From positions 64,001-128,000 of the forward strand of contig CAVVXH010000010.1 in the NCBI GenBank assembly GCA_963752155.1: a stretch of 64,000 bases of DNA, written 5' to 3'. The notes beneath the pieces are model-generated. The model worked only from the letters and a program-made list of their open reading frames with translations, was not told where the DNA came from and did not search any database. This stretch comes from an uncultured Parachlamydiaceae bacterium (GTDB lineage: Bacteria; Chlamydiota; Chlamydiia; Chlamydiales; Parachlamydiaceae). This document shows positions 1-64,000 of this stretch, piece after piece. Within the stretch, counting starts at the first letter, position 1. The number at the start of each line of letters is the position of its first letter. The translations under genes and the position numbers were made by a program.

Positions 1-49
1 CATTCAAGGGTATAATGAAGCTAGACAAGGTAGACAGGAGGTGAGTTAA

Positions 50-151
50 CCTAAAGAGAACTTAGTGAGTTTTTTTAGAAATTCTCCCTTCTATGGAGTA
101 GAGCTTGATGTAGAACGAAATAAAGACGCTCCAAGGGAGATTGAATTCTAA
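50..151 (+). pseudogene. C-terminal remnant of a Phd/YefM-type antitoxin
   Basis: Manual translation gives PKENLVSFFRNSPFYGVELDVERNKDAPREIEF*, resembling Phd-family C-termini. It is preceded by an in-frame TAA at 47-49 and has no start codon. Confidence 0.45.
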
Positions 152-163
152 AATTTTTGACTA

Positions 164-580
164 TCACTCTTCCAAAAGCAAATAATAACTAATGTTTAAT
201 GCCTTAGCCAATTTCTTGGCCACTTTTTCGCCGACACCACGCTTCCCATTTTCAATTTTGGAAATTTCGTTTTGATGAACCCCGCTTTTCTTTGCTAATT
301 CTATCTGAGACATGTCCTCACGATATCTAGCGCCACGTAATACAATTCCGGCTTTTTTATATTTCTCAAGCCTCTCTTTTGCTAAAACTTCCCATGGGGT
401 CGCTTCCTCCCAAAGGTCTATGTCGCTTTCGGAAATATCTAACTCTTTCAAAAAAGAATTTAATTTTACGCTTGAAGAGGACGGGATGTGATAAAGCATT
501 TCTTTGCCATCAGGCATTCCAACCTTTACATCAATATAAGAAGGTTCTTCAGTATGGTGCGCCCTCATGTGTGCCGACAT
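164..580 (-). CDS. XRE-family HTH protein, HigA-like antitoxin
   Basis: C-terminal HTH_3 motif (LRGARYREDMSQIELAKKSGVHQNEISKIENGKR). Overlaps the upstream toxin gene. Confidence 0.85.
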   Translation of the reverse strand: MSAHMRAHHTEEPSYIDVKVGMPDGKEMLYHIPSSSSVKLNSFLKELDISESDIDLWEEATPWEVLAKERLEKYKKAGIVLRGARYREDMSQIELAKKSGVHQNEISKIENGKRGVGEKVAKKLAKALNISYYLLLEE

Positions 581-848
581 AATAAATCTCTATTTGTTTA
601 AGTTTATAATCAAGAACGGTCCAACAAGCGATATAAGTAGGTTTACCTTTCTTCAGATGACAATGATAAGTATTTTTGGATAATAATCCGTAGTTAGGCC
701 AGTTAGTCCTTTCGGGACCATCTTTTTTTAATTCCAAAGCCAATAAGTCAATAACATCATTGATGGGTGGTCGGGATCCACTTTGTTTCAACTTTAGGTA
801 CTGCTTGTCTGCTTTTTTTGAAAAGCGAACAGACCACTCTCTAACCAT
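549..848 (-). CDS. RelE/HigB-superfamily toxin
   Basis: 99 aa basic protein (WSVRFSKKADKQY...IEIYYVGTHE) lying upstream of the HTH antitoxin, in toxin-first HigBA order. Confidence 0.75.
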   Translation of the reverse strand: MVREWSVRFSKKADKQYLKLKQSGSRPPINDVIDLLALELKKDGPERTNWPNYGLLSKNTYHCHLKKGKPTYIACWTVLDYKLKQIEIYYVGTHEGAPY

Positions 849-941
849 TTTGGTCCTTTAAAGTTCATAATAGCACATGTAACGCCATATGGCAATAAGA
901 AAAATCAAATGTTCCACTTTTTCGTGCTTGTGTCCGAAAAA

Positions 942-2396
942 TTAACTGGAATTGCTGTCAAATGGTTCTTCTAGTAGATCTCTCAGATCTACAATTCGGT
1001 AAAGTAATGGGCTCTCTTCTATTTTCGATGAAACTCCTCCTATATGAAAAAGAGCGATGACTTTACCATATCCTTTGGGCGTTGATAAGATCTCAGATTT
1101 TTCTTTTAGTTCTTGTAGAATAGAAGAACTCAATTCATTCTTACTAAATTTGAATTCACAAATAATTAGGCTATTCGTTTTTGTTTGAATTAAGTAATCA
1201 ATTTGACAGCCTTTTCTCCTTGAAGTTGCGGTTTGAATGAATGGATTGTCGCGAATAATCATCGCTGGGTCGAAGCCTAAGGTATGAAACAAAAATTCTC
1301 TATTGGAGAGCAGAAGGCTTTCAAGCTGAAAACCCATAATAGAATCCCAACCAGGAAGTTGCCCTGTGGCAGCTTTTCGATAAGATCCCTGTTCAATAAG
1401 CTCCCTGTGAGGTTCTACGTATTTTAATTGAAAACGGAGAAAACAATCGCTAAGTCGATAAAGTTTTTGTTTTCCGATCGTACCATTCTTAAAGGACCAT
1501 TGATAATGTTCGGTGATAAAACCTGCAGCAACTAAATTTTTTAAATACTCACTTAATGTTCCACCCTCTTCTAATTTTAAAAGCTCGCGTATTTCTTTTT
1601 GTGTTTCCATTCCGTTAATTAAAACTTGCAGGATTTTGCGGTATGATTCTCCTTTACGTTCAAATAGATCATGGAAAATTGTTTGGAATTCATTTACAAG
1701 TTGACTTGCTGGCTCGAAACAAAGCTCGTAAATATTTTGATCTGCAGTTCCTTTCGGATCTATTAAATCCAGATACCAAGGTATTCCTCCGGTGACAGAT
1801 AAAATCTTTAAAATCTCATAAATTGATCCGCGAAAACCCTTCTTTCTTAGAAAGAGTACTGACTCTTGAATGGATAAAGGTTTTAGATGGAGAACTAAAG
1901 CTATCCTACCAACAAATGCCGTGCTGTGTAAAATATTTTTCTCAATCCATGTCGAGATAGAACCACAAAGAATAAGTATGAGTCCTTGTTTTTTGCTAGC
2001 TTCTTGATCCCACCAGGTCTTTAGGGAACCTAAAAAACTTGGATCCAAGCCACCCATCCAAGAAATCTCATCGAATAGAACGATGATTTCTTCTTTCCCA
2101 ATGTGGGATCCTAGAAATCGGAATGCATCTGACCATGTAGAAAAGCTAACCCGAGGTAAGCCGAGTTGCACACAAAGTTGATCTCCAAATTCATCCCTTT
2201 GCTTTTGTTGAGTTATTCTGGGCGCAGGAAGAAGTCCCGAAATTGTAATAAACTTTTTATCTTTTGCAAATTCCTGCACAAGAGTACTTTTCCCCACTCT
2301 TCTTCGCCCTTTTATCACGACCAAACATGCTTTTTTTAGATGCCTTAGCCGTGATAAACGGTTGAGTTCAAGCTTTCTTCCTAAAAATAAACTCAT
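942..2396 (-). CDS. Archaeal-type AAA ATPase with winged HTH and C-terminal PD-(D/E)XK-like domain
   Basis: Walker A GRRRVGKS, Walker B FDEI, TGGIPWYL, C-terminal QIDYLI...ICEFK. Confidence 0.85.
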   Translation of the reverse strand: MSLFLGRKLELNRLSRLRHLKKACLVVIKGRRRVGKSTLVQEFAKDKKFITISGLLPAPRITQQKQRDEFGDQLCVQLGLPRVSFSTWSDAFRFLGSHIGKEEIIVLFDEISWMGGLDPSFLGSLKTWWDQEASKKQGLILILCGSISTWIEKNILHSTAFVGRIALVLHLKPLSIQESVLFLRKKGFRGSIYEILKILSVTGGIPWYLDLIDPKGTADQNIYELCFEPASQLVNEFQTIFHDLFERKGESYRKILQVLINGMETQKEIRELLKLEEGGTLSEYLKNLVAAGFITEHYQWSFKNGTIGKQKLYRLSDCFLRFQLKYVEPHRELIEQGSYRKAATGQLPGWDSIMGFQLESLLLSNREFLFHTLGFDPAMIIRDNPFIQTATSRRKGCQIDYLIQTKTNSLIICEFKFSKNELSSSILQELKEKSEILSTPKGYGKVIALFHIGGVSSKIEESPLLYRIVDLRDLLEEPFDSNSS

Positions 2397-2411
2397 TCTA
2401 TAATCTCCTAA

Positions 2412-2481
2412 TATCTACAGATGTATCATTTAGGAGAATTTAAGGTCAATTGCTAATCTCCTAAACGATGCATTTGCAGAT
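2412..2481. promoter_or_regulatory. Imperfect ~27-bp inverted repeat between divergent ATPase genes (putative operator)
   Basis: atctacagatgtatcatttaggagaatt is nearly the reverse complement of aatctcctaaacgatgcatttgcagat. Confidence 0.4.
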
Positions 2482-2526
2482 TTTTTTTCCCTAGTTGTAA
2501 AAATTGTGTTGAGTTAAACTGAGTCT

Positions 2527-4086
2527 ATGAAAAAGAGAGTTTTCAGAATTGCAGGACCGCTAGATCCTAATCTTCATTATTTTGTTCCAAATCGACTTGA
2601 TTTGGTGGTAATGGACCGCTTGATTCGTAATGGAGAATATTTCGTTCTGCATGCCCCAAGACAGAGTGGAAAGACGACGGCTATTTTAGAATTTTGCCGC
2701 CATTTGATAGCCCAAGGCACTTACAATGTCTTATATGTTAATATTGAAGCTGCACAGGCAGCGCTTGGAAATATCAAAGAAGGGCTTCTAACAATATTGA
2801 ACGTCTTATTGTCTGCTATTCGAAATCAATTGCCGGAAGAAAAGAGTGTCATCGAATTCCTTGAAAAAAGAGTTGGCGGTTTAGTTCCTGTAGACATGAA
2901 TTCTTTAAATAATGCTTTAGAGCATCTTGCAAAGCATTCATCAAAACCTGTTGTGTTGTTAATCGATGAGATTGACGCTTTGATTGGTGATACGTTGTTA
3001 TCTGTATTGCGACAAATCCGTGCAGGATTTAGTAATGCACCAAAACTATTTCCTCATGCCTTGTGCTTGATAGGTTTGCGCGATGTGCGAGATTATCGAA
3101 TTTGGTCCAAAGTAGAAGGCAGGAATATTTCGACAAGTAGTCCTTTTAATATAAAATCTGAGTCTTTACTTCTTTCTAATTTTACTTTAGATGAAATTGA
3201 TGCTCTTTATGCCCAACACACCGAGGAGACGGGTCAAACGTTTACACCTGAAGCATTGGAATATGTATATTACTTGACAGAAGGACAACCCTGGTTAGTC
3301 AATGCGTTAGCGTATCAAGCTTGTTATCGTGATGTCGAAGATGCTCTTCAACCGATCACGAAAGCGATTATTGAACGTGCAAAAGAGGCGTTAATTAAGA
3401 GAAGAGATACTCATATCGATAGCTTATTTGACAAATTAAATGAAGAGCGCATTTATCCCATTATCGAAGCGATTATTACTGGTGAAACTGATCCCGGTAA
3501 AATTCAGTTCGATGATTTGCAATATATACGCGATCTAGGGCTAGTCCGGAAAGATAGGTTAGAGATCGCTAATCCGATTTATCGAGAAATTATTCCTCGA
3601 GAACTAACCGCAGTATCGTCAGAGTTAATGATACAATCTAGCGCCCCCTTTATAAGGGCAGATTCCAGTTTAGATACTGTTGCCTTGGTGCAAGCTTTTA
3701 TAGATTTCTATCGCGAAAATTCGGCCGTATGGCTTGAGAAATTTATCTATAAAGAAGCAGGGCCCCATTTACTTATGATGGCCTTTCTTCAACGTGTGAT
3801 CAATGGTGGCGGTACTATACAACGTGAATATGCTTTAGGAACAGGTCGTGTAGATATTTTGATTAGATGGAAGAAGCAAATAATAGTGATTGAATTAAAA
3901 ATTTATCATAGGCCTAGTACCATTTCCGAAGGTTTGCAACAAATAGCTAAGTATATGGATATCTCTTCTGCAGCTGAAGGGCATTTAATTCTTTTTGATC
4001 GTGATCCTCATAAATCTTGGGATGAAAAAATATCCTATATTCCTGAAAATTTGAATGGAAAATTAATTCATATTTGGTGTTGTTAA
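2527..4086 (+). CDS. AAA-family ATPase with C-terminal PD-(D/E)XK nuclease-like domain
   Basis: Walker A APRQSGKT, Walker B LIDEID, GQPWLVNAL, C-terminal GRVDILI...VIELK. Confidence 0.85.
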   Translation: MKKRVFRIAGPLDPNLHYFVPNRLDLVVMDRLIRNGEYFVLHAPRQSGKTTAILEFCRHLIAQGTYNVLYVNIEAAQAALGNIKEGLLTILNVLLSAIRNQLPEEKSVIEFLEKRVGGLVPVDMNSLNNALEHLAKHSSKPVVLLIDEIDALIGDTLLSVLRQIRAGFSNAPKLFPHALCLIGLRDVRDYRIWSKVEGRNISTSSPFNIKSESLLLSNFTLDEIDALYAQHTEETGQTFTPEALEYVYYLTEGQPWLVNALAYQACYRDVEDALQPITKAIIERAKEALIKRRDTHIDSLFDKLNEERIYPIIEAIITGETDPGKIQFDDLQYIRDLGLVRKDRLEIANPIYREIIPRELTAVSSELMIQSSAPFIRADSSLDTVALVQAFIDFYRENSAVWLEKFIYKEAGPHLLMMAFLQRVINGGGTIQREYALGTGRVDILIRWKKQIIVIELKIYHRPSTISEGLQQIAKYMDISSAAEGHLILFDRDPHKSWDEKISYIPENLNGKLIHIWCC

Positions 4087-4180
4087 GCTTGCTCAGTATT
4101 GGAAAGTATGAGAGACTTTTTCTATTATCAGATCAAATGACCTCTATCGCGGTCTAGGTATTAATAGGAGAACCTAAAGT

Positions 4181-5299
4181 ATGAAAAAATTGACCTGTAC
4201 CATCCCTGGAAAACAAGTCTCTTATGATATAGAGATGCAAATGGATCTCTTGGATCAACCAAAATTTCTTGCTGATCGTCTAGCCAAACTTGGATCGCGT
4301 TTTGCTATTATAACAAATGCGAATATGGCAGGTTTACATGGGGAAAGATTGAAGAAATCTTTGTCCGAAGCTGGATTAGAGTGGGCTTCCTTTACCTTTC
4401 CATCTGGAGAGCAACATAAAACGCGTTTAATCAAAGAAGAACTGGAAAATCAGTTATTTGAGCAAGGTTTTGGGCGAGATAGTTGTGTTATTGCACTAGG
4501 AGGTGGAGTTGTAACGGATCTTGCTGGATTTCTTGCGGCTACGTATTGTCGTGGAGTTTCTTTGGTCATGATGCCGACTTCTCTTTTAGGGATGGTGGAT
4601 GCGAGTATCGGAGGAAAGACTGGGGTAGATGTCCCTTATGGAAAAAATTTGATAGGAGCTATTTATCAGCCGAAAAAAGTGTTGATCGATCTCTCTACTT
4701 TGCGAACTCTGCCTGTAAGAGAACTTCGCAATGGGGTTGTAGAAATGATCAAGCATGGATTGATTATAGATTCAGCTTATTTTGACTATCTTGATAGGCA
4801 TGCAAAAGAACTTTTGGAATTAAATCCTGAAGTGCTTCAAAAAGTAATTTATGAAAGCTGTCGCATTAAAAAGGAAGTGGTGGAGAGCGATGAAAGAGAA
4901 AGTGGAAAGCGTCACTTGTTGAATTTTGGTCATACCATTGGGCATGCTCTGGAGCATCTTACGCACTATTCAATTGCGCATGGTGAAGCCGTGGCTATTG
5001 GCTTGTTAGTAGAAAGCCATCTTTCAGTCCAACTGGGGTTGTTAGATCAGGTTGACTTCGACAGAACCATAGGTGTTTTAAGGAAATATGGATTGCCATT
5101 GCAATTGCCAAAGCGTTTTTCGAATAAGGAGATGCTTGATGTCATGGCTCTCGATAAAAAATCGCTTAAAGGCAATCCGAGATTTGTGATGATTAACGGT
5201 ATTGGCTCTTCAGTAGAATGTGATGGAGCTTATTGTATGCCTGTAGAGGAAAAGATTCTTTTGAATGCTTTAGATTGGATGTCCTCCTTGAATAAATAG
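4181..5299 (+). CDS. aroB: 3-dehydroquinate synthase
   Basis: Motifs ALGGGVVTDLAGF, DASIGGKTG, KNLIGA, LNFGHTIGHALE and HGEAV. Confidence 0.96.
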   Translation: MKKLTCTIPGKQVSYDIEMQMDLLDQPKFLADRLAKLGSRFAIITNANMAGLHGERLKKSLSEAGLEWASFTFPSGEQHKTRLIKEELENQLFEQGFGRDSCVIALGGGVVTDLAGFLAATYCRGVSLVMMPTSLLGMVDASIGGKTGVDVPYGKNLIGAIYQPKKVLIDLSTLRTLPVRELRNGVVEMIKHGLIIDSAYFDYLDRHAKELLELNPEVLQKVIYESCRIKKEVVESDERESGKRHLLNFGHTIGHALEHLTHYSIAHGEAVAIGLLVESHLSVQLGLLDQVDFDRTIGVLRKYGLPLQLPKRFSNKEMLDVMALDKKSLKGNPRFVMINGIGSSVECDGAYCMPVEEKILLNALDWMSSLNK

Positions 5300-5311
5300 T
5301 TGTCTGTCTGC

Positions 5312-6673
5312 TTATCGGCTAAGGGATCGGATAGCGACTTGAGCTTCTTTAGCATGATCGATGATCGGTGTAGGGTAATTTGGACAAAGAGACCGATTTT
5401 TCTCAAGATACCATTTGTGAATGATTTGTGAAGGGAGCGAACTAAGTTCCGGCACCCACTTTTTGATGTATTGACAATTCAGATCAAACTTTTTAGCCTG
5501 TAGCCACGGATTAAAAATACGGAAATAAGGTTGTGCATCGCAGCCGGTGCTTGCAGCCCATTGCCAATTCCCATTATTCACAGCAGGATCGTAGTCGATT
5601 AAGTGCTGAGCAAAATATTTCTCTCCCCATTGCCAGTTCACATGCAAATCTTTGACAAGAAAGCTGGCCGTAATCATCCTTACACGGTTATGCATAAAGC
5701 CTGTCTGATTGAGCTCTCTCATTCCTGCATCGACGATTGGAAACCCCGTGCTCCCTTGACACCATGCATTGAACTTTTCTTCGTCATTTTGCCAAATCAC
5801 ATTGTTGAATCTCTCTTTAAAAGCTCCGGTGAATACATGTGGAAAATGAAAACCAATTAATGTGAAAAAATCTCGCCAATATAACGACCTAATGAGTTCA
5901 GAATGGGTACCTAAATGATTGATAATCGCGTAATAGACTTCTCTTGTAGAGCATGTGTTAAATTTCAAATGCGCGGATAAATGAGTGGTTTTATCTTGTG
6001 AAGGGAAATCTCTTTCAGAGGCATATAAGGAAAAATTTCGTAAGTGGTTTAGAATGTTGATTCCTTCCTCTCTTCCTCCGGGAAACTGAACTTCTCTTTT
6101 TTTGAGAATTTTATGATAGAGGGTTGAATCTTTTGCGAAAGGGATCGGCTTATTGTAGTAGCTATGACGAAGACTTTCTGTCGGTTTGCACACATCAGAT
6201 TTAGATGCGTTATGATAAAAGGGTGTGAAGATTGTATATGGCTGAAAATCTCTTTTAAGCGTTTCTTTGATCGGATGCAAAAGAAGGTCGTGAGTTGGTT
6301 GAAAGGGGATAGAGTGTTCATTGCAAACCTTCTCTATTTTATGATCTCTACGGATACTATAAGGAGAGTAATCGTGATTAACAAACACCCCTTCTACATG
6401 CAGTGTTTCGATGCATTTTTGGACAACCTCCTCAGGATTTCCATAAAAGAGATAGAGTTTTCCCTTATGTTTAGAGATATCGGCTTCTAAATCTTCTAAT
6501 GACTCGATCATAAATTGAAGGCAGCGGTCGCTTCTGTAAGGGTTCATTTCAATTTGTTCGGGAGTAAAGATAAAGGAAAGAATCACTTCTTCAGCAGATT
6601 TTAAAGCAGCTATGAGGCCTCGATTATCTTGTAAACGTAGATCTCTTCGAAAAATAAATAGTGCACGTTTCAT
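5312..6673 (-). CDS. phrB: Deoxyribodipyrimidine photolyase (class I/III CPD photolyase-cryptochrome family)
   Basis: Motifs FRRDLRLQDN, TGFPIVDAGMREL, MHNRVRM, DYDPAVNNGNWQW and FRIFNP. Confidence 0.92.
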   Translation of the reverse strand: MKRALFIFRRDLRLQDNRGLIAALKSAEEVILSFIFTPEQIEMNPYRSDRCLQFMIESLEDLEADISKHKGKLYLFYGNPEEVVQKCIETLHVEGVFVNHDYSPYSIRRDHKIEKVCNEHSIPFQPTHDLLLHPIKETLKRDFQPYTIFTPFYHNASKSDVCKPTESLRHSYYNKPIPFAKDSTLYHKILKKREVQFPGGREEGINILNHLRNFSLYASERDFPSQDKTTHLSAHLKFNTCSTREVYYAIINHLGTHSELIRSLYWRDFFTLIGFHFPHVFTGAFKERFNNVIWQNDEEKFNAWCQGSTGFPIVDAGMRELNQTGFMHNRVRMITASFLVKDLHVNWQWGEKYFAQHLIDYDPAVNNGNWQWAASTGCDAQPYFRIFNPWLQAKKFDLNCQYIKKWVPELSSLPSQIIHKWYLEKNRSLCPNYPTPIIDHAKEAQVAIRSLSR

Positions 6674-6703
6674 GATAGGCCTATAATTAGCTGCCCGAAA
6701 AAT

Positions 6704-6771
6704 TTCCTCCTCTGTGTTCTCTGTGATCTCTGTGGTAGATTTTTTTTACCACAGAGAACACAGAGGAGGAA
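6704..6771. repeat. REP-like palindromic hairpin (ctctgtg/cacagag type)
   Basis: ttcctcctctgtgttctctgtg...accacagagaacacagaggaggaa form inverted arms. Confidence 0.7.
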
Positions 6772-6813
6772 TAATTGAGCGAAAGTTTCTCGTGTACAGG
6801 TGAACATAGCCGA

Positions 6814-8574
6814 TTAATCAACATTAGCAATCGCTTGCATAACCTCTTGTTCGAAGTGGTCTGGAAGTGAATAAATATAATTGTTCTTCTTATAGCAAAG
6901 TAAAATGGCGTTTCTTATTTTCTCTGTTATAAGTATAGAATCAGTTAAAGGAGATTTTTCAGTCAGTTTTTTAAAGCATGATTTTTTAGTTTCAACCACT
7001 TGTGAGAAAAGAACCGCCACTTGTTTCAACACATCTGTATAGTGAGGATCTATTCGATGTGCAGCTAGTAAATCTAAAGGTTTAATTGGGACCTCTTGTG
7101 TGCCATTAATAACCATATGTTCATACATAGTTGTAATTGATTTCATCTTTTCAGTATAGAACAAAATTGAGCGTAGAAGATAATTATGCACCCATTGATT
7201 GCCCTTAGCAAAATCTTTAATGAATTGAACAATAGTATTGTATTTAAAAGTACCTTCAGTAAACACCTTAGTGCATTTTAATTGTCCATTTTGATTAATC
7301 GTGATATGCTTAGGATGAAGATTATCTGGCGTTTTGTTCTGTTCAATGCACCATTGTAATAGTTTCATTATCGGATCTAGCCGTAGCCTATCTTTGGGTA
7401 AAATCTTTGGGCTTAAGCTCTTCCACGTATAATGATTGATATATTCTCCTATCTTCTCGATAATGGCAAATCGTCCCTTAGGATCTATATCGACATATTT
7501 CGCCGATCTCAGAGCGCAACTCTGTTGCTCGTATATATGTTTTGTTAACACATGATGAGAACAGTTAAGTCCTACTGACAAAACGATGGATGGATTATTC
7601 TCTATGGCAAAGATTATACGGCCATTGTTTTTTAATGGACTTTTTCTTCCTAATTGTTCTCCCAAAATAAATTTACGACCATTGCAACTGATCTCTAGCC
7701 CTGGTTTTAAAGACCGTCCCCATTCAAGAAGCTTCTCATCTTCTTTAGAGAACATCACACATCCTTTTAAATGAAGGGCTGTAAATAATTTTTCTAAACT
7801 TACTTTATGTGTGAAGTTCGTGTTGTTATTTAAATTTTCAAAGACTTCTATAAAACGTCTTAAAGCTTTATCAAAGGTGCGTATAGTGACATTGCACTTA
7901 TTTTTGTTAAGTTTACGGATGATTCTTTTTAATTCTCTTTTTTCTATGTAATTTGGCTCTTGAGCACTTGCTAATTTAAAAAAGAGTGAGAGTGGGAGAA
8001 TCTCTTCAAGGAGTGTTTCGTAAGTGATAATTTTATAAAATCGACGTAAGGAAGTTGTTTTTTTACTGAATTGTAAACAAAAGAATAATTTTGAGAGGGA
8101 TTTGTCTTTTTCACATTGATTTTTGATCCATTTTACAACTCGTGTAGACTCGGGAGTTTTAAGGAATTGTGCCCATTGACATGTTGCAGATTGCCACTTT
8201 ATTAGCGTTAATCGACTTTTTTGAAAATGAGTCTCAATTAAAGAATCTTTGATTTGTGTGTCTTTCAAAACTTCAGTATAATTGATTTGAGCTCCGAGAG
8301 CCTTCTTTCGTAAATCAAAAAAGAGTTCTTGCGTATATTTAATGGCTGATTGTAGTTTTATTTGTTTTGCTTCTGGGTATCCAAAATAGGGAGTCATGTT
8401 GTATACAATCGACCAAAAGTATCCGATATAGCTCTGGTTTGGATTGTAAAGATAAGTTCCACTCCAGTTTGCAACGAGTTCGCTTGGCTGGGGATGGGCC
8501 GGGTCCTGCATTTGTTGATCATAGGCGAGGTCAGAGAGTCTTCGAAGATTATTTTCAAGATAGTCAAAAGTCAC
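6814..8574 (-). CDS. Hypothetical protein with possible degenerate protein-kinase-like C-terminal half
   Basis: 586 aa ORF. FILGEQLG and NLHPKHITINQNGQLKCT resemble the kinase beta-1 strand and catalytic loop, but HRD and DFG are absent. Confidence 0.6.
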   Translation of the reverse strand: MTFDYLENNLRRLSDLAYDQQMQDPAHPQPSELVANWSGTYLYNPNQSYIGYFWSIVYNMTPYFGYPEAKQIKLQSAIKYTQELFFDLRKKALGAQINYTEVLKDTQIKDSLIETHFQKSRLTLIKWQSATCQWAQFLKTPESTRVVKWIKNQCEKDKSLSKLFFCLQFSKKTTSLRRFYKIITYETLLEEILPLSLFFKLASAQEPNYIEKRELKRIIRKLNKNKCNVTIRTFDKALRRFIEVFENLNNNTNFTHKVSLEKLFTALHLKGCVMFSKEDEKLLEWGRSLKPGLEISCNGRKFILGEQLGRKSPLKNNGRIIFAIENNPSIVLSVGLNCSHHVLTKHIYEQQSCALRSAKYVDIDPKGRFAIIEKIGEYINHYTWKSLSPKILPKDRLRLDPIMKLLQWCIEQNKTPDNLHPKHITINQNGQLKCTKVFTEGTFKYNTIVQFIKDFAKGNQWVHNYLLRSILFYTEKMKSITTMYEHMVINGTQEVPIKPLDLLAAHRIDPHYTDVLKQVAVLFSQVVETKKSCFKKLTEKSPLTDSILITEKIRNAILLCYKKNNYIYSLPDHFEQEVMQAIANVD

Positions 8575-9434
8575 AATGTTTTCTCCTTCAAATTTAATAG
8601 ATGATAAAAAGAGTCTGGTAAAGGTGAAGTAAAACGCAAAGATTTACCTGTTAAAGGATGGATAAACCCAAGAGTATGTGCATGTAGAGCTAGGCGTTTA
8701 ATCGGATTGCATTTGGAGCCGTACTTTTTATCACCAACGATGGGATATCCTGCTTCTTGGCAGTGCACGCGGATCTGATTTTTTTTGCCTGTTTCAAGAG
8801 TGAGTTCCAGTAAAGTATATCCTTTACTTTTAGTTTTTACATTGAAATGTGTGACGGCAAGCTCTCCTTTAGAAGGATCTTGGGTTACTCTAACGATATA
8901 ATTGGGATCGTCGTATAGATAACTTTGCCAAGTCCCTTTTTGTTCAGGGAAAGCTCCTTCAACAATAGCTATATAGCGTCTTTCGATATCATGTTTTTCG
9001 AAGATTTTTTTTAATTTTTCAAGAGCTTGTTCATTTAGAGCAAAGAGCATAACGCCGGATGTGTCTTGGTCAAGACGGTGAACGACGTGTACTGTTCGCG
9101 GATAGTATTTGCGCTTTAGATAAGCAAATGCTGTTTCGGTCTTTTCAAAAGCAGTGGAAACACTTAGAAGTCCGACAGGTTTTTCTATGACCACAAAGGA
9201 ATCGTCACTGTAGAGGATAGGAAAAGTGTTTTCGACTAAACGAGTTTTTGAAGAAATGGAAATCAGTTGCCCTTTGGCAATTTTGCACTTTAGAGATTTT
9301 GCTGTTGATCCATCGACAGAAATGCGTCCGGAAGAGACCCAAGAGCGAAGGGTGGACTTGGAACTATCTGGAAAAAGGGTTGCAAGAGCCTCTAAAAGCT
9401 CTAAATCATCGGGACAGGAATAGTCTTGGCTCAT
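8571..9434 (-). CDS. RluA/RluD-family RNA pseudouridine synthase
   Basis: S4-like N-terminus, VHRLDQDTSG, LETGKKNQIRVH, PIVGDKKYG and LALHA. Confidence 0.93.
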   Translation of the reverse strand: MSQDYSCPDDLELLEALATLFPDSSKSTLRSWVSSGRISVDGSTAKSLKCKIAKGQLISISSKTRLVENTFPILYSDDSFVVIEKPVGLLSVSTAFEKTETAFAYLKRKYYPRTVHVVHRLDQDTSGVMLFALNEQALEKLKKIFEKHDIERRYIAIVEGAFPEQKGTWQSYLYDDPNYIVRVTQDPSKGELAVTHFNVKTKSKGYTLLELTLETGKKNQIRVHCQEAGYPIVGDKKYGSKCNPIKRLALHAHTLGFIHPLTGKSLRFTSPLPDSFYHLLNLKEKTL

Positions 9435-10030
9435 TTAATATTTCGGGAGTTAGAGATAATCGATAAAAAATATTCATGCAAAGCGGTATTTTTTAAACTT
9501 AGCTCTGAATGAAAAGTGGCTCCTAAATGAAGGCCTTGACGTACAAGAACAGGTTCTTCCCCATGCGTAGCAAGAATTTTAACGTCTGGACCGCAATGTT
9601 TAATGCGTGGAGCTCTTATAAAAAAAGCGTGAGTTGTGCAGGATAACGATGAAATCTTTATTTCAGTAGCAAATGATTCGATTTGGCGCCCATAAGCATT
9701 TCTTTCTATGACAATATCTAGTAATCCTAAAGAGGGTGTAGGTGGATTTAGGACTTCTTTACTCATCAAAATGATTCCCGCGCAAGTTCCAAAAATCGGC
9801 TTTGTTTTTGCAAATTCCAACAATGGTTCTACGAGTTCAATGTAATGGAGCTGTCGAAGTATTGTTGTGGATTCACCCCCTGGAATGATCAAACCATTGC
9901 AAAAAAGCAATTCTTCCGGTGTGCGCACTTGTAGTGTGGCGATTCCTAGGGATTTTAAAACTTCCTGGTGTTTAGCAAAAGCTCCTTGCAAGGCTAATAC
10001 GCCAACTGTTAGAGGTGGATGAGTGGACAT
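9431..10030 (-). CDS. pdxT: PLP synthase glutaminase subunit
   Basis: Motifs GVLALQGAF, IPGGESTT, GTCAG, RNAYGRQ, FIRAP and FHSEL. Confidence 0.95.
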   Translation of the reverse strand: MSTHPPLTVGVLALQGAFAKHQEVLKSLGIATLQVRTPEELLFCNGLIIPGGESTTILRQLHYIELVEPLLEFAKTKPIFGTCAGIILMSKEVLNPPTPSLGLLDIVIERNAYGRQIESFATEIKISSLSCTTHAFFIRAPRIKHCGPDVKILATHGEEPVLVRQGLHLGATFHSELSLKNTALHEYFLSIISNSRNIK

Positions 10031-10036
10031 TGTGCC

Positions 10037-10942
10037 TTACCATCCTCGTTGAGCAAGCAATTCTTCTCTTCCAAGGTGTTGGATGTCGATCCCTTTCATA
10101 GCATCGAGGAGTCCCATGGAAATTTTTGCAAGCATTTCAGGATCGTTATAATAGGTGACTGCTGCGACGATCGCCTTGGCTCTTTTCACAGGGTCTGCGG
10201 ATTTAAATATGCCGGAGCCAACAAAGATACTTTCAGCTCCAAGTTGCATCATGAGAGCTGCATCAGCAGGAGTCGCGATCCCTCCGGCTGCAAAATTTGG
10301 TACGGGGAGTCGGCCGCTTTTGGCTATTAGCACAACAAGTTCGTAAGGAGCACCCATTCGCTTAGCTTCTGCCATTAATTCTGAGTGATCGAGAGAAGCA
10401 AGACGTCGGATATCGCGATTGATTGCGCGCATATGACGCACTGCTTCGACAACATTTCCTGTTCCGGCTTCTCCTTTGGTGCGGATCATCGCAGCGCCTT
10501 CACCAATGCGTCGTAAAGCCTCTCCTAGGTCACGGGCTCCGCATACAAACGGAATGCTGAATTGGTGTTTAGAGATATGATTTTCTTCATCTGCCGGGGT
10601 GAGGACTTCGCTTTCATCGATAAAATCGACAAATAGCGCTTCGAGGATTTGAGCTTCAACAAAGTGACCTATGCGACATTTTGCCATCACAGGAATAGAC
10701 ACAGCCTCTTGAATAGTTTGAATGAGCTCAGGATTAGACATCCGTGCCATCCCGCCTTCTGAGCGAATATCTGAAGGAATCCTTTCAAGAGCCATCACGG
10801 CAGCAGCGCCTGCCTCTTCTGCGATTTTAGCTTGATCTGCATTGGTGACATCCATGATCACGCCACCTTTAAGCATCTCTGCAAGACCGATTTTGACTTC
10901 GAAAGATCCCTTTTCAATGAGATGTTTGGTTTTATGTTGCAT
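10037..10942 (-). CDS. pdxS: PLP synthase subunit
   Basis: Motifs [29 protein letters not shown] and [13 protein letters not shown]. Confidence 0.97.
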
Positions 10943-10960
10943 CGACTTTCCTTTATAGTG

Positions 10961-12150
10961 CTATCTGAAGTTTTTATTTTCAGCCATTTTACTTTTTACA
11001 AGAGATCTTAGAGCGTCTGCGCGATCTGTTTTTTCCCAAGTAAATTCAGATTCATGACGTCCAAAATGTCCTCCAAACGCAGTCTTTTGATATATTCGGA
11101 CGACAAAGATCTAACATTTTAAGAATACCGCCAGGAGAGAGATCAAAAAGTTCTAAGATAGCAGCTGACAAATATTGATCTGGAAACTGTCCAGTTCCAA
11201 AAGTGTCAATTTTAATTGAGATAGGCTGGGACATCCCAATCGCATAAGAAACTTGAATTTCACAACGGGAGGCTAATTTAGCGGCTACAACGTTTTTAGC
11301 AACATAACGTGCGGCGTAACTTGCAGAACGGTCCACTTTAGTTGGATCTTTTCCGGAGAAAGCTCCTCCGCCGTGACGTCCCATGCCTCCATATGTGTCT
11401 ACAATGATTTTTCTGCCCGTCAGTCCGCAATCAGCTGCCGGACCACCAATGGTAAAACGACCTGTTGGATTAATATAAAAAAGAGTTTTATCGTCGATGA
11501 GTTCTTGAGGAACAACATTTTTTACCAATCGAATCATATCTTCATGCAAGACTTTTTGGTCGATATCGTCTGAGTGTTGAGCAGATAAAACAACAGTATG
11601 CACTCGTAAAGGGCGGTGGTCTGCGCTGTACTCGATTGTGATTTGGGTTTTAGCATCTGGACCTAAATAGGGTAGAGTCTTTGCTCTTCTGACATTGTCC
11701 AATTCTCTGACGATTTGATGTGAAAGCATAATCGGTAAAGGCATGAGCTCCGGGGTATCTTCACATGCAAAACCAAACATCAGTCCCTGATCGCCTGCGC
11801 CCAATTCCTTTGAATCGCTAGCTCTTTCGTCAACTCCTAAGGAAATATCGGGGATTGTTTATTAATCGAGACATGATTCCGCATGAGCGGCAATCTAAAC
11901 CTAAGCGAGCATCCGTATAGCCTATATGTTCGAGCGTTTGACGCACAATAGCCTGGAAATTTAAATGAGCTTTGGTAGTAATCTCTCCGGCGACAATGAT
12001 GACCCCCGGACAAACAAGGACTTCGCAGGCAACTCTAGAAAGAGGGTCGTCAGTTAGAGCTGCATCTACAACTGCATCGGATATTTGGTCGGCAACTTTA
12101 TCCGGATGTCCAATGGCGACAGATTCGGAAGTAAATAAATATGTAGGCAT
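10961..12150 (-). CDS. metK: S-adenosylmethionine synthetase, interrupted by two frameshifts (~11845 and ~11097)
   Basis: [19 protein letters not shown] and [16 protein letters not shown] occur in successive frames. The shifted C-terminus reads [12 protein letters not shown]...FTWEKTD to TAG at 10961. Confidence 0.9.
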
Positions 12151-12259
12151 TATCAATTAACCATGGTGCAGATTTAATGGTATAAGCAAATATAGGCTGA
12201 TGTTAGTGGAACTTAATATATGTTGCAATAGGAAAAAAGTAAGGACAATAATTTCTGTA

Positions 12260-12415
12260 GACAGCAAGGACGGCAAGGACAGCAAGGACAACAAGGACAA
12301 CAAGGACAACAGAGATGACATGAAAGATAATTCAAAAATTTATGAGGACGGATCTATGTCGTTGCCTTGTTGTCCTTTTTGTCCTTTTCGTCCTTTTCGT
12401 CCTTGCCGTCCTTGC
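12260..12415. repeat. Palindromic element built of 9-nt tandem units (aaggacaac / gttgtcctt)
   Basis: Five to six aaggacNNc units on the left arm, reverse-complement units on the right arm, and an AT-rich spacer. Confidence 0.85.
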
Positions 12416-12418
12416 AAC

Positions 12419-13130
12419 TTATTTCTGTAGAGCTTGGTTTCTCTTATTTGCCATTTTCTCAGCAGCTATCTTAACAGCTAAGTTTTTATCAGAAATGGCA
12501 CACTTAGTGGTTCCTTTGCATTTTCCTTTTCCGGCACAGTCATTTGTTTCAGTTTTGCAAGCATTTTCTCCACTGCAGCTGTTTGTTCCACCGCAACGTT
12601 GGCTAGCTAATTTTCTAGCTAATTCTTGCCCTTCTGGAGATAGCTTTTTGTATTGTTTAATCCCTTCACTATTGAGTTGCAGAAGAAGGTCTCCTTCCGA
12701 CATCAAATGGTATCCAAGATTCCCGGCATTTGCATCGGTATTCGCTGTAATCTACTTTTGAAGGATCTTCAAGAGTTGATTTTTCGTCTAAGTCGCGCGC
12801 AGCTACTGCATGATTTAGTTCCACATTTGGAAGCCACTGAATTGCATTTGCTTCCACATTTGGAAGCCACTGAATTGATTTACTCCACATTTGGAAGCCA
12901 CTGAATTGCATTTACTCCCACATTTCGAAGCTATGAATTGCATTTCCCCAATTCGAAGCTACGGTTGCATTTGCTTCCGCAACTACACGCAAAAGCTTCG
13001 AACGAAAGTTTGTTAGATTTTCTAATGTAAGAATCGTTTTTTCGTTTCCAAAAGCAGCAGAAGGTGTGCTAAGAAGAAATCCATTAGTTAAACCTAGGAG
13101 GGCTAATTGTTTTATGTTTGTTTTTTTCAT
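12419..13130 (-). CDS. Secreted Cys-rich repeat protein with C-terminal BufA2-like six-Cys domain (frameshifted in this sequence)
   Basis: RBS plus signal-like MKKTNIKQLALLGLTNGFLL. 33-nt repeats encode SVASKCGSKCN. The C-terminus is CGGTNSCSGENACKTETNDCAGKGKCKGTTKC. Reconstructed from ORFs 12912-13130, 12669-12911 and 12419-12706. Confidence 0.75.
12819..12990 (-). repeat. Coding tandem repeat, ~33-nt unit (ttcagtggcttccaaatgtggaagcaaatgcaa), about 5 copies
   Basis: ccacatttggaagccactgaattg occurs three times exactly on the + strand, plus two degenerate copies. Confidence 0.85.
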
Positions 13131-13214
13131 AAAATATGTCCTTTTATAGATTTGTTTAAATTATCAAAAAGATGGTCATACTTTGGAATATAAAGTTCCA
13201 AATATAACCATTCG

Positions 13215-14253
13215 TTATATTATTGAGGTAATGTTATTATTGAGAGTGCTATTTCGTTTTTCAGCCATTTTTCTTGAGCTACTTTGACAGCTGTGTTTTT
13301 ATCTGTAAAAGGACCTGGAGACTTACCTTTGCAGCCATTTTTACCAGCGCAAGAGTTTTCAGCATTTTTGCAAGATCCTAGACCTTTACAATCATTTTTA
13401 CCTTTACAATCTTGATTAGCAAGCTTAATAGCCAAAGCTTTACCTTCAGGTGTTAGAGAATGGAATCTGGCTTTTCCTTGTGCGTTTAGTTGAGATGATA
13501 GATTTTTATCATCTATATAAACTTTTGCTGTTCGTGGAGTTGTTATAGTCTCATTTTCAGCCACAAGTTTGTTTTTGTTACCTTCAGTAGTGATTTAGGA
13601 TTTACATCATTGTAAGGGTTGTTTGCTGGAGCATCAGCATAATAAAATCTATCTTCGTTATTTTGAGTAGGTTTTGAAGCTCCACAACTTTGCGCAGTTG
13701 ACTGATTATTGAAACTGGAATCTCTGAATTCTTTAGAAGCTCCACAACTTTGTGCAGTTGCTGGATTATTGAATCCTTCGGATTTACCACCACATCCTTG
13801 AGATATTTGTTGACCTTTTCCAGATCCACGTTCTCCACCTTGAGCACAGGATTGGGTTGGTGATCCATCAGAACGCATTCCACCACCACTACAGCTTTGT
13901 GAGATGAATTGACCAGAGCCAGATCCACGTTGTCCTTCGGATTGATTTGGTGACCCATCAGAACGCATGTCAGATCTACCAGCACATCCTGTAGATATTT
14001 GTTGACCTCTTCCAGATCCGCGTTCTCCACCCTGAGCACAGGATTGAGTTGGTGATCCATCAGAACGCATATCAGATCTGCCAGCACATCCTGTAGATAT
14101 TTGTTGACCTTGTGGAATGCTTGCTCCGCATCCAGCAGCTAAGATAGAGCCATAAGAACCATTTAGAGATGTGGCGTTGGCCTCTGCTCCTAAGAATAGT
14201 AGACCTCCGGTTAATCCCATTAAAGCAAGCTTTTTAAATTTGTTGTCTTCCAT
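13215..14253 (-). CDS. Secreted Cys/Gly/Ser/Gln-rich repeat protein with C-terminal BufA2-like Cys domain (paralogue of 12419-13130, frameshifted)
   Basis: RBS gaggaaaatt-ATG and signal-like MEDNKFKKLALMGLTGGLLFLGAEANA. Nine (G/S)C(G/A/S) motifs, then QDCKGKNDCKGLGSCKNAENSCAGKNGCKG. Adding one A in the run near 13270 restores KMAEKRN, matching the paralogue's KMANKRN. Confidence 0.8.
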
Positions 14254-14445
14254 AATTTTCCTCAAACTTTTTTTTTTGATTCTGAGTTCTCGGCAGCCCA
14301 CTATATCCGCAGAGACTTCTTCTATTTTTGGGGTAACATACTTTCTATTTATGACTCAAGTTTTTTTTATGATGATATTTTGTTATCAGGCGTTTGCGTG
14401 CTTTGGACATGGTTACAAAAATTCTTTGTCCATTACAACGGCATG

Positions 14446-14528
14446 GGCGAAAATAGCCATTTTTTTCCGGTTTTCGCCAAGTATATGTCTATACCTGGCG
14501 AAAATTGCTATTTTTATCGTGTTTTCGC
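14446..14528. promoter_or_regulatory. Two tandem palindromes GGCGAAAA-N17-TTTTCGC(C)
   Basis: Arms at 14446-14453/14471-14478 and 14497-14504/14522-14528. Confidence 0.45.
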
Positions 14529-14568
14529 GGCTATCTGGAATTGATTTTTTGAGTGATTGGGTATACAA

Positions 14569-14876
14569 CTAGGGATGAGGTGTTATGGCAAGAATTGTTA
14601 TTACTTTTTTACCGGGCCCATAATGCCAAAAAATTCTGTAAGCCCCTGGTGTTTTATTTTGAGCGTAGGATTCGAAAACTTCTTCCCCGTTCGGGCCCTC
14701 CATCTCATCATATTTATGAGTATTTAATGAAGGATGCTTGAGGTTTGTACTCATGAGCTTTAAACTTTTGAGAACCGCTTTTTTAGCTATTTTTTTCCAT
14801 TGTCAGAGGCTAAAGCCAACAAGTCATCTTCAGCATTTTCAGTATATTCAAGTTCAAATTCGTTAGTTTGCATCAT
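14569..14876 (-). CDS. RelE-like toxin (one frameshift in an A-run near 14795)
   Basis: Reconstructed MMQTNEFELEYTENAEDDL...LMSTNLKHPSLNTHKY...AYRIFWHYGP...ITILAITPHP. Its start overlaps the antitoxin stop. Confidence 0.7.
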
Positions 14877-15114
14877 TAAATATATCATCCAATTCTTCAG
14901 AGCTTATTACTCGACATTTTCTTTCTTTTGATTGCTGAATTGATTCTTTCAGCCTTTTTCTAAATCTTTCTTGCTTAAGTTCTTGAAGCCCTTTCAAAAT
15001 CATTTGATGAACGAAATCTTTTATTGATAATCTAGCTTTAACGCATTCTGTTTTTAATATTAAATGCTCATTTTCAGGTATATCAAAGCTCAATCTAACC
15101 ATGCTTTCTTTCAT
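14863..15114 (-). CDS. Putative ribbon-helix-helix-like antitoxin
   Basis: 83 aa, VRLSFDIPENEHLILKTEC...SIKDFV, acidic tail, directly upstream of the toxin. Confidence 0.6.
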   Translation of the reverse strand: MKESMVRLSFDIPENEHLILKTECVKARLSIKDFVHQMILKGLQELKQERFRKRLKESIQQSKERKCRVISSEELDDIFNDAN

Positions 15115-15188
15115 ATAACCTCCTCTCTATATCTTAAGTATACAACATAACATGTTTACATGCAAATATGAAGTTTTAGCGCAGATTT

Positions 15189-17279
15189 TCACGAAGGTAA
15201 ACGGTCACCATGGTCAATGAAAAGAGAGATTAACTCTAAATTTTCATTGTTTTTGGCCAGTTCTAAAGGCTTCATTCCATTGAATTGGATGTTTACGTCA
15301 GCTCCTTTTTTTAAGAGATCTCTGACGAGCGGAATCTGATCTTTGTTGAGCATATGACCTTCGCAAAGGCGATAAAGAGGCGTTTTGCCTTCAGCATCAA
15401 GGGCATTGATGTAGGCTCGTGCCTCAATTAAGGGAATAATAACGTTCCACATCTTCTTTGTGATGGCTAGGTGCAAAAGAGGAATGCCACTTGGGTGAGG
15501 GATCGTTGCATCCGCTCCTTTCTTTAATAGGACTATAGTATTTAGTGAGCTTTCTTTATCAATGGCTAAGTGCAGGGGAGTCTTTTTCTTAGAGTCTTTT
15601 GCATCTAAGTCTACGCCAGCTTCTATGAGAAGAGCAATACACTCAGTTGAACCCCCTTCAACAGCGCTATGGAGTGGGTAAGATGGAGGATCGTTATGAG
15701 GGGAGGCATTTGCTTCCAATAAGAGCCTAAGAATTTTTGAGTCGTGAAAATTTTGACAGGCGATGGTTAGTGGTTTAAGGCCTCGTGAGTTGGCTTTAGC
15801 AACATCTGCCCCGTGGCCCAATAATAAGCGTACAAAACCTTCATGGCCAAGTTGTGTTGCTATGCAGAGCGGAGGAGATAACTCGCCTAAGGTTAAATTT
15901 GGATCTGCTTTGTGTTGCAATAAAAGTTTCGCTATTTCAATCTGAAGATTTTCAGTTGCATTGATAAGAGCTCTTCCACCTTGATTTTTTACAAGCAGGG
16001 GTTAATTCTTTCGTAATTTTTAAATTTAAGTTAGGGGTAAAAAAAGAATTTAATATCTTATATGAATCAGAATAGGTTTCTTTATGTGAAAATAGATCAA
16101 ATAGTTCTTCTGTTGAAAGGGTGAACAGATTAAGCAAGGTTCCTTCATGGTCGAATACAGTTTTACCTTTAAGCCTTTTTGAAGGAATTTCTTTTTTTAT
16201 TCTAAAGTTATGAATGCAAAATTGATCTATTTCTTTATATAGGTTTATAATATGTCTTTTTGCTTCTTCAAAAGTATAACCTAGTTTCTTATTATCATCT
16301 TTTTTTCCATAACCATATTTTATAGCTCGCCGAATCAAAGCTTGATCTTTGTATTTGTTTCCGTCCTTATTTAACTGTGCAATCTTTCCTAAATCAGCTA
16401 TTTCTAGCCAGTTTGTAATTTCGTTGATAATACTATCGTCTAAATTTATTGCTTTTTCGGAAACCTGAGAAAATATTTTAGGGGGCGAGATAAGGATATC
16501 AATACGTTGTTCGATATTGACAGACAAATCAGCGATCTCGGCTTTTCGCATGTTGATCTGTTCTGCGAAGTACCATTTTGTAAATAGATTTAATTTTGCA
16601 GCATTTACCATATGAATTATTTTTGGTTTCTATTGCTGTTCGACTGAAAGCTAAGTTGTTTTTACTCTAGAAATATTTAAATAATAAGGATTATTGTTCA
16701 ATAAATTGTTGAAAGTGTTTAAGAATTCCTTTATGTTTTTTAACGTGCTTTTCGCAGATTCGAGGGGAGGGGTGAATAGCCCTTTGGGGTGTTCTGGGAG
16801 ATTAAAAAATTGATATAAATGAAATGGGTAAAGTAGGGTTTCTGGATTCGAATATTTTTGAGGAATCTGATTTTTGAAAAAAAACTTTTGAATACGATTT
16901 AGCTTGGCATATTTAGTGTTATAGCCTTTAACCATCACTTTTGCTTTTTCTTGAAAAAGCTCATAAAGTTTACTTTCAGACATTTTGGCAAAGGGATCAT
17001 CTTGTATTTCGGCTTTGTATCTAAGGTTACCATTAATGACTAAGTCAATATTATTTAAATTCAAGAGAGCAGATCCGCCGCCCGTTCCTAGCTTTGCAGA
17101 GGTTTCTCGGATATAAAATGTATTGTCTTCTGGTCTAAGGATCACATTAAAAAAATTATTTGCCTGTCTCATTATGCTTCTATTTTAAGTATTGTAAATT
17201 AGTTTGGCATACTTTGACAGTAGACCGCCTATTTAGGGCTATTTTATCAGGAAATGTAATAGATGTAAAGCTTGGTCAT
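15189..17279 (-). CDS. Ankyrin-repeat protein with F-box-like motif, putative effector (fragmented by frameshifts)
   Basis: Ankyrin repeats (PPLCIAT, YPLHSAV, TPLHLAI, TPLYRLC) in 15189-15920. F-box-like LDDSIINEITNWLEIADLGKIAQLNK in 15952-16611. RBS-ATG near 17279. Joining the pieces into one gene is inferred. Confidence 0.6.
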
Positions 17280-17302
17280 TTTAACTCCTAAATAATGAAA
17301 TC

Positions 17303-17427
17303 GACTAAGGGACGAAAGGACAACAAGGACAACAAGGACGACAAGCAAGGACATATAAAATAAACGGGAAATGGTACTATCTTACATTTTTGTTGCTTGT
17401 CCTTGCTTGTCGTCCTTGTTGTCCTTT
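17303..17427. repeat. Second copy of the aaggacaac-unit palindromic element
   Basis: aaggacaacaaggacaacaaggacgacaagcaaggac ... gtccttgcttgtcgtccttgttgtcctt. Confidence 0.85.
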
Positions 17428-17509
17428 TTTCCTATACTTTATACCCTAAAAATATAATACATATAGTATAATGAAATTAAAGGTTCATTCAAGTTATAAG
17501 GTTTAAACT

Positions 17510-20500
17510 ATGCCGTTTATAAAGGATTATGAGAACTTAATACTAATACAAGAAGGACGTCGAAATGTCATTTATACCGCATTTCGTAAAAAGATCGGAA
17601 GTTCCCGTAGTTCTTAAAGTCTTACGAATGTCGAATCCAACATTAGAGGATATAGCCCTGATTTATAATGAATTCGAGGTTAGTAAAGATCTTGTATTAT
17701 CAAATATAATTAAAACATATGGTTTGAGTAGAAGAGCCAGAATGTTATGCTCTAGTCCAAGAAAATATTCAGGGAACCTTTCATTAGCAAACTATTTAAA
17801 TCAATAGACCAATCAAAAATTTAACAGATTTCTACAAAATCGCTTTACAGATGATCGATGCAGTGATTGGAATCCATCGCAATAATATCATTCACAAAGA
17901 TATAAAGCCTAGTAATTTTATCATCGATGCCTACGACGATGATCGTTAAGCTTACAGATTTTAATTTTGCGGTGAAACTTTCTCATGAAATTCAAGAAGC
18001 TTTACCTCCTGAAAATTAATCGGAACCCTTGCTTATATGGCCCCAGAGCAAACAGGTCGCATGAACATGAACGTGGATTATCGCAGCGATTTCTATGCTC
18101 TTGGTGTGACATTCTATGAAATGCTTAGCCGGAGAACTTCCTTTTTATTCAACGGATCCGTTTGAATTAGTCCATTCCCATATTGCAGTATCAGCCCCTG
18201 ATGCTTCGGAACTCAATGTTGATATTCCCAAATCTTTAGCTAAATTGATACAAAAGCTCATGGCAAAAGACCCCTCCGAACGTTATCAAAGTGCTATTGG
18301 GATCAAGCAGGATCTTGAGGAATGCGCTAAAGGAGATGATAAAGTTATTTGCGTTAGGGCAAATGGATGTCCACGACACTTTAAATATCTCTCAAAAGAT
18401 GTATGGAAGGCAAGATGAAATTAAATTTCTTTTAACCGCCTATGATCGAGTCAGCCAGGGATCCACCGAAGCATTGATGGTCCATGGATATTCTGGCATT
18501 GGAAAAACGATGTTGATTAATGAAGTGCATAAACCCATGGTCAAGCATAAAGGGTATTTCATAAGCGGAAAATGTAGTCAAATGCAACATAACATTCCCT
18601 ATACAGCGATGACCCAAGCATTTAATCAATTGGTTCGGCTTATTTTGTCTGAACCGGAAGAACAGTTTGAAAAATTTAAAGAAGCAATCATCGATGCCCT
18701 TGGGGGCGTTGCACAAGTATTGATCGATTTAGTTCCCCAACTTGAACTTATCATAGGCCCTCAACCTCCTTTAGAAAAATTGCCGGCTCAAGAAACACAA
18801 AATCGGATGATGGTTTTTTTTAAACGCTTTATGGAGGTCGTAGCAACTAAAGAACATCCCTTAGTGATGTTCATCGATGATTTGCAATGGATTGACAATA
18901 GTTCTTTAAAACTCTTGGAATATATTATTACCGATGAGGACTTAAGTTACGTGTTGCTTATCGGAGCATATCGCGATAATGAAGTTGAAGGGCATCATCC
19001 TTTGCAACTTTTTTTAAAGGAAATGTCAGAACAAGAAAAAACCATTCATTCACTAAGATTAGGACCTTTGAAAGAAGCTGATTTTGAAGCTCTATTTAAA
19101 GATAGTTTTAATCGTGATGAAGAGTCCCTAAAACCATTGGTCGATCTCATCTACAAACTTACTGGAGGGAATTCTTTTTTCTGTAAGCAGGTAATTAACA
19201 CGTTATATAAAGAAGGTTTTTTATTTTTTGATTATGAAAAGAGTCGATGGGATTGGAATTTGGATGGGATTAAAACGTTAAAAATTTCGGATAATGTGGT
19301 TGATCTGATGTTAGGAAAATTAGGTGAATTACCCATTGAAACTCAGTCTTTATTAAAATATGGAGCTTGTTTAGGCAATTCATTCACTGTTGAAATGTTG
19401 ATGCTAGTGAGCAATCAATCGGCAAATGAAATTGCCAAAAATCTTTCTCCAGCATTCCAAAATGAATTGATCTTATTGCAAAAGCAAGGGATTAAATTTA
19501 CAAATGCAATTAGCTCAGATAAATTGGCTCATCAACTTTCAAGAAATACCGTTTATCAATTCATCCATGATCGAATTCAGCAGGCAGTAGATAAGAGTAT
19601 TCCATTAGATGAAAAACAGAAAATTCATCTAAGCATTGCTCGTTTACTTATTGAAAATGAACCAGAAGCTTCTGCCAAAGAATTGTTATTTGAAGTTGCA
19701 GATCATTTTAATGAAGCCCATGACTTATTAAGTGAAAAAGAGAAGTTCGATGTTGTCAATTTAAATTATAAAGCAGGTCTCAAAGCATTAGGTGCAAATG
19801 CTTACAGTTCGATGTCTAATTATCTTCGAGCTGCGCTCTCCCTGATTGATGCAAAGTGGTGGGATACACATTATGAGTTGATGTTTGGGTTGAATCGCAG
19901 CTATGCGCAAAGTCTTTATCTCACTGGAGAGGTTGGTAAAAGTGCTGAAATAACAGAAAATCTTTTACAGCTTGCTCAAAGCGCATTTGATAAAGCAGGC
20001 ATTTATCGTATTCAATGTTTACAACATCAAATGAGTGCTAATCTCCCTTTGGCAGTTGATGCTGGGTTGAAAGCCCTAGAACTTCTGGGTGTTAAGATCT
20101 CGGCTCAACCTTCGAAGCTGAACGTTTGGATGAAATTTATTCAAGTGAAGGGAGCTTTCTGGAAATATCATCTCGATACACTGGATAAAGAATTGAAGGT
20201 GATGACGGATAAGAATTGGCTCGCAGTTTTTCAGATTTTGAACGAGATATTTTATTCTGCTTATTCAGTGTCCGGAAATTTGTATACCTATTTGCTGTTG
20301 GTTGCGATGCACTTAATGCTGAAACATGGCAAACCTCCAAGCGCAGGGTTATGGGTCATAGGGTATGCCTTAGCGACATTGAATTTAACAAAAAATGTGA
20401 ACGATTGTTTTGCTTTGTGGGCTTGTGCAGAACGATTTATGGAGCAAGATAAGGATAAATATTCTTCTCCATATGGTTGTTGGGTGCGGGGATTTTTTTT

Positions 20501-22847
20501 AAATCATCTTCGTTATCCTTTCAAAGATGCGAGTGTCTATTGTCAACAAGGTATCCAAGACGCTTTGGAGTCAGGTAATTTACAGGCAGCCATATTGAAT
20601 ATGAGTGCTTTAGCAGGAGTGATTAGAAGTGAATCGAAGTCTTTGAAAAATTTGAGGGAAAGCCAGGGTGATACGTTGAATTATGCCCGTAAGATACATA
20701 TGAAAGAAGCTGTCGATACGATGGGATTTTTGAGCTGTTTAGCCGATGTTGAGTTAGGGAGAATTCCTGCTGATAAATCCCAACTCGATTTGTATCGCAG
20801 TCTTATTTTTGGAAAAGGTCGATTTATGGAGGCGATTAGATCCATTTTAATGGGACGCTATTTTTATTTTTTGGAGTTATATGAGGCGGCATGTGCGTGT
20901 CATTTTCAATGGTATTCGGAAGAAAAAAGAATGCGTTACAATGTAAATACTCTTTCTCAAAAAACATTGGATGCCTTATCGATTGCAAGACGCATTCCTG
21001 AGTTGTCGTTCACTCAAAGGCTTCGTTATCATCATCAATTCCGCAAAATTTATAAAGACTTAAAATGGGCAGCCAAAGAGTGTCCTCAGAACTATGAACA
21101 TCAATATGCAATACTTAGAGGTGTTCGTGAATCTCTTAAAGGTCGATACCAAAAAGCTATTCAGGAGTTTGAAAAAGCTGCTGATGGGGCTAAAAGAAAC
21201 CGAGGATTTCTTTGGGTGGCGATAGCTAATGAGTTGGCCGGAGACTTACTCGTAAAACAAGGGCATCTTCGCTATGCTGTCGATTATATCCGTGAAGCTT
21301 GTTATTATTATGAGCATTATGGGATGAAGTTGAAAGTCGACGTGCTCGAAAAACGTTATCCCTACTGTTTTGCAAATGTAGATATGAGCTTTAATCATGG
21401 TCAAGGAGCTGAATTAGATAGAATTAGCATGATGACAATGACCACATCGTCAGCAGATCTCGATATCACATCTGTCATAAAAGCCAGCCAATCCATTTCT
21501 GAAGAGCTCGTGCCGGATAAATTGTTTGAAAAAGTATTGCATATCATGATCGAAAATGCGGGAGCTCAAAGAGCTGTGTTTATAGAGAAAGAAAAAAAAC
21601 AATGGCTAGTCAACGCTTCATTTGTTCATCAAAAGGACTCTGATCGGTTTCAAGTTCATAATATTCCATTGAAGGATTACAAAGAGGTTCCACATTCCAT
21701 ACTGAACGTTTCCTTAAGACTAAGAGAACCTATGATTGTCAATAATGCTAAAGAAGATCCACAATATGCAGATGATCTTTATATCAGAAGTGTTGCTCCT
21801 AAATCGATTCTGTGCCTTCCCATTATTTACAAAGAAAAACGAGTGGGTTTGATTTATTTTGAAAATAATCTTACTGGAGGAGCGTTTACTGAAAAGAGAA
21901 TTCATTTGCTTCGTACGTTGTCGACACAGATTGTGATTTCATTAGAAAACGCTCGCCATTTTGAGTACGTACAGTTCATGTATCGTGCGATAGATCGGTT
22001 TGTTCCGAGACGATTTTTGCAGTTACTGCAAAGAGAAAATGTGGAAGATGTGAAATTAGGAGATAGTGTTAAACGAAAAATTAGTGCCTTATTTGCTGAT
22101 ATTCGTGGTTTCACGACTTTAGCGGAAACCCTTACGCCAGAGCGTACAGCATTATTTTTGAATACTTATATGCGTTATATGGCACCAATTATTCGAAAAA
22201 ACAAAGGATTCGTCAATCAATTTTTGGGCGATGGAATCATGGCGCTATTTCCTGAATCACCTTCAGATGCAGTTGATGCAGCTGTTGCTATGAATGAAAT
22301 GCTAGCAAGCTTTAACAAAAAAATCGAAGCCGAAGGATTTGCACCCATTAGTGTTGGAATTGGGATCAACACGGGCGATGCGATGATATGCACCCTTGGA
22401 GAAGAAGAGCGTTTAGATGCAAGTGTTGTGAGTGATGCTATCAACACTGCCTCTCGCGTTGAAGGATTAAACAAGTACTATAGAACTCGGTTGCTCATTA
22501 GTGATGCTGTGTATGATCAACTGACAAATAAAAGTAAATACTTGATCAGATTAGTTGATCGAGTTGTATTAAAAGGTAAGAATAAGGCAACAGCTATTTA
22601 TGAGGTATCGCGACTTCCCTCACCTGAGAATTTTCAAGATGAATTGAGTTATCTAGAGTTATTTACGAATGCATTTGCTTCGTATGAAAAGGGGGATTTT
22701 AAAAAGGCGGAAGAAGCTTTTAACCTTTGCTATAAGCAAAAGCCTGAAGATTACTTAGCAAGAATGTTTCGCGATCGATGCAGCGAGTTTCTGAAAACAG
22801 GTGTTCCGGCTGACTGGAATGGAGTGAATATTCTTTTGGAAAAATGA
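17510..22847 (+). CDS. Multidomain Ser/Thr kinase - AAA ATPase - helical repeat - GAF - class III adenylate/guanylate cyclase (kinase part frameshifted)
   Basis: [20 protein letters not shown] and [15 protein letters not shown] occur across shifted frames. Then Walker [26 protein letters not shown]...LIYFEN, and cyclase [39 protein letters not shown]. Confidence 0.88.
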
Positions 22848-23024
22848 AAATTTTCAATAAAGTTGTTATAATCCTAGGAATTGAAGAGAAACATTTTTGA
22901 TAGAAATATTTATGAATTTAAAAAATAACTTGACAAATTCACTTTAAGAAATTAATTTGAGTTTATGAGGCATAAAAGTGCCATCAGTAGTTTTCTTAAT
23001 AAGTTCTTAAATAAGGAGATCATT

Positions 23025-23543
23025 ATGAATGAATATAAAAAAATAATACCTGCTTTGTGTATATTCACTCTTTCGATTGCCCCTACTTTTAATCTTTTAG
23101 CAATTGGCGGAGCTGGAGCTGGAGGAGGTTTCGGTAACCAAGGGGGTTTAGGAAATCAAAATAATCAAAGCAACCCTAGCGGCCAAAATTATCCAGGAGA
23201 GCAAAATCAAAATAATCCAAAAACTCCAGGGAAAGTAGGAAATGAAGATAATTTTCTAAGTCAAAATTCAATGAGAAATGACGGCATGGGCGGTGGTCGA
23301 AAGATGGATAATCGAATGAATGACGACATGATGGATGATCGTATGGGAAACGATCGCATGAATGACATGGGTGAACACCACCACCACCATCAGCATGGTA
23401 TGGGCAATAGTATGAATGATGACATGATGAACGATCGCATGAATGATATGGGTGGGCATCATCATAACATGGGTAATGATATAAGTGATGATAACATGGG
23501 TGATAGTGGTCGTATGCCTCATGGGAATATGAGAGGACATTAA
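23025..23543 (+). CDS. Secreted low-complexity Met/His/Asp/Asn-rich protein, putative metal-binding
   Basis: RBS aaggag, signal-like N-terminus, repeats MNDDMM.DRMNDMG.HHH, and its own terminator. Confidence 0.75.
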   Translation: MNEYKKIIPALCIFTLSIAPTFNLLAIGGAGAGGGFGNQGGLGNQNNQSNPSGQNYPGEQNQNNPKTPGKVGNEDNFLSQNSMRNDGMGGGRKMDNRMNDDMMDDRMGNDRMNDMGEHHHHHQHGMGNSMNDDMMNDRMNDMGGHHHNMGNDISDDNMGDSGRMPHGNMRGH

Positions 23544-23547
23544 TTCA

Positions 23548-23573
23548 AGCCCCCTATTCCCTGATAGGGGGCT
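23548..23573 (+). terminator. Stem-loop terminator candidate
   Basis: agccccctat-tccctg-atagggggct immediately after the stop codon. No strong U-tract. Confidence 0.6.
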
Positions 23574-23618
23574 CCACAGGCAACTTTCTCTCTTTGTGTT
23601 TAATTTTTCCTATATTAA

Positions 23619-23807
23619 TTAGTGTAGACTAAAGTTATGCTTTAAATAATAACTCCGTAGTTCTTCGTAAGTTTCAAAAGTTGGTTTTTTTATAGCATGT
23701 GACTTGACTTTTTCATTATAAAGCTCAACTGTTAGATCAAGAGGTGTGACTGTGTCTCCTTCTTTTGTTGTGATAGTAATTTTTTTTGGACTGCCATCAT
23801 TTCTCAT
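23619..23807 (-). CDS. Small hypothetical protein
   Basis: 62 aa ATG ORF preceded by ggggctg. No recognisable motif. Confidence 0.35.
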   Translation of the reverse strand: MRNDGSPKKITITTKEGDTVTPLDLTVELYNEKVKSHAIKKPTFETYEELRSYYLKHNFSLH

Positions 23808-24044
23808 TTTCAGCCCCGTTTATTAATAAATTCCTAATATCACTATATTTTGAAACATTGCCCATTGAAGCACCCGCTTATGGTTCTAAATTTATTATAT
23901 AGATATAAAGTTTTATTTGTAAAGAAAGGTTTATTTTTAATAACTACTCAAATAGTAGTTCTTATTTTAGTTGAAATGAAGTCAAACGAAATCGTATGCT
24001 TTGCTTGTGCCCTTTTACAAATTTTATACAACAAAGGAAATAGT

Positions 24045-24632
24045 ATGAAAAAGCACATATTTACGATTCTCTCATTGACATCAGCATTGTTTGGAGCAGG
24101 TTTGCAAGCAAGCCAAGGTTGTGATGGCTTTTATGTTGGTGGTTTCGGAGGAGCCAACTTCATGCAGAAGCAGAAGCATGAAGATTTTCGTTTTAAACCA
24201 AAAACAGGGTATGTTGCCGGCGCTTCAGTAGGGTATAGATTTGCAGATATCGCTCGCGTCGAAGCTGAGTTTGCATATAGAAATAACTCTGTTGACAATG
24301 GTCATGGAAATAAGATTAAACAAAGAAACGAAACTTATTCCTACATGGCTAATGCTTATTATGACTTAGATTTAGGTTGTGACTTTACTCCATACATCGG
24401 TGGTGGTGTGGGTTATGCTCAGAATAGACAAAGAGCCGGTTCTTCTATTGCAAAAGGGTGGGAGATCACAAAGAATACAGAGGGTTTTGCTTATCAGGGA
24501 ATCGCTGGAGTTAGCTATGATATATCTAGCTTATGTGAGAAGGCTTCTGTTGGTCTAGAATATAGATACTTTGCGACAAAACAAGATATTAAAGATCATT
24601 CGGTTGCTGTTGCTTTAAAAAGATATTTCTAA
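24045..24632 (+). CDS. Outer-membrane beta-barrel protein (8-stranded OmpA/Opa-like porin family)
   Basis: Signal peptide, FYVGGFGGANF, RVEAEFAYR, MANAYYD, TPYIGGGVG, FAYQGIAG and C-terminal Phe. Confidence 0.88.
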   Translation: MKKHIFTILSLTSALFGAGLQASQGCDGFYVGGFGGANFMQKQKHEDFRFKPKTGYVAGASVGYRFADIARVEAEFAYRNNSVDNGHGNKIKQRNETYSYMANAYYDLDLGCDFTPYIGGGVGYAQNRQRAGSSIAKGWEITKNTEGFAYQGIAGVSYDISSLCEKASVGLEYRYFATKQDIKDHSVAVALKRYF

Positions 24633-24637
24633 TTTAA

Positions 24638-24673
24638 TAACAATTCCCGTTAATTTATTAACGGGAATTGTTA
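24638..24673. terminator. Bidirectional terminator hairpin between convergent genes
   Basis: taacaattcccgttaat-tt-attaacgggaattgtta is a perfect inverted repeat. Confidence 0.75.
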
Positions 24674-24678
24674 GATGC

Positions 24679-25947
24679 TCACTCTGCGATCTGGGCTTGT
24701 GTTAGCTTAGGCAGTTCGGACTCTTCTTGAGAAAGGACCTTTTTCTCTGTCATCAGCAATAAAGTAAACCCAGCAGTCCCTAGCGCAAGCCCAATTGGAA
24801 TGACTGCGATTCCATAGAGGAGAGCGTCAGAATTGCCAGCTCCGCCCATCATATTAATCACTGCTCCCATGGTTGAATGGAAAGCATAACCGAAGACCAT
24901 GATGATCATATTGGCGACTGCAGTCGTTAATCCCGCAACTTCTCCGCGTACATATGTAGAGGCTTTATAAATTGCTAGAATTTGATAGGCACAGCAGGCT
25001 CCGATGATTGCAAAATTAATGCTGATAGCGGTAGTCGTCAGATGAAAAGTCAAAAGAAGCATAAAAATCATGATTAAAGCGCTACCTGCGGCGATGATGG
25101 TTCCGAGATAGCTGCCGATTTTTTCAGCGATCAAACTTAATATAGGAGCTCCGAAGCACATTCCGATAAAGATCATTGAAGGAAGGCTGGCGGCTAATGT
25201 CCCTTCGAATCCATAAATTTGTTTTAAAAATGCTGTTCCCCAGACATCGGCAAATCCTTCTAAGGGGCCTATCATCAATCCGGCAAATATACATGAACCT
25301 ATGACCCGCCGATTGCTTAAAACTTCCTTAAGATCAGAAAGTGGCGTGCCTTGAGGGGTCGTTTCCATTCTAGGAATAATTAAATAAGTGACAAATGCCA
25401 GAACGATGCCCATTAAAGCAAACAATTCAACGACAGCTTCATAACCCATAGATTCTCGCATATAGCTTACGGGACCTCCGCCATAAATGGCGCCAAGAAG
25501 ACCAATAGTGACTGAAAGGCTGAGCATTCGGGGAAAGCGTTCTTCGCTGAATGTCATGCGGATAATTTTAAATAATCCTAATATTGCGGCAGATGAGCCC
25601 ACCCCGATCATGAATCTACCTACAATGGGGTATATCCAATAGTCAGATATAAGGAGAGGCATTAGACCGACAACATTTAGTAGAATGCAGCCTGTCATGA
25701 CAATACGTGGGCCGTAACGATCTAGCATTATTCCGATAGGTAAATGTAATAATGAATAGCCGATGTAATAGATTCCGGAAAACTGACCGAAAGTTGCTGC
25801 ACCAATGTCAAATTGTTGCATGATGTCGTCGATCATGATGTTAGGCATCACGCGTAAAATATATTGGTAGGCATAGAATATAGATGCTATAAGCCATACA
25901 CACCATACTATTACGCGTGATTTTGAAGCCGAAGCCGGTAAAGTCAT
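24679..25947 (-). CDS. MFS transporter
   Basis: About 12 hydrophobic segments and motif A GIMLDRYGPR. Confidence 0.92.
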   Translation of the reverse strand: MTLPASASKSRVIVWCVWLIASIFYAYQYILRVMPNIMIDDIMQQFDIGAATFGQFSGIYYIGYSLLHLPIGIMLDRYGPRIVMTGCILLNVVGLMPLLISDYWIYPIVGRFMIGVGSSAAILGLFKIIRMTFSEERFPRMLSLSVTIGLLGAIYGGGPVSYMRESMGYEAVVELFALMGIVLAFVTYLIIPRMETTPQGTPLSDLKEVLSNRRVIGSCIFAGLMIGPLEGFADVWGTAFLKQIYGFEGTLAASLPSMIFIGMCFGAPILSLIAEKIGSYLGTIIAAGSALIMIFMLLLTFHLTTTAISINFAIIGACCAYQILAIYKASTYVRGEVAGLTTAVANMIIMVFGYAFHSTMGAVINMMGGAGNSDALLYGIAVIPIGLALGTAGFTLLLMTEKKVLSQEESELPKLTQAQIAE

Positions 25948-26165
25948 TTGAAATCCTCTTTTGAAAGATTAATACTTAAGATCAGCAAAGTCTTAAACAA
26001 TTATTAATAATATTCTATAATGAACTCTGCTGAGTCTGTCAAAATAAATTTTGATGCAATAACATTATTATAGCAAGAAAATATATATTTGTCAAAGCTA
26101 ATTTGCTAATGGGACATGGTTAAGGGAAAGAGAGTCACGTTGCAGTGACTCTCTTATTTCAGAAC

Positions 26166-26708
26166 TTATGGAGACCAGTAACCGGTATCTCTTTTAAATT
26201 GCCCGCAATCTTTTGTCTTTCTTATGGCTTCATCCGCTTTTTTAGATCCATCCCATGTCACAAAAAGATAGGGTTTATAATTCAGGCGCAGTTGGCAGGA
26301 ATCATCGTCTATTGCAAAATAGCTTTTTTCACGAATCCAATCCTTACTCTCTTTAGATGAGAGGTAAACATGGCATTCCTGTCCGAAAATCTCTTTCATT
26401 TTAGTACAAATGCTATCTTTAGTTCGCTTATATAATTCTATATCATCTTCTGTTTTAAGATGAAAAAAATGCCTTTCTTTTGGACAGTCTATCATTTTTG
26501 CCTGTGTTTTGATTTCTTCCATCTTGACAAATGCCGTTCCGATCACTCGGTCGACAAACGGTTCTTGCATTTGTAAAAAACGTTGTTCTCTTTCAAATTT
26601 CATTCGTTCGGCAAGCTCTGCTAAATCCGCCTTTTTTTGAGCGGACAATAGGGCTAATTGAGCCTCATTATGCTGAGACAACTGAAATAAATTAAATGTA
26701 GTATTCAT
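26166..26708 (-). CDS. Hypothetical protein
   Basis: 180 aa ORF with RBS aggag, divergent from the LysR gene. Confidence 0.65.
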   Translation of the reverse strand: MNTTFNLFQLSQHNEAQLALLSAQKKADLAELAERMKFEREQRFLQMQEPFVDRVIGTAFVKMEEIKTQAKMIDCPKERHFFHLKTEDDIELYKRTKDSICTKMKEIFGQECHVYLSSKESKDWIREKSYFAIDDDSCQLRLNYKPYLFVTWDGSKKADEAIRKTKDCGQFKRDTGYWSP

Positions 26709-26835
26709 ACAAATCTCCTAAATTTATTGTTGATTCATTCCCAATTTCTTGATTGAGAATAAATTCATTGTATAAAAATTGGAAATTGTTTAAAAATTAA
26801 TAATCCTAATAAGTCCATTAGCAGGAGTTATACCT

Positions 26836-27675
26836 ATGGAACCTGGATTGAACTTGAATAATCTAAAGTATTTCTTCGATTCGGTAGAGACAGAGAGCAT
26901 CTCAGAGGCTGCCAGAAGAAATTATGTCACGCAATCTGCGGTCAGCCAGGGGATTCAGAAACTGGAAAAAGCCTTGAAAGTCTCTCTTATTACCCATCAA
27001 CGAAATTGCTTTAAGCTGACTCCAGAAGGTCAAGCGGTATTTTTATTAACACAGCAGATCTTCCGAAATCTTAAAGCCATGTCAGATGTTGCTCAAGACT
27101 TTCAGGAGATTATCTCCGGGCATATAAACCTCGCTTGTACTCAAAGCATCGCTATGAATCTTATTTCATCCAATTTTCAAAAAATGAAGAAAAAGTATCC
27201 GCAAGTGATTATGAATATGAAAATTGCGAAGATGGAAAACATTTGTCTGATGTTAAAGCGAGGGGCGATGGATATTGGCATCGTTGTGGAAAGCGAGGTT
27301 TGCGATCAATTTGACAAAATTGTCGTTCATAAGGGGTTTTTTCGAATCTATTCAAAAACCGGGTATTTTGATGAGGGGATCTATGTAGACCATGCCCATG
27401 GCTTAAATGTGGACAGGCTTTCTGAAATGTACCGCAAAAAGTTTGGGAAAGAATTGACGATCCTGCAAGAGCTGGACTCATGGCAGGTGCTTGCCAAATG
27501 CGCAGAAAGTGGAATAGGCGTCTCTTTTCTACCTGATTTTTTGTTGGATGAAAACACGAGCTTGCGCATATGCGAACAATTGCCACCGATCCCTTACAGG
27601 ATTGTTGCCATTTCACCGCGGGGTGTTCACTTATCTCGCGCAACCAAAGCTTTTCTTGATCTTATCATAAATTAA
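26836..27675 (+). CDS. LysR-family transcriptional regulator
   Basis: N-terminal HTH SISEAARRNYVTQSAVSQGIQKLE...LTPEG. Confidence 0.93.
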   Translation: MEPGLNLNNLKYFFDSVETESISEAARRNYVTQSAVSQGIQKLEKALKVSLITHQRNCFKLTPEGQAVFLLTQQIFRNLKAMSDVAQDFQEIISGHINLACTQSIAMNLISSNFQKMKKKYPQVIMNMKIAKMENICLMLKRGAMDIGIVVESEVCDQFDKIVVHKGFFRIYSKTGYFDEGIYVDHAHGLNVDRLSEMYRKKFGKELTILQELDSWQVLAKCAESGIGVSFLPDFLLDENTSLRICEQLPPIPYRIVAISPRGVHLSRATKAFLDLIIN

Positions 27676-27793
27676 TGATAAATCACGCTCAGATATTATG
27701 GCAGTTCGTCTGGCTTTTTAGGAATTCAAGGTGACCTTGATTTTTAACGCAGAGCGAGACAGTTGCCTGCGTCGCTCCCTATCGGGGAATAAC

Positions 27794-28112
27794 AAATTTT
27801 TAAAGCGCCTTGCCATTGGTGCCTGACCTGATATTCTGACATTTGCCGAAAATGATGACATAACCTCCCTGGAGGGCAAATGTCAGAATGTCAGGTCTGG
27901 AACCAAGGCCAGAACGTTACCTCTCAGAATTAAGTATCTTGTTATTAATTGAAAACGACGCTTTTTTCAGTTGCGTAAATCTTGGGGGGAATGTTCCGGC
28001 CTTGGTTCCAGACCTGACATTCTGACATTTGCCCTTTAGGAAGCAATGTTATCGCATCGGCAAATGTCAGAATATCAGGTCAGGCACCAATGGCAAGGCG
28101 CTTTGAAAATTT
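27794..28112. repeat. Nested ~320-bp palindrome (REPIN/MITE-like)
   Basis: Arms of ~120 bp are reverse complements. Each arm contains an internal gacctgaYattctgacatttgcc/ggcaaatgtcagaatRtcaggtc hairpin. Confidence 0.85.
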
Positions 28113-28149
28113 ATCAGTCGATTTTGTTATCTAGGGCAGCTGGGACGCG

Positions 28150-28174
28150 GAGAGTTCGATTCTCTCCACCTCCA
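28150..28174 (+). other. Isolated 3' end of tmRNA (ssrA), att-site-like remnant
   Basis: gagag-ttcgatt-ctctc T-arm followed by cacctcc-a acceptor strand, matching my recollection of the chlamydial tmRNA 3' end. No tmRNA 5' part is seen upstream. Confidence 0.7.
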
Positions 28175-28183
28175 ATCAAAATT

Positions 28184-28219
28184 AAGGCTTCACTTTTTGG
28201 AGTGAAGCCTTTTGTTTTT
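28184..28219 (+). terminator. Rho-independent terminator
   Basis: aaggcttcact-ttttgg-agtgaagcctt followed by ttgttttt. Confidence 0.8.
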
Positions 28220-28341
28220 AGTGACTTACACATCAAAAATCTTATCAAGAATTTCCCCTGCGTAAAGCTCAATTACGCATAGGAAAGCCCATCTGAGGAT
28301 CTGATCCATTATGTAATCACCTAGATCAAGAACTGATTAAG

Positions 28342-29403
28342 TCATTTTTTAGCATGTTCTTTAATAACCTCTTCCTCACTTTTCAAATTATTAGATTGCA
28401 TAAATTGCTCAGGGTATCTTGTACCTGAAAATGAACCTATTGGAGCAATTTCATCTAATCTACGCAAATCTTCGGCCGTTAACTTAATCCTAGTCGCTGA
28501 TAAATTTTCTTCCAAATATCCAACATGTTTAGTGCCTGGAATCGGAATAATGTTGTCCCCCTGCGCTAATACCCATGCCAAGCAAAGCTGAGCTGAAGTA
28601 CACGCTTTTTCAGTTGCCATTTCCACAATCCGCCGAACAATTCTCTGATTTCTTTCCATGTGTTCTCTTTGAAAACGTGGAAACATTTTTCTACAATCAC
28701 CCTTATCATAAAAATCAGATGTCCTACCCAAAGCAGTAAGATATTGACGCCCAAGTGGTGCGTATGGCACAAAAGCTATCCCTAGCTCACGGCAAACTTG
28801 CATGGTTCCATCAATTTCTGGTGTACGACTCATTAAGGAATACTCTGTCTCTACAGCAGCAATATGATGTCTTCCTTCAGTAAACCGCAATAAAGCGCTA
28901 TTGGCTCTTTCTATAATTTCTTTACTAGCCTCTGATAGACCCACATAATGAATTTTGCCTTCTGCTAACAATTCAGCCATAGCATGCATGCTAGCTTCAA
29001 TATCTGCCCCATCACGTGCAATACGATGTAGATAATATAAATCTATATAGCCGATCCCCAGACGAGTTAAACTATCTCTATAGCTTTCTCTAATATGCTC
29101 AGGACTATTATCTACAACTCGTTTAGTCAAATCCCCTGGATCTCTTCTTACGCCACATTTTGTCGCAAGAAAATACGTTTCTCTTGAGATCCCATACAAA
29201 AACGTACCCAGCAATCTCTCATTGTGCCCCAATCCGTATATCGCAGCGGTATCAAAAAAATTACATCCCAATTCTAAAGCTCTATTCAACGTTGCTATGC
29301 TGTCAGGTATATTTACTCGGCCATAAAATTCTGACATGCCCATACAGCCTAAACCTAAAGCAGAAACAAGAGGTCCTTTTTTGCTTAATTTTCTATGCTC
29401 CAT
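28342..29403 (-). CDS. Aldo/keto reductase
   Basis: Motifs SALGLGCMGMSEFYG, FDTAAIYG, ATKCG, IDLYYLHR and IPIPGT. Confidence 0.95.
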   Translation of the reverse strand: MEHRKLSKKGPLVSALGLGCMGMSEFYGRVNIPDSIATLNRALELGCNFFDTAAIYGLGHNERLLGTFLYGISRETYFLATKCGVRRDPGDLTKRVVDNSPEHIRESYRDSLTRLGIGYIDLYYLHRIARDGADIEASMHAMAELLAEGKIHYVGLSEASKEIIERANSALLRFTEGRHHIAAVETEYSLMSRTPEIDGTMQVCRELGIAFVPYAPLGRQYLTALGRTSDFYDKGDCRKMFPRFQREHMERNQRIVRRIVEMATEKACTSAQLCLAWVLAQGDNIIPIPGTKHVGYLEENLSATRIKLTAEDLRRLDEIAPIGSFSGTRYPEQFMQSNNLKSEEEVIKEHAKK

Positions 29404-29486
29404 GTGTTACGACCTCGTTGCTTCAATGCGTTTTTCTAACGACATCAGGAAATCCATTATAAAGTTATTTTTCATTTCGAAAAAAA

Positions 29487-30095
29487 CTAGGTGATGAGAG
29501 CGAAACTTCCAAATCCAAAAAGGATTGAACCTGATATTTTATTTAACCAAATAGAAGATTTAGATGTAAATTTGTCTCTAAAAATAGATGCGATTAGGCT
29601 AAGTATAAACCACCATACAATGGAACCTAAAAATACTCCTAGAGTCGTTATTAGAGCATGACTTGCATTCGAATTTTCATGTCCTATTCCAAGCCCAGCA
29701 TAAACACCTGCAAAGCTAATAATCGTCATTGGGTTAGTGAGTGTTAAGAAAAAAGTCGATAAAAATGCTCGAGAATTTGCCAAACCTACTTCTTTGTTAT
29801 CCGTATCCGATGCTTTTCCAAAAAATGTTGAGATACCAAGGTAGCACAAAAATAGCGCTCCGCAAATTTGGATGTAAGCACCATGAGTTTCTAAAAATGA
29901 GCTTACGGCGGTAACTCCAAATCCTGCAAGCGCTCCATAAATCGCATCAGCACATGCAGCTCCAAGTCCCGTAATCAGTCCGCATAACATTCCAAAAGTC
30001 AGAACATTGCGTATACACAACAAACCAATGGGACCAACTGGCATGGCAATTGAGAAGCCAATCATTAATCCTTTAAAAAGGAGCTCGATAGACAT
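29487..30095 (-). CDS. LysE-family translocator
   Basis: GFSIAMPVGPIGLLCI and FFLTLTNPMTI. Confidence 0.93.
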   Translation of the reverse strand: MSIELLFKGLMIGFSIAMPVGPIGLLCIRNVLTFGMLCGLITGLGAACADAIYGALAGFGVTAVSSFLETHGAYIQICGALFLCYLGISTFFGKASDTDNKEVGLANSRAFLSTFFLTLTNPMTIISFAGVYAGLGIGHENSNASHALITTLGVFLGSIVWWFILSLIASIFRDKFTSKSSIWLNKISGSILFGFGSFALIT

Positions 30096-30101
30096 AAAGC
30101 C

Positions 30102-30560
30102 TCATATTTTGTGTAGTTTTTTAATTGAAGATTCTTTTGATGAAGATAGAACAATGGTGGTTCTCGTTCTTGAAATTCCAGGCAGAATCTTTAAGTTCTC
30201 GTTTAAAAACTTATCTAGATGCTCAGTGTCCTTGCATCTCACTTTAAGAATATAGTCATCATCCCCTGCTACATGATGACATTCTTCAGCTTCCTCCATT
30301 TCCTCAATTGCCTTCAAAAATCCAACTATATGTTTGGGATGAGACAATGATACTGCAATGAAAGCAGTAATTGAGTAACCCAGTGATCTATAATTTAAAA
30401 TTGCACCATATCTGACAATAACACCCTGTTCCTCTAAACGTTTTACGCGTTCAGCTGTTGAAGGAGCGGAAAGTCCTAAAATATGTGCAAGATCGGCCCA
30501 TGTCGCCCTTCCGTTTAAAGAGAGGCGCTCAAGAATTTTATAATCTAAACCATCTAGCAT
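30102..30560 (-). CDS. Lrp/AsnC-family regulator
   Basis: LDGLDYKILERL...LSAPSTAERVKRLEEQGVI and ECHHVAGDDDYILKV. Confidence 0.95.
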   Translation of the reverse strand: MLDGLDYKILERLSLNGRATWADLAHILGLSAPSTAERVKRLEEQGVIVRYGAILNYRSLGYSITAFIAVSLSHPKHIVGFLKAIEEMEEAEECHHVAGDDDYILKVRCKDTEHLDKFLNENLKILPGISRTRTTIVLSSSKESSIKKLHKI

Positions 30561-30676
30561 ATGTAACCTTTGATTAATAGGGTTTATATATATTGTACCT
30601 TATATTCAAAAGAATATCAACCAAATTTCCTTTTTAATAAAAATTCCTAAGATGTTCACTTCTTTAACACAACTTT

Positions 30677-30705
30677 TTTCACAAAAGTATGCTACATTTG
30701 TGAAA
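30677..30705. promoter_or_regulatory. Inverted-repeat operator
   Basis: tttcacaaa-N11-tttgtgaaa just upstream of the RBS and ATG at 30724. Confidence 0.5.
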
Positions 30706-30723
30706 TAAGAAGGGGTTATCAAT

Positions 30724-31471
30724 ATGCATCAAAGCATAGAAAACTTGGTAAAAAATAAAATTATCGACCATGGTCGAGGGTGGTGTTTTATGAAAATAAT
30801 TTATCTTTTTTTGCTTCTTATCTTTACAGCCTGTTCTTCAGACTCAAATAAAAGATTGGATAATGTCGAGGAAATCAAAAAAGATTTTATCGCCACTATT
30901 TTAACCGAAAGCGTTTTAGATGAAGGGCCTTTTCAAATGAATTATCATTTAAGAGCCATTTTATTTTCAGATAACGTGGTGAGTCTTATGGGAGATATTT
31001 TTGTATTTGCACATCTGCCACATGGATGGACTCGCTATGAAGGTAAAACATATGTCAAAACCAATGGCTCTTTCAAAGAAATCGCATTAAATGATTTATT
31101 TCCACAACCCAGTCAAAAGGAATTTTTACGGAGCTATTGCGAAAACTTTTTCAAGCATCATGGCGATTGTAGCTACTTTCAGAGGGACTGATCCATTGTG
31201 TAATCACCTAGATCAAGAACTGATTAAGACATTTGTAGTAGATCACGAATCTCTTATTTTAGTTTTTCAACCTTATGCTGTAGGTGGATTGGCTGATGTT
31301 CCCTTTACAGTTAAAATTCCGTTCACTGAGCTAATTGGAAAATGGCAAGCAGGCAATCCACTGGAAAAGCATCTACCAATTACTAAAAATTTTCTTTCTT
31401 CATGGGATAAGGACAATTGGATCAGCGATGTCCAAGAAGATCATTCAATTGCATATCAAAAGGAGGCACAG
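30724..31471 (+). CDS. RsiV/DUF3298-like lipoprotein (frameshift ~31185) carrying an N-terminal 22-aa DUF6088-like remnant
   Basis: MHQSIENLVKNKIIDHGRGWCF, then lipobox MKIIYLFLLLIFTAC, HLPHGWT and FQPYAVGGLADVPFTVKIPF. Confidence 0.55.
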
Positions 31472-31840
31472 ATGCAACAAGAAACATTTTCAAAAGATTT
31501 TGGCGATGTGCAATTAAAGAAGTCAGGCATTGGACAATTTCAAGATGGCCTAGGTGTTTTTGCTAAAAGAGATTTCAAAGCAGGAGAAATTGTAATCAAA
31601 TGGAATCTTAAAGCTCTAACCGAACAACAGTATCAAGATCTGTCTTTATATGAAAAAGAAAATTTTTGTCATAACCGAGAGGGTATCCAATGGCTCTACC
31701 CTGATCCTGAAAGACATGTTAACCGATTCAAAAATCCAAATGTCGTGCCAAACTTTGAAATGCAAGCAAACATTGCTTTACGAGACATTAAAAAAGGAGA
31801 GGAGTTATCCATTGCACAAGACACGATAGAGGATTTTTGA
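31472..31840 (+). CDS. SET-domain protein (in frame with the upstream DUF3298-like part, own RBS)
   Basis: aaggagg-cacag-ATG, then KKSGI..GLGVFAKRDFKAGE, RHVNRFKNPN and IALRDIKKGEELS. Confidence 0.75.
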   Translation: MQQETFSKDFGDVQLKKSGIGQFQDGLGVFAKRDFKAGEIVIKWNLKALTEQQYQDLSLYEKENFCHNREGIQWLYPDPERHVNRFKNPNVVPNFEMQANIALRDIKKGEELSIAQDTIEDF

Positions 31841-31935
31841 TAATTTCCGCCTTTAAGCCAACAGGCAAAATTTTATACTCCGAAATGGGCGAGAAAACTT
31901 AATCTGCAAGATATGTCAAAAGATGCTCAAAAAGT

Positions 31936-32892
31936 TTACTCATTCCCAGAGTTGCCATTTTTCTCCCCAATCTCCTTTCTAAAGAAGAGGTTATCAAAAG
32001 GGTTTTCTTCAAACCCACGTGGCAAATCTTTTTGACTCATCGGAGTAAAACCACATTTTGAGTAAAATTTGTGTGCCGCATGAAATTTGTCAACAGTGCC
32101 TAAGATCAAAAAATCAAGCTTATGTTTTGATGCTGCCTTTAAAAGCGTATTCATCAGTTTTTGAGCGACCCCCTTACTTCTGTAGTCTTTGATTACAAAA
32201 AGTTTTTTGATTTCCCCATACTGATTGTTAATTTTTTTCAATCCTATGCTTCCAAGAATTCTTCCTTCATCATTGACGGCATACCAAAAATTATACGAAT
32301 TGTTGTAATAAAATTCCTCTTCGGCTTTCAATACACCGGAATTAGTTTCTTTTGTAATTGGAATCAAAAACTCTTTTTCTTGGATATCAGAAATCATACG
32401 CACAATTTGCTTTCTGATAGTCCTAGAAGTGGAAAGAGTGACTATTTTTATTTCTTCGCGAATTGCTCTGCTTTTTTCTAATGCCTCACCATACATGGTG
32501 ATAGCACCGATGATTTGATGAATTTCTTCATCTGTTAAAAATTCAAAAGCCCCTCTAATTTTTGATTCAGAAAATACGTTGATTTTTCGGATTTCCATCC
32601 GTCCTCTATCTGTCAAAAATAAAGATTTCTCTCGCTTATCATTGCCTTCTTTAAAATTCAAGAATCCATTTTTAGCCAAAGATTTTACTAATCGAGAGAT
32701 CGTAGAAATAGACATGATCAATAAACGTCCCAATTCAGAAATTGTGATTCCAGGGGATTTAGCCACTTCTATCAAAGCATGCCAATGCCCAGGAGTTTTC
32801 TGAGAGTTTTCTGGGTCTAGTTCCAACATTCCTAGCTCTCGAATTAATTTTCTTGCTGTATACCTCAATGCCTCAATTTGCTTTTCTTTCAT
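31936..32892 (-). CDS. Bifunctional MarR HTH / GNAT acetyltransferase
   Basis: MarR wing DKREKSLFLTDRG. GNAT EIKKLFVIKDYRSKGVAQKLM and AHKFYSKCGF. Confidence 0.9.
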   Translation of the reverse strand: MKEKQIEALRYTARKLIRELGMLELDPENSQKTPGHWHALIEVAKSPGITISELGRLLIMSISTISRLVKSLAKNGFLNFKEGNDKREKSLFLTDRGRMEIRKINVFSESKIRGAFEFLTDEEIHQIIGAITMYGEALEKSRAIREEIKIVTLSTSRTIRKQIVRMISDIQEKEFLIPITKETNSGVLKAEEEFYYNNSYNFWYAVNDEGRILGSIGLKKINNQYGEIKKLFVIKDYRSKGVAQKLMNTLLKAASKHKLDFLILGTVDKFHAAHKFYSKCGFTPMSQKDLPRGFEENPFDNLFFRKEIGEKNGNSGNE

Positions 32893-32918
32893 CCATAAAC
32901 TCCTTGCTTTCTACAACT

Positions 32919-32963
32919 ATTTTAACAAATATACTTGCATATTTCAAGCTTATTTGTTAAAAT
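32919..32963. promoter_or_regulatory. 13-bp perfect inverted repeat, putative MarR operator
   Basis: attttaacaaata-N19-tatttgttaaaat in the divergent promoter region. Confidence 0.5.
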
Positions 32964-32996
32964 CATGGGGAAAACTAAAACTAAGGATACTTATCT

Positions 32997-33155
32997 ATGG
33001 AACCTTCCACTAATGTTCTGGCTGTGGCTTTAATTTCTCTTATTGCAGCGATCAGCCCTGGTATCGTAGGGAAGATCGATCAATATCGAATTTATGTCGA
33101 CAGAGTAATGGGAGGAATTTTCATGCTGCTCGGATTCAAGATGCTTTTTATTTGA
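32997..33155 (+). pseudogene. Internally deleted LysE/RhtB translocator remnant (52 aa)
   Basis: MEPSTNVLAVALISLIAAISPG (LysE-like N-terminus) is joined directly to YRIYVDRVMGGIFMLLGFKMLFI (LysE-like C-terminal helix). Confidence 0.65.
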
Positions 33156-33207
33156 TAACCCCGTTTGTCCATTTTTAGGACAATCTAATACCACTAGGAG
33201 ATTAATT

Positions 33208-33990
33208 ATGAGCGATGATAATTCAAAACAGGTACGAGCTCTATATATGGAAGATTCGCGGGACAAATTTATGACCGTGATCACAAAAGTAGGCGCCGGC
33301 GAGATCAATAAGAAGAACTACAAATGGATACAGCTTGATGAAACGATCTTTCATCCTAAAGGCGGTGGACAACCTTCTGATGAAGGTATGATTGGAGGCG
33401 TCAAGGTAGCCTATGTACATAAAGAATTTTTCGATAAAAACCACCTAGATAAATTTGAGATTTATCATTGTTTTGAAACCGACCAACCTTTCAACTTCAA
33501 AGTTGGTGATGAAGTAGAACTGCTGGTAGATGCATCCATAAGATTGCTACACTCGCGTTTACATACCGCTGGCCATGTATTGGCTGAGGCTGTAAACAAG
33601 TGTTTTCCTGAGCTCGAAGGTTATCAAGGCAACCACTACCCAAACAACAGTTATGTGAAATTCAAAATACGTGCCCCGATGCCAGTTGAAAACAAAGAAG
33701 ATATCAAACAAAAAACCGAGGTAGAATTCAATTCCTGGATTGATCAAAACCTAGAGGTTGCTGAATTGTTGGACCCATCGGGCATTCGTATCGTTAAAGT
33801 CTTTAAGAATTGGTCTCCTTGTGGCGGAACCCATGTCAAGAGTTTGAAAGAAATCGGTCGAATGGAGATTTCTGATCTGTCGATAAACAAAAAAGAAGGC
33901 ATAGTCACCATAAAGTATTGCTTATTGGATGAGAGTCATTGTTTTTGGAATTATAGCTCAAACTACGAAAGAGATTCATCTTTTATCTAA
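33208..33990 (+). CDS. AlaX-like alanyl-tRNA editing protein
   Basis: LDETIFHPKGGGQPSDEG, HSRLHTAGHVL and PCGGTHV. Confidence 0.9.
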   Translation: MSDDNSKQVRALYMEDSRDKFMTVITKVGAGEINKKNYKWIQLDETIFHPKGGGQPSDEGMIGGVKVAYVHKEFFDKNHLDKFEIYHCFETDQPFNFKVGDEVELLVDASIRLLHSRLHTAGHVLAEAVNKCFPELEGYQGNHYPNNSYVKFKIRAPMPVENKEDIKQKTEVEFNSWIDQNLEVAELLDPSGIRIVKVFKNWSPCGGTHVKSLKEIGRMEISDLSINKKEGIVTIKYCLLDESHCFWNYSSNYERDSSFI

Positions 33991-34060
33991 AAATGAATGC
34001 TGTCATTCTCTGCGCGACGTTTTTCGACCAAAACCTTGCCATTTCTTCCTCCCCCATTTT

Positions 34061-34437
34061 CGGATCCAAAATATGTGACTTCTAATTAAGTATGCACCCC
34101 TGATTATAACATCCAAGAACTTTTTGGAGTGCTGTGGCCCTGCCACAGCGCGTGAAGAAGGTTTAGATGATAAAGCATGCAATAAAAAAAATTTCCCTTT
34201 CGGTTGGCAAGGGTTTTGTTGTTTTACAAATCCGTTCTTGACATACATTTATGGTCTGAATGAAGCTACGAGTAGGAGGCCTGTCATAAAGCGAGACAAC
34301 ATCCTATAATTTTTAATTGCATACTTTATGACTAAACCTTCTTCACGCGCTGTGGCAGAGCCACAGCACTCCAAAAAGTCTTTGTATGTTATAATCAGGG
34401 GTGCATACTTAATTAGAAGTCACATATTTTGGATCCG
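34061..34437. repeat. MITE/REPIN-like element with ~106-bp inverted arms
   Basis: 34061-34166 and 34332-34437 are near-perfect reverse complements. Each has an internal gctgtggc...gccacagc hairpin. Confidence 0.85.
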
Positions 34438-34475
34438 GCGCCGCAAGCAACTGTCTCGCTCTGCGTTTATTAACT

Positions 34476-35465
34476 TCAACCTCGAGGGTGGGCATTTTTA
34501 TGAGTTTTTTTCTTCAATTTAGACGAAACGTGCGTATAAATAGTCGTTGTGGCCAGCGTGCTATGTCCAAGTAAAAGCTGAATTGTTTTGAGATCCATTC
34601 CATTTTCAAGCCAGTGGGTAGCAATTGTGTGACGGATCGTATGCGGTGTCGCTTTTCCAGCCAATCCACTTGCTGCAATGTAGTGTTTAAAATTACGGTC
34701 AATCGAGCGGGTTGTCAGGCGAGTGCCCAAACAATTTAAAAAAATTGCCTTAGGATCTTGTTCAGGGAGATGCCCTTCCGTTGGCAGATACCTCTCTTTG
34801 GCATTTAAATAAGAAGTGATCCAGGTAGCAGCATTTTTGGTGATCGGGACGATTCGTTCTTTTTTTCCTTTTCCTTTAAGTTTAATTAAAAGAGCAGCAG
34901 GATCAAAATTTTCACGATCTAAACCTGCTAATTCGCTGACTCGCAATCCAGAGCTATAAAACAACTCTAAAATGGTTCTATCTCTCATCCCAAGGTAGTT
35001 AGAGGTGTCCGGCTGTGAAAAAAGATGTTGTACTTGTTCGTACGTCAGGGAATGTGGTAACATTTTGTCGAATTTTGGCGTTTCGATCTCCTCTGTAGGA
35101 TTTTTTGAAATGAACTTTTGGGCACAGCAGAAGGTAAAGAAAGTTCGCAAAGCACAAAGTCGGCGCGCGATCGTTCGTTTATTTTCCTTTTTATTGAAGA
35201 GAAAAGTGAGAAATTCACGAATCGTCTTTCGATCGATTGAATCCAGGATGATGAGCGAATCCTGAGGGTGCTGACATTCGTTATAAAGTTTTTGATAGTC
35301 AATTTTGCTTGGCAATTCGAGTTTAGGGATTTTGGAAAAATATTCAGATTCTAAAAAAAATTTAAGGCTATTTAAATCGATCGCATAATTGCGGATGGTG
35401 TGTTCAGAGCTATTTTTTACAGCTCTTAAGTAGTATAGAAATTGATAAACCGTGGGTATGAACAT
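34476..35465 (-). CDS. xerC: Tyrosine recombinase XerC
   Basis: SEHTIRNYAIDL, LFYSSGLRVSEL, KGKGKKERIVP, TPHTIRHTIATH and LLGHSTLATTTIY. Confidence 0.9.
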   Translation of the reverse strand: MFIPTVYQFLYYLRAVKNSSEHTIRNYAIDLNSLKFFLESEYFSKIPKLELPSKIDYQKLYNECQHPQDSLIILDSIDRKTIREFLTFLFNKKENKRTIARRLCALRTFFTFCCAQKFISKNPTEEIETPKFDKMLPHSLTYEQVQHLFSQPDTSNYLGMRDRTILELFYSSGLRVSELAGLDRENFDPAALLIKLKGKGKKERIVPITKNAATWITSYLNAKERYLPTEGHLPEQDPKAIFLNCLGTRLTTRSIDRNFKHYIAASGLAGKATPHTIRHTIATHWLENGMDLKTIQLLLGHSTLATTTIYTHVSSKLKKKTHKNAHPRG

Positions 35466-35606
35466 GAGCGGCTTGGTGTATTCGTGTAGGTATTGCCACT
35501 ATAATTGAAATATGATTTTTCTACTTCCTAAAAAAAAGTGTTTTTTTTCTCCTTTTAACGACACAAATATGTGCTCTTAAGCTACACTTAAGGTTTAGGG
35601 GTGAGT

Positions 35607-36854
35607 ATGATATTAACATTTTTAGATTTTTTAAAATTTCAGTTCGCGCACAAAGGGGTGTATGTTCTTTCACAGTACTCTGTGAGAATGATTCTTGCTG
35701 CGTTAACATCTTTGCTGTTGGTGATTTTTTTAGGGCCTTGGTTTATTCGAGTTGTCGGAAAGATAAAAAATACCCAACCTGCACGTACTGAAGACTGTCC
35801 GGCACTGAAACAGATGCATCAGGTTAAAAGAGGGACTCCGAAGATGGGAGGAGTATTGATTCTCTTTTCAATGTTAATCGCTATGTTGTTGTGGATGGAT
35901 CTCACTCACATTTTTACGCTCATCTTATTTTTGACGACTTTGGTTTTTGGCCTCTTGGGTGCTTCTGATGACTATCTGAAGCTTAAATATAGCAACAATA
36001 AGGGGATTTCAGCGAAGAAGAAGCTCCTTTGCCAAGCTGTTGTTTCAAGTTTCCTTGCATTTTATCTTTTATCCCCTGTTGCTTCTGAAACAATTTCGGC
36101 AGGGACTTGGTTCCAGGCACCAACGATTAAAGAACAGATTGTGCAAAATGTTGAGAAGGTTGGGGGAAGCAATGAAGTCGACGAACAACTTATACAACAT
36201 CAACAGTTAACCCTAAGAGAATATGCTTCTCGATTCTATGTCCCTTTTTTAAAAGAGCCCCTATTTGTTCTTTCAGGCGTATTTCTATTGCTTGCTCCTC
36301 TGCTCATTATTTTTGTAGTTGCCGGTTCCTCGAATGCAGTGAATTTGACTGATGGCCTCGATGGCCTTGCTACGGGTTGTTTGATTATGGTTTCGAGTTG
36401 TTTAGCGCTTTTTGCTTTTGTTTCTAATCATCTAGACCTCTCGGGGTATTTGAACATCTTGTATGTTGAAGGAAGTGGAGAAATTGCGATCTATCTAAGT
36501 GCCTTAGTGGGTGCATGTATTGGTTTTCTGTGGTATAATGGTCATCCGGCGCAGATTATTATGGGGGATACGGGGTCGCTCGCATTAGGCGGGATTATAG
36601 GCGTTGCAGCAGTCCTTTTAAAACGAGAAGCTCTTCTAGGACTTGTTGGGGGAGTGTTTGTTGTGGAAACTCTTTCAGTCATTGTACAGGTAATGAGTTA
36701 TCGATATCGCAATAAAAAACGTATTTTTCGATGCACCCCATTGCATCATCATTTCGAATGTATTGGATGGCCAGAAAGTAAAGTCGTAATTCGATTTTGG
36801 ATCGTAGGGCTCCTTTTGGCAATAATTGGAATGTCATCATTAAAATTTCAATAA
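35607..36854 (+). CDS. mraY: Phospho-N-acetylmuramoyl-pentapeptide transferase
   Basis: KRGTPKMGG, SNAVNLTDGLDGLA, MGDTGSLALG and PLHHHFE. Confidence 0.96.
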   Translation: MILTFLDFLKFQFAHKGVYVLSQYSVRMILAALTSLLLVIFLGPWFIRVVGKIKNTQPARTEDCPALKQMHQVKRGTPKMGGVLILFSMLIAMLLWMDLTHIFTLILFLTTLVFGLLGASDDYLKLKYSNNKGISAKKKLLCQAVVSSFLAFYLLSPVASETISAGTWFQAPTIKEQIVQNVEKVGGSNEVDEQLIQHQQLTLREYASRFYVPFLKEPLFVLSGVFLLLAPLLIIFVVAGSSNAVNLTDGLDGLATGCLIMVSSCLALFAFVSNHLDLSGYLNILYVEGSGEIAIYLSALVGACIGFLWYNGHPAQIIMGDTGSLALGGIIGVAAVLLKREALLGLVGGVFVVETLSVIVQVMSYRYRNKKRIFRCTPLHHHFECIGWPESKVVIRFWIVGLLLAIIGMSSLKFQ

Positions 36855-36866
36855 ATAAGACGAAGA

Positions 36867-38243
36867 ATGAATTTAGATTTACAAGGACAATCAGTTTTAA
36901 TTATCGGTCTTGGCATTAGTGGAAAGTCTGCGGCGCGTTATTTGTTAACGACAGGATCTCATGTGTGGGCTATTGATGATAAATTTTCAGCAATTAAAGC
37001 CTCTGCAGAAATATCCAAATTACAATCCGATGGATTAAAGTGTATCGAAAACCCAGAGTCCTTTGAAAAGCTTCGACTGCTCGATTTTGATTTAGTTGTT
37101 GTTTCTCCGGGTGTGCCAAAAAATCATCCATTCTATGCTTTAGCCATCCAAAAGAATGTGCCGATCATTGGTGAAATTGAGTTAGCACTGAGACAGTTTG
37201 CTAAAAAAAATTGTAAATGTATTGGTGTGACCGGAACAAATGGAAAGACAACAGTCAATTTTATGTTGGAGCACATTTTTAATGAAAATGGGATTTCGGC
37301 AAAAGCTGTGGGAAATTCAGGCATTCCTTTGACATCACTGCTACTCGATTCATCTGTACCTATGCCGGAGATTTTAGCTATTGAACTGAGTTCATTTCAG
37401 CTAGAAACATTGCAGACTCCTATTTTAGATGCAGCTGTTTTGTTGAACATTACTCCGGATCACTTAGATCGCTATGCTTCTATGGTGGAGTATGCCGAAG
37501 CTAAAGCCCATATTTTTGCTTGTGTCAAATCAGATCGAATCTCTTATGTTGATGAAAATTGCTATTTAGCTTTTAAAACTATTCTGGAAAAGTATTCATT
37601 AAAGACTTATGGTTATAGACCTTCCTGCAATCTTTATTCGAATTTTGATCAAATACTTTGGAATGGCAGTATTGAATGCGCACTGCCCTTAGAGTATCAG
37701 GGGAAGGTGAGCCATGATCTTGAAAATATGTTGGCCGTATATGGCATAGGAAGAGAATTCGGTCTAGCTACTGAAAATATCATGCGAGCTTTGTTATCTT
37801 TTAAAAAGCCTCCTCATCGCTTAGAATTTGTGAAAGAAATTGAGGGAGTTACCTATATCAATGATAGCAAAGCTACAAATATTGATGCCGTGATTCGTGC
37901 TGTAGAGTCAATTCAGACTTCGATCATCCTGATTGCAGGGGGTGTTGACAAGGGGAGTCCTTATACTCCTTGGTTGGAGCCATTTGCTGGTCGCGTGAAG
38001 GCCATCTGTACAATTGGGCAGGCAGCAGAAAAAATAAAGAATGAATTGCACCATCATTTTCCAATCTATCCCTTTAAAACTTTTGATGAAGCTATCATTT
38101 TTGCTGCCGGATTGGCTCAGCCTACGGAAACCGTGCTTCTTTCTCCGGGGTGTGCAAGCTTTGATATGTTCTCAAGCTATGCCCATCGAGGGGAAACGTT
38201 TAAAACTATTATAAACAATTTAGCCTTAGGGGGGAATCCATGA
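36867..38243 (+). CDS. murD: UDP-MurNAc-L-Ala-D-glutamate ligase
   Basis: GLGISG, SPGVP, GVTGTNGKTT, ELSSFQL, DHLDRY, NDSKATN and LLSPGCASFD. Confidence 0.96.
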   Translation: MNLDLQGQSVLIIGLGISGKSAARYLLTTGSHVWAIDDKFSAIKASAEISKLQSDGLKCIENPESFEKLRLLDFDLVVVSPGVPKNHPFYALAIQKNVPIIGEIELALRQFAKKNCKCIGVTGTNGKTTVNFMLEHIFNENGISAKAVGNSGIPLTSLLLDSSVPMPEILAIELSSFQLETLQTPILDAAVLLNITPDHLDRYASMVEYAEAKAHIFACVKSDRISYVDENCYLAFKTILEKYSLKTYGYRPSCNLYSNFDQILWNGSIECALPLEYQGKVSHDLENMLAVYGIGREFGLATENIMRALLSFKKPPHRLEFVKEIEGVTYINDSKATNIDAVIRAVESIQTSIILIAGGVDKGSPYTPWLEPFAGRVKAICTIGQAAEKIKNELHHHFPIYPFKTFDEAIIFAAGLAQPTETVLLSPGCASFDMFSSYAHRGETFKTIINNLALGGNP

Positions 38244-38980
38244 CCCGTCGAGATACCATCATTGTTGCTGTACTTCTAAACGCTACCGTCATCGCCATAT
38301 TGTTAATGATGGCTATTACTACAGATGATGAAATCTTGCAGGTTCCTCCAGAACGCACTTTTGAATTGGCTAAAGAAGCTTTGCCCAATACAGAAGATAG
38401 GCCTTTTGAAACGATGGTCAAGAAATCAGAAGGTCCCATTGTGATTGATTTGGAAGCGATTGGATTTGACAATATGTTGAGTGATGATTTTAATTCCTCA
38501 TCGGATGATCTTTTTCTCCTCGATGATGATTTGAACGGTCTTTCTCTTGAAAAACCTCTTGCACAAACATCACAAAGTTTACCTAAACCAGCTCGAGAGT
38601 CAAATGAAACCATCGTTGAAATAGTTGTCAAGAAAGGGGATAGTCTGGACAAGATTGCACGGGCAAATAATACCACAATTGAAGAGATTAAACGCGCCAC
38701 TCAACTCAAAAGTGAAAAGTTATCGATTGGTCAGTTGTTAAAAGTTCCTGTGGGTAGCAAAAAATCTACCTTCGTGCAGGTTGCGAACAATGATCTTGGA
38801 GCATCGACGAAGGCGGCTGTTCCAACTGAAGCAGTATATTACGTTGTAAAAAGCGGGGATAACCCCTGGAAAATTGCTAAGCAACAGCAAGTGGACATGG
38901 ATGATCTTTTGCGCCTTAATCATCTCAACGAAGAGAAAGCTAGAAATTTGAAGCCTGGCGATAAGATTCGTATTCGATAA
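38240..38980 (+). CDS. Membrane-anchored double-LysM protein (chlamydial NlpD-like)
   Basis: N-terminal TM (RRDTIIVAVLLNA), two LysM motifs VKKGDSLDKIA and VKSGDNPWKIA, and synteny with murD. Confidence 0.88.
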   Translation: MTRRDTIIVAVLLNATVIAILLMMAITTDDEILQVPPERTFELAKEALPNTEDRPFETMVKKSEGPIVIDLEAIGFDNMLSDDFNSSSDDLFLLDDDLNGLSLEKPLAQTSQSLPKPARESNETIVEIVVKKGDSLDKIARANNTTIEEIKRATQLKSEKLSIGQLLKVPVGSKKSTFVQVANNDLGASTKAAVPTEAVYYVVKSGDNPWKIAKQQQVDMDDLLRLNHLNEEKARNLKPGDKIRIR

Positions 38981-39049
38981 GTCATTATCTAGACTAAGGG
39001 GCTGTGCAACAATAACTTGCCAATCATACAAGTTATTATTGCTCAATCC

Positions 39050-39559
39050 CTAACCTTTCAGCTTTTCAGCAATAGCCCCCTGTAAAGCAGCTAAGTCTAA
39101 ATTCAAAAGAGATACTTTTCTCACAGGTAGCATCTCTTCTGTTTCATTCACTTCAAATAAACTGTACTGATCTCCTAAAGGATCTGTAAAGTCTTTCCTG
39201 AACACTAAAATACGCTTACGGACTAAATAAAGAGCTAGTAAAAGCGCTTGGTTACAATTGTCAGGTATTGGATTTTGAAGAAGGGTCTTTAGATATTCTA
39301 GCGCCCTCAGTCCCTTGGTCTGAGGCATCGAAATCGATCCTCTGCGGACAGGGAGGACCCCTTTCCAGTAACATGTATAAGATTTAGATTGAATTTCTTT
39401 TGTATCATCATGCCAACAAACATTGCAATAATCAAATCTTTCGGTTTTTAAGAGCGCCGAATAATAAATGCTGCCCGGAGAAAGAAGCGCTTGGCATTCA
39501 ATACAGTGATTGCAATGGCGAGGGATTTCAGGTTGAAGGAGCATACTAACTCTTACCAT
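39050..39559 (-). CDS. Conserved hypothetical protein with Cys motifs
   Basis: 169 aa with CxxC pairs (CIEC, CNVC). Overlaps the pgi stop. Confidence 0.7.
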   Translation of the reverse strand: MVRVSMLLQPEIPRHCNHCIECQALLSPGSIYYSALLKTERFDYCNVCWHDDTKEIQSKSYTCYWKGVLPVRRGSISMPQTKGLRALEYLKTLLQNPIPDNCNQALLLALYLVRKRILVFRKDFTDPLGDQYSLFEVNETEEMLPVRKVSLLNLDLAALQGAIAEKLKG

Positions 39560-41162
39560 TATTTACATATCGAATAAAAACATCTCCTAGAGGGTATTCA
39601 GAGCCTCGTCCTCCAAAACGATCGATAATTTTCTTAGCGAGAACTTTGCCCAATTGTACTCCTTCTTGATCAAATGAATTTGTGTGCCAGATAAATCCCT
39701 GAAAAGCTACTTTATTTTCATAAAACGAAAGTAAAGCTCCTAAAGCAAAAGGAGTTAGTTTTTGTCCCAGAAGGAGGTAACTAGGTCGATTTCCTTGAAA
39801 GTTCTTATTGGGGTTATCATTTTTTTGACCGGTTGCTAAAGCAATCATTTGAGCAAACACATTAGCTAACAGCTTTTGTTGTGAAGTTGTACCATTGACA
39901 ACTTGATGATTTGGGAGTTGTGGTTCTTTATAAGAGATGAATTCTAAGGGAATCGGAGTCGTTCCTTGGTGAATCAGCTGATAAAAAGAGTGCTGAGCAC
40001 TTGTGCCGGGCTCCCCAAAGATGATTGGGCCTGTATCAAAAGTGACAAATCGTCCCATTTTATCGACATGCTTGCCGTTTGATTCCATGTCGAGCTGTTG
40101 GATATGTGCAGGGAATCTAGCAAGGGCTTGTGAGTAAGGGATAATGGCAACCATAGGATGATTGAGGAAATTGCGGTTCCAAATTCCAAGTAAGGCAGCA
40201 AGCAAAGGAAGATTGGTGTCTAATGACTTCGTTAAAGCAATCTTGTCCATAGCATTGGCTCCTCGCAATAGCTCCCAAAAGCTATCAAAGCCAAAAGCAA
40301 AAGCCAGTAGGACTCCGCCAACCATGCTAGTTGTCGAGTAGCGTCCTCCAATCCAATCCCACATGTAAAAAACTTCTCGATAATTATTTTTGTCATCAAG
40401 AGGGCTGCCTGGGCAAGTCACTGAAATAAAATGTCCTTTGCCATTGAGACCCACTGCTTCAAAACGTGAGCGTATAATTTCTTCATTCGTAACTGTTTCT
40501 AGAGTCGTTCCTGTTTTAGAGATGACTAGAATTAACGTCTTGGAAAGATCGCATTTTCTAATCACCAGCTCCAAAGCGTCAGGATCAATATTACTTAGAA
40601 AAGAGGCGGATCGACCGGGTTTTAAATAGGCCTGCAAAGCTTCATAATGAGCTTTGGGTCCCAATTCTGAACCTCCTATTCCAACGACAACGATATGTGC
40701 CCATCGATTTTCCTCATCGATTTTTTTGACAAAGGCCTTGAGTTTATCGATTTCTTGGGCGGCAAGCTTTGTAGCTTCTTTTGCAGATGAAGTCTCGATT
40801 GGATTTTCAAAAAAGTCTCGCGCAGCAGTGTGTAGGGCAGCTCTCTGTTCGCTAGGGTATCCTTCAATGAAGTTGACAACTTCTCCCGATTGCATTTGTT
40901 CCATTTGCTCAAAGGCGTGCGATTCAAGAGCTAATTCATAAAGAGCGTCGATGCAATTTTTGTCTATACGTTCGGTGGAGTAAAATAACGTATACCCGCA
41001 GGCATGAGCGGTGAATTGTTCGATTCTCTTAGCTGTCAGGTTATTTTCAGCTGATAAATCGTATGGAGTTTTAGCTAAGATCTTCAATTTTTGAACGGCT
41101 TTCATCTCAGAAAATGAAGCGGCAATATACTTAGAACCCATTTTGGGGTTGTTTGATGCCAT
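39546..41162 (-). CDS. pgi: Glucose-6-phosphate isomerase
   Basis: GIGGSELGP, SKTGTTLET, IGGRYS, QQLDMESNGK, HSFYQLIHQG and FDQEGVQLGK. Confidence 0.97.
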   Translation of the reverse strand: MASNNPKMGSKYIAASFSEMKAVQKLKILAKTPYDLSAENNLTAKRIEQFTAHACGYTLFYSTERIDKNCIDALYELALESHAFEQMEQMQSGEVVNFIEGYPSEQRAALHTAARDFFENPIETSSAKEATKLAAQEIDKLKAFVKKIDEENRWAHIVVVGIGGSELGPKAHYEALQAYLKPGRSASFLSNIDPDALELVIRKCDLSKTLILVISKTGTTLETVTNEEIIRSRFEAVGLNGKGHFISVTCPGSPLDDKNNYREVFYMWDWIGGRYSTTSMVGGVLLAFAFGFDSFWELLRGANAMDKIALTKSLDTNLPLLAALLGIWNRNFLNHPMVAIIPYSQALARFPAHIQQLDMESNGKHVDKMGRFVTFDTGPIIFGEPGTSAQHSFYQLIHQGTTPIPLEFISYKEPQLPNHQVVNGTTSQQKLLANVFAQMIALATGQKNDNPNKNFQGNRPSYLLLGQKLTPFALGALLSFYENKVAFQGFIWHTNSFDQEGVQLGKVLAKKIIDRFGGRGSEYPLGDVFIRYVNNGKS

Positions 41163-42258
41163 GGCGACTCCTTAGTTGAGAATAATAGATAAGCCCAAAT
41201 CCCAATACAATAAAAGGGATGCTTAAAATTTGGCCGGCTTGCAAATAACTTTCATCGAGGACTGTGCTTTGAGGAGCTTTAAGATATTCGAGGAAAAAGC
41301 GGGAGCCATAAATACAGATAAAGAGTACTCCAAGAATAAAACCATGGGGCCAAGATGTTTTGCGAAATTTCCATAGGCTTATTAACAAAATGAAGGTTAA
41401 GAGATAGGCAAAAGCTTCATAGAGTTGTACGGGATGGCGCGGAATCATTGTAACATAGTCCATGGGATGCCCAAAAATGACTCCCCAAGGCAGTGTCGTA
41501 GGTGTGCCCAAGATTTCTTGATTAACAAAGTTGCCGATGCGAATAAAGACAACTCCAAAAGCTGTAGGAATAGCAACTAAATCTGCCAATGCAAGAAAGG
41601 TGATTTCTGGAAATTTTTTTCGTAAATAATGGCTATAAAAGAATAGAGCCAATAGTATTCCCACGGTTCCTCCATGACTTGCAAGGCCTCCTTCCCAAAT
41701 TTTGGGAATATCCAATAAGTGGTTTTGATAGTGATCCCATTGGTAAAAAAACACATGCCCTAATCGGGCTCCAACGATAGCTCCAATGATCACCCACCAC
41801 AAAAGTCCATCCACGTATTTAAAACAGAGTTCCTTCATAGGTACAATACAGCCTGGTAGGATTGTTTCAAGTTGTTGTCGTTTGAATTTTGATAAGACTT
41901 CCAATATCCTCGTTTTGGCGAACGGAGTGAGTTCTCGATTGGTTTGTATAAGATGACGTGTTTGTTTGTCAAATTTTTCGTAAAATGGAGAATTTGAATC
42001 GGTTATCGTGGCGGCAAGTAGGTGTTGAATTTTTAGCCAGCTGGCGATGTCTCTATCAAGGATGTTTGGTGATCTTAGAAGCTTTTCTCTAAGGAGTGGT
42101 AATAGGATGAAGAATCCAGCAAGAACGCCTCCCATGAAAAGGAGACCATACCATTTAAGAGGATGGTTAAAATAGGGGAGTACAAAGATGTCTGGATTAG
42201 GATCCCAATAGAAATAGGCCAATAAAGCTGATTGGATATGGGAGAAAAATGTTATCAT
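41131..42258 (-). CDS. lgt: Prolipoprotein diacylglyceryl transferase (with long insertion)
   Basis: WYGLLF, GARLGHVFFY, IWEGGLASHGG, RIGNFVNQE and RHPVQLYE. Confidence 0.95.
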   Translation of the reverse strand: MITFFSHIQSALLAYFYWDPNPDIFVLPYFNHPLKWYGLLFMGGVLAGFFILLPLLREKLLRSPNILDRDIASWLKIQHLLAATITDSNSPFYEKFDKQTRHLIQTNRELTPFAKTRILEVLSKFKRQQLETILPGCIVPMKELCFKYVDGLLWWVIIGAIVGARLGHVFFYQWDHYQNHLLDIPKIWEGGLASHGGTVGILLALFFYSHYLRKKFPEITFLALADLVAIPTAFGVVFIRIGNFVNQEILGTPTTLPWGVIFGHPMDYVTMIPRHPVQLYEAFAYLLTFILLISLWKFRKTSWPHGFILGVLFICIYGSRFFLEYLKAPQSTVLDESYLQAGQILSIPFIVLGFGLIYYSQLRSRHGIKQPQNGF

Positions 42259-42314
42259 AAAAATCCTTCCAAAAAAAAACTTCTACCTTCACGTCTAAAG
42301 GTAGAAGCTTTATG

Positions 42315-42389
42315 TCGGAGTAGAGGGATTCGAACCCCCGACCTACTGCTCCCAAAGCAGCCGCGCTAGCCAAGCTGCGCTATACTCCG
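42315..42389 (-). tRNA. tRNA-Pro (anticodon TGG), CCA not encoded
   Basis: Reverse complement cggagtatagcgcagcttggctagcgcggctgctttgggagcagtaggtcgggggttcgaatccctctactccga folds as a cloverleaf. Confidence 0.96.
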
Positions 42390-42403
42390 TGACTGTTATT
42401 GAT

Positions 42404-42563
42404 GGCCTCATTCACCTTTTGGGTCAAAAATACGGTCGACTGCGAAACGCCGACTGCATTGCTTTGCTCCTCGGCAATAGCTTAGGCTATTACCTCGTCG
42501 CAAATCACCACATTCGGCATTTCTCATCTGACCGTATTTTCGACCGAAAAGGCGAACGAGGCC
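42404..42563. repeat. ~160-bp imperfect palindromic element (MITE-like)
   Basis: ggcctcattcaccttttgggtcaaaaatacggtc / gaccgtattttcgaccgaaaaggcgaacgaggcc arms with a central aatagc...gctatt hairpin. Confidence 0.75.
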
Positions 42564-42581
42564 TTATTGATTAACGACTTA

Positions 42582-42610
42582 AATGTAGCAAAAGCTAAAA
42601 TTGGATGCAA
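42582..42610 (-). promoter_or_regulatory. Putative sigma66/70 promoter for tRNA-Pro
   Basis: Minus strand reads TTGCAT-N17-TACATT. Confidence 0.5.
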
Positions 42611-42728
42611 TAGGAAATTGAGAAATTTTCATTTATGACTTTAGAAACAGTTTTAACAAGCTATTTTATTTATATCAATTTCCAAGGGGCCGCATTCTCT
42701 TGCATTTAAAACTCTCTCAGTTTAGCCT

Positions 42729-44129
42729 TTAATCGTTTTTAAGAATCACTTGTGGAGGATTCCATTCACCAATTAAGACTTCGTTTTTAGGCGCATAGAG
42801 TCGCATTGTAAGATTGAAAGGTCCTTTCGGTGCTGGAAGCCAATTTGTATCTTTATCAATTCTAGGGCTTTGATTAGAAATATACAAGTCTAAAGAGCCA
42901 TCCTCATTGTATTTAAAGGGCATCCAACTACTAAGTGCAAATCGATTCAAATGATTTGCCACCTGATAACCTTGTGCGTCATAAAGTGTTATCGACCAAA
43001 AGGCGTTCACAGGTGGTAAGCTTTCTTTGTCGAAATGAATTACATAACTATTTACTCCATCTAAAGGATGATTCGTATTGTCAGCTAGATTAAGAGGATA
43101 GATAGCATCTTCTGGAAGGTTAGCTCCAAGACCTTCATGCGCAATAATCGCGCGTTTCAAGTAATAATTACCATAAACTCCCATCGTGTTGGTATTCATT
43201 GACCACCCATTTTCGACTTTTGCAATAGTGGGAAGTTTTAGCTTAATGAGTTTGAGACCGGATGCAGGAGCTTGAGATAACCCTTTTTTTACAACCTCAG
43301 GAGCATTGTTTAAATCAAAATTCTTTCCTTGTTCGAATCCTATTCGTTTTAGAATGGCTAAGATAGGCTCGTCCGTTATGTGTGGAGGATGCAATTTAAG
43401 TAGTTCTGAGGCATAAGCAAAAAACTTGTCGGCGGGCATTGCGTCTACTTGCTCTTTTGGCGGGGTTTTCATATCGATACTCGAATAAATCTTAGGTATA
43501 ATTTGTGATGAATCTTTACCCCAATCGCTCAAAAGAGTAATCTTAAGACCTTCTTGAAGTTGGTGGACTGCATCATAATCTGCAGGGCCATCTGTTTTGA
43601 TTCGTCCGATGATCCATACATATGGTGTGGGAGCTATGATGGGTTCAACACTTTCAGGTAATTGCCCCTTCCAACCTTGTGGAACTATTGCGAAATGTGC
43701 TGATTTGGTGCCCGTAGTTCTCCATCCGGGCGATGCAAAAACATCTGTCCACATATCGAGTAAAGGTAAAAGATAGTATCTCTCATTAGTATCTGGGACG
43801 GATACAATTACAGGTCCTTTGGTAAGATCAAGCCAGCTGGAAGAATAGAGCGTATCGAAATTGGGTCGTACGATGACTTTCATATCTGCAGTAGGATATT
43901 CTGATATGTTGGCAAATGTATTCATTGGGCCAAATCCTGGAATTTTCCCGGATTCTACGTTAGTCATTTGTTGACGCGTGATATCCATCGTTACTAGTGG
44001 ATAAAAATAGAGATAAGCAGATAAACCGATATCGTATGCTTCCTTTTCGGAGATTTCCTTAACTTTAATTGTTGAGGCAAACAGCACCGGTATAAAGCTT
44101 AAGAAAAGACATAAAGTAGACATTTTCAT
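42729..44129 (-). CDS. DUF1254/DUF1214 exported protein
   Basis: Signal peptide, AYLYFYPLV, RPNFDTLYS, GLGANLPEDAIYP, FWSITLYD, NWLPAP and RLYAP. Confidence 0.9.
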   Translation of the reverse strand: MKMSTLCLFLSFIPVLFASTIKVKEISEKEAYDIGLSAYLYFYPLVTMDITRQQMTNVESGKIPGFGPMNTFANISEYPTADMKVIVRPNFDTLYSSSWLDLTKGPVIVSVPDTNERYYLLPLLDMWTDVFASPGWRTTGTKSAHFAIVPQGWKGQLPESVEPIIAPTPYVWIIGRIKTDGPADYDAVHQLQEGLKITLLSDWGKDSSQIIPKIYSSIDMKTPPKEQVDAMPADKFFAYASELLKLHPPHITDEPILAILKRIGFEQGKNFDLNNAPEVVKKGLSQAPASGLKLIKLKLPTIAKVENGWSMNTNTMGVYGNYYLKRAIIAHEGLGANLPEDAIYPLNLADNTNHPLDGVNSYVIHFDKESLPPVNAFWSITLYDAQGYQVANHLNRFALSSWMPFKYNEDGSLDLYISNQSPRIDKDTNWLPAPKGPFNLTMRLYAPKNEVLIGEWNPPQVILKND

Positions 44130-44385
44130 ACTACCTCCTCACATTACTTTTTCTCATTTATTTACCATAATTTCATTAATGGAAAGGGTTTTTTTTAAGA
44201 AAAATATGTGATACAGTTATTTGAGAAAAGCATCGAAAACCACAGGTTTTTGATGATTTTTCGCAGCCAGCGTGCTATTGAGCAGAATGTGTAGGGAGAT
44301 TATGTTCGAAAGTTAGATAGAGCTTAATTTTTGGTATTCTGCTATTGTCTTATACAATCAAACATTCTTAAAAATAAGAAACACA

Positions 44386-45228
44386 ATGATTGGAAACAAG
44401 ATTGCTGAAAATGCTACAAGAGGCCTGATTAATACCCGTTCATTATTAAGAACGACGGATCCATTTAGTGGTTTACCATACGAACTACTGTGGAAAATTT
44501 TAAAGGAAATTCCAGCCCTTGGGTGCCTTGAATTGTCAACGGTTTCTAAGCATTTTAATGCAGTTTTTGAGGATGATTTATTTTGGAAGAATAAATCGAT
44601 TAAATTATATTCAAAAAAAAAGCGCTTCGCAATGCGTTCTAGATTAATTTTTTCTGTTTGCAACGAAATAGCTAAAATAAAGGGATTCATGCATGATAGT
44701 ATGGTCTCTGATTTTGATGAGCACCTTAAGCGTACAAAGTATGAACTTCTTTTTTTTGATCAGCCGGAGCCAGAACAAACTTTTAAGTTTTTGTCATATC
44801 TTTCAGAAGAAAAAGCAAGTTGTTACAGATTATGTCAACTATTAAAACATGTTAATAAAAAATTGTGGAGTAATAAAGATTTTATTATGCAAATCTTGTC
44901 TTTAAAATCTGTGAGTGATCAAATCGTAAAATACATAGACAAAGAATTTTGGAATGATAGAGAGTTTATTTTATGTGTGTTGCCCATGACGTCATGTCTA
45001 AGCAATATTGAGAAATATTTGCCGGTTCATATTTTGAAAGATAAGTCATTTATTATAAAATATGTTTCTTTAGTTGCATCGCCATTTTACATATTAGAAA
45101 GAATAAACAAAATGAATGAGAGTGACCAGTTTTGGTCTGATAGAGATTTTACTTTACAGTTAGCCCCTTATTGTCGATTGAAATGTTTGCCAAAAAGTCT
45201 TCAGTTCCTAGAAAACCAAATGAGTTAA
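44386..45228 (+). CDS. F-box-like protein with W-x-D-(K/R)-x-F repeats, putative effector (C-terminus probably continues through frameshifts to ~45670)
   Basis: FSGLPYELLWKILKEIPALGCLELSTVSKHFN and repeats LWSNKDFI, FWNDREFI, FWSDRDF. Confidence 0.7.
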   Translation: MIGNKIAENATRGLINTRSLLRTTDPFSGLPYELLWKILKEIPALGCLELSTVSKHFNAVFEDDLFWKNKSIKLYSKKKRFAMRSRLIFSVCNEIAKIKGFMHDSMVSDFDEHLKRTKYELLFFDQPEPEQTFKFLSYLSEEKASCYRLCQLLKHVNKKLWSNKDFIMQILSLKSVSDQIVKYIDKEFWNDREFILCVLPMTSCLSNIEKYLPVHILKDKSFIIKYVSLVASPFYILERINKMNESDQFWSDRDFTLQLAPYCRLKCLPKSLQFLENQMS

Positions 45229-45683
45229 GGATTTGGTTTTCATCAAAAGGGAATTGCTAGTATGCCGTGTATTTCCTTTGAATAAAATGTAGCCTTTTGT
45301 TAAAATAATGTATACAAAATTATGGAAGAATAAAAATTTTATAGTACGATTAGGGTCTTTAAAGAATATAAATTTTAATTTGTTTTTAAAATTCATCGAC
45401 GAAGAATGTTGGAAGGATAGAAATTTCATTTTTAAATTAATACCCTTAGTCCCAATACACCACTTATCAAGAATTTTTCTGGGTGAGCAAGCAATTAGTC
45501 ATTTATTGCAGAATGTGTTTCTTTAGCTTCTAAGAACGATGCATGGGAATTGTTAAAATGGGTTAATAGTAAAAATATTTTTGAAAAGCCAATAATGATA
45601 AAGCTAATAAATATTTATTTTTTGATTCCTGATAAGAATTGCGCAAATTGTAGGTCATCATTCAACACTAAATAGGTAGGACA

Positions 45684-46802
45684 ATGATTGAAATTGAAAA
45701 TTTTATGGTAAATGAATTCAGTACCACTCCTGTATCGGGGACTGAATTGGCCTTTGAATTAATTTTAAACGAGATTTCACCTTCTGAATGTCTTGCATTG
45801 TCAACGATTTCTAAGAATATCAACGCTATGATTGATAATAATTCATTTTGGTCGAAGAGATCGACTAAATTGCATCCGATAGAGGGTTTATCAATGCGTT
45901 CTCAACTCATTTTCTCTCTTTGCGTCGAGTTTTCTGTGGTGCAAAGTTTTTTAGTTGGTGGTTTAAGAGATGATTTTCAAGACTACCTACAGGGGAAAAA
46001 ACATAAACTTCTTTTTTTAGACCAATCAGATTCCTATTTCAATTTCAAGGTTTTGTCTAAAATTTCAAAGAAGGAAAGCATCAATTTTCATCGGTTAAAT
46101 CAAATTTTAAAACTAATTAATGCCGAACTGTGGAAGAAGAAAACTTTCATTTTACAAGTATTGTCTGCAGAGTCTTTATTTGGTGAAATTTTAATGTATA
46201 TTGATAAAGAACTTTGGAATGATAAAGATTTTATTTTACGTGTTTTACCTTTGGTTCCAGAATACTGTTCTATTGAGCAATTCTTGCCAAGAAATGTTTT
46301 AATTGATAAACCATTTATTATAAAATATGTTTCATTAGTTAAATCCCCGTGCCACATATTAAAAATAATAAATCAAATTAATGAATGCAAGGAATTTTGG
46401 AATGATAAAGATTTTGTTTTAGGAGTGCTTTCATATGATAATTTAATTGCTTATTTGCCTGAAAGATTTTTGAGTGATGCGAAGTTTATCGGTGAATTTA
46501 TTTCTTTAGCTTCTCGGGAGCATGCCTATAATTTGTTAAAAATTGTTACTGAAAAAATCGAAATTGAAAAATCAATCAATAAAGAATGTATATATCCTTA
46601 CGGTGAAAAGATAATGAATCTTTACTGTTTGAGGTTTAGTCATTTTGATAGCCGTTATAATGATCTGATGAGAAGACTTCAATTAGATCCTTCCAATCAT
46701 CAAATGACGGCGCTAGGAATAAGTAAACTTAATAGTGCTCAGAAAGAAATGTTCATTCAACAAATAAAGTCATCTATATGTATTGCTCATAATTTTTCTT
46801 AG
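45684..46802 (+). CDS. F-box-like protein, paralogue of 44386-45228
   Basis: ELAFELILNEISPSECLALSTISKNIN...FW and repeats LWNDKDFIL, FWNDKDFVL. Confidence 0.75.
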   Translation: MIEIENFMVNEFSTTPVSGTELAFELILNEISPSECLALSTISKNINAMIDNNSFWSKRSTKLHPIEGLSMRSQLIFSLCVEFSVVQSFLVGGLRDDFQDYLQGKKHKLLFLDQSDSYFNFKVLSKISKKESINFHRLNQILKLINAELWKKKTFILQVLSAESLFGEILMYIDKELWNDKDFILRVLPLVPEYCSIEQFLPRNVLIDKPFIIKYVSLVKSPCHILKIINQINECKEFWNDKDFVLGVLSYDNLIAYLPERFLSDAKFIGEFISLASREHAYNLLKIVTEKIEIEKSINKECIYPYGEKIMNLYCLRFSHFDSRYNDLMRRLQLDPSNHQMTALGISKLNSAQKEMFIQQIKSSICIAHNFS

Positions 46803-46822
46803 TATTTAGCGTTAGTCTACTA

Positions 46823-48010
46823 TTATTTTAAGATTTCTCCTTGCCAAAGCATCCCTAGGAAAATGTTCCAGGGCATAATTTCAATAGTCTGTCCGTTGGG
46901 TGAAATCAGTTTTCTAGACCGTGGTATATTACAGACTACAATAGCTTTTCTTGGCGTATATTCACTTTGGAAGGCTATTAGTCCATGTATGTCGTTGTTA
47001 TTGATTGTTTTGCTAATTTTAACTTCTATAGCGATTTCTGCGTTGCCAAGAATGAAATCTACTTCTAAACCGTTATTTGTTCTCCAAAAGTGAATATCGA
47101 ATTCACATTCGTTGAGAGATTTATAAGCCCATAATTCCATTAAAATATAATTTTCAAAAGCATTTCCTGCTTCTATTCCCTTTAGTTCAAGAAGTGTTCT
47201 TTTTTGGAGTTGATTTACAATACCAACATCGAAGAAGTAAAATTTTGGACTTGAGACGAGATCTTCTCGCTTAATTTTTTGTTTATAGGGATAGAGATAA
47301 TAACCTACCAGAGTATCAACAAGGATTTGGTAATATTCTTTAATTGTTTTGGAATCGACGCTACAGTCTCTAGCAATGTTTGCATAATTTAATGTTTCTC
47401 CAGCTGAAAAGGCTGCAACATCAAGAAATTGAGCAAATGATCGTAAATTTCTGACCAGACCCTCTGCCTTAATTTCTTCTTTTAAATAATCGTTAACATA
47501 GGACTTAATGGTTTTACTCCAATGCTTAGCAGAATAGTGCGAAGGGATAAGCCCATAATTTAAAGCATGTAGTAGGTTAAAATCTTTAATTTCTGGGTAG
47601 ACAAGAGGGAAGAATTCATAGCGCCACGCTCTTCCTCCTAAGAGATTAATTCCTTCTTTTTTTAATTTACGTGCACTAGAACCACACAGGATAAAGTAGG
47701 CTGAGGAATTTTCTATTAACCAATGGACTTCATCAAGTAAAATGGGGATTTTTTGAATTTCATCGATGATGATTGGATAACTTAAAGTTTCTTCATTTAG
47801 GGCTAAAATTTCTTCACGTAGTAGATGCGGAGATTTAAGTAATCGAAAATATAGATCTGTTTCAAGAAGGTCATAGTAGATTGAATTTGGGAAATGTCGT
47901 TTAAGATAAAAAGATTTTCCTGTTTTACGAGCTCCCCAAAGAAAAGTTGATTGTCCTTTTGGCAAATGCATTTGTAAATGACGTGTGTACTCAGTTTCAA
48001 GGTGTTTCAT
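46823..48010 (-). CDS. AAA_14 ATPase with DUF4143 / PD-(D/E)XK-like domain
   Basis: GARKTGKS, IIDEIQK, CGSSARKL, PKFYFFDVG and FWRT..GLEVDFI...IEVK. Confidence 0.9.
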   Translation of the reverse strand: MKHLETEYTRHLQMHLPKGQSTFLWGARKTGKSFYLKRHFPNSIYYDLLETDLYFRLLKSPHLLREEILALNEETLSYPIIIDEIQKIPILLDEVHWLIENSSAYFILCGSSARKLKKEGINLLGGRAWRYEFFPLVYPEIKDFNLLHALNYGLIPSHYSAKHWSKTIKSYVNDYLKEEIKAEGLVRNLRSFAQFLDVAAFSAGETLNYANIARDCSVDSKTIKEYYQILVDTLVGYYLYPYKQKIKREDLVSSPKFYFFDVGIVNQLQKRTLLELKGIEAGNAFENYILMELWAYKSLNECEFDIHFWRTNNGLEVDFILGNAEIAIEVKISKTINNNDIHGLIAFQSEYTPRKAIVVCNIPRSRKLISPNGQTIEIMPWNIFLGMLWQGEILK

Positions 48011-48070
48011 AAAGAGTGCCTTTTCTAAAATATGGATCTCTACTCCAGATTTTAACGGAAAATCAGGAAT

Positions 48071-50470
48071 TTATTCCAGATATTTAGAACAAATGATCTT
48101 CTCCAATAATTTTAAAGGAGACAATGGTGGATTTTCTGCCAAACCTTGATGATAAATAACCGTGGAGGGAGTCAATGCGGGTAAGGTATTGGCTTCTATC
48201 ACGATCATTTTTTCCGAAAAGCGATTAAAGAAAATGTCTAGCCGTGCATAATTTTGGATTCCTAAGGCCTGAGCAGCTTTGATGGCTAATCGTTTAATTT
48301 TCTGAACTGCACCATCTGAAATAATCTCTTCTGGTGGTGGCGTGAGATTGATTCCGGTGCCTCCCTGAAATTTCTCCTCAACGCTAAGCACAGCCCCTTC
48401 TGCCAAAGTAATACTAGGATTTAAAGCATAGTAGATGTTTCGTTGTTCGAGAATACCGATAGTGAGTTCTATCCATCCTTGTTTTGAAAGATGTTGAATT
48501 TCTCCCTGTTTGATATTCATTTCATCAGTTTCAATATAGGGCTCTAAAATAAAGTCTCCAGACAAAGAAGAGGGCATTTCAATAGGATTTTCTTGTTTAG
48601 TGAATGTGTGGGGTGGAATAGTAGAGGATTTTTCACGTAGCAAGCAACTATAGGTCCACAAATCTTTGGCTGATTCCAATAAAGCAATCCCTGCCGAGCA
48701 TCCATCAAAACGAGGTTTAATGATGAGTTGATGTGTTTGTAAATTCTTTGTCCAGGTTTTCCAATAGGCTTCCCAATCCTCTAAGCTGTTGTTTTGAAAA
48801 TCAACAAAATTTAGGTTTTTTTTGGGCAAAGTCAGAAGATCTGGATCTTTAATTGATGCAATCGTATCTCCCGTTAATAGTTTATCCATGCATAAAGCAG
48901 AAGCAATCGAATTGGAACCATTATAGGGGATTTGATACCGTTCCAAAGCTGATTGAATGGTTCCATTTTCACCCTCTCCTCCGTGCATGGCAATGAAAAC
49001 AAAGGCTTTTTTTTCTTGTGCTTGACGAAAGAAATCATGTTGATTCATCTGTTTAGAGGGAGGTTTGGGTTGAAGAGGTATTTCTAATCTGTTGCAAATA
49101 TCTTTTAATAAATCATTCCATTGTTCGTTGTAATCGTTTTCAGAGGTACAATTGGAACAGATTTCTTCGACAGTATGATTTAGATTGTAAGCATAGGGAA
49201 GTTCCCAAATTTTGCCTTCAGGATCAAATAAAAAGGGACTAGGAGCATAGTTTTCAGATTGCAACAATTTTAGCCAGACATTAGTTCCACTCATGAGAGA
49301 GACTTGCCTTTCTGCATTGTTGTTTCCATACAGAACATAAACAGGCATTTTAGGTATAGATTCTGCAAAAACAGGTTTATGAAAAAAATGAAGACCTTGG
49401 CGGCGACAGCTATTTTTGATAAGATATTCTAATGTCTTGCGATGAGTCATTCCTAGTATTGCTGATTGCCGGAATAAAAAGCTATTTTGTTCGAGTCCAC
49501 TGATTGGATTGATGTCTGTAAAGTAGAGCATTCCTTTTTCTGTTAGCCATCCATCTAAACGTACAAAATCTTGCATTTCAAAAAGGCGATAGAGTTCTTC
49601 TGCTTGGCTACAAATCTGTTTTACTGTCGACAAAGGAAAGCGTGGGGGAGTGTGATATGTGGCTTGATTAGAAGGTAAATATTTTTTTCTATAGTCAAAA
49701 ATTTGATTGTTAGCATAGCTTAGATCAATTTCAGTAGGGATCAAGGCTACAGGATCTCCTTTAGCATTCGCAAACATGACAACTGTGAACTCTTTTCCAG
49801 TACAAAAAGTCTCAAGCAGAACTTCTTTGCAACTGTTGTTTGAAAAAATCGATTCAATACGTTCACAAGCTTCTTCAGAATTCGATACAGAATAAACGTT
49901 AATTGAAGAGCCTCCAAGAGTTGGTTTAACAACAGCACGTCGAAGCTGATGTTGTTCAAAAAAGTCTCTCACAAGCTTTGCAAGAGAAGCTTTATTCTCT
50001 GGTAAGAGGCGTATTTGAGGCAAAATAGGAAACCCATGGGCTCGCATGAATTCAGCTGCTAAATACTTGTTAAACATTTTCTTGCAACTGAGACTGCTAT
50101 GCCCAATAAAAGGGACTCCAAAAGATTCTAAAAGTTCCTGCAGTTCTCCATCTTCTCCAAAAGCCCCATGAATGACAGGAAAGACAAGATCTACGTCTTT
50201 TAGCAGTTTTTTTAGAGCTGCTTCATCTAAGAGATCTTTTGAACGATTTAATTTGAAATCAAAATCAGCAGGTGTATTGGAATAGAGTTGTGCGGGTGAA
50301 ATTAGATAAAACTGTTTACGCCAATCGACAAAAAGTGGAATAATTTCAACAGATGGACCACCTAAGTGATCCATCACTGAACGTGCAGAATTGAGGGAAA
50401 TTCCACGCTCTGGAGAGGGGCCTCCGCAAATGACTGCAAGTTTAAAAGGAACAGACGTCGTAACGCTCAT
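48071..50470 (-). CDS. Tandem-duplicated D-Ala-D-Ala ligase-like protein (two ATP-grasp units)
   Basis: Unit 1: GGPSPERGISLNSA, IHGAFGEDG, RLDG, DINPISG. Unit 2: AERQVSLMSG, MHGGEGENG, ARLDIF, EANTLPALT. Confidence 0.88.
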   Translation of the reverse strand: MSVTTSVPFKLAVICGGPSPERGISLNSARSVMDHLGGPSVEIIPLFVDWRKQFYLISPAQLYSNTPADFDFKLNRSKDLLDEAALKKLLKDVDLVFPVIHGAFGEDGELQELLESFGVPFIGHSSLSCKKMFNKYLAAEFMRAHGFPILPQIRLLPENKASLAKLVRDFFEQHQLRRAVVKPTLGGSSINVYSVSNSEEACERIESIFSNNSCKEVLLETFCTGKEFTVVMFANAKGDPVALIPTEIDLSYANNQIFDYRKKYLPSNQATYHTPPRFPLSTVKQICSQAEELYRLFEMQDFVRLDGWLTEKGMLYFTDINPISGLEQNSFLFRQSAILGMTHRKTLEYLIKNSCRRQGLHFFHKPVFAESIPKMPVYVLYGNNNAERQVSLMSGTNVWLKLLQSENYAPSPFLFDPEGKIWELPYAYNLNHTVEEICSNCTSENDYNEQWNDLLKDICNRLEIPLQPKPPSKQMNQHDFFRQAQEKKAFVFIAMHGGEGENGTIQSALERYQIPYNGSNSIASALCMDKLLTGDTIASIKDPDLLTLPKKNLNFVDFQNNSLEDWEAYWKTWTKNLQTHQLIIKPRFDGCSAGIALLESAKDLWTYSCLLREKSSTIPPHTFTKQENPIEMPSSLSGDFILEPYIETDEMNIKQGEIQHLSKQGWIELTIGILEQRNIYYALNPSITLAEGAVLSVEEKFQGGTGINLTPPPEEIISDGAVQKIKRLAIKAAQALGIQNYARLDIFFNRFSEKMIVIEANTLPALTPSTVIYHQGLAENPPLSPLKLLEKIICSKYLE

Positions 50471-50483
50471 TTCCTTATACTCC

Positions 50484-51326
50484 TCATAAAGCTGAATCTA
50501 GATAATGCGGTTTGATCGGCTGCCCGGTAACAGCGTTGAAGTCAACAGTGCGCACAGAGCCATCTTGATTAAGAATGTCAATGCTGTAAATAGGTAAATA
50601 AATAGCTTCTTGCGTTCGAATCGTAAAATCTTGCCCAAAAGCAGCTTGTGAGATCTTTTCGATTTGGCTAGGAGAATAATGTCTCGAAACCTTTTGCGAA
50701 TGGTTGTAAGGTTTTGACACAATGGATTGGCTTATTTTTGTCTGAGGAGTCACTAGAAGACGTGGATTTTGGAAATGCAATTGTATTTCATTTCCCTTTT
50801 GCACGATCAAATGTTTCTCTTTAGCATTTTCAAGCCAAGAAACCAATAAATCCTCTTCCACCTGCAATTCTTTTTGCAGCTGTTCGATTGTTAATTTACC
50901 TTTGGCTTTTTCTAAGGTGTTAAGAATTTTAAAATCATTTCGATTGGCTTGTGCATTGATAGCGTCCTCAAAACCATGAGTCGTCTCCCAAGTGTGGCAG
51001 TCGATGACCATTTCGCCGTTGACTAAGCTCCAAAGAAGGGTTCCTTCTTTAGTTTTTTTATCTGGCGTACTATACTTAACATTGAAAAGGACATGGGGGT
51101 AAAAATGAAGATCAGCCTTTTGGAAGGTGCGTTCATTGTCACTTAATAGTTCTTTACGATACTGATCCATGATATTTTCAGCGGAGTATCGCACTTCGAG
51201 AGTTTTAATTTCGCCATTATCAACGTATTGTCTGATGGCTGCTTCCATGTTTGGATTTGCCTCCCAAAAGGAATAAGCGGCAAATCCAATTCCACCACAG
51301 AGAACAGCAATAATCAGTGGCTTCAT
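50484..51326 (-). CDS. Conserved chlamydial hypothetical protein, N-terminal membrane anchor
   Basis: RBS aggagg, N-terminal hydrophobic stretch, directly downstream of rho. Confidence 0.75.
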   Translation of the reverse strand: MKPLIIAVLCGGIGFAAYSFWEANPNMEAAIRQYVDNGEIKTLEVRYSAENIMDQYRKELLSDNERTFQKADLHFYPHVLFNVKYSTPDKKTKEGTLLWSLVNGEMVIDCHTWETTHGFEDAINAQANRNDFKILNTLEKAKGKLTIEQLQKELQVEEDLLVSWLENAKEKHLIVQKGNEIQLHFQNPRLLVTPQTKISQSIVSKPYNHSQKVSRHYSPSQIEKISQAAFGQDFTIRTQEAIYLPIYSIDILNQDGSVRTVDFNAVTGQPIKPHYLDSAL

Positions 51327-51387
51327 TAAAGCATTTCCTCCTGTTGAGCCCTTAGATTTCTTTGATAATTTCATGGTACTGGTTCTC

Positions 51388-52770
51388 TTAATCTTTCATC
51401 GAAAGGAGGAATTCAACATTGCTACTTGTTTTTTTCAGGCGTCCCAGGAATAAATTCATGGCATCGCCAGGAGCTAAGTCTGCTAAGGCTTCACGTAGGA
51501 GGTAGATTTTTTCTAGCTCGTTAGGATGGTACAGCAGCTCCTCTTTTCGCGTTCCGCTCTTAATCACGTCGATAGCAGGGAAAGTTCGTCGATCCGCCAA
51601 GCGGCGATCGAGGACAAGTTCCATATTACCGGTTCCTTTGAACTCCTCGAAAATCACTTCGTCCATTCTGGAGCCTGTATCGATTAGAGCTGTCGCAATA
51701 ATCGTGAGAGAACCACCCTGTTCGATGTTTCTGGCTGCTCCGAAAAAGTGCTTTGGCTTATGAAGCGCATTCGAGTCAATACCACCTGTCAGGATCTTCC
51801 CTGAATGGGGTTGAACCGTGTTGTAAGCTCGAGCAAGTCGGGTAATGGAATCGAGCAAAATGATGACATCATTTCCATATTCGACCAATCGACGAGCCTT
51901 TTCAAGAACCATTTCAGCAATTTGAACGTGCCTTTCCGGCGGTTCATCGAAAGTTGAAGCGATGACTTCACCTTTGACGATCCGTTGCATGTCGGTGACT
52001 TCTTCAGGTCGCTCACCAATCAGCAGCATGATCAAAGTGCTTTCAGGATTGTTCGTTGCAATAGCGTTTGCAATATTTTGGAGAAGGATTGTTTTTCCGG
52101 TTTTAGGAGGAGCAACGATCAGTCCACGTTGACCTTTACCGATGGGCGCAACGAGATCGAGGACACGCATTCCAAGGCGATCTTTTGTCGTTTCCATCAC
52201 CAAGCGAGATTCAGGATAGAGCGGAGTTAAGTTTTCGAATAGAACCCGTTCTCTAGCCTTTTCAGGAGGACGACCATTGATGGTATCGACTTTAAGAAGG
52301 GCAAAATATTTTTCCTTTTCTTTCGGAGGACGGATGGTGCCGTAGAGTGTGTCCCCTTTTTTTAAGTCCAATCGTCGAATTTGTGCTGGGGATACGTAAA
52401 TGTCTTCTGCTGAAGGCAAGTAGTTATAGTAAGGAGAGCGCAAGAATCCAAAACCATCGGGAAGGATTTCTAAAACCCCTTCACCGTAAAGAACTTCATC
52501 AGGATTTTCGGAGATTGCCTTTACAACTTCGAAAACGACTTGGGACTTAGTTAGAGAGCCTAAATGTTTTAGTCCAATATTTTTGGCATATACATTCAGT
52601 TGATCAATATTCATCCGTTGAATTTCAGCAATTTTGATGATTTTCTCTGGAGGTGTAGACACGTTTGAAGTGCCGGCGTTTCTCTCATATGAGTTTCTAC
52701 GCGGTTCGGGCTGTTGTGCACCTTCATTTTCTGTTGATGAAGTCTCTGAAGAGTAATTTTCAGGATCCAT
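51388..52770 (-). CDS. rho: Transcription termination factor Rho
   Basis: [37 protein letters not shown] and [10 protein letters not shown]. Confidence 0.98.
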
Positions 52771-52776
52771 TATAGG

Positions 52777-53385
52777 TCAGACTCCTGTATGGGGGGTTAG
52801 CATAGCATAAATTTTGGCTACATTTGACCTGAGCTCTTCGATCGATCCACTATTATGGATGACATAAGTTGCTTTGGCGGCCATTTCATCAGCGTTAAGT
52901 TGTCTTTTCTTCCGCTGTTCATAGTCATTTTTATTGCTAAGATTTTTTGTTTTTTCATATCTTTGTTTGCATAGCTTTTCATCTGCTATGACAGCAATTG
53001 TCTCTTGGTAATCTTTGTCCATACCTGCTTCAAATAAGAGAGGAATCTCTGCCACAAATAAACAAACAGTTTTATTGCAGCCTTGATATTCTCTTTCAAT
53101 TTCATGGCGAACTTGAGGATGAATTAACTGTTCTAGGGCCTGTAATTGTACTGGGTTTTGGAAGACCTTTTTTGCAATTTTAGCACGATCAATTTGACCT
53201 TCAGAAAGAATCTCAATACCTAAAAGATCAATCACTTTTTGGCCGATTTCCGTTTCAGCCATCAGAAGGCGATGAACAATCTCATCGGCACTTATAACAT
53301 AAGCACCGAATTCTTTAAGGAGTTGGCAAACGGTAGATTTACCAGATGAAAGGGGGCCTGTGACAGCTATCTTTCTCATTTCCAT
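52777..53385 (-). CDS. coaE: Dephospho-CoA kinase
   Basis: IAVTGPLSSGKS, ADEIVH, IDRAKIA, LIHPQV and EIPLLFE. Confidence 0.94.
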   Translation of the reverse strand: MEMRKIAVTGPLSSGKSTVCQLLKEFGAYVISADEIVHRLLMAETEIGQKVIDLLGIEILSEGQIDRAKIAKKVFQNPVQLQALEQLIHPQVRHEIEREYQGCNKTVCLFVAEIPLLFEAGMDKDYQETIAVIADEKLCKQRYEKTKNLSNKNDYEQRKKRQLNADEMAAKATYVIHNSGSIEELRSNVAKIYAMLTPHTGV

Positions 53386-53386
53386 T

Positions 53387-56088
53387 CTAACATTCTTTCC
53401 AATTTTTGCCAACCATCACATCTACAATCAGTGGAACTTTAAGCTGAACAACCTCTTCCATAGATCTACGAACAATTTTTTGGACTTTATCAAGTTCAGC
53501 ATCCGGAATTTCAAAAATCAATTCATCGTGAATTTGAAGCACCATCCCCGCTTGTTGAGGGGGACTAAGGGGTCGTAAAGGAAAGGGTAACTCAACAGCA
53601 ATTTTAAGCATAGCCATTTTAATGAGATCAGCTGCAGTACCCTGTAGAGGAGTGTTCACTGCTAAGCGCTCAGCAGCTGTACGCAGATGGATATTTTTGC
53701 TTAAAATTTCTGGAATTTGTCGCTCCCGCCCTGTTAAAGTGACTGTTTTTCCGGTTGTGCGAGCAAGTTCCTTACATCCTTCAACAAAATCTTTGACCCG
53801 TGGATAGCGTTTAAAGTACATTTCAATAAATTCAGCTGCAGTTTTAACGTCGATATTAAGTTCCTGAGAAAGCCCAAATGCTTGTTGACCATAGATGATT
53901 CCAAAATTAACAGCCTTAGCATTTTGGCGCAACTCTTTGGTTACTTGGGGTAGAGGGACATTGAAAATAATACTCGCTGTAAAGGCATGAATATCTTCAT
54001 CATTTTGAAAAGCTTTTAGAAGATTTGGATCTTCGCTGAAGTGAGCCAAGAGGCGCAATTCAATTTGGGAATAATCTGCTGCTAGGTAACTCCAATGAGG
54101 ATGTTGCGGGCAAAAAGCTTGCCGAATTTGACTTCCTAAACGAGTGCGGACAGGAATATTTTGTAAATTAGGATCCTGACAGCTTAAGCGTCCTGTGGCA
54201 GCAATCGATTGATTAAAAGTGCAGTGAATGCGTCCAGATTTAGGGATGATCTCTAAAGGGAGAGTTTCGACGTAGGTAGAACGCAATTTTTCCAAACCCC
54301 TATATTCTAAAAGCTTACTGGCAATAGGATATTTTTGTTGGAGAGTTTCTAAAGCTTCTGAGTCTAGACGCATTTGGCCGGTGGGAGTCTTTTTACCCGG
54401 AAGATATCTTTAGTTTTTCAAAAATGGCAATCCATTGCTTAGGTGAATTGAGATTAAACTCTTCACCAGCCAATACGAAAATGGCTTCGCGCAGTTCGGA
54501 AATTTGATGATTGATGTCTAAAGATAACGTTTTAAGAAAATTAACATCAAGGAATAGCCCATAACGCTCCATGGAGGCTAAAACCCTCGTAAGAGGAAGT
54601 TCAAGTTCATAGAAAAGTTTCGTGAAATTTCGTTCTTCAATTTGCTTTTCTAGGAGAAGTTTGAGGCGGACCGTATAGTCGACATCTTCACAACAATAGT
54701 CGCTGATTTTAGCCGGTTCTATGGCTTCGATGCTTTGGCTATTTTTACCTTTGCCAAGCAAAGAGCTGAGTTCAACTTTAACCTTGTTAAAATGTTCGAA
54801 GATGAGAGCATCCAAAGAATGTTGTCTGCTGTGCGAGTCTAGTAAGTAGGAGGCTAAAAGAGTGTCGAAACCGATAGTTGCAATATCAATGTCGTAGTGA
54901 GCCAGAACTTGCATGTGGGATTTGATATTGTGACCATAGCAAGCAATCTCTTTATCTTCTAGAAGCGGCTTGATGCCTTGTAGAACCTTATTGAGGCCTA
55001 GAGATCCATTTACAGGGATATACCAAGCCATGGCTGGGTGAGCAGCAATAGCTATTCCAACGAGCTCTGCTTTTAGAGGGAGAGGATTTGTTGTTTTAAG
55101 GTCTATGCACAAGCTTTTTTCTTGGGACATCTCACGGATCAGCTTGATCAAAGCTCTCTTCATCATCAATTAAATGGTATTTAGGTGTTAGAGTTTCGAT
55201 CAAAGTGTGTTTTGAAGTGGGCAATGCAGAAATTTGTGGTTCCAGTTCTTTTAACAGGGATTTAAAGTTCATTTCTCTATAAAATTCTTGGAGTTCCGAA
55301 TGTTTAGGTGTCGCTAAAGCAAAAAAGTGATTGTCTATGGGGATTTTTACAGAAGTATCTAGGGTGACGAGTTTTTTACTAAGCCTAGCCAAGTCTCCTT
55401 GGAGAATGATTGTTTCTTTTTTTTTGGCTTCTGTGATGGCTGCAGGATTATCTAAGATTGCTTCGAGGCTTCCGAACTGTAGGAGGAGTTTAGCTGCTGT
55501 CTTTGGGCCAAAGCCCGGTAAGCCCGGAACATTATCGGAGGCATCGCCGACAATGGCTAAATAATCTACAATTAGCCTTGGAGGAACACCATGAATTTCT
55601 TCAACTTGCTTGGGTCCAATGATAAGATTGTCTTTGTTTGTGTTAAGAATGGAAATGTTGTCATTGACAAGTTGACAGAGATCTTTATCACTTGAGCATA
55701 AATAAACATGAACGCCGAGTTTTTCTGTTTGGAGAGCAATAGCTCCCATAGTATCGTCGGCTTCAACTTCAGGGACGGAAAGAAAGGGGATTCCCATCAG
55801 TGTGCAAAACGTTTTGGCGCGTTCGATTTGATAGCGTAAGTCTTGAGGTGTTTCTTTACGATGGGCTTTGTATGCACTGTAAATTTCTGTACGTTTTTTG
55901 GCATTATTGGGTCCATCAAAAACGGCTATTAAATGATTCGGATTAAAGTCTTTTCGAAGTTTTGCAATAGAGCGAATGAAACCGAAAAGAGCATTGGTGG
56001 ATTCACCTTTAGCGTTTGTCATGTTTTTAATGGCAAAATAAGAGCTGTAGAGGAAGCCTGAAGCGTCTACGACAAAAAGATTCTCCAT
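53387..56088 (-). CDS. polA: DNA polymerase I (frameshifts near 55150 and 54385)
   Basis: 5'-3' exonuclease (VFDG, EADD, SSDKD, GDASDNVPG), 3'-5' exonuclease-like domain, and polymerase motifs (TGRLSCQDPNLQN, ADYSQIELR, AKAVNFGIIYG, QIHDEL) across three ORFs. Confidence 0.95.
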
Positions 56089-56123
56089 GGAAAGTCACTG
56101 GTTAGGTTGTAAAAGATGATCAT

Positions 56124-56187
56124 TTGTAAAGATGTTTAATTGTGGGGGATGCAGTCATGTTCGCTGATCGGTCATTTTTTGTCAAGA
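56124..56187 (-). repeat. 64-bp direct repeat copy 1 (promoter-like, TTGACA)
   Basis: 57/64 identical to 57811-57874 by manual alignment. Confidence 0.85.
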
Positions 56188-57747
56188 TCCGAAATGTTCT
56201 ATTTCTACCTCCCACTCGTCAATTGTTCGAGTGTGGCCATTAAAATTGATGCCTACTAAATATATTGGATTTCTTTGGTCTTGAAATATTTGGTAGTATT
56301 TTTTTTTAATGATTTGATCGATAGCAGCTTTTGCGTTGCTATCTAATTTAAATTCAAAAATGATGATTTTATCTTTTAATTCTAATGTTGCATCAACTCG
56401 ACCCTGTTGTGTGTGAACTTCAGCATTAATTTGAAATCCAGCCAGTTTGATGATAAGATAGAAAAGGCTATGAAAATGCTTTTCTTGCCTAACATATAGA
56501 TCATAGGGGATTAAAGCTAATAGTTTTTGAATGATTTCAAAAAATTCAGAATAATTCCAGGGACTTTTATACAGGTTTTCTGCAATTTCTACTAAAGATT
56601 TGCTGCATTCAACCTTAGATGTTGCAAAAGTCGTTAATAAACTTTCTGAAAACGCTTGGCTCACTTCTCGATTGGGAAATCCAAGGCTGATGGCATTAAT
56701 ATGCGATAACACTGATTTGATTGTTAAGTAGCCTGTTTGATACAGCAAGGGTAAAGTGGGAAGCTCTTCGAGATCAAAGGAGCTGAAACTCTGGACGCTG
56801 ACATTTAATTGTTCTAAATTTGATAAATCGAAATGTCTTTTTTTGAGCAGATCAATCAAAAATGCTGGAGTTCCTGTTTCAAACCAGTGAGCAGAAAAAT
56901 CTTTCGAATCTAGAAGTTTTAAGGTCGAGAAAGGATTGTAGACTAATTTTCCATTTTTGGAAAATCGATAACCATTGTACCATTCTTTGATTTTATCATA
57001 GCAATCTTCCATTGACAGCTCATTCACAGTCGCTACTTCCTGAATTTCATTTGAGAAAAAGTGTTCTAATTCTTCTCGAGTGTATCCTAGCAAGGTACTG
57101 TAATCATTTGACATTGTTAAGTCATTTAAATTATTAAGTCCGGAAAATACAGAAACCTTTGAAAATTTAGTAACACCAGTTAGAAAGACAAATCTTAGGT
57201 TTTCATCTTGTGCTTTCAAGATGGTATAAAATTCACGCAAAATTTGTCGATTTTTTTTTGCAATTTCTAAATCATCAATATTATCGAGAAGAGGTTTGTC
57301 ATATTCGTCGATTAAAACAACTACTTTTTGTTTCATTGCTAATTGCTTTATGAGATTTTCAAGACAATTGGCTGCGGAGACTCCTTTCAGAGTGACATGA
57401 TATGTTAAAGCTATTTCATTAAGGACTCTAATTAGATCAGTTTCAAGTTCCTCAGATGTTCGATTATTGACAGTTGACATATCCAAACGAATAATAGGAT
57501 GGATCTCCCAATTCCAATCACTATTTTCTATCCATAAGTCTTTAAATAAATCACGTCTCCCTAAAAATAGAAAATATAAAGTGGAAATGAGCAAAGATTT
57601 TCCAAATCGACGTGGCCTTGAAATAAAATAAGGGTCATATCGACTCGCGAGTTGATAAATTAACTCAGTTTTATCCACATAGGTAAGTTTGTTAACAATG
57701 ATTTTTTCAAAGTCTTGGATCCCTATTGGCAACTTGGCTTTTATCAT
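56182..57747 (-). CDS. AAA-ATPase-like protein with PD-(D/E)XK nuclease domain (DUF1703 type)
   Basis: LPIGIQDF, YVDKT, SRPRRFGKS, LIDEYDKP, WYNGY and GRVDATL...IFEFK. Confidence 0.93.
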   Translation of the reverse strand: MIKAKLPIGIQDFEKIIVNKLTYVDKTELIYQLASRYDPYFISRPRRFGKSLLISTLYFLFLGRRDLFKDLWIENSDWNWEIHPIIRLDMSTVNNRTSEELETDLIRVLNEIALTYHVTLKGVSAANCLENLIKQLAMKQKVVVLIDEYDKPLLDNIDDLEIAKKNRQILREFYTILKAQDENLRFVFLTGVTKFSKVSVFSGLNNLNDLTMSNDYSTLLGYTREELEHFFSNEIQEVATVNELSMEDCYDKIKEWYNGYRFSKNGKLVYNPFSTLKLLDSKDFSAHWFETGTPAFLIDLLKKRHFDLSNLEQLNVSVQSFSSFDLEELPTLPLLYQTGYLTIKSVLSHINAISLGFPNREVSQAFSESLLTTFATSKVECSKSLVEIAENLYKSPWNYSEFFEIIQKLLALIPYDLYVRQEKHFHSLFYLIIKLAGFQINAEVHTQQGRVDATLELKDKIIIFEFKLDSNAKAAIDQIIKKKYYQIFQDQRNPIYLVGINFNGHTRTIDEWEVEIEHFGS

Positions 57748-57810
57748 AGTTTTAATGAGGTTTTTTTTATTTGTGTTGAGAATGAGATGTTGTCATTGAC
57801 AAATGGTTGC

Positions 57811-57874
57811 TTGTAAAGATGTTTAATTGTGGGGGACGTACTCATATTCGCTGATAAGTTATTTTTTGTCAAGA
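57811..57874 (-). repeat. 64-bp direct repeat copy 2
   Basis: ttgtaaagatgtttaattgtggggga...ttttttgtcaaga. Confidence 0.85.
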
Positions 57875-57880
57875 GCCAAT

Positions 57881-58043
57881 TATACCAGGCGCGGCCATAG
57901 ATTGTGTTTTTTTGCGCGTCAAAGCTCCCGGGGTTGAACGATCCAAAATGACCCCATATTGCAATATTGGGTCATTTTTGATCGTTCAACCACGGGGCTT
58001 TGACGCAGCAAAAAAATACAATCTATGGCCGCGCCTTGGTATA
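57881..58043. repeat. 163-bp near-perfect palindrome with TA ends (MITE-like)
   Basis: tataccaggcgcggccatagattg...caatctatggccgcgccttggtata, self-complementary almost to the centre. Confidence 0.9.
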
Positions 58044-58054
58044 GAGCCAAAATT

Positions 58055-58069
58055 CCGTATTTTCTACGG
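58055..58069 (+). promoter_or_regulatory. Palindromic operator CCGTA-N5-TACGG (copy 1)
   Basis: ttccgtattttctacggt, with TATAAT at 58093. Confidence 0.65.
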
Positions 58070-58133
58070 TGAAATTAAAATACGTTTGATGCTATAATTA
58101 ATCTTAAAAGTCAATAAAAAGAGGAAATTAGTT

Positions 58134-59024
58134 ATGATTATTGAAAATAATGCAGTCGTACTTATTACAGGAGCCACAGCCGGAATAGGTTTAGCGACAG
58201 CAGCATATCTTGCTGGGCGAGGATTTAAAGTATTTGGGACCTATCGTAGCAGTTCTAACATAGATGATTTAGATCAGGTAATCGCTAAAAGTCATGGCAT
58301 GCTGGAAAAAGTTATGATGGATGTTACTGATGAGCATGGTGTTCGAGAAGCTGTAAAGCAGATCCTCCTACGACACAAAAAAATTGATATAGTCATCAAT
58401 AATGCTGCTTATGCAATGGTTGGGACTATTGAGTCATGTACGCTTGAGCAGCAGATGCAGCTTTTTAATACCAACGTGTTTGGAGTTGCTCGTGTAATTC
58501 AAGCTGTTCTTCCTCATTTTAGAGAGCAAGGAAAAGGACAGATTATCAACATTGGAAGCGTTGTGGGTGTGACACCATTTCCGGCTCTTGAAGTTTACTC
58601 TGCTTCAAAGTTTGCTTTAGAAGGTTATACTGAATCAATGGCTGTATCTTTATCACCTTTTAATATTAAGGTAAGCATTATTGAACCTGGTGGGGTAAAA
58701 ACTCAAGCTGCAACTCACCATACTCCCACTGGAGCTGCCGATCTCGGACCTGAAAATCCATACCTTGGATATCATGAAAAAGCAAACGAAACGTCTATTA
58801 AAAATCTTGCAAAGGGTAGGGAACCTGAAGAACTGGCTCAGTATATTCATGAGATTATTATGGAAGAAAAACCTAAATTGCGTTATCAGTTTACTGAATT
58901 CGCCATAAAGCAGGCAGAGTCTAGATTTAAAGATACAACAGGAAGTCTAAGCGTAGAAAAACAAATCCAAATCTTTACGGAAACAGGATTTTTTACAGGG
59001 ATGTCAGGAAAAACTAAAATTTAG
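58134..59024 (+). CDS. Short-chain dehydrogenase/reductase
   Basis: ITGATAGIG, NNAAY and YSASK. Confidence 0.94.
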   Translation: MIIENNAVVLITGATAGIGLATAAYLAGRGFKVFGTYRSSSNIDDLDQVIAKSHGMLEKVMMDVTDEHGVREAVKQILLRHKKIDIVINNAAYAMVGTIESCTLEQQMQLFNTNVFGVARVIQAVLPHFREQGKGQIINIGSVVGVTPFPALEVYSASKFALEGYTESMAVSLSPFNIKVSIIEPGGVKTQAATHHTPTGAADLGPENPYLGYHEKANETSIKNLAKGREPEELAQYIHEIIMEEKPKLRYQFTEFAIKQAESRFKDTTGSLSVEKQIQIFTETGFFTGMSGKTKI

Positions 59025-59032
59025 GTAATTGT

Positions 59033-59860
59033 ATGAGGTCAATTTGCGATTCAGTTTCATATGTCTCTAGGCACTACAAACATGCTATTGCCAAATTGAC
59101 CGATCCGTTAAAAAAATTTATGCAAATCAACGCGTTTTGGCAATATTCAATTACTAAAGATGGGCATTTTTCTATTATTAGTAATCAGCCAGAGATGGTG
59201 GAATTTTTTTGGGATCAGAAACTTTATTTAGGACATCCTCTTTTACGAAAGTCTGGTTTTTATCCTAATGGATATTATTTTCCTCATTTAAAACCCACTC
59301 CAGAATATCAGCGCACTCAAGGCAAGATGCGAGAAAAACAATTTTTGGATCAACTGGTTATTATTTTTCGCCAAGGTAAAAGTGAATTATCTGCTTATTG
59401 TTTTGCCCCTACATTAGAAGTTGATGTAACAAATGAACTGATCAATAATTTGCATTTATTAAATCGCTATGTAGATTATTTTGATAAAGAAGCAGCTGGA
59501 ATGGCAAAGAAATCTCTAGAGTTCTCTGTTGATCTTGGAGTTATAGCAAAAGAATATTTCAATAAGTCCCCGGAGATTGCAGATCAAATGCTATTTCAAC
59601 GTGATGAAAGCAAATTTCTACTTTCCCTTGAAACAGATCCTCAAAAAGCTAAAATGATTAGTTCATTAACTGAACGGGAAAAATCATGTATATACTGGCT
59701 TTTAAAAGGAAGATCTGCCAGTGAAACAGCGAAAAAGCTTTTTCTTTCGCCTCGAACAGTCGAATCTTATCTTGAAAACATCAAAAATAAATGTGGTATC
59801 AGCAAGAAGTCTGATCTTTTTGATTATTTTGTTGATTATATCTTCCACTTTAAGTCATGA
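59033..59860 (+). CDS. LuxR-family transcriptional regulator
   Basis: C-terminal LTEREKSCIYWLLKGRSASETAKKLFLSPRTVESYLENIKNK. Confidence 0.9.
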   Translation: MRSICDSVSYVSRHYKHAIAKLTDPLKKFMQINAFWQYSITKDGHFSIISNQPEMVEFFWDQKLYLGHPLLRKSGFYPNGYYFPHLKPTPEYQRTQGKMREKQFLDQLVIIFRQGKSELSAYCFAPTLEVDVTNELINNLHLLNRYVDYFDKEAAGMAKKSLEFSVDLGVIAKEYFNKSPEIADQMLFQRDESKFLLSLETDPQKAKMISSLTEREKSCIYWLLKGRSASETAKKLFLSPRTVESYLENIKNKCGISKKSDLFDYFVDYIFHFKS

Positions 59861-59866
59861 AATTTT

Positions 59867-59881
59867 CCGTATTATCTACGG
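59867..59881 (+). promoter_or_regulatory. Palindromic operator CCGTA-N5-TACGG (copy 2)
   Basis: ttccgtattatctacggt, with TATTAT at 59906. Confidence 0.65.
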
Positions 59882-59975
59882 TAAAAATGAATAACTATTT
59901 TGATTTATTATTACATATATAACTTCTTACTCAATTGTGAGTAAATTAGTCAACAGAAAAAATGATGAGGTAAAT

Positions 59976-60851
59976 ATGAATAATTTGGAATTAGTAAGAC
60001 ATGATTGTTCTCAACAACATCTTGAGTCAATTTCTCAAGAAGAGTTAATAAATGAGGAGGATATATTACGTAATAAATTGATGAAAGCTGCACGACAAGG
60101 GTTCTTCTATTTGAAAATGCCAGAAGATTGTGCGGAATTAATTCCGGCAGCGATGGAATTTGGAAATAAATTTTATCTAAGTCAAGCGATTATCAATCGT
60201 CCACATATCGGCTGGACGGGTTACAATAAAAATGAAAATCAACAAAGAGAAGCTCTTTTTGTAGAGGAATCTGAGTGGAAAAATTGGTATCCAAACGAAG
60301 TCGCCACTCTTGCAATAAGAATGCAGTCCGTTGCATTAATAGTCTTGAAAAATCTTTTAGTTGCTTTAGAAATTCCTGAAGAGAAATGGAGTGTTGCAAC
60401 AGGAGAAGCAATCAATGACAAGGGACTTCGCCATTTTTCATTTAATCATTATCGTTCGACTGAGGATAAAATTGGCTGTCTTCCTCACCGTGATTTTGGT
60501 TTATTAACATTTTTGTATTTTGAAAAGGGGGGGCTTGAAGCTATTATTGATGGAGAATGGGCGCCAGTCTCTCCTAAAAAGGGGTACTTTGTCATTAACA
60601 TCTCTAAAGCTTTGGAGGTGTTTGTCAATAACAAAGAAAAGGTGAATGCTGCTTGGCATCGAGTTGTTAAAGTAAATGAAGACCGCATTTCCTTCGGCCT
60701 TTTTTCTGATGGTGGATTGATGAGTCCAGTTTATAAGCAAGAGAAAGATGGATCTCTTTCTATTGTCTCTCAAACGTATAAAGAGTTTGCAGAAGATAGC
60801 TTCAAAGATTTATTTACTGAGAGTGAACTTGTGTATGCTGAGAAAGCTTAG
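59976..60851 (+). CDS. 2-oxoglutarate/Fe(II)-dependent dioxygenase (IPNS/DIOX-like)
   Basis: QGFFYL, HRDFGLLTFL (HxD), GLE, AAWHRV and RIS. Confidence 0.9.
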   Translation: MNNLELVRHDCSQQHLESISQEELINEEDILRNKLMKAARQGFFYLKMPEDCAELIPAAMEFGNKFYLSQAIINRPHIGWTGYNKNENQQREALFVEESEWKNWYPNEVATLAIRMQSVALIVLKNLLVALEIPEEKWSVATGEAINDKGLRHFSFNHYRSTEDKIGCLPHRDFGLLTFLYFEKGGLEAIIDGEWAPVSPKKGYFVINISKALEVFVNNKEKVNAAWHRVVKVNEDRISFGLFSDGGLMSPVYKQEKDGSLSIVSQTYKEFAEDSFKDLFTESELVYAEKA

Positions 60852-60874
60852 GCTAAAGATTGCGTTCTGGGAAT

Positions 60875-61133
60875 AGTCCCGGAGGGCCGACATACAATAG
60901 CCCAGTCTGAGCACAGTCCCGGAGGGCCGACACTACGTGAGAACGTTGAAACTTTAATTTACATTTGATTTTCGATTCATGATAAAATTTTATCTAGTAA
61001 ATTCCAAAGAGTAACGTTCTCACGTAGGGTCGGCCCTCCGGGACTTTCTCGGTGGGGTGACATTACCCAGCCTTCGCTTAGCCCTCCGGGACTGCGCTCA
61101 GACTGGGCTATTGTATATCGGCCCTCCGGGACT
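60875..61133. repeat. Cluster of REP-like gtcccggagggc / gccctccgggac units in inverted arrangement
   Basis: Two forward and three reverse units, with long complementary arms, between convergent genes. Confidence 0.85.
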
Positions 61134-61211
61134 TGTTTTACTAAAATAGGTCATCATTCCATCTTTCTGATCAAAAAAAAGATTTTCATTAATAACAATT
61201 GCCCCACAGTT

Positions 61212-62261
61212 TTACTGATAAAGATAAAGGTATTGATTTGCCAATCTAGGATCTAGCACCCCTGGTAATTCGACTTTGAGATGAACAGTTCCAGATAAGA
61301 GATCTAAAGAGGTTTGAGAATTAAAGAGAGATTCAAGCCAGTTTTGATCGTTGAATTTGACGACTTGATATTCATTTTTTTCAATACCAATTTCTTTTGC
61401 AAGCATTTTGAGTGTTTCGCTGTAGCTATAGTTATTCTCGTCGATAAAGCCGATCTCTTTGGCTTTTTCTGCACTAAACATGCGAGCTCCGTAATCTTCA
61501 ACAAGCAATTGTTTATCGATTCCTTTTCGGCTTGTCGTCACGATATTCACAAAGATAGTATAAAAGTAATCAATGAGTTGCTTGTAATTTTCACCTTCAT
61601 TTTTATCCCATGGTCGAAAAGGATTAAGCTCGTCCTTCCCTTTTCCGGCACTTAGGGTTAGGGATTCAACCCCAGCCTTGTTCATCAAAGTTGTGAAGTT
61701 AAATGCAGGAGGAGTCACAACGCCGACACTACCCACTAAACTTGCGTCAGTTGCATAGATTTTATCTGCAGCGCAGGCGATATACATCCCACCTGAAGCA
61801 CATAATCCGTCAATGTGTGCGTAGATAGGAACGTTATAACGTTCTTTGTAAGCTTTAAGAGCTCGATAAATACTATCGGAGTCTGTTACAGTACCTCCTG
61901 GGGAATTGATCGATAAAAGTATTCCTTTAACTCGGTCGTCAGCAAAAGGAGCTTCTCTGGACTCAATGAGTTGTTGTATGATTTGCGAGCGATTTAATTT
62001 TTCAAGCCCGATGACCCCTTCGATGTTAATCTTAAGTATTACCGGGGAAGTTCTTGATAAGGTTTTCCTCACCCCTTGCGCATTGGGCTGAATCTCAGCT
62101 GTCAATGTACGTTTGACTTCTGGAAGCCCCGAAGCCTCTTTATCAAAAAAATATGACATGGTCAATGAGACAATTAGAAGGCCAATTAAGGCTCCAACGA
62201 CGGTTGCCAAAACCATTAAAAAGCGTCGCAATGTGGCTTTGAAAATTGATTCATTCATCAT
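61212..62261 (-). CDS. S49 family peptidase (SppA/SohB-like)
   Basis: INSPGG, CASGGMYIACAAD, VGSVGV and GKGKD. Confidence 0.92.
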   Translation of the reverse strand: MMNESIFKATLRRFLMVLATVVGALIGLLIVSLTMSYFFDKEASGLPEVKRTLTAEIQPNAQGVRKTLSRTSPVILKINIEGVIGLEKLNRSQIIQQLIESREAPFADDRVKGILLSINSPGGTVTDSDSIYRALKAYKERYNVPIYAHIDGLCASGGMYIACAADKIYATDASLVGSVGVVTPPAFNFTTLMNKAGVESLTLSAGKGKDELNPFRPWDKNEGENYKQLIDYFYTIFVNIVTTSRKGIDKQLLVEDYGARMFSAEKAKEIGFIDENNYSYSETLKMLAKEIGIEKNEYQVVKFNDQNWLESLFNSQTSLDLLSGTVHLKVELPGVLDPRLANQYLYLYQ

Positions 62262-62274
62262 TTAATTCCTGATT

Positions 62275-63573
62275 TTATAAAATTGTGGCGGCGAGTGCAG
62301 CTAATTCAGATCGCTCTGTTTTATCGAGGAAAATGTTTCCATAGATATTTTGATTTGAAAAGCGCGCGATCGCGTACGTTAATCCATTTGAATCTTTGTC
62401 TAGATAAGGATTGTCAATCTGAGTGGGATCTCCGGTAAGGATGACCTTGGTTCCTTCTCCAGCTCGGGAAATGATGGTTTTAACTTCGTGCGGAGTCAGG
62501 TTTTGAGCTTCATCGACAATGATAAACATTTTGGGAAGAGAACGTCCTCGAATATATGTGACAGCTTCCATTTCAATTTTTTTACTCTCTATCACCCATT
62601 TGAGGGTTTCGCTGGACTCTCGTCCGGAGGAATCGCATAAGTATTCAAGATTGTCAAAAATGGGTTGCATCCAATTGAAAAGCTTTTCTTCTTTAGTACC
62701 TGGTAAATAGCCAATATCCCTCCCAAGAGGAACCACGGGCCGGCTGACAAGAATGCGGTTGTAAAGACCTTCGTCGAAAACTTTTCTCATGCCGCAGGCT
62801 AAGGCTAAGAGCGTTTTACCTGTTCCAGCTTGACCCATCAGTGTGACAAGTTTTATATCATCCCGCAATAATAAGTCTACAGCGCATTTTTGCTCTAAAT
62901 TGCGCGGTTTGATCCCCCAGAGGTTGTTGTATTTTAATAGAGGGTTAAGTGTTTGAGTGTGTGGATTCCATTTTCCGACCGCAGAAGAATGTTCTGGAGA
63001 AGTCAATATGCAATATTCGTTGGGATTGAACACAACTTCTTCGTTGAGTGAAAGAGATCCATCCTTATAGAAGAGGTCAATGTCGTGTTTCGGGATTTCG
63101 AGGTGCCTAATCCCACGATAAAGAGAGTCATAGTCATACTTAAGGTTTTTATACTCTTGGGCTTCAAGGCCTATAGCTTCGGCTTTCAACCGTGCAGCAA
63201 AATCATTTGAGACGAAAATGACTTCTTCTCCTTTTTCTTTTAATAAAAGGGCCGCCATGATGATCCGGTTGTCATGAATTCCTAATTCTAAGTAAAAGGG
63301 GATATCCCGCTTTATATCAAGTTGGATGCGAACAACACTTTCGTTGTCTAAGATGACACCTTTATGAAAATTTCCTTTCCCTAAATCAGCTAAGGAGTTC
63401 AAGAAACGAAAAACTGCTCTGGAATTTTTTCCTAAATCATTTGGAAGCCGTTTCATCTTATCAAGCTCTTCGAGAACCGTTACGGGGATAATCACATTGT
63501 GACGGGGAAACTTTAAGATTGCTTCAGGATCATGCAAAAGAACGTTTGTGTCTATGACGAAATTTTTGGTCAT
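62275..63573 (-). CDS. PIN-domain PhoH-family ATPase
   Basis: FVIDTNVLLHDP, GQAGTGKT, GYLPG, IRGRS, DEAQN and GDPTQID. Confidence 0.95.
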   Translation of the reverse strand: MTKNFVIDTNVLLHDPEAILKFPRHNVIIPVTVLEELDKMKRLPNDLGKNSRAVFRFLNSLADLGKGNFHKGVILDNESVVRIQLDIKRDIPFYLELGIHDNRIIMAALLLKEKGEEVIFVSNDFAARLKAEAIGLEAQEYKNLKYDYDSLYRGIRHLEIPKHDIDLFYKDGSLSLNEEVVFNPNEYCILTSPEHSSAVGKWNPHTQTLNPLLKYNNLWGIKPRNLEQKCAVDLLLRDDIKLVTLMGQAGTGKTLLALACGMRKVFDEGLYNRILVSRPVVPLGRDIGYLPGTKEEKLFNWMQPIFDNLEYLCDSSGRESSETLKWVIESKKIEMEAVTYIRGRSLPKMFIIVDEAQNLTPHEVKTIISRAGEGTKVILTGDPTQIDNPYLDKDSNGLTYAIARFSNQNIYGNIFLDKTERSELAALAATIL

Positions 63574-63681
63574 AAAATGCCTTATGGTGCCAATTAATAA
63601 AAAAGATGCTAAAATTAGAGCTTATAGAGAAATGGGAATATGGAGCAAGCAAAAGCAACAATTTCCGGCAATTCCCGCTAA

Positions 63682-63755
63682 TTTTCGTGCCCGTGCCCGA
63701 AAATTAGTAAAATCTACGAAATTTTTCGGCCACGGGCATGCACGCGGGTACGAAA
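63682..63755. repeat. Short GC-rich palindromic element (gtgcccgtgcccg / cacgggca type)
   Basis: tttcgtgcccgtgcccgaaaatt ... aatttttcggccacgggcatgcacgcgggtacgaaa. Confidence 0.6.
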
Positions 63756-64000
63756 GTTTATCGAGAATTGCCATCCGTATGCCCAGCTTGTTGCTTATTT
63801 AGTGTATCTTCTCTACAATAAGTCTTAAGATTATAATCTAAAGACCACTAAATCCGTCATAAGGACTCTAGAAAACAATGCAAGCAACAGAATACCCATT
63901 CATAAAAGTGTTGTCGAAGACTAAACTAAAACCTAGTGGTTTAGATCAATACTATGGAGAATTGACCTCTTTAGGAGATCGGGTATATGAGATTCTCGAT

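Follow-up and report, generated by a model that had tools for sequence, protein, structure and literature searches.

Two predicted bufferin-type precursor genes in a Parachlamydiaceae genome, encoded apart from their probable MNIO/DUF2063 modification enzymes

We report that two tandem genes, referred to as A and B, in the 64,000-nucleotide stretch of chlamydial DNA analysed here (the window) encode predicted precursors that would be modified in trans by the only MNIO/DUF2063 enzyme pair of the same genome, located on another contig (C2). Judged from sequence and gene order we give this reading a probability of roughly 0.8, since the C2 pair has no precursor beside it and since the cysteine (Cys) core present in both genes is mostly found upstream of an MNIO gene across the phylum; a caveat is that the genome is 80% complete and another substrate could be missing. 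The products are likely exported copper-binding peptides of the bufferin/captophorin kind. New is the modular precursor design, in which the core is placed in a predicted four-helix unit behind a variable tract; the chemistry and the class are known. An earlier note on this DNA had suggested a BufA2-like core belonging to an MNIO/DUF2063 system with the enzyme encoded elsewhere, which agrees with the core matches, the C2 pair and the co-occurrence described below, while the new RiPP system that it put forward turned out to be a variant form of the bufferin/captophorin class in chlamydiae.

Translation in all six frames and tblastn searches with intact homologues resolve the locus into two co-oriented genes on the minus strand, as had been claimed, and this model is also backed by 84 family proteins and by a genome of the same genus (G133). 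The open reading frame track is indeed broken here, albeit into six pieces and not about five. The genes and their parts are as follows:

13215..14253, minus strand, gene A: signal-like start, nine-Cys low-complexity tract and predicted four-helix unit with a five-Cys BufA2-like core (end approximate)
14173..14253, minus strand, gene A predicted Sec-type signal: basic start, hydrophobic stretch of 13 aa
13684..14130, minus strand, gene A tract: Gly/Ser/Gln-rich repeat with nine (G/S)-C-(G/A/S) motifs
13268..13519, minus strand, gene A C-terminal domain: 37 bits with the BufA2 model NF050166 (cutoff 60)
13331-13408, minus strand, gene A five-Cys core, inside the C-terminal domain
12419..13130, minus strand, gene B: signal-like start, 11-residue Cys repeat and predicted four-helix unit with a six-Cys core
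12813..12972, minus strand, gene B 33-bp tandem repeat: each unit has two Cys, one of them in a KCG motif
12422..12706, minus strand, gene B C-terminal domain: 28 bits with NF050166
about 12500-12595, minus strand, gene B six-Cys core, inside the C-terminal domain

Both genes start with the motif K(K/Q)LAL(M/L)GLT, in keeping with the related signal-like starts noticed earlier; the mean Kyte-Doolittle value over the 13-aa hydrophobic stretch, which follows a basic start, is 2.1 in gene A and 1.7 in gene B, and the only clear matches in the genome to an N-terminal profile common to A and B are these two genes. The gene A tract has exactly nine Cys, every one in a motif of the (G/S)-C-(G/A/S) type that the earlier note had counted, and the Cys repeat tract attributed to gene B was recovered as a 33-bp tandem repeat in 4.1-5.1 copies. 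The common C-terminal domain (~90 aa) is 47% identical between the two genes over 83 aa (E 6e-21), and the Cx5Cx5Cx6Cx5C core assigned to it is present in both. Among 6.26 million residues of six-frame translation of the genome this pattern is seen 15 times; 13 of these come from a non-coding 9-bp repeat read as poly-CCP, and the other two are genes A and B. A sixth Cys follows in gene B, five residues past the fifth, and is missing from gene A. The gene B domain is 80% and 76% identical to its closest intact homologues, P0081 and P0082, respectively. A scan for promoters and terminators gave hits at chance level.

The window has no MNIO gene and the only PF05114 match of the genome is on contig C2, so the probable modifier is encoded outside the 64 kb, as the first reading had it. 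This single MNIO (C2:227170-227955) scores 325.4 bits against the BufB model NF050167 (cutoff 310) and is followed by a DUF2063 gene (PF09836, 55.2 against 27.2); rpsD precedes it, no precursor lies beside it, and a precursor directly upstream of the MNIO gene is thus not seen in this genome, where the two are on different contigs. The BufA2 likeness of the core holds to the extent that NF050166 matches both domains (E 2.8e-9 and 1.6e-6), but at 37 and 28 bits both are below the cutoff of 60. Within the genome (80% complete) this model matches genes A and B and no others, no DUF2282 precursor was found, and the HvfA-type precursor model gave no match to A and B; three DoxX genes were found, none of them on the precursor contig or the MNIO contig. 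Of 47 chlamydial MNIOs, 43 have an Asp and 4 a Glu immediately after the catalytic Asp, a position occupied by Phe in 3BWW. The corresponding selectivity site, FonB-Phe250, was placed via the 3BWW alignment and the description in PMC13097082, and not by aligning FonB itself; Asp at this site, which section 14 of PMC13097082 gives as a mark of the MNIOs of Cys-Lys captophorins, is accordingly present in 43 of the 47.

A survey of 401 genomes of the phylum, in which matches covering the Cys core were kept and those to signal, tract or helices only were dropped, links the core to the enzyme. The family profile matches 101 of these genomes and MNIO is present in 139; in family f4 (30 genomes) both counts are zero. 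Among the matches listed, 77 of the 401 genomes have the core, an MNIO is present in 76 of these (none was found in the remaining one), the core lies at most 700 bp upstream of a co-oriented MNIO gene in 66 (median gap 94 bp), and the MNIO gene is farther off or on a different contig in ten; these counts include kin and are not independent. The order precursor-MNIO-DUF2063 is found in one cluster in most relatives. Four of the ten exceptions are real splits where other genes adjoin the MNIO (G000, G133, G319 and G377); as to the other six, one is adjacent via a broken copy (G188) and five are fragmented assemblies or unread. In the same-genus genome G133 two intact precursors lie beside metK and the MNIO gene follows rpsD, which means that the genus shares this split. 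The converse dependence does not hold, as 63 of the 139 MNIO genomes lack the core (among the matches listed). Moreover, some genomes that hold an operonic copy have, at a distance from the MNIO operon, further short five-Cys copies in which the tract is small or absent (loci L016, L017, L019, L021, L024 and L014), and because these stand apart from the operon, candidates for modification in trans recur in the phylum.

The search for longer proteins gave 102 matches, 84 of them with the whole domain (P0001-P0083 and P0088), and a domain profile search gave 112 clusters at E<=1e-30 among 1.84 billion representatives; one family match is named Parachlamydiaceae by its source. The core has five Cys in 56, six in 24 and a deviating number in 4 of the 84 family proteins, and six in 69, five in 43 and a deviating number in one of 113 further proteins found with the profile. 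The residue next after a core Cys is Lys in 62% and Ala in 28% of cases (424 Cys from 80 family proteins). In 64 proteins with a recognised signal motif the N-terminal tract comprises 0-13 Cys and is missing in four; its Cys (363 in total) stand mostly in a (G/S)-C-(G/N/S/A) context, preceded by Lys in 7% and followed by Lys in 2%. Given this context the tracts are not HvfA-type EGKCG repeats, and of the earlier comparison with HvfA there remains the KCG of the gene B unit. In a domain tree (92 columns, bootstrap not settled) gene B belongs to a supported group of 24 six-Cys domains, and gene A, with a partial row, was not placed. Pfam gave DUF7640 for 10 of 48 domain sequences (best E 9.5e-5), and the best ESM Atlas score was 0.81, the third match being a mostly Chlamydiota cluster (0.77), which is a lead only. 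Two proteins, P0002 and that encoded at G002:C29:2119-2718, have two tandem domains, each a helical unit plus core, and a Cys after the hydrophobic start, which suggests that they may be lipoproteins; such a Cys is also seen in single-domain forms of family f3.

With the bufferin 2 system BufA2-BufB2-BufC2 of Caulobacter vibrioides (class Buf_6/12Cys), as described in PMC11626156 and PMC13097082, the chlamydial genes share the signal-like start and the Cys-Lys context, a BufB-type MNIO above cutoff with Asp after the catalytic Asp, a DUF2063 partner and, in 66 of 77 relatives among the matches listed, the gene order; the spacing of the first five core Cys is that of BufA2 proteins above cutoff. 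They differ in having the core within a predicted four-helix unit, which the capless BufA2 copies of G360 lack, in the N-terminal tract of 0-13 Cys, in the five-Cys forms (56/84 and 43/113 family proteins), and in that genes A and B score under the NF050166 cutoff and are separated from the enzyme genes. The BufA2 model matches 76 of 400 genomes of the phylum, one of them above cutoff (the G360 capless copies), and the two-domain relative P0002 exceeds the cutoff by its summed score. Where bufferin 2 has six conserved Cys gene A has five; in gene B the spacing from the fifth to the sixth Cys is five residues compared to eleven in the G360 copies, and this sixth Cys may for this reason not correspond to CysVI. 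Being under the cutoff, and with gene A deviating from the six-Cys rule, the two genes are regarded as a variant and not as members of BufA2. Oxazolin (HvfA-HvfB-HvfC) and fontiphorin (FonABC), whose precursors form the class Buf_EGKCG of Lys-Cys captophorins (as given in PMC11252979 and PMC13097082), likewise have an exported-type precursor in which Cys motifs, many of which are Cys-Gly, are repeated a varying number of times, and the KCG in the gene B repeat is a further likeness. The chlamydial family differs from these in having no match to the HvfA-type model and Lys before only 7% of the tract Cys; in this genome its MNIO reaches 243.6 bits where the HvfB cutoff is 360, with one Arg instead of two and Asp instead of Phe at the selectivity sites.

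The genes upstream of MNIO are of three builds: a signal followed by a Cys tract alone; a signal, 1-5 Cys and a core-less helical unit; and, as in the window, a signal, an optional tract and a helical unit with the core. In ten genes the core is cleanly absent and a short loop joins the flanking helices. AlphaFold2 predicts four helices for the core-less unit (pLDDT 88, pTM 0.72), and these correspond to the helices at residues 4-10, 13-21, 24-35 and 74-94 in the model of the gene B domain, which surround a Cys loop of low confidence (pLDDT about 50), the model being read as secondary structure and confidence. As the core-less unit keeps the same four helices, we predict that the core has been inserted into a small, self-standing four-helix unit, in the loop that connects helices 3 and 4. 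Foldseek gave no match for this unit at E<=0.001, and the best fold-search matches (Z 4.3, rmsd 3.2 over 64 aligned for the gene B domain; Z 4.8, rmsd 2.7 over 54 aligned for the core-less unit) show it as neither a known nor a new fold. A helical unit with a partly degenerate three-Cys core, intermediate between full and empty, is present upstream of an MNIO gene at L047:2422-2688.

Together these data are consistent with a mechanism in which the MNIO and DUF2063 proteins from C2 would act in trans on the A and B products and convert Cys to 5-thiooxazoles by oxidation. In bufferin 2 of C. vibrioides a disulfide likely links CysI to CysVI, and it is the central Cys that carry the modification (according to PMC11626156). 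Here the four-helix unit would hold the ends of the loop together instead, such that the disulfide might be dispensable in five-Cys copies, e.g. gene A, which would explain these forms; the Cys of the N-terminal tract would provide additional modification sites, and the Sec-exported products would buffer copper, plausibly against a phagocytic host. As reported in PMC11626156, bufferins protect Caulobacter against amoebae. The helical unit was also considered as a recognition domain, but it is absent from the tract-only genes, and HvfB and FonB modify short fragments (PMC11252979 and PMC13097082); because of the tract-only genes we rate such a role lower than tract modification.

That the tract Cys are modified has in our judgement slightly better than even odds. 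An MNIO without a core match is kept in 13 of 46 family genomes, including the near-complete G055, G235 and G271. Nine of these 13 genomes were inspected, and in each the MNIO is preceded by a gene with only 1-2 Cys, mostly placed in motifs of the tract type; six of these nine genes have an empty helical unit; the MNIOs of the nine genomes are 65-77% identical to that of the present genome, and no column of the MNIO alignment separates them from the others. Since a conserved MNIO has only such candidates nearby in these genomes, the tract motifs are suggested to be substrates, and to this extent they point towards the hybrid multi-core precursors envisaged in the earlier note; the lack of Lys in the tract motifs and the unmodified N-terminal Cys pair of HvfA point the other way. 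Alternatively, only the Cys-Lys core is modified and the tracts are unmodified linkers or form disulfides, in which case the genes would be ordinary bufferin-2 variants with decorations. We consider this a real possibility, if clearly short of an even chance: the MNIO bears the Cys-Lys signature residue, Lys follows only 2% of the 363 tract Cys, the tract varies from 0 to 13 Cys and is absent from 4 of 64 scored proteins, and the two N-terminal Cys of HvfA form a disulfide and are unmodified (PMC11252979). It does not readily account for the conserved MNIOs of the core-less genomes, and the FonB-F250D variant still modified EGKCG substrates (reported in PMC13097082), so Asp at the site does not exclude Cys-Gly motifs. 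The more far-reaching version of tract modification, that one conserved MNIO/DUF2063 pair docks on the four-helix unit as a folded recognition domain and oxidises both the core and the Cys-Gly-type tracts of hypervariable exported precursors, we hold to be rather doubtful; if true, environmental chlamydiae would have a diversity-generating metallophore system in which a single chain and a single enzyme combine the substrate styles of bufferin 2 and oxazolin, and which would work in trans in the genus of this chlamydia.

The frameshifts in A and B are probably assembly errors, the genes being intact in life. Gene A changes frame near 13590 and near 13275 (six-frame translation and tblastn) and gene B several times from about 13050 to 12730, in and around its repeat, where five measured spacings are 28, 33, 31, 33 and 31 bp; spacings of 28 and 31 bp beside a 33-bp unit indicate that bases are missing. 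The neighbouring metK is frameshifted too, the toxin ORF of a toxin-antitoxin pair at 14.6-14.9 kb is apparently split as well, and a kinase domain at 17.5-18.3 kb is broken, with the remainder of its gene (1518 aa) in a single unbroken frame. The frameshift-rich patch (11050-18300, ~7 kb) thus includes metK, both precursors, the toxin ORF, the kinase domain and possibly the ORFs at 15189-17172. Real pseudogenes, decaying since the operon was split, would also fit several observations: the breaks in the gene B repeat are deletions, also outside homopolymers, and true gene decay is deletion-biased as well; the precursors are separated from their enzyme; and frame changes are uncommon elsewhere, with 2 of 23 other conserved genes surveyed affected (metK and the precursor locus excluded). 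Decay is nevertheless unlikely. The patch breaks unrelated genes, among them metK and the kinase, and stops within a single gene, which an unpolished assembly explains better; relatives with unbroken genes are common, no in-frame stop was seen within the matched domains, every core Cys is retained, G133 has the same split with intact genes, and the MNIO pair of this genome is unbroken. Two 151-bp pieces of one DNA run (0.05 share) fall in genes A and B; they show 0 and 1 differences, and neither spans a frameshift. Other findings within 11050-18300 are to be read with a likely unpolished assembly in mind.

Cysteine-crosslinked envelopes are typical of the Chlamydiota phylum, and the A and B proteins resemble OmcA/OmcB in being Cys-rich, predicted to be exported by their signal-like starts, and chlamydial, but that they are unmodified, disulfide-crosslinked envelope proteins of this kind, the alternative that the earlier note offered, is highly improbable, as six pieces of A and B gave no Chlam_OMP family in Pfam at E<=1 and no sequence match to OmcA/OmcB, PF03504 gives only a separate, weak OmcB-like match on contig C11 (E 2.4e-4, under cutoff), and the distribution and gene order of the family follow MNIO and not the phylum (101/401 genomes match at all; family f4 0/30 for both).

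With A and B read as precursors modified in trans, the family bears on published surveys. Our literature searches, with subscription papers mostly outside their coverage, found no paper describing the family. Chlamydiae are not mentioned in the main text of PMC12452194, as far as it was available; that stand-alone precursors are possibly modified from another locus is already noted there, and its supplement has at least five Parachlamydiales with MNIO and DUF2063 and no precursor of a known class, for which the present family would supply the likely missing substrates. The supplement of PMC13097082 lists chlamydial MNIO pairs, and three of six partner accessions looked up in it yielded four ORFs that are family members by their motifs, the class columns all being blank. 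Family members are hence tabulated in print and undescribed within the searched literature. The natural series (tract only; tract and empty helical unit; helical unit holding a five- or six-Cys core; all combined) makes a test set for the choice of Cys, and our data suggest that a copper-defence module is common in environmental chlamydiae.

Other elements are present near the two genes. A hairpin-like element built of mirrored 9-bp repeat arrays lies between gene B and metK, at 12260-12413; its arms have 75 matches genome-wide, and one copy (G000:C2:226920-227042) immediately precedes the MNIO gene. In G133 the region upstream of the MNIO gene showed no such arms, and the element is therefore probably not the cause of the split. 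Directly upstream of gene A, at 14569-15114 on the minus strand, lies a ParD-like antitoxin (E 4.5e-5) followed by the split Gp49/RelE-like toxin ORF (E 0.22, weak). Finally, the gene with the broken kinase domain (17500-22847, plus strand) is a large kinase, AAA ATPase, GAF and adenylate/guanylate cyclase gene.
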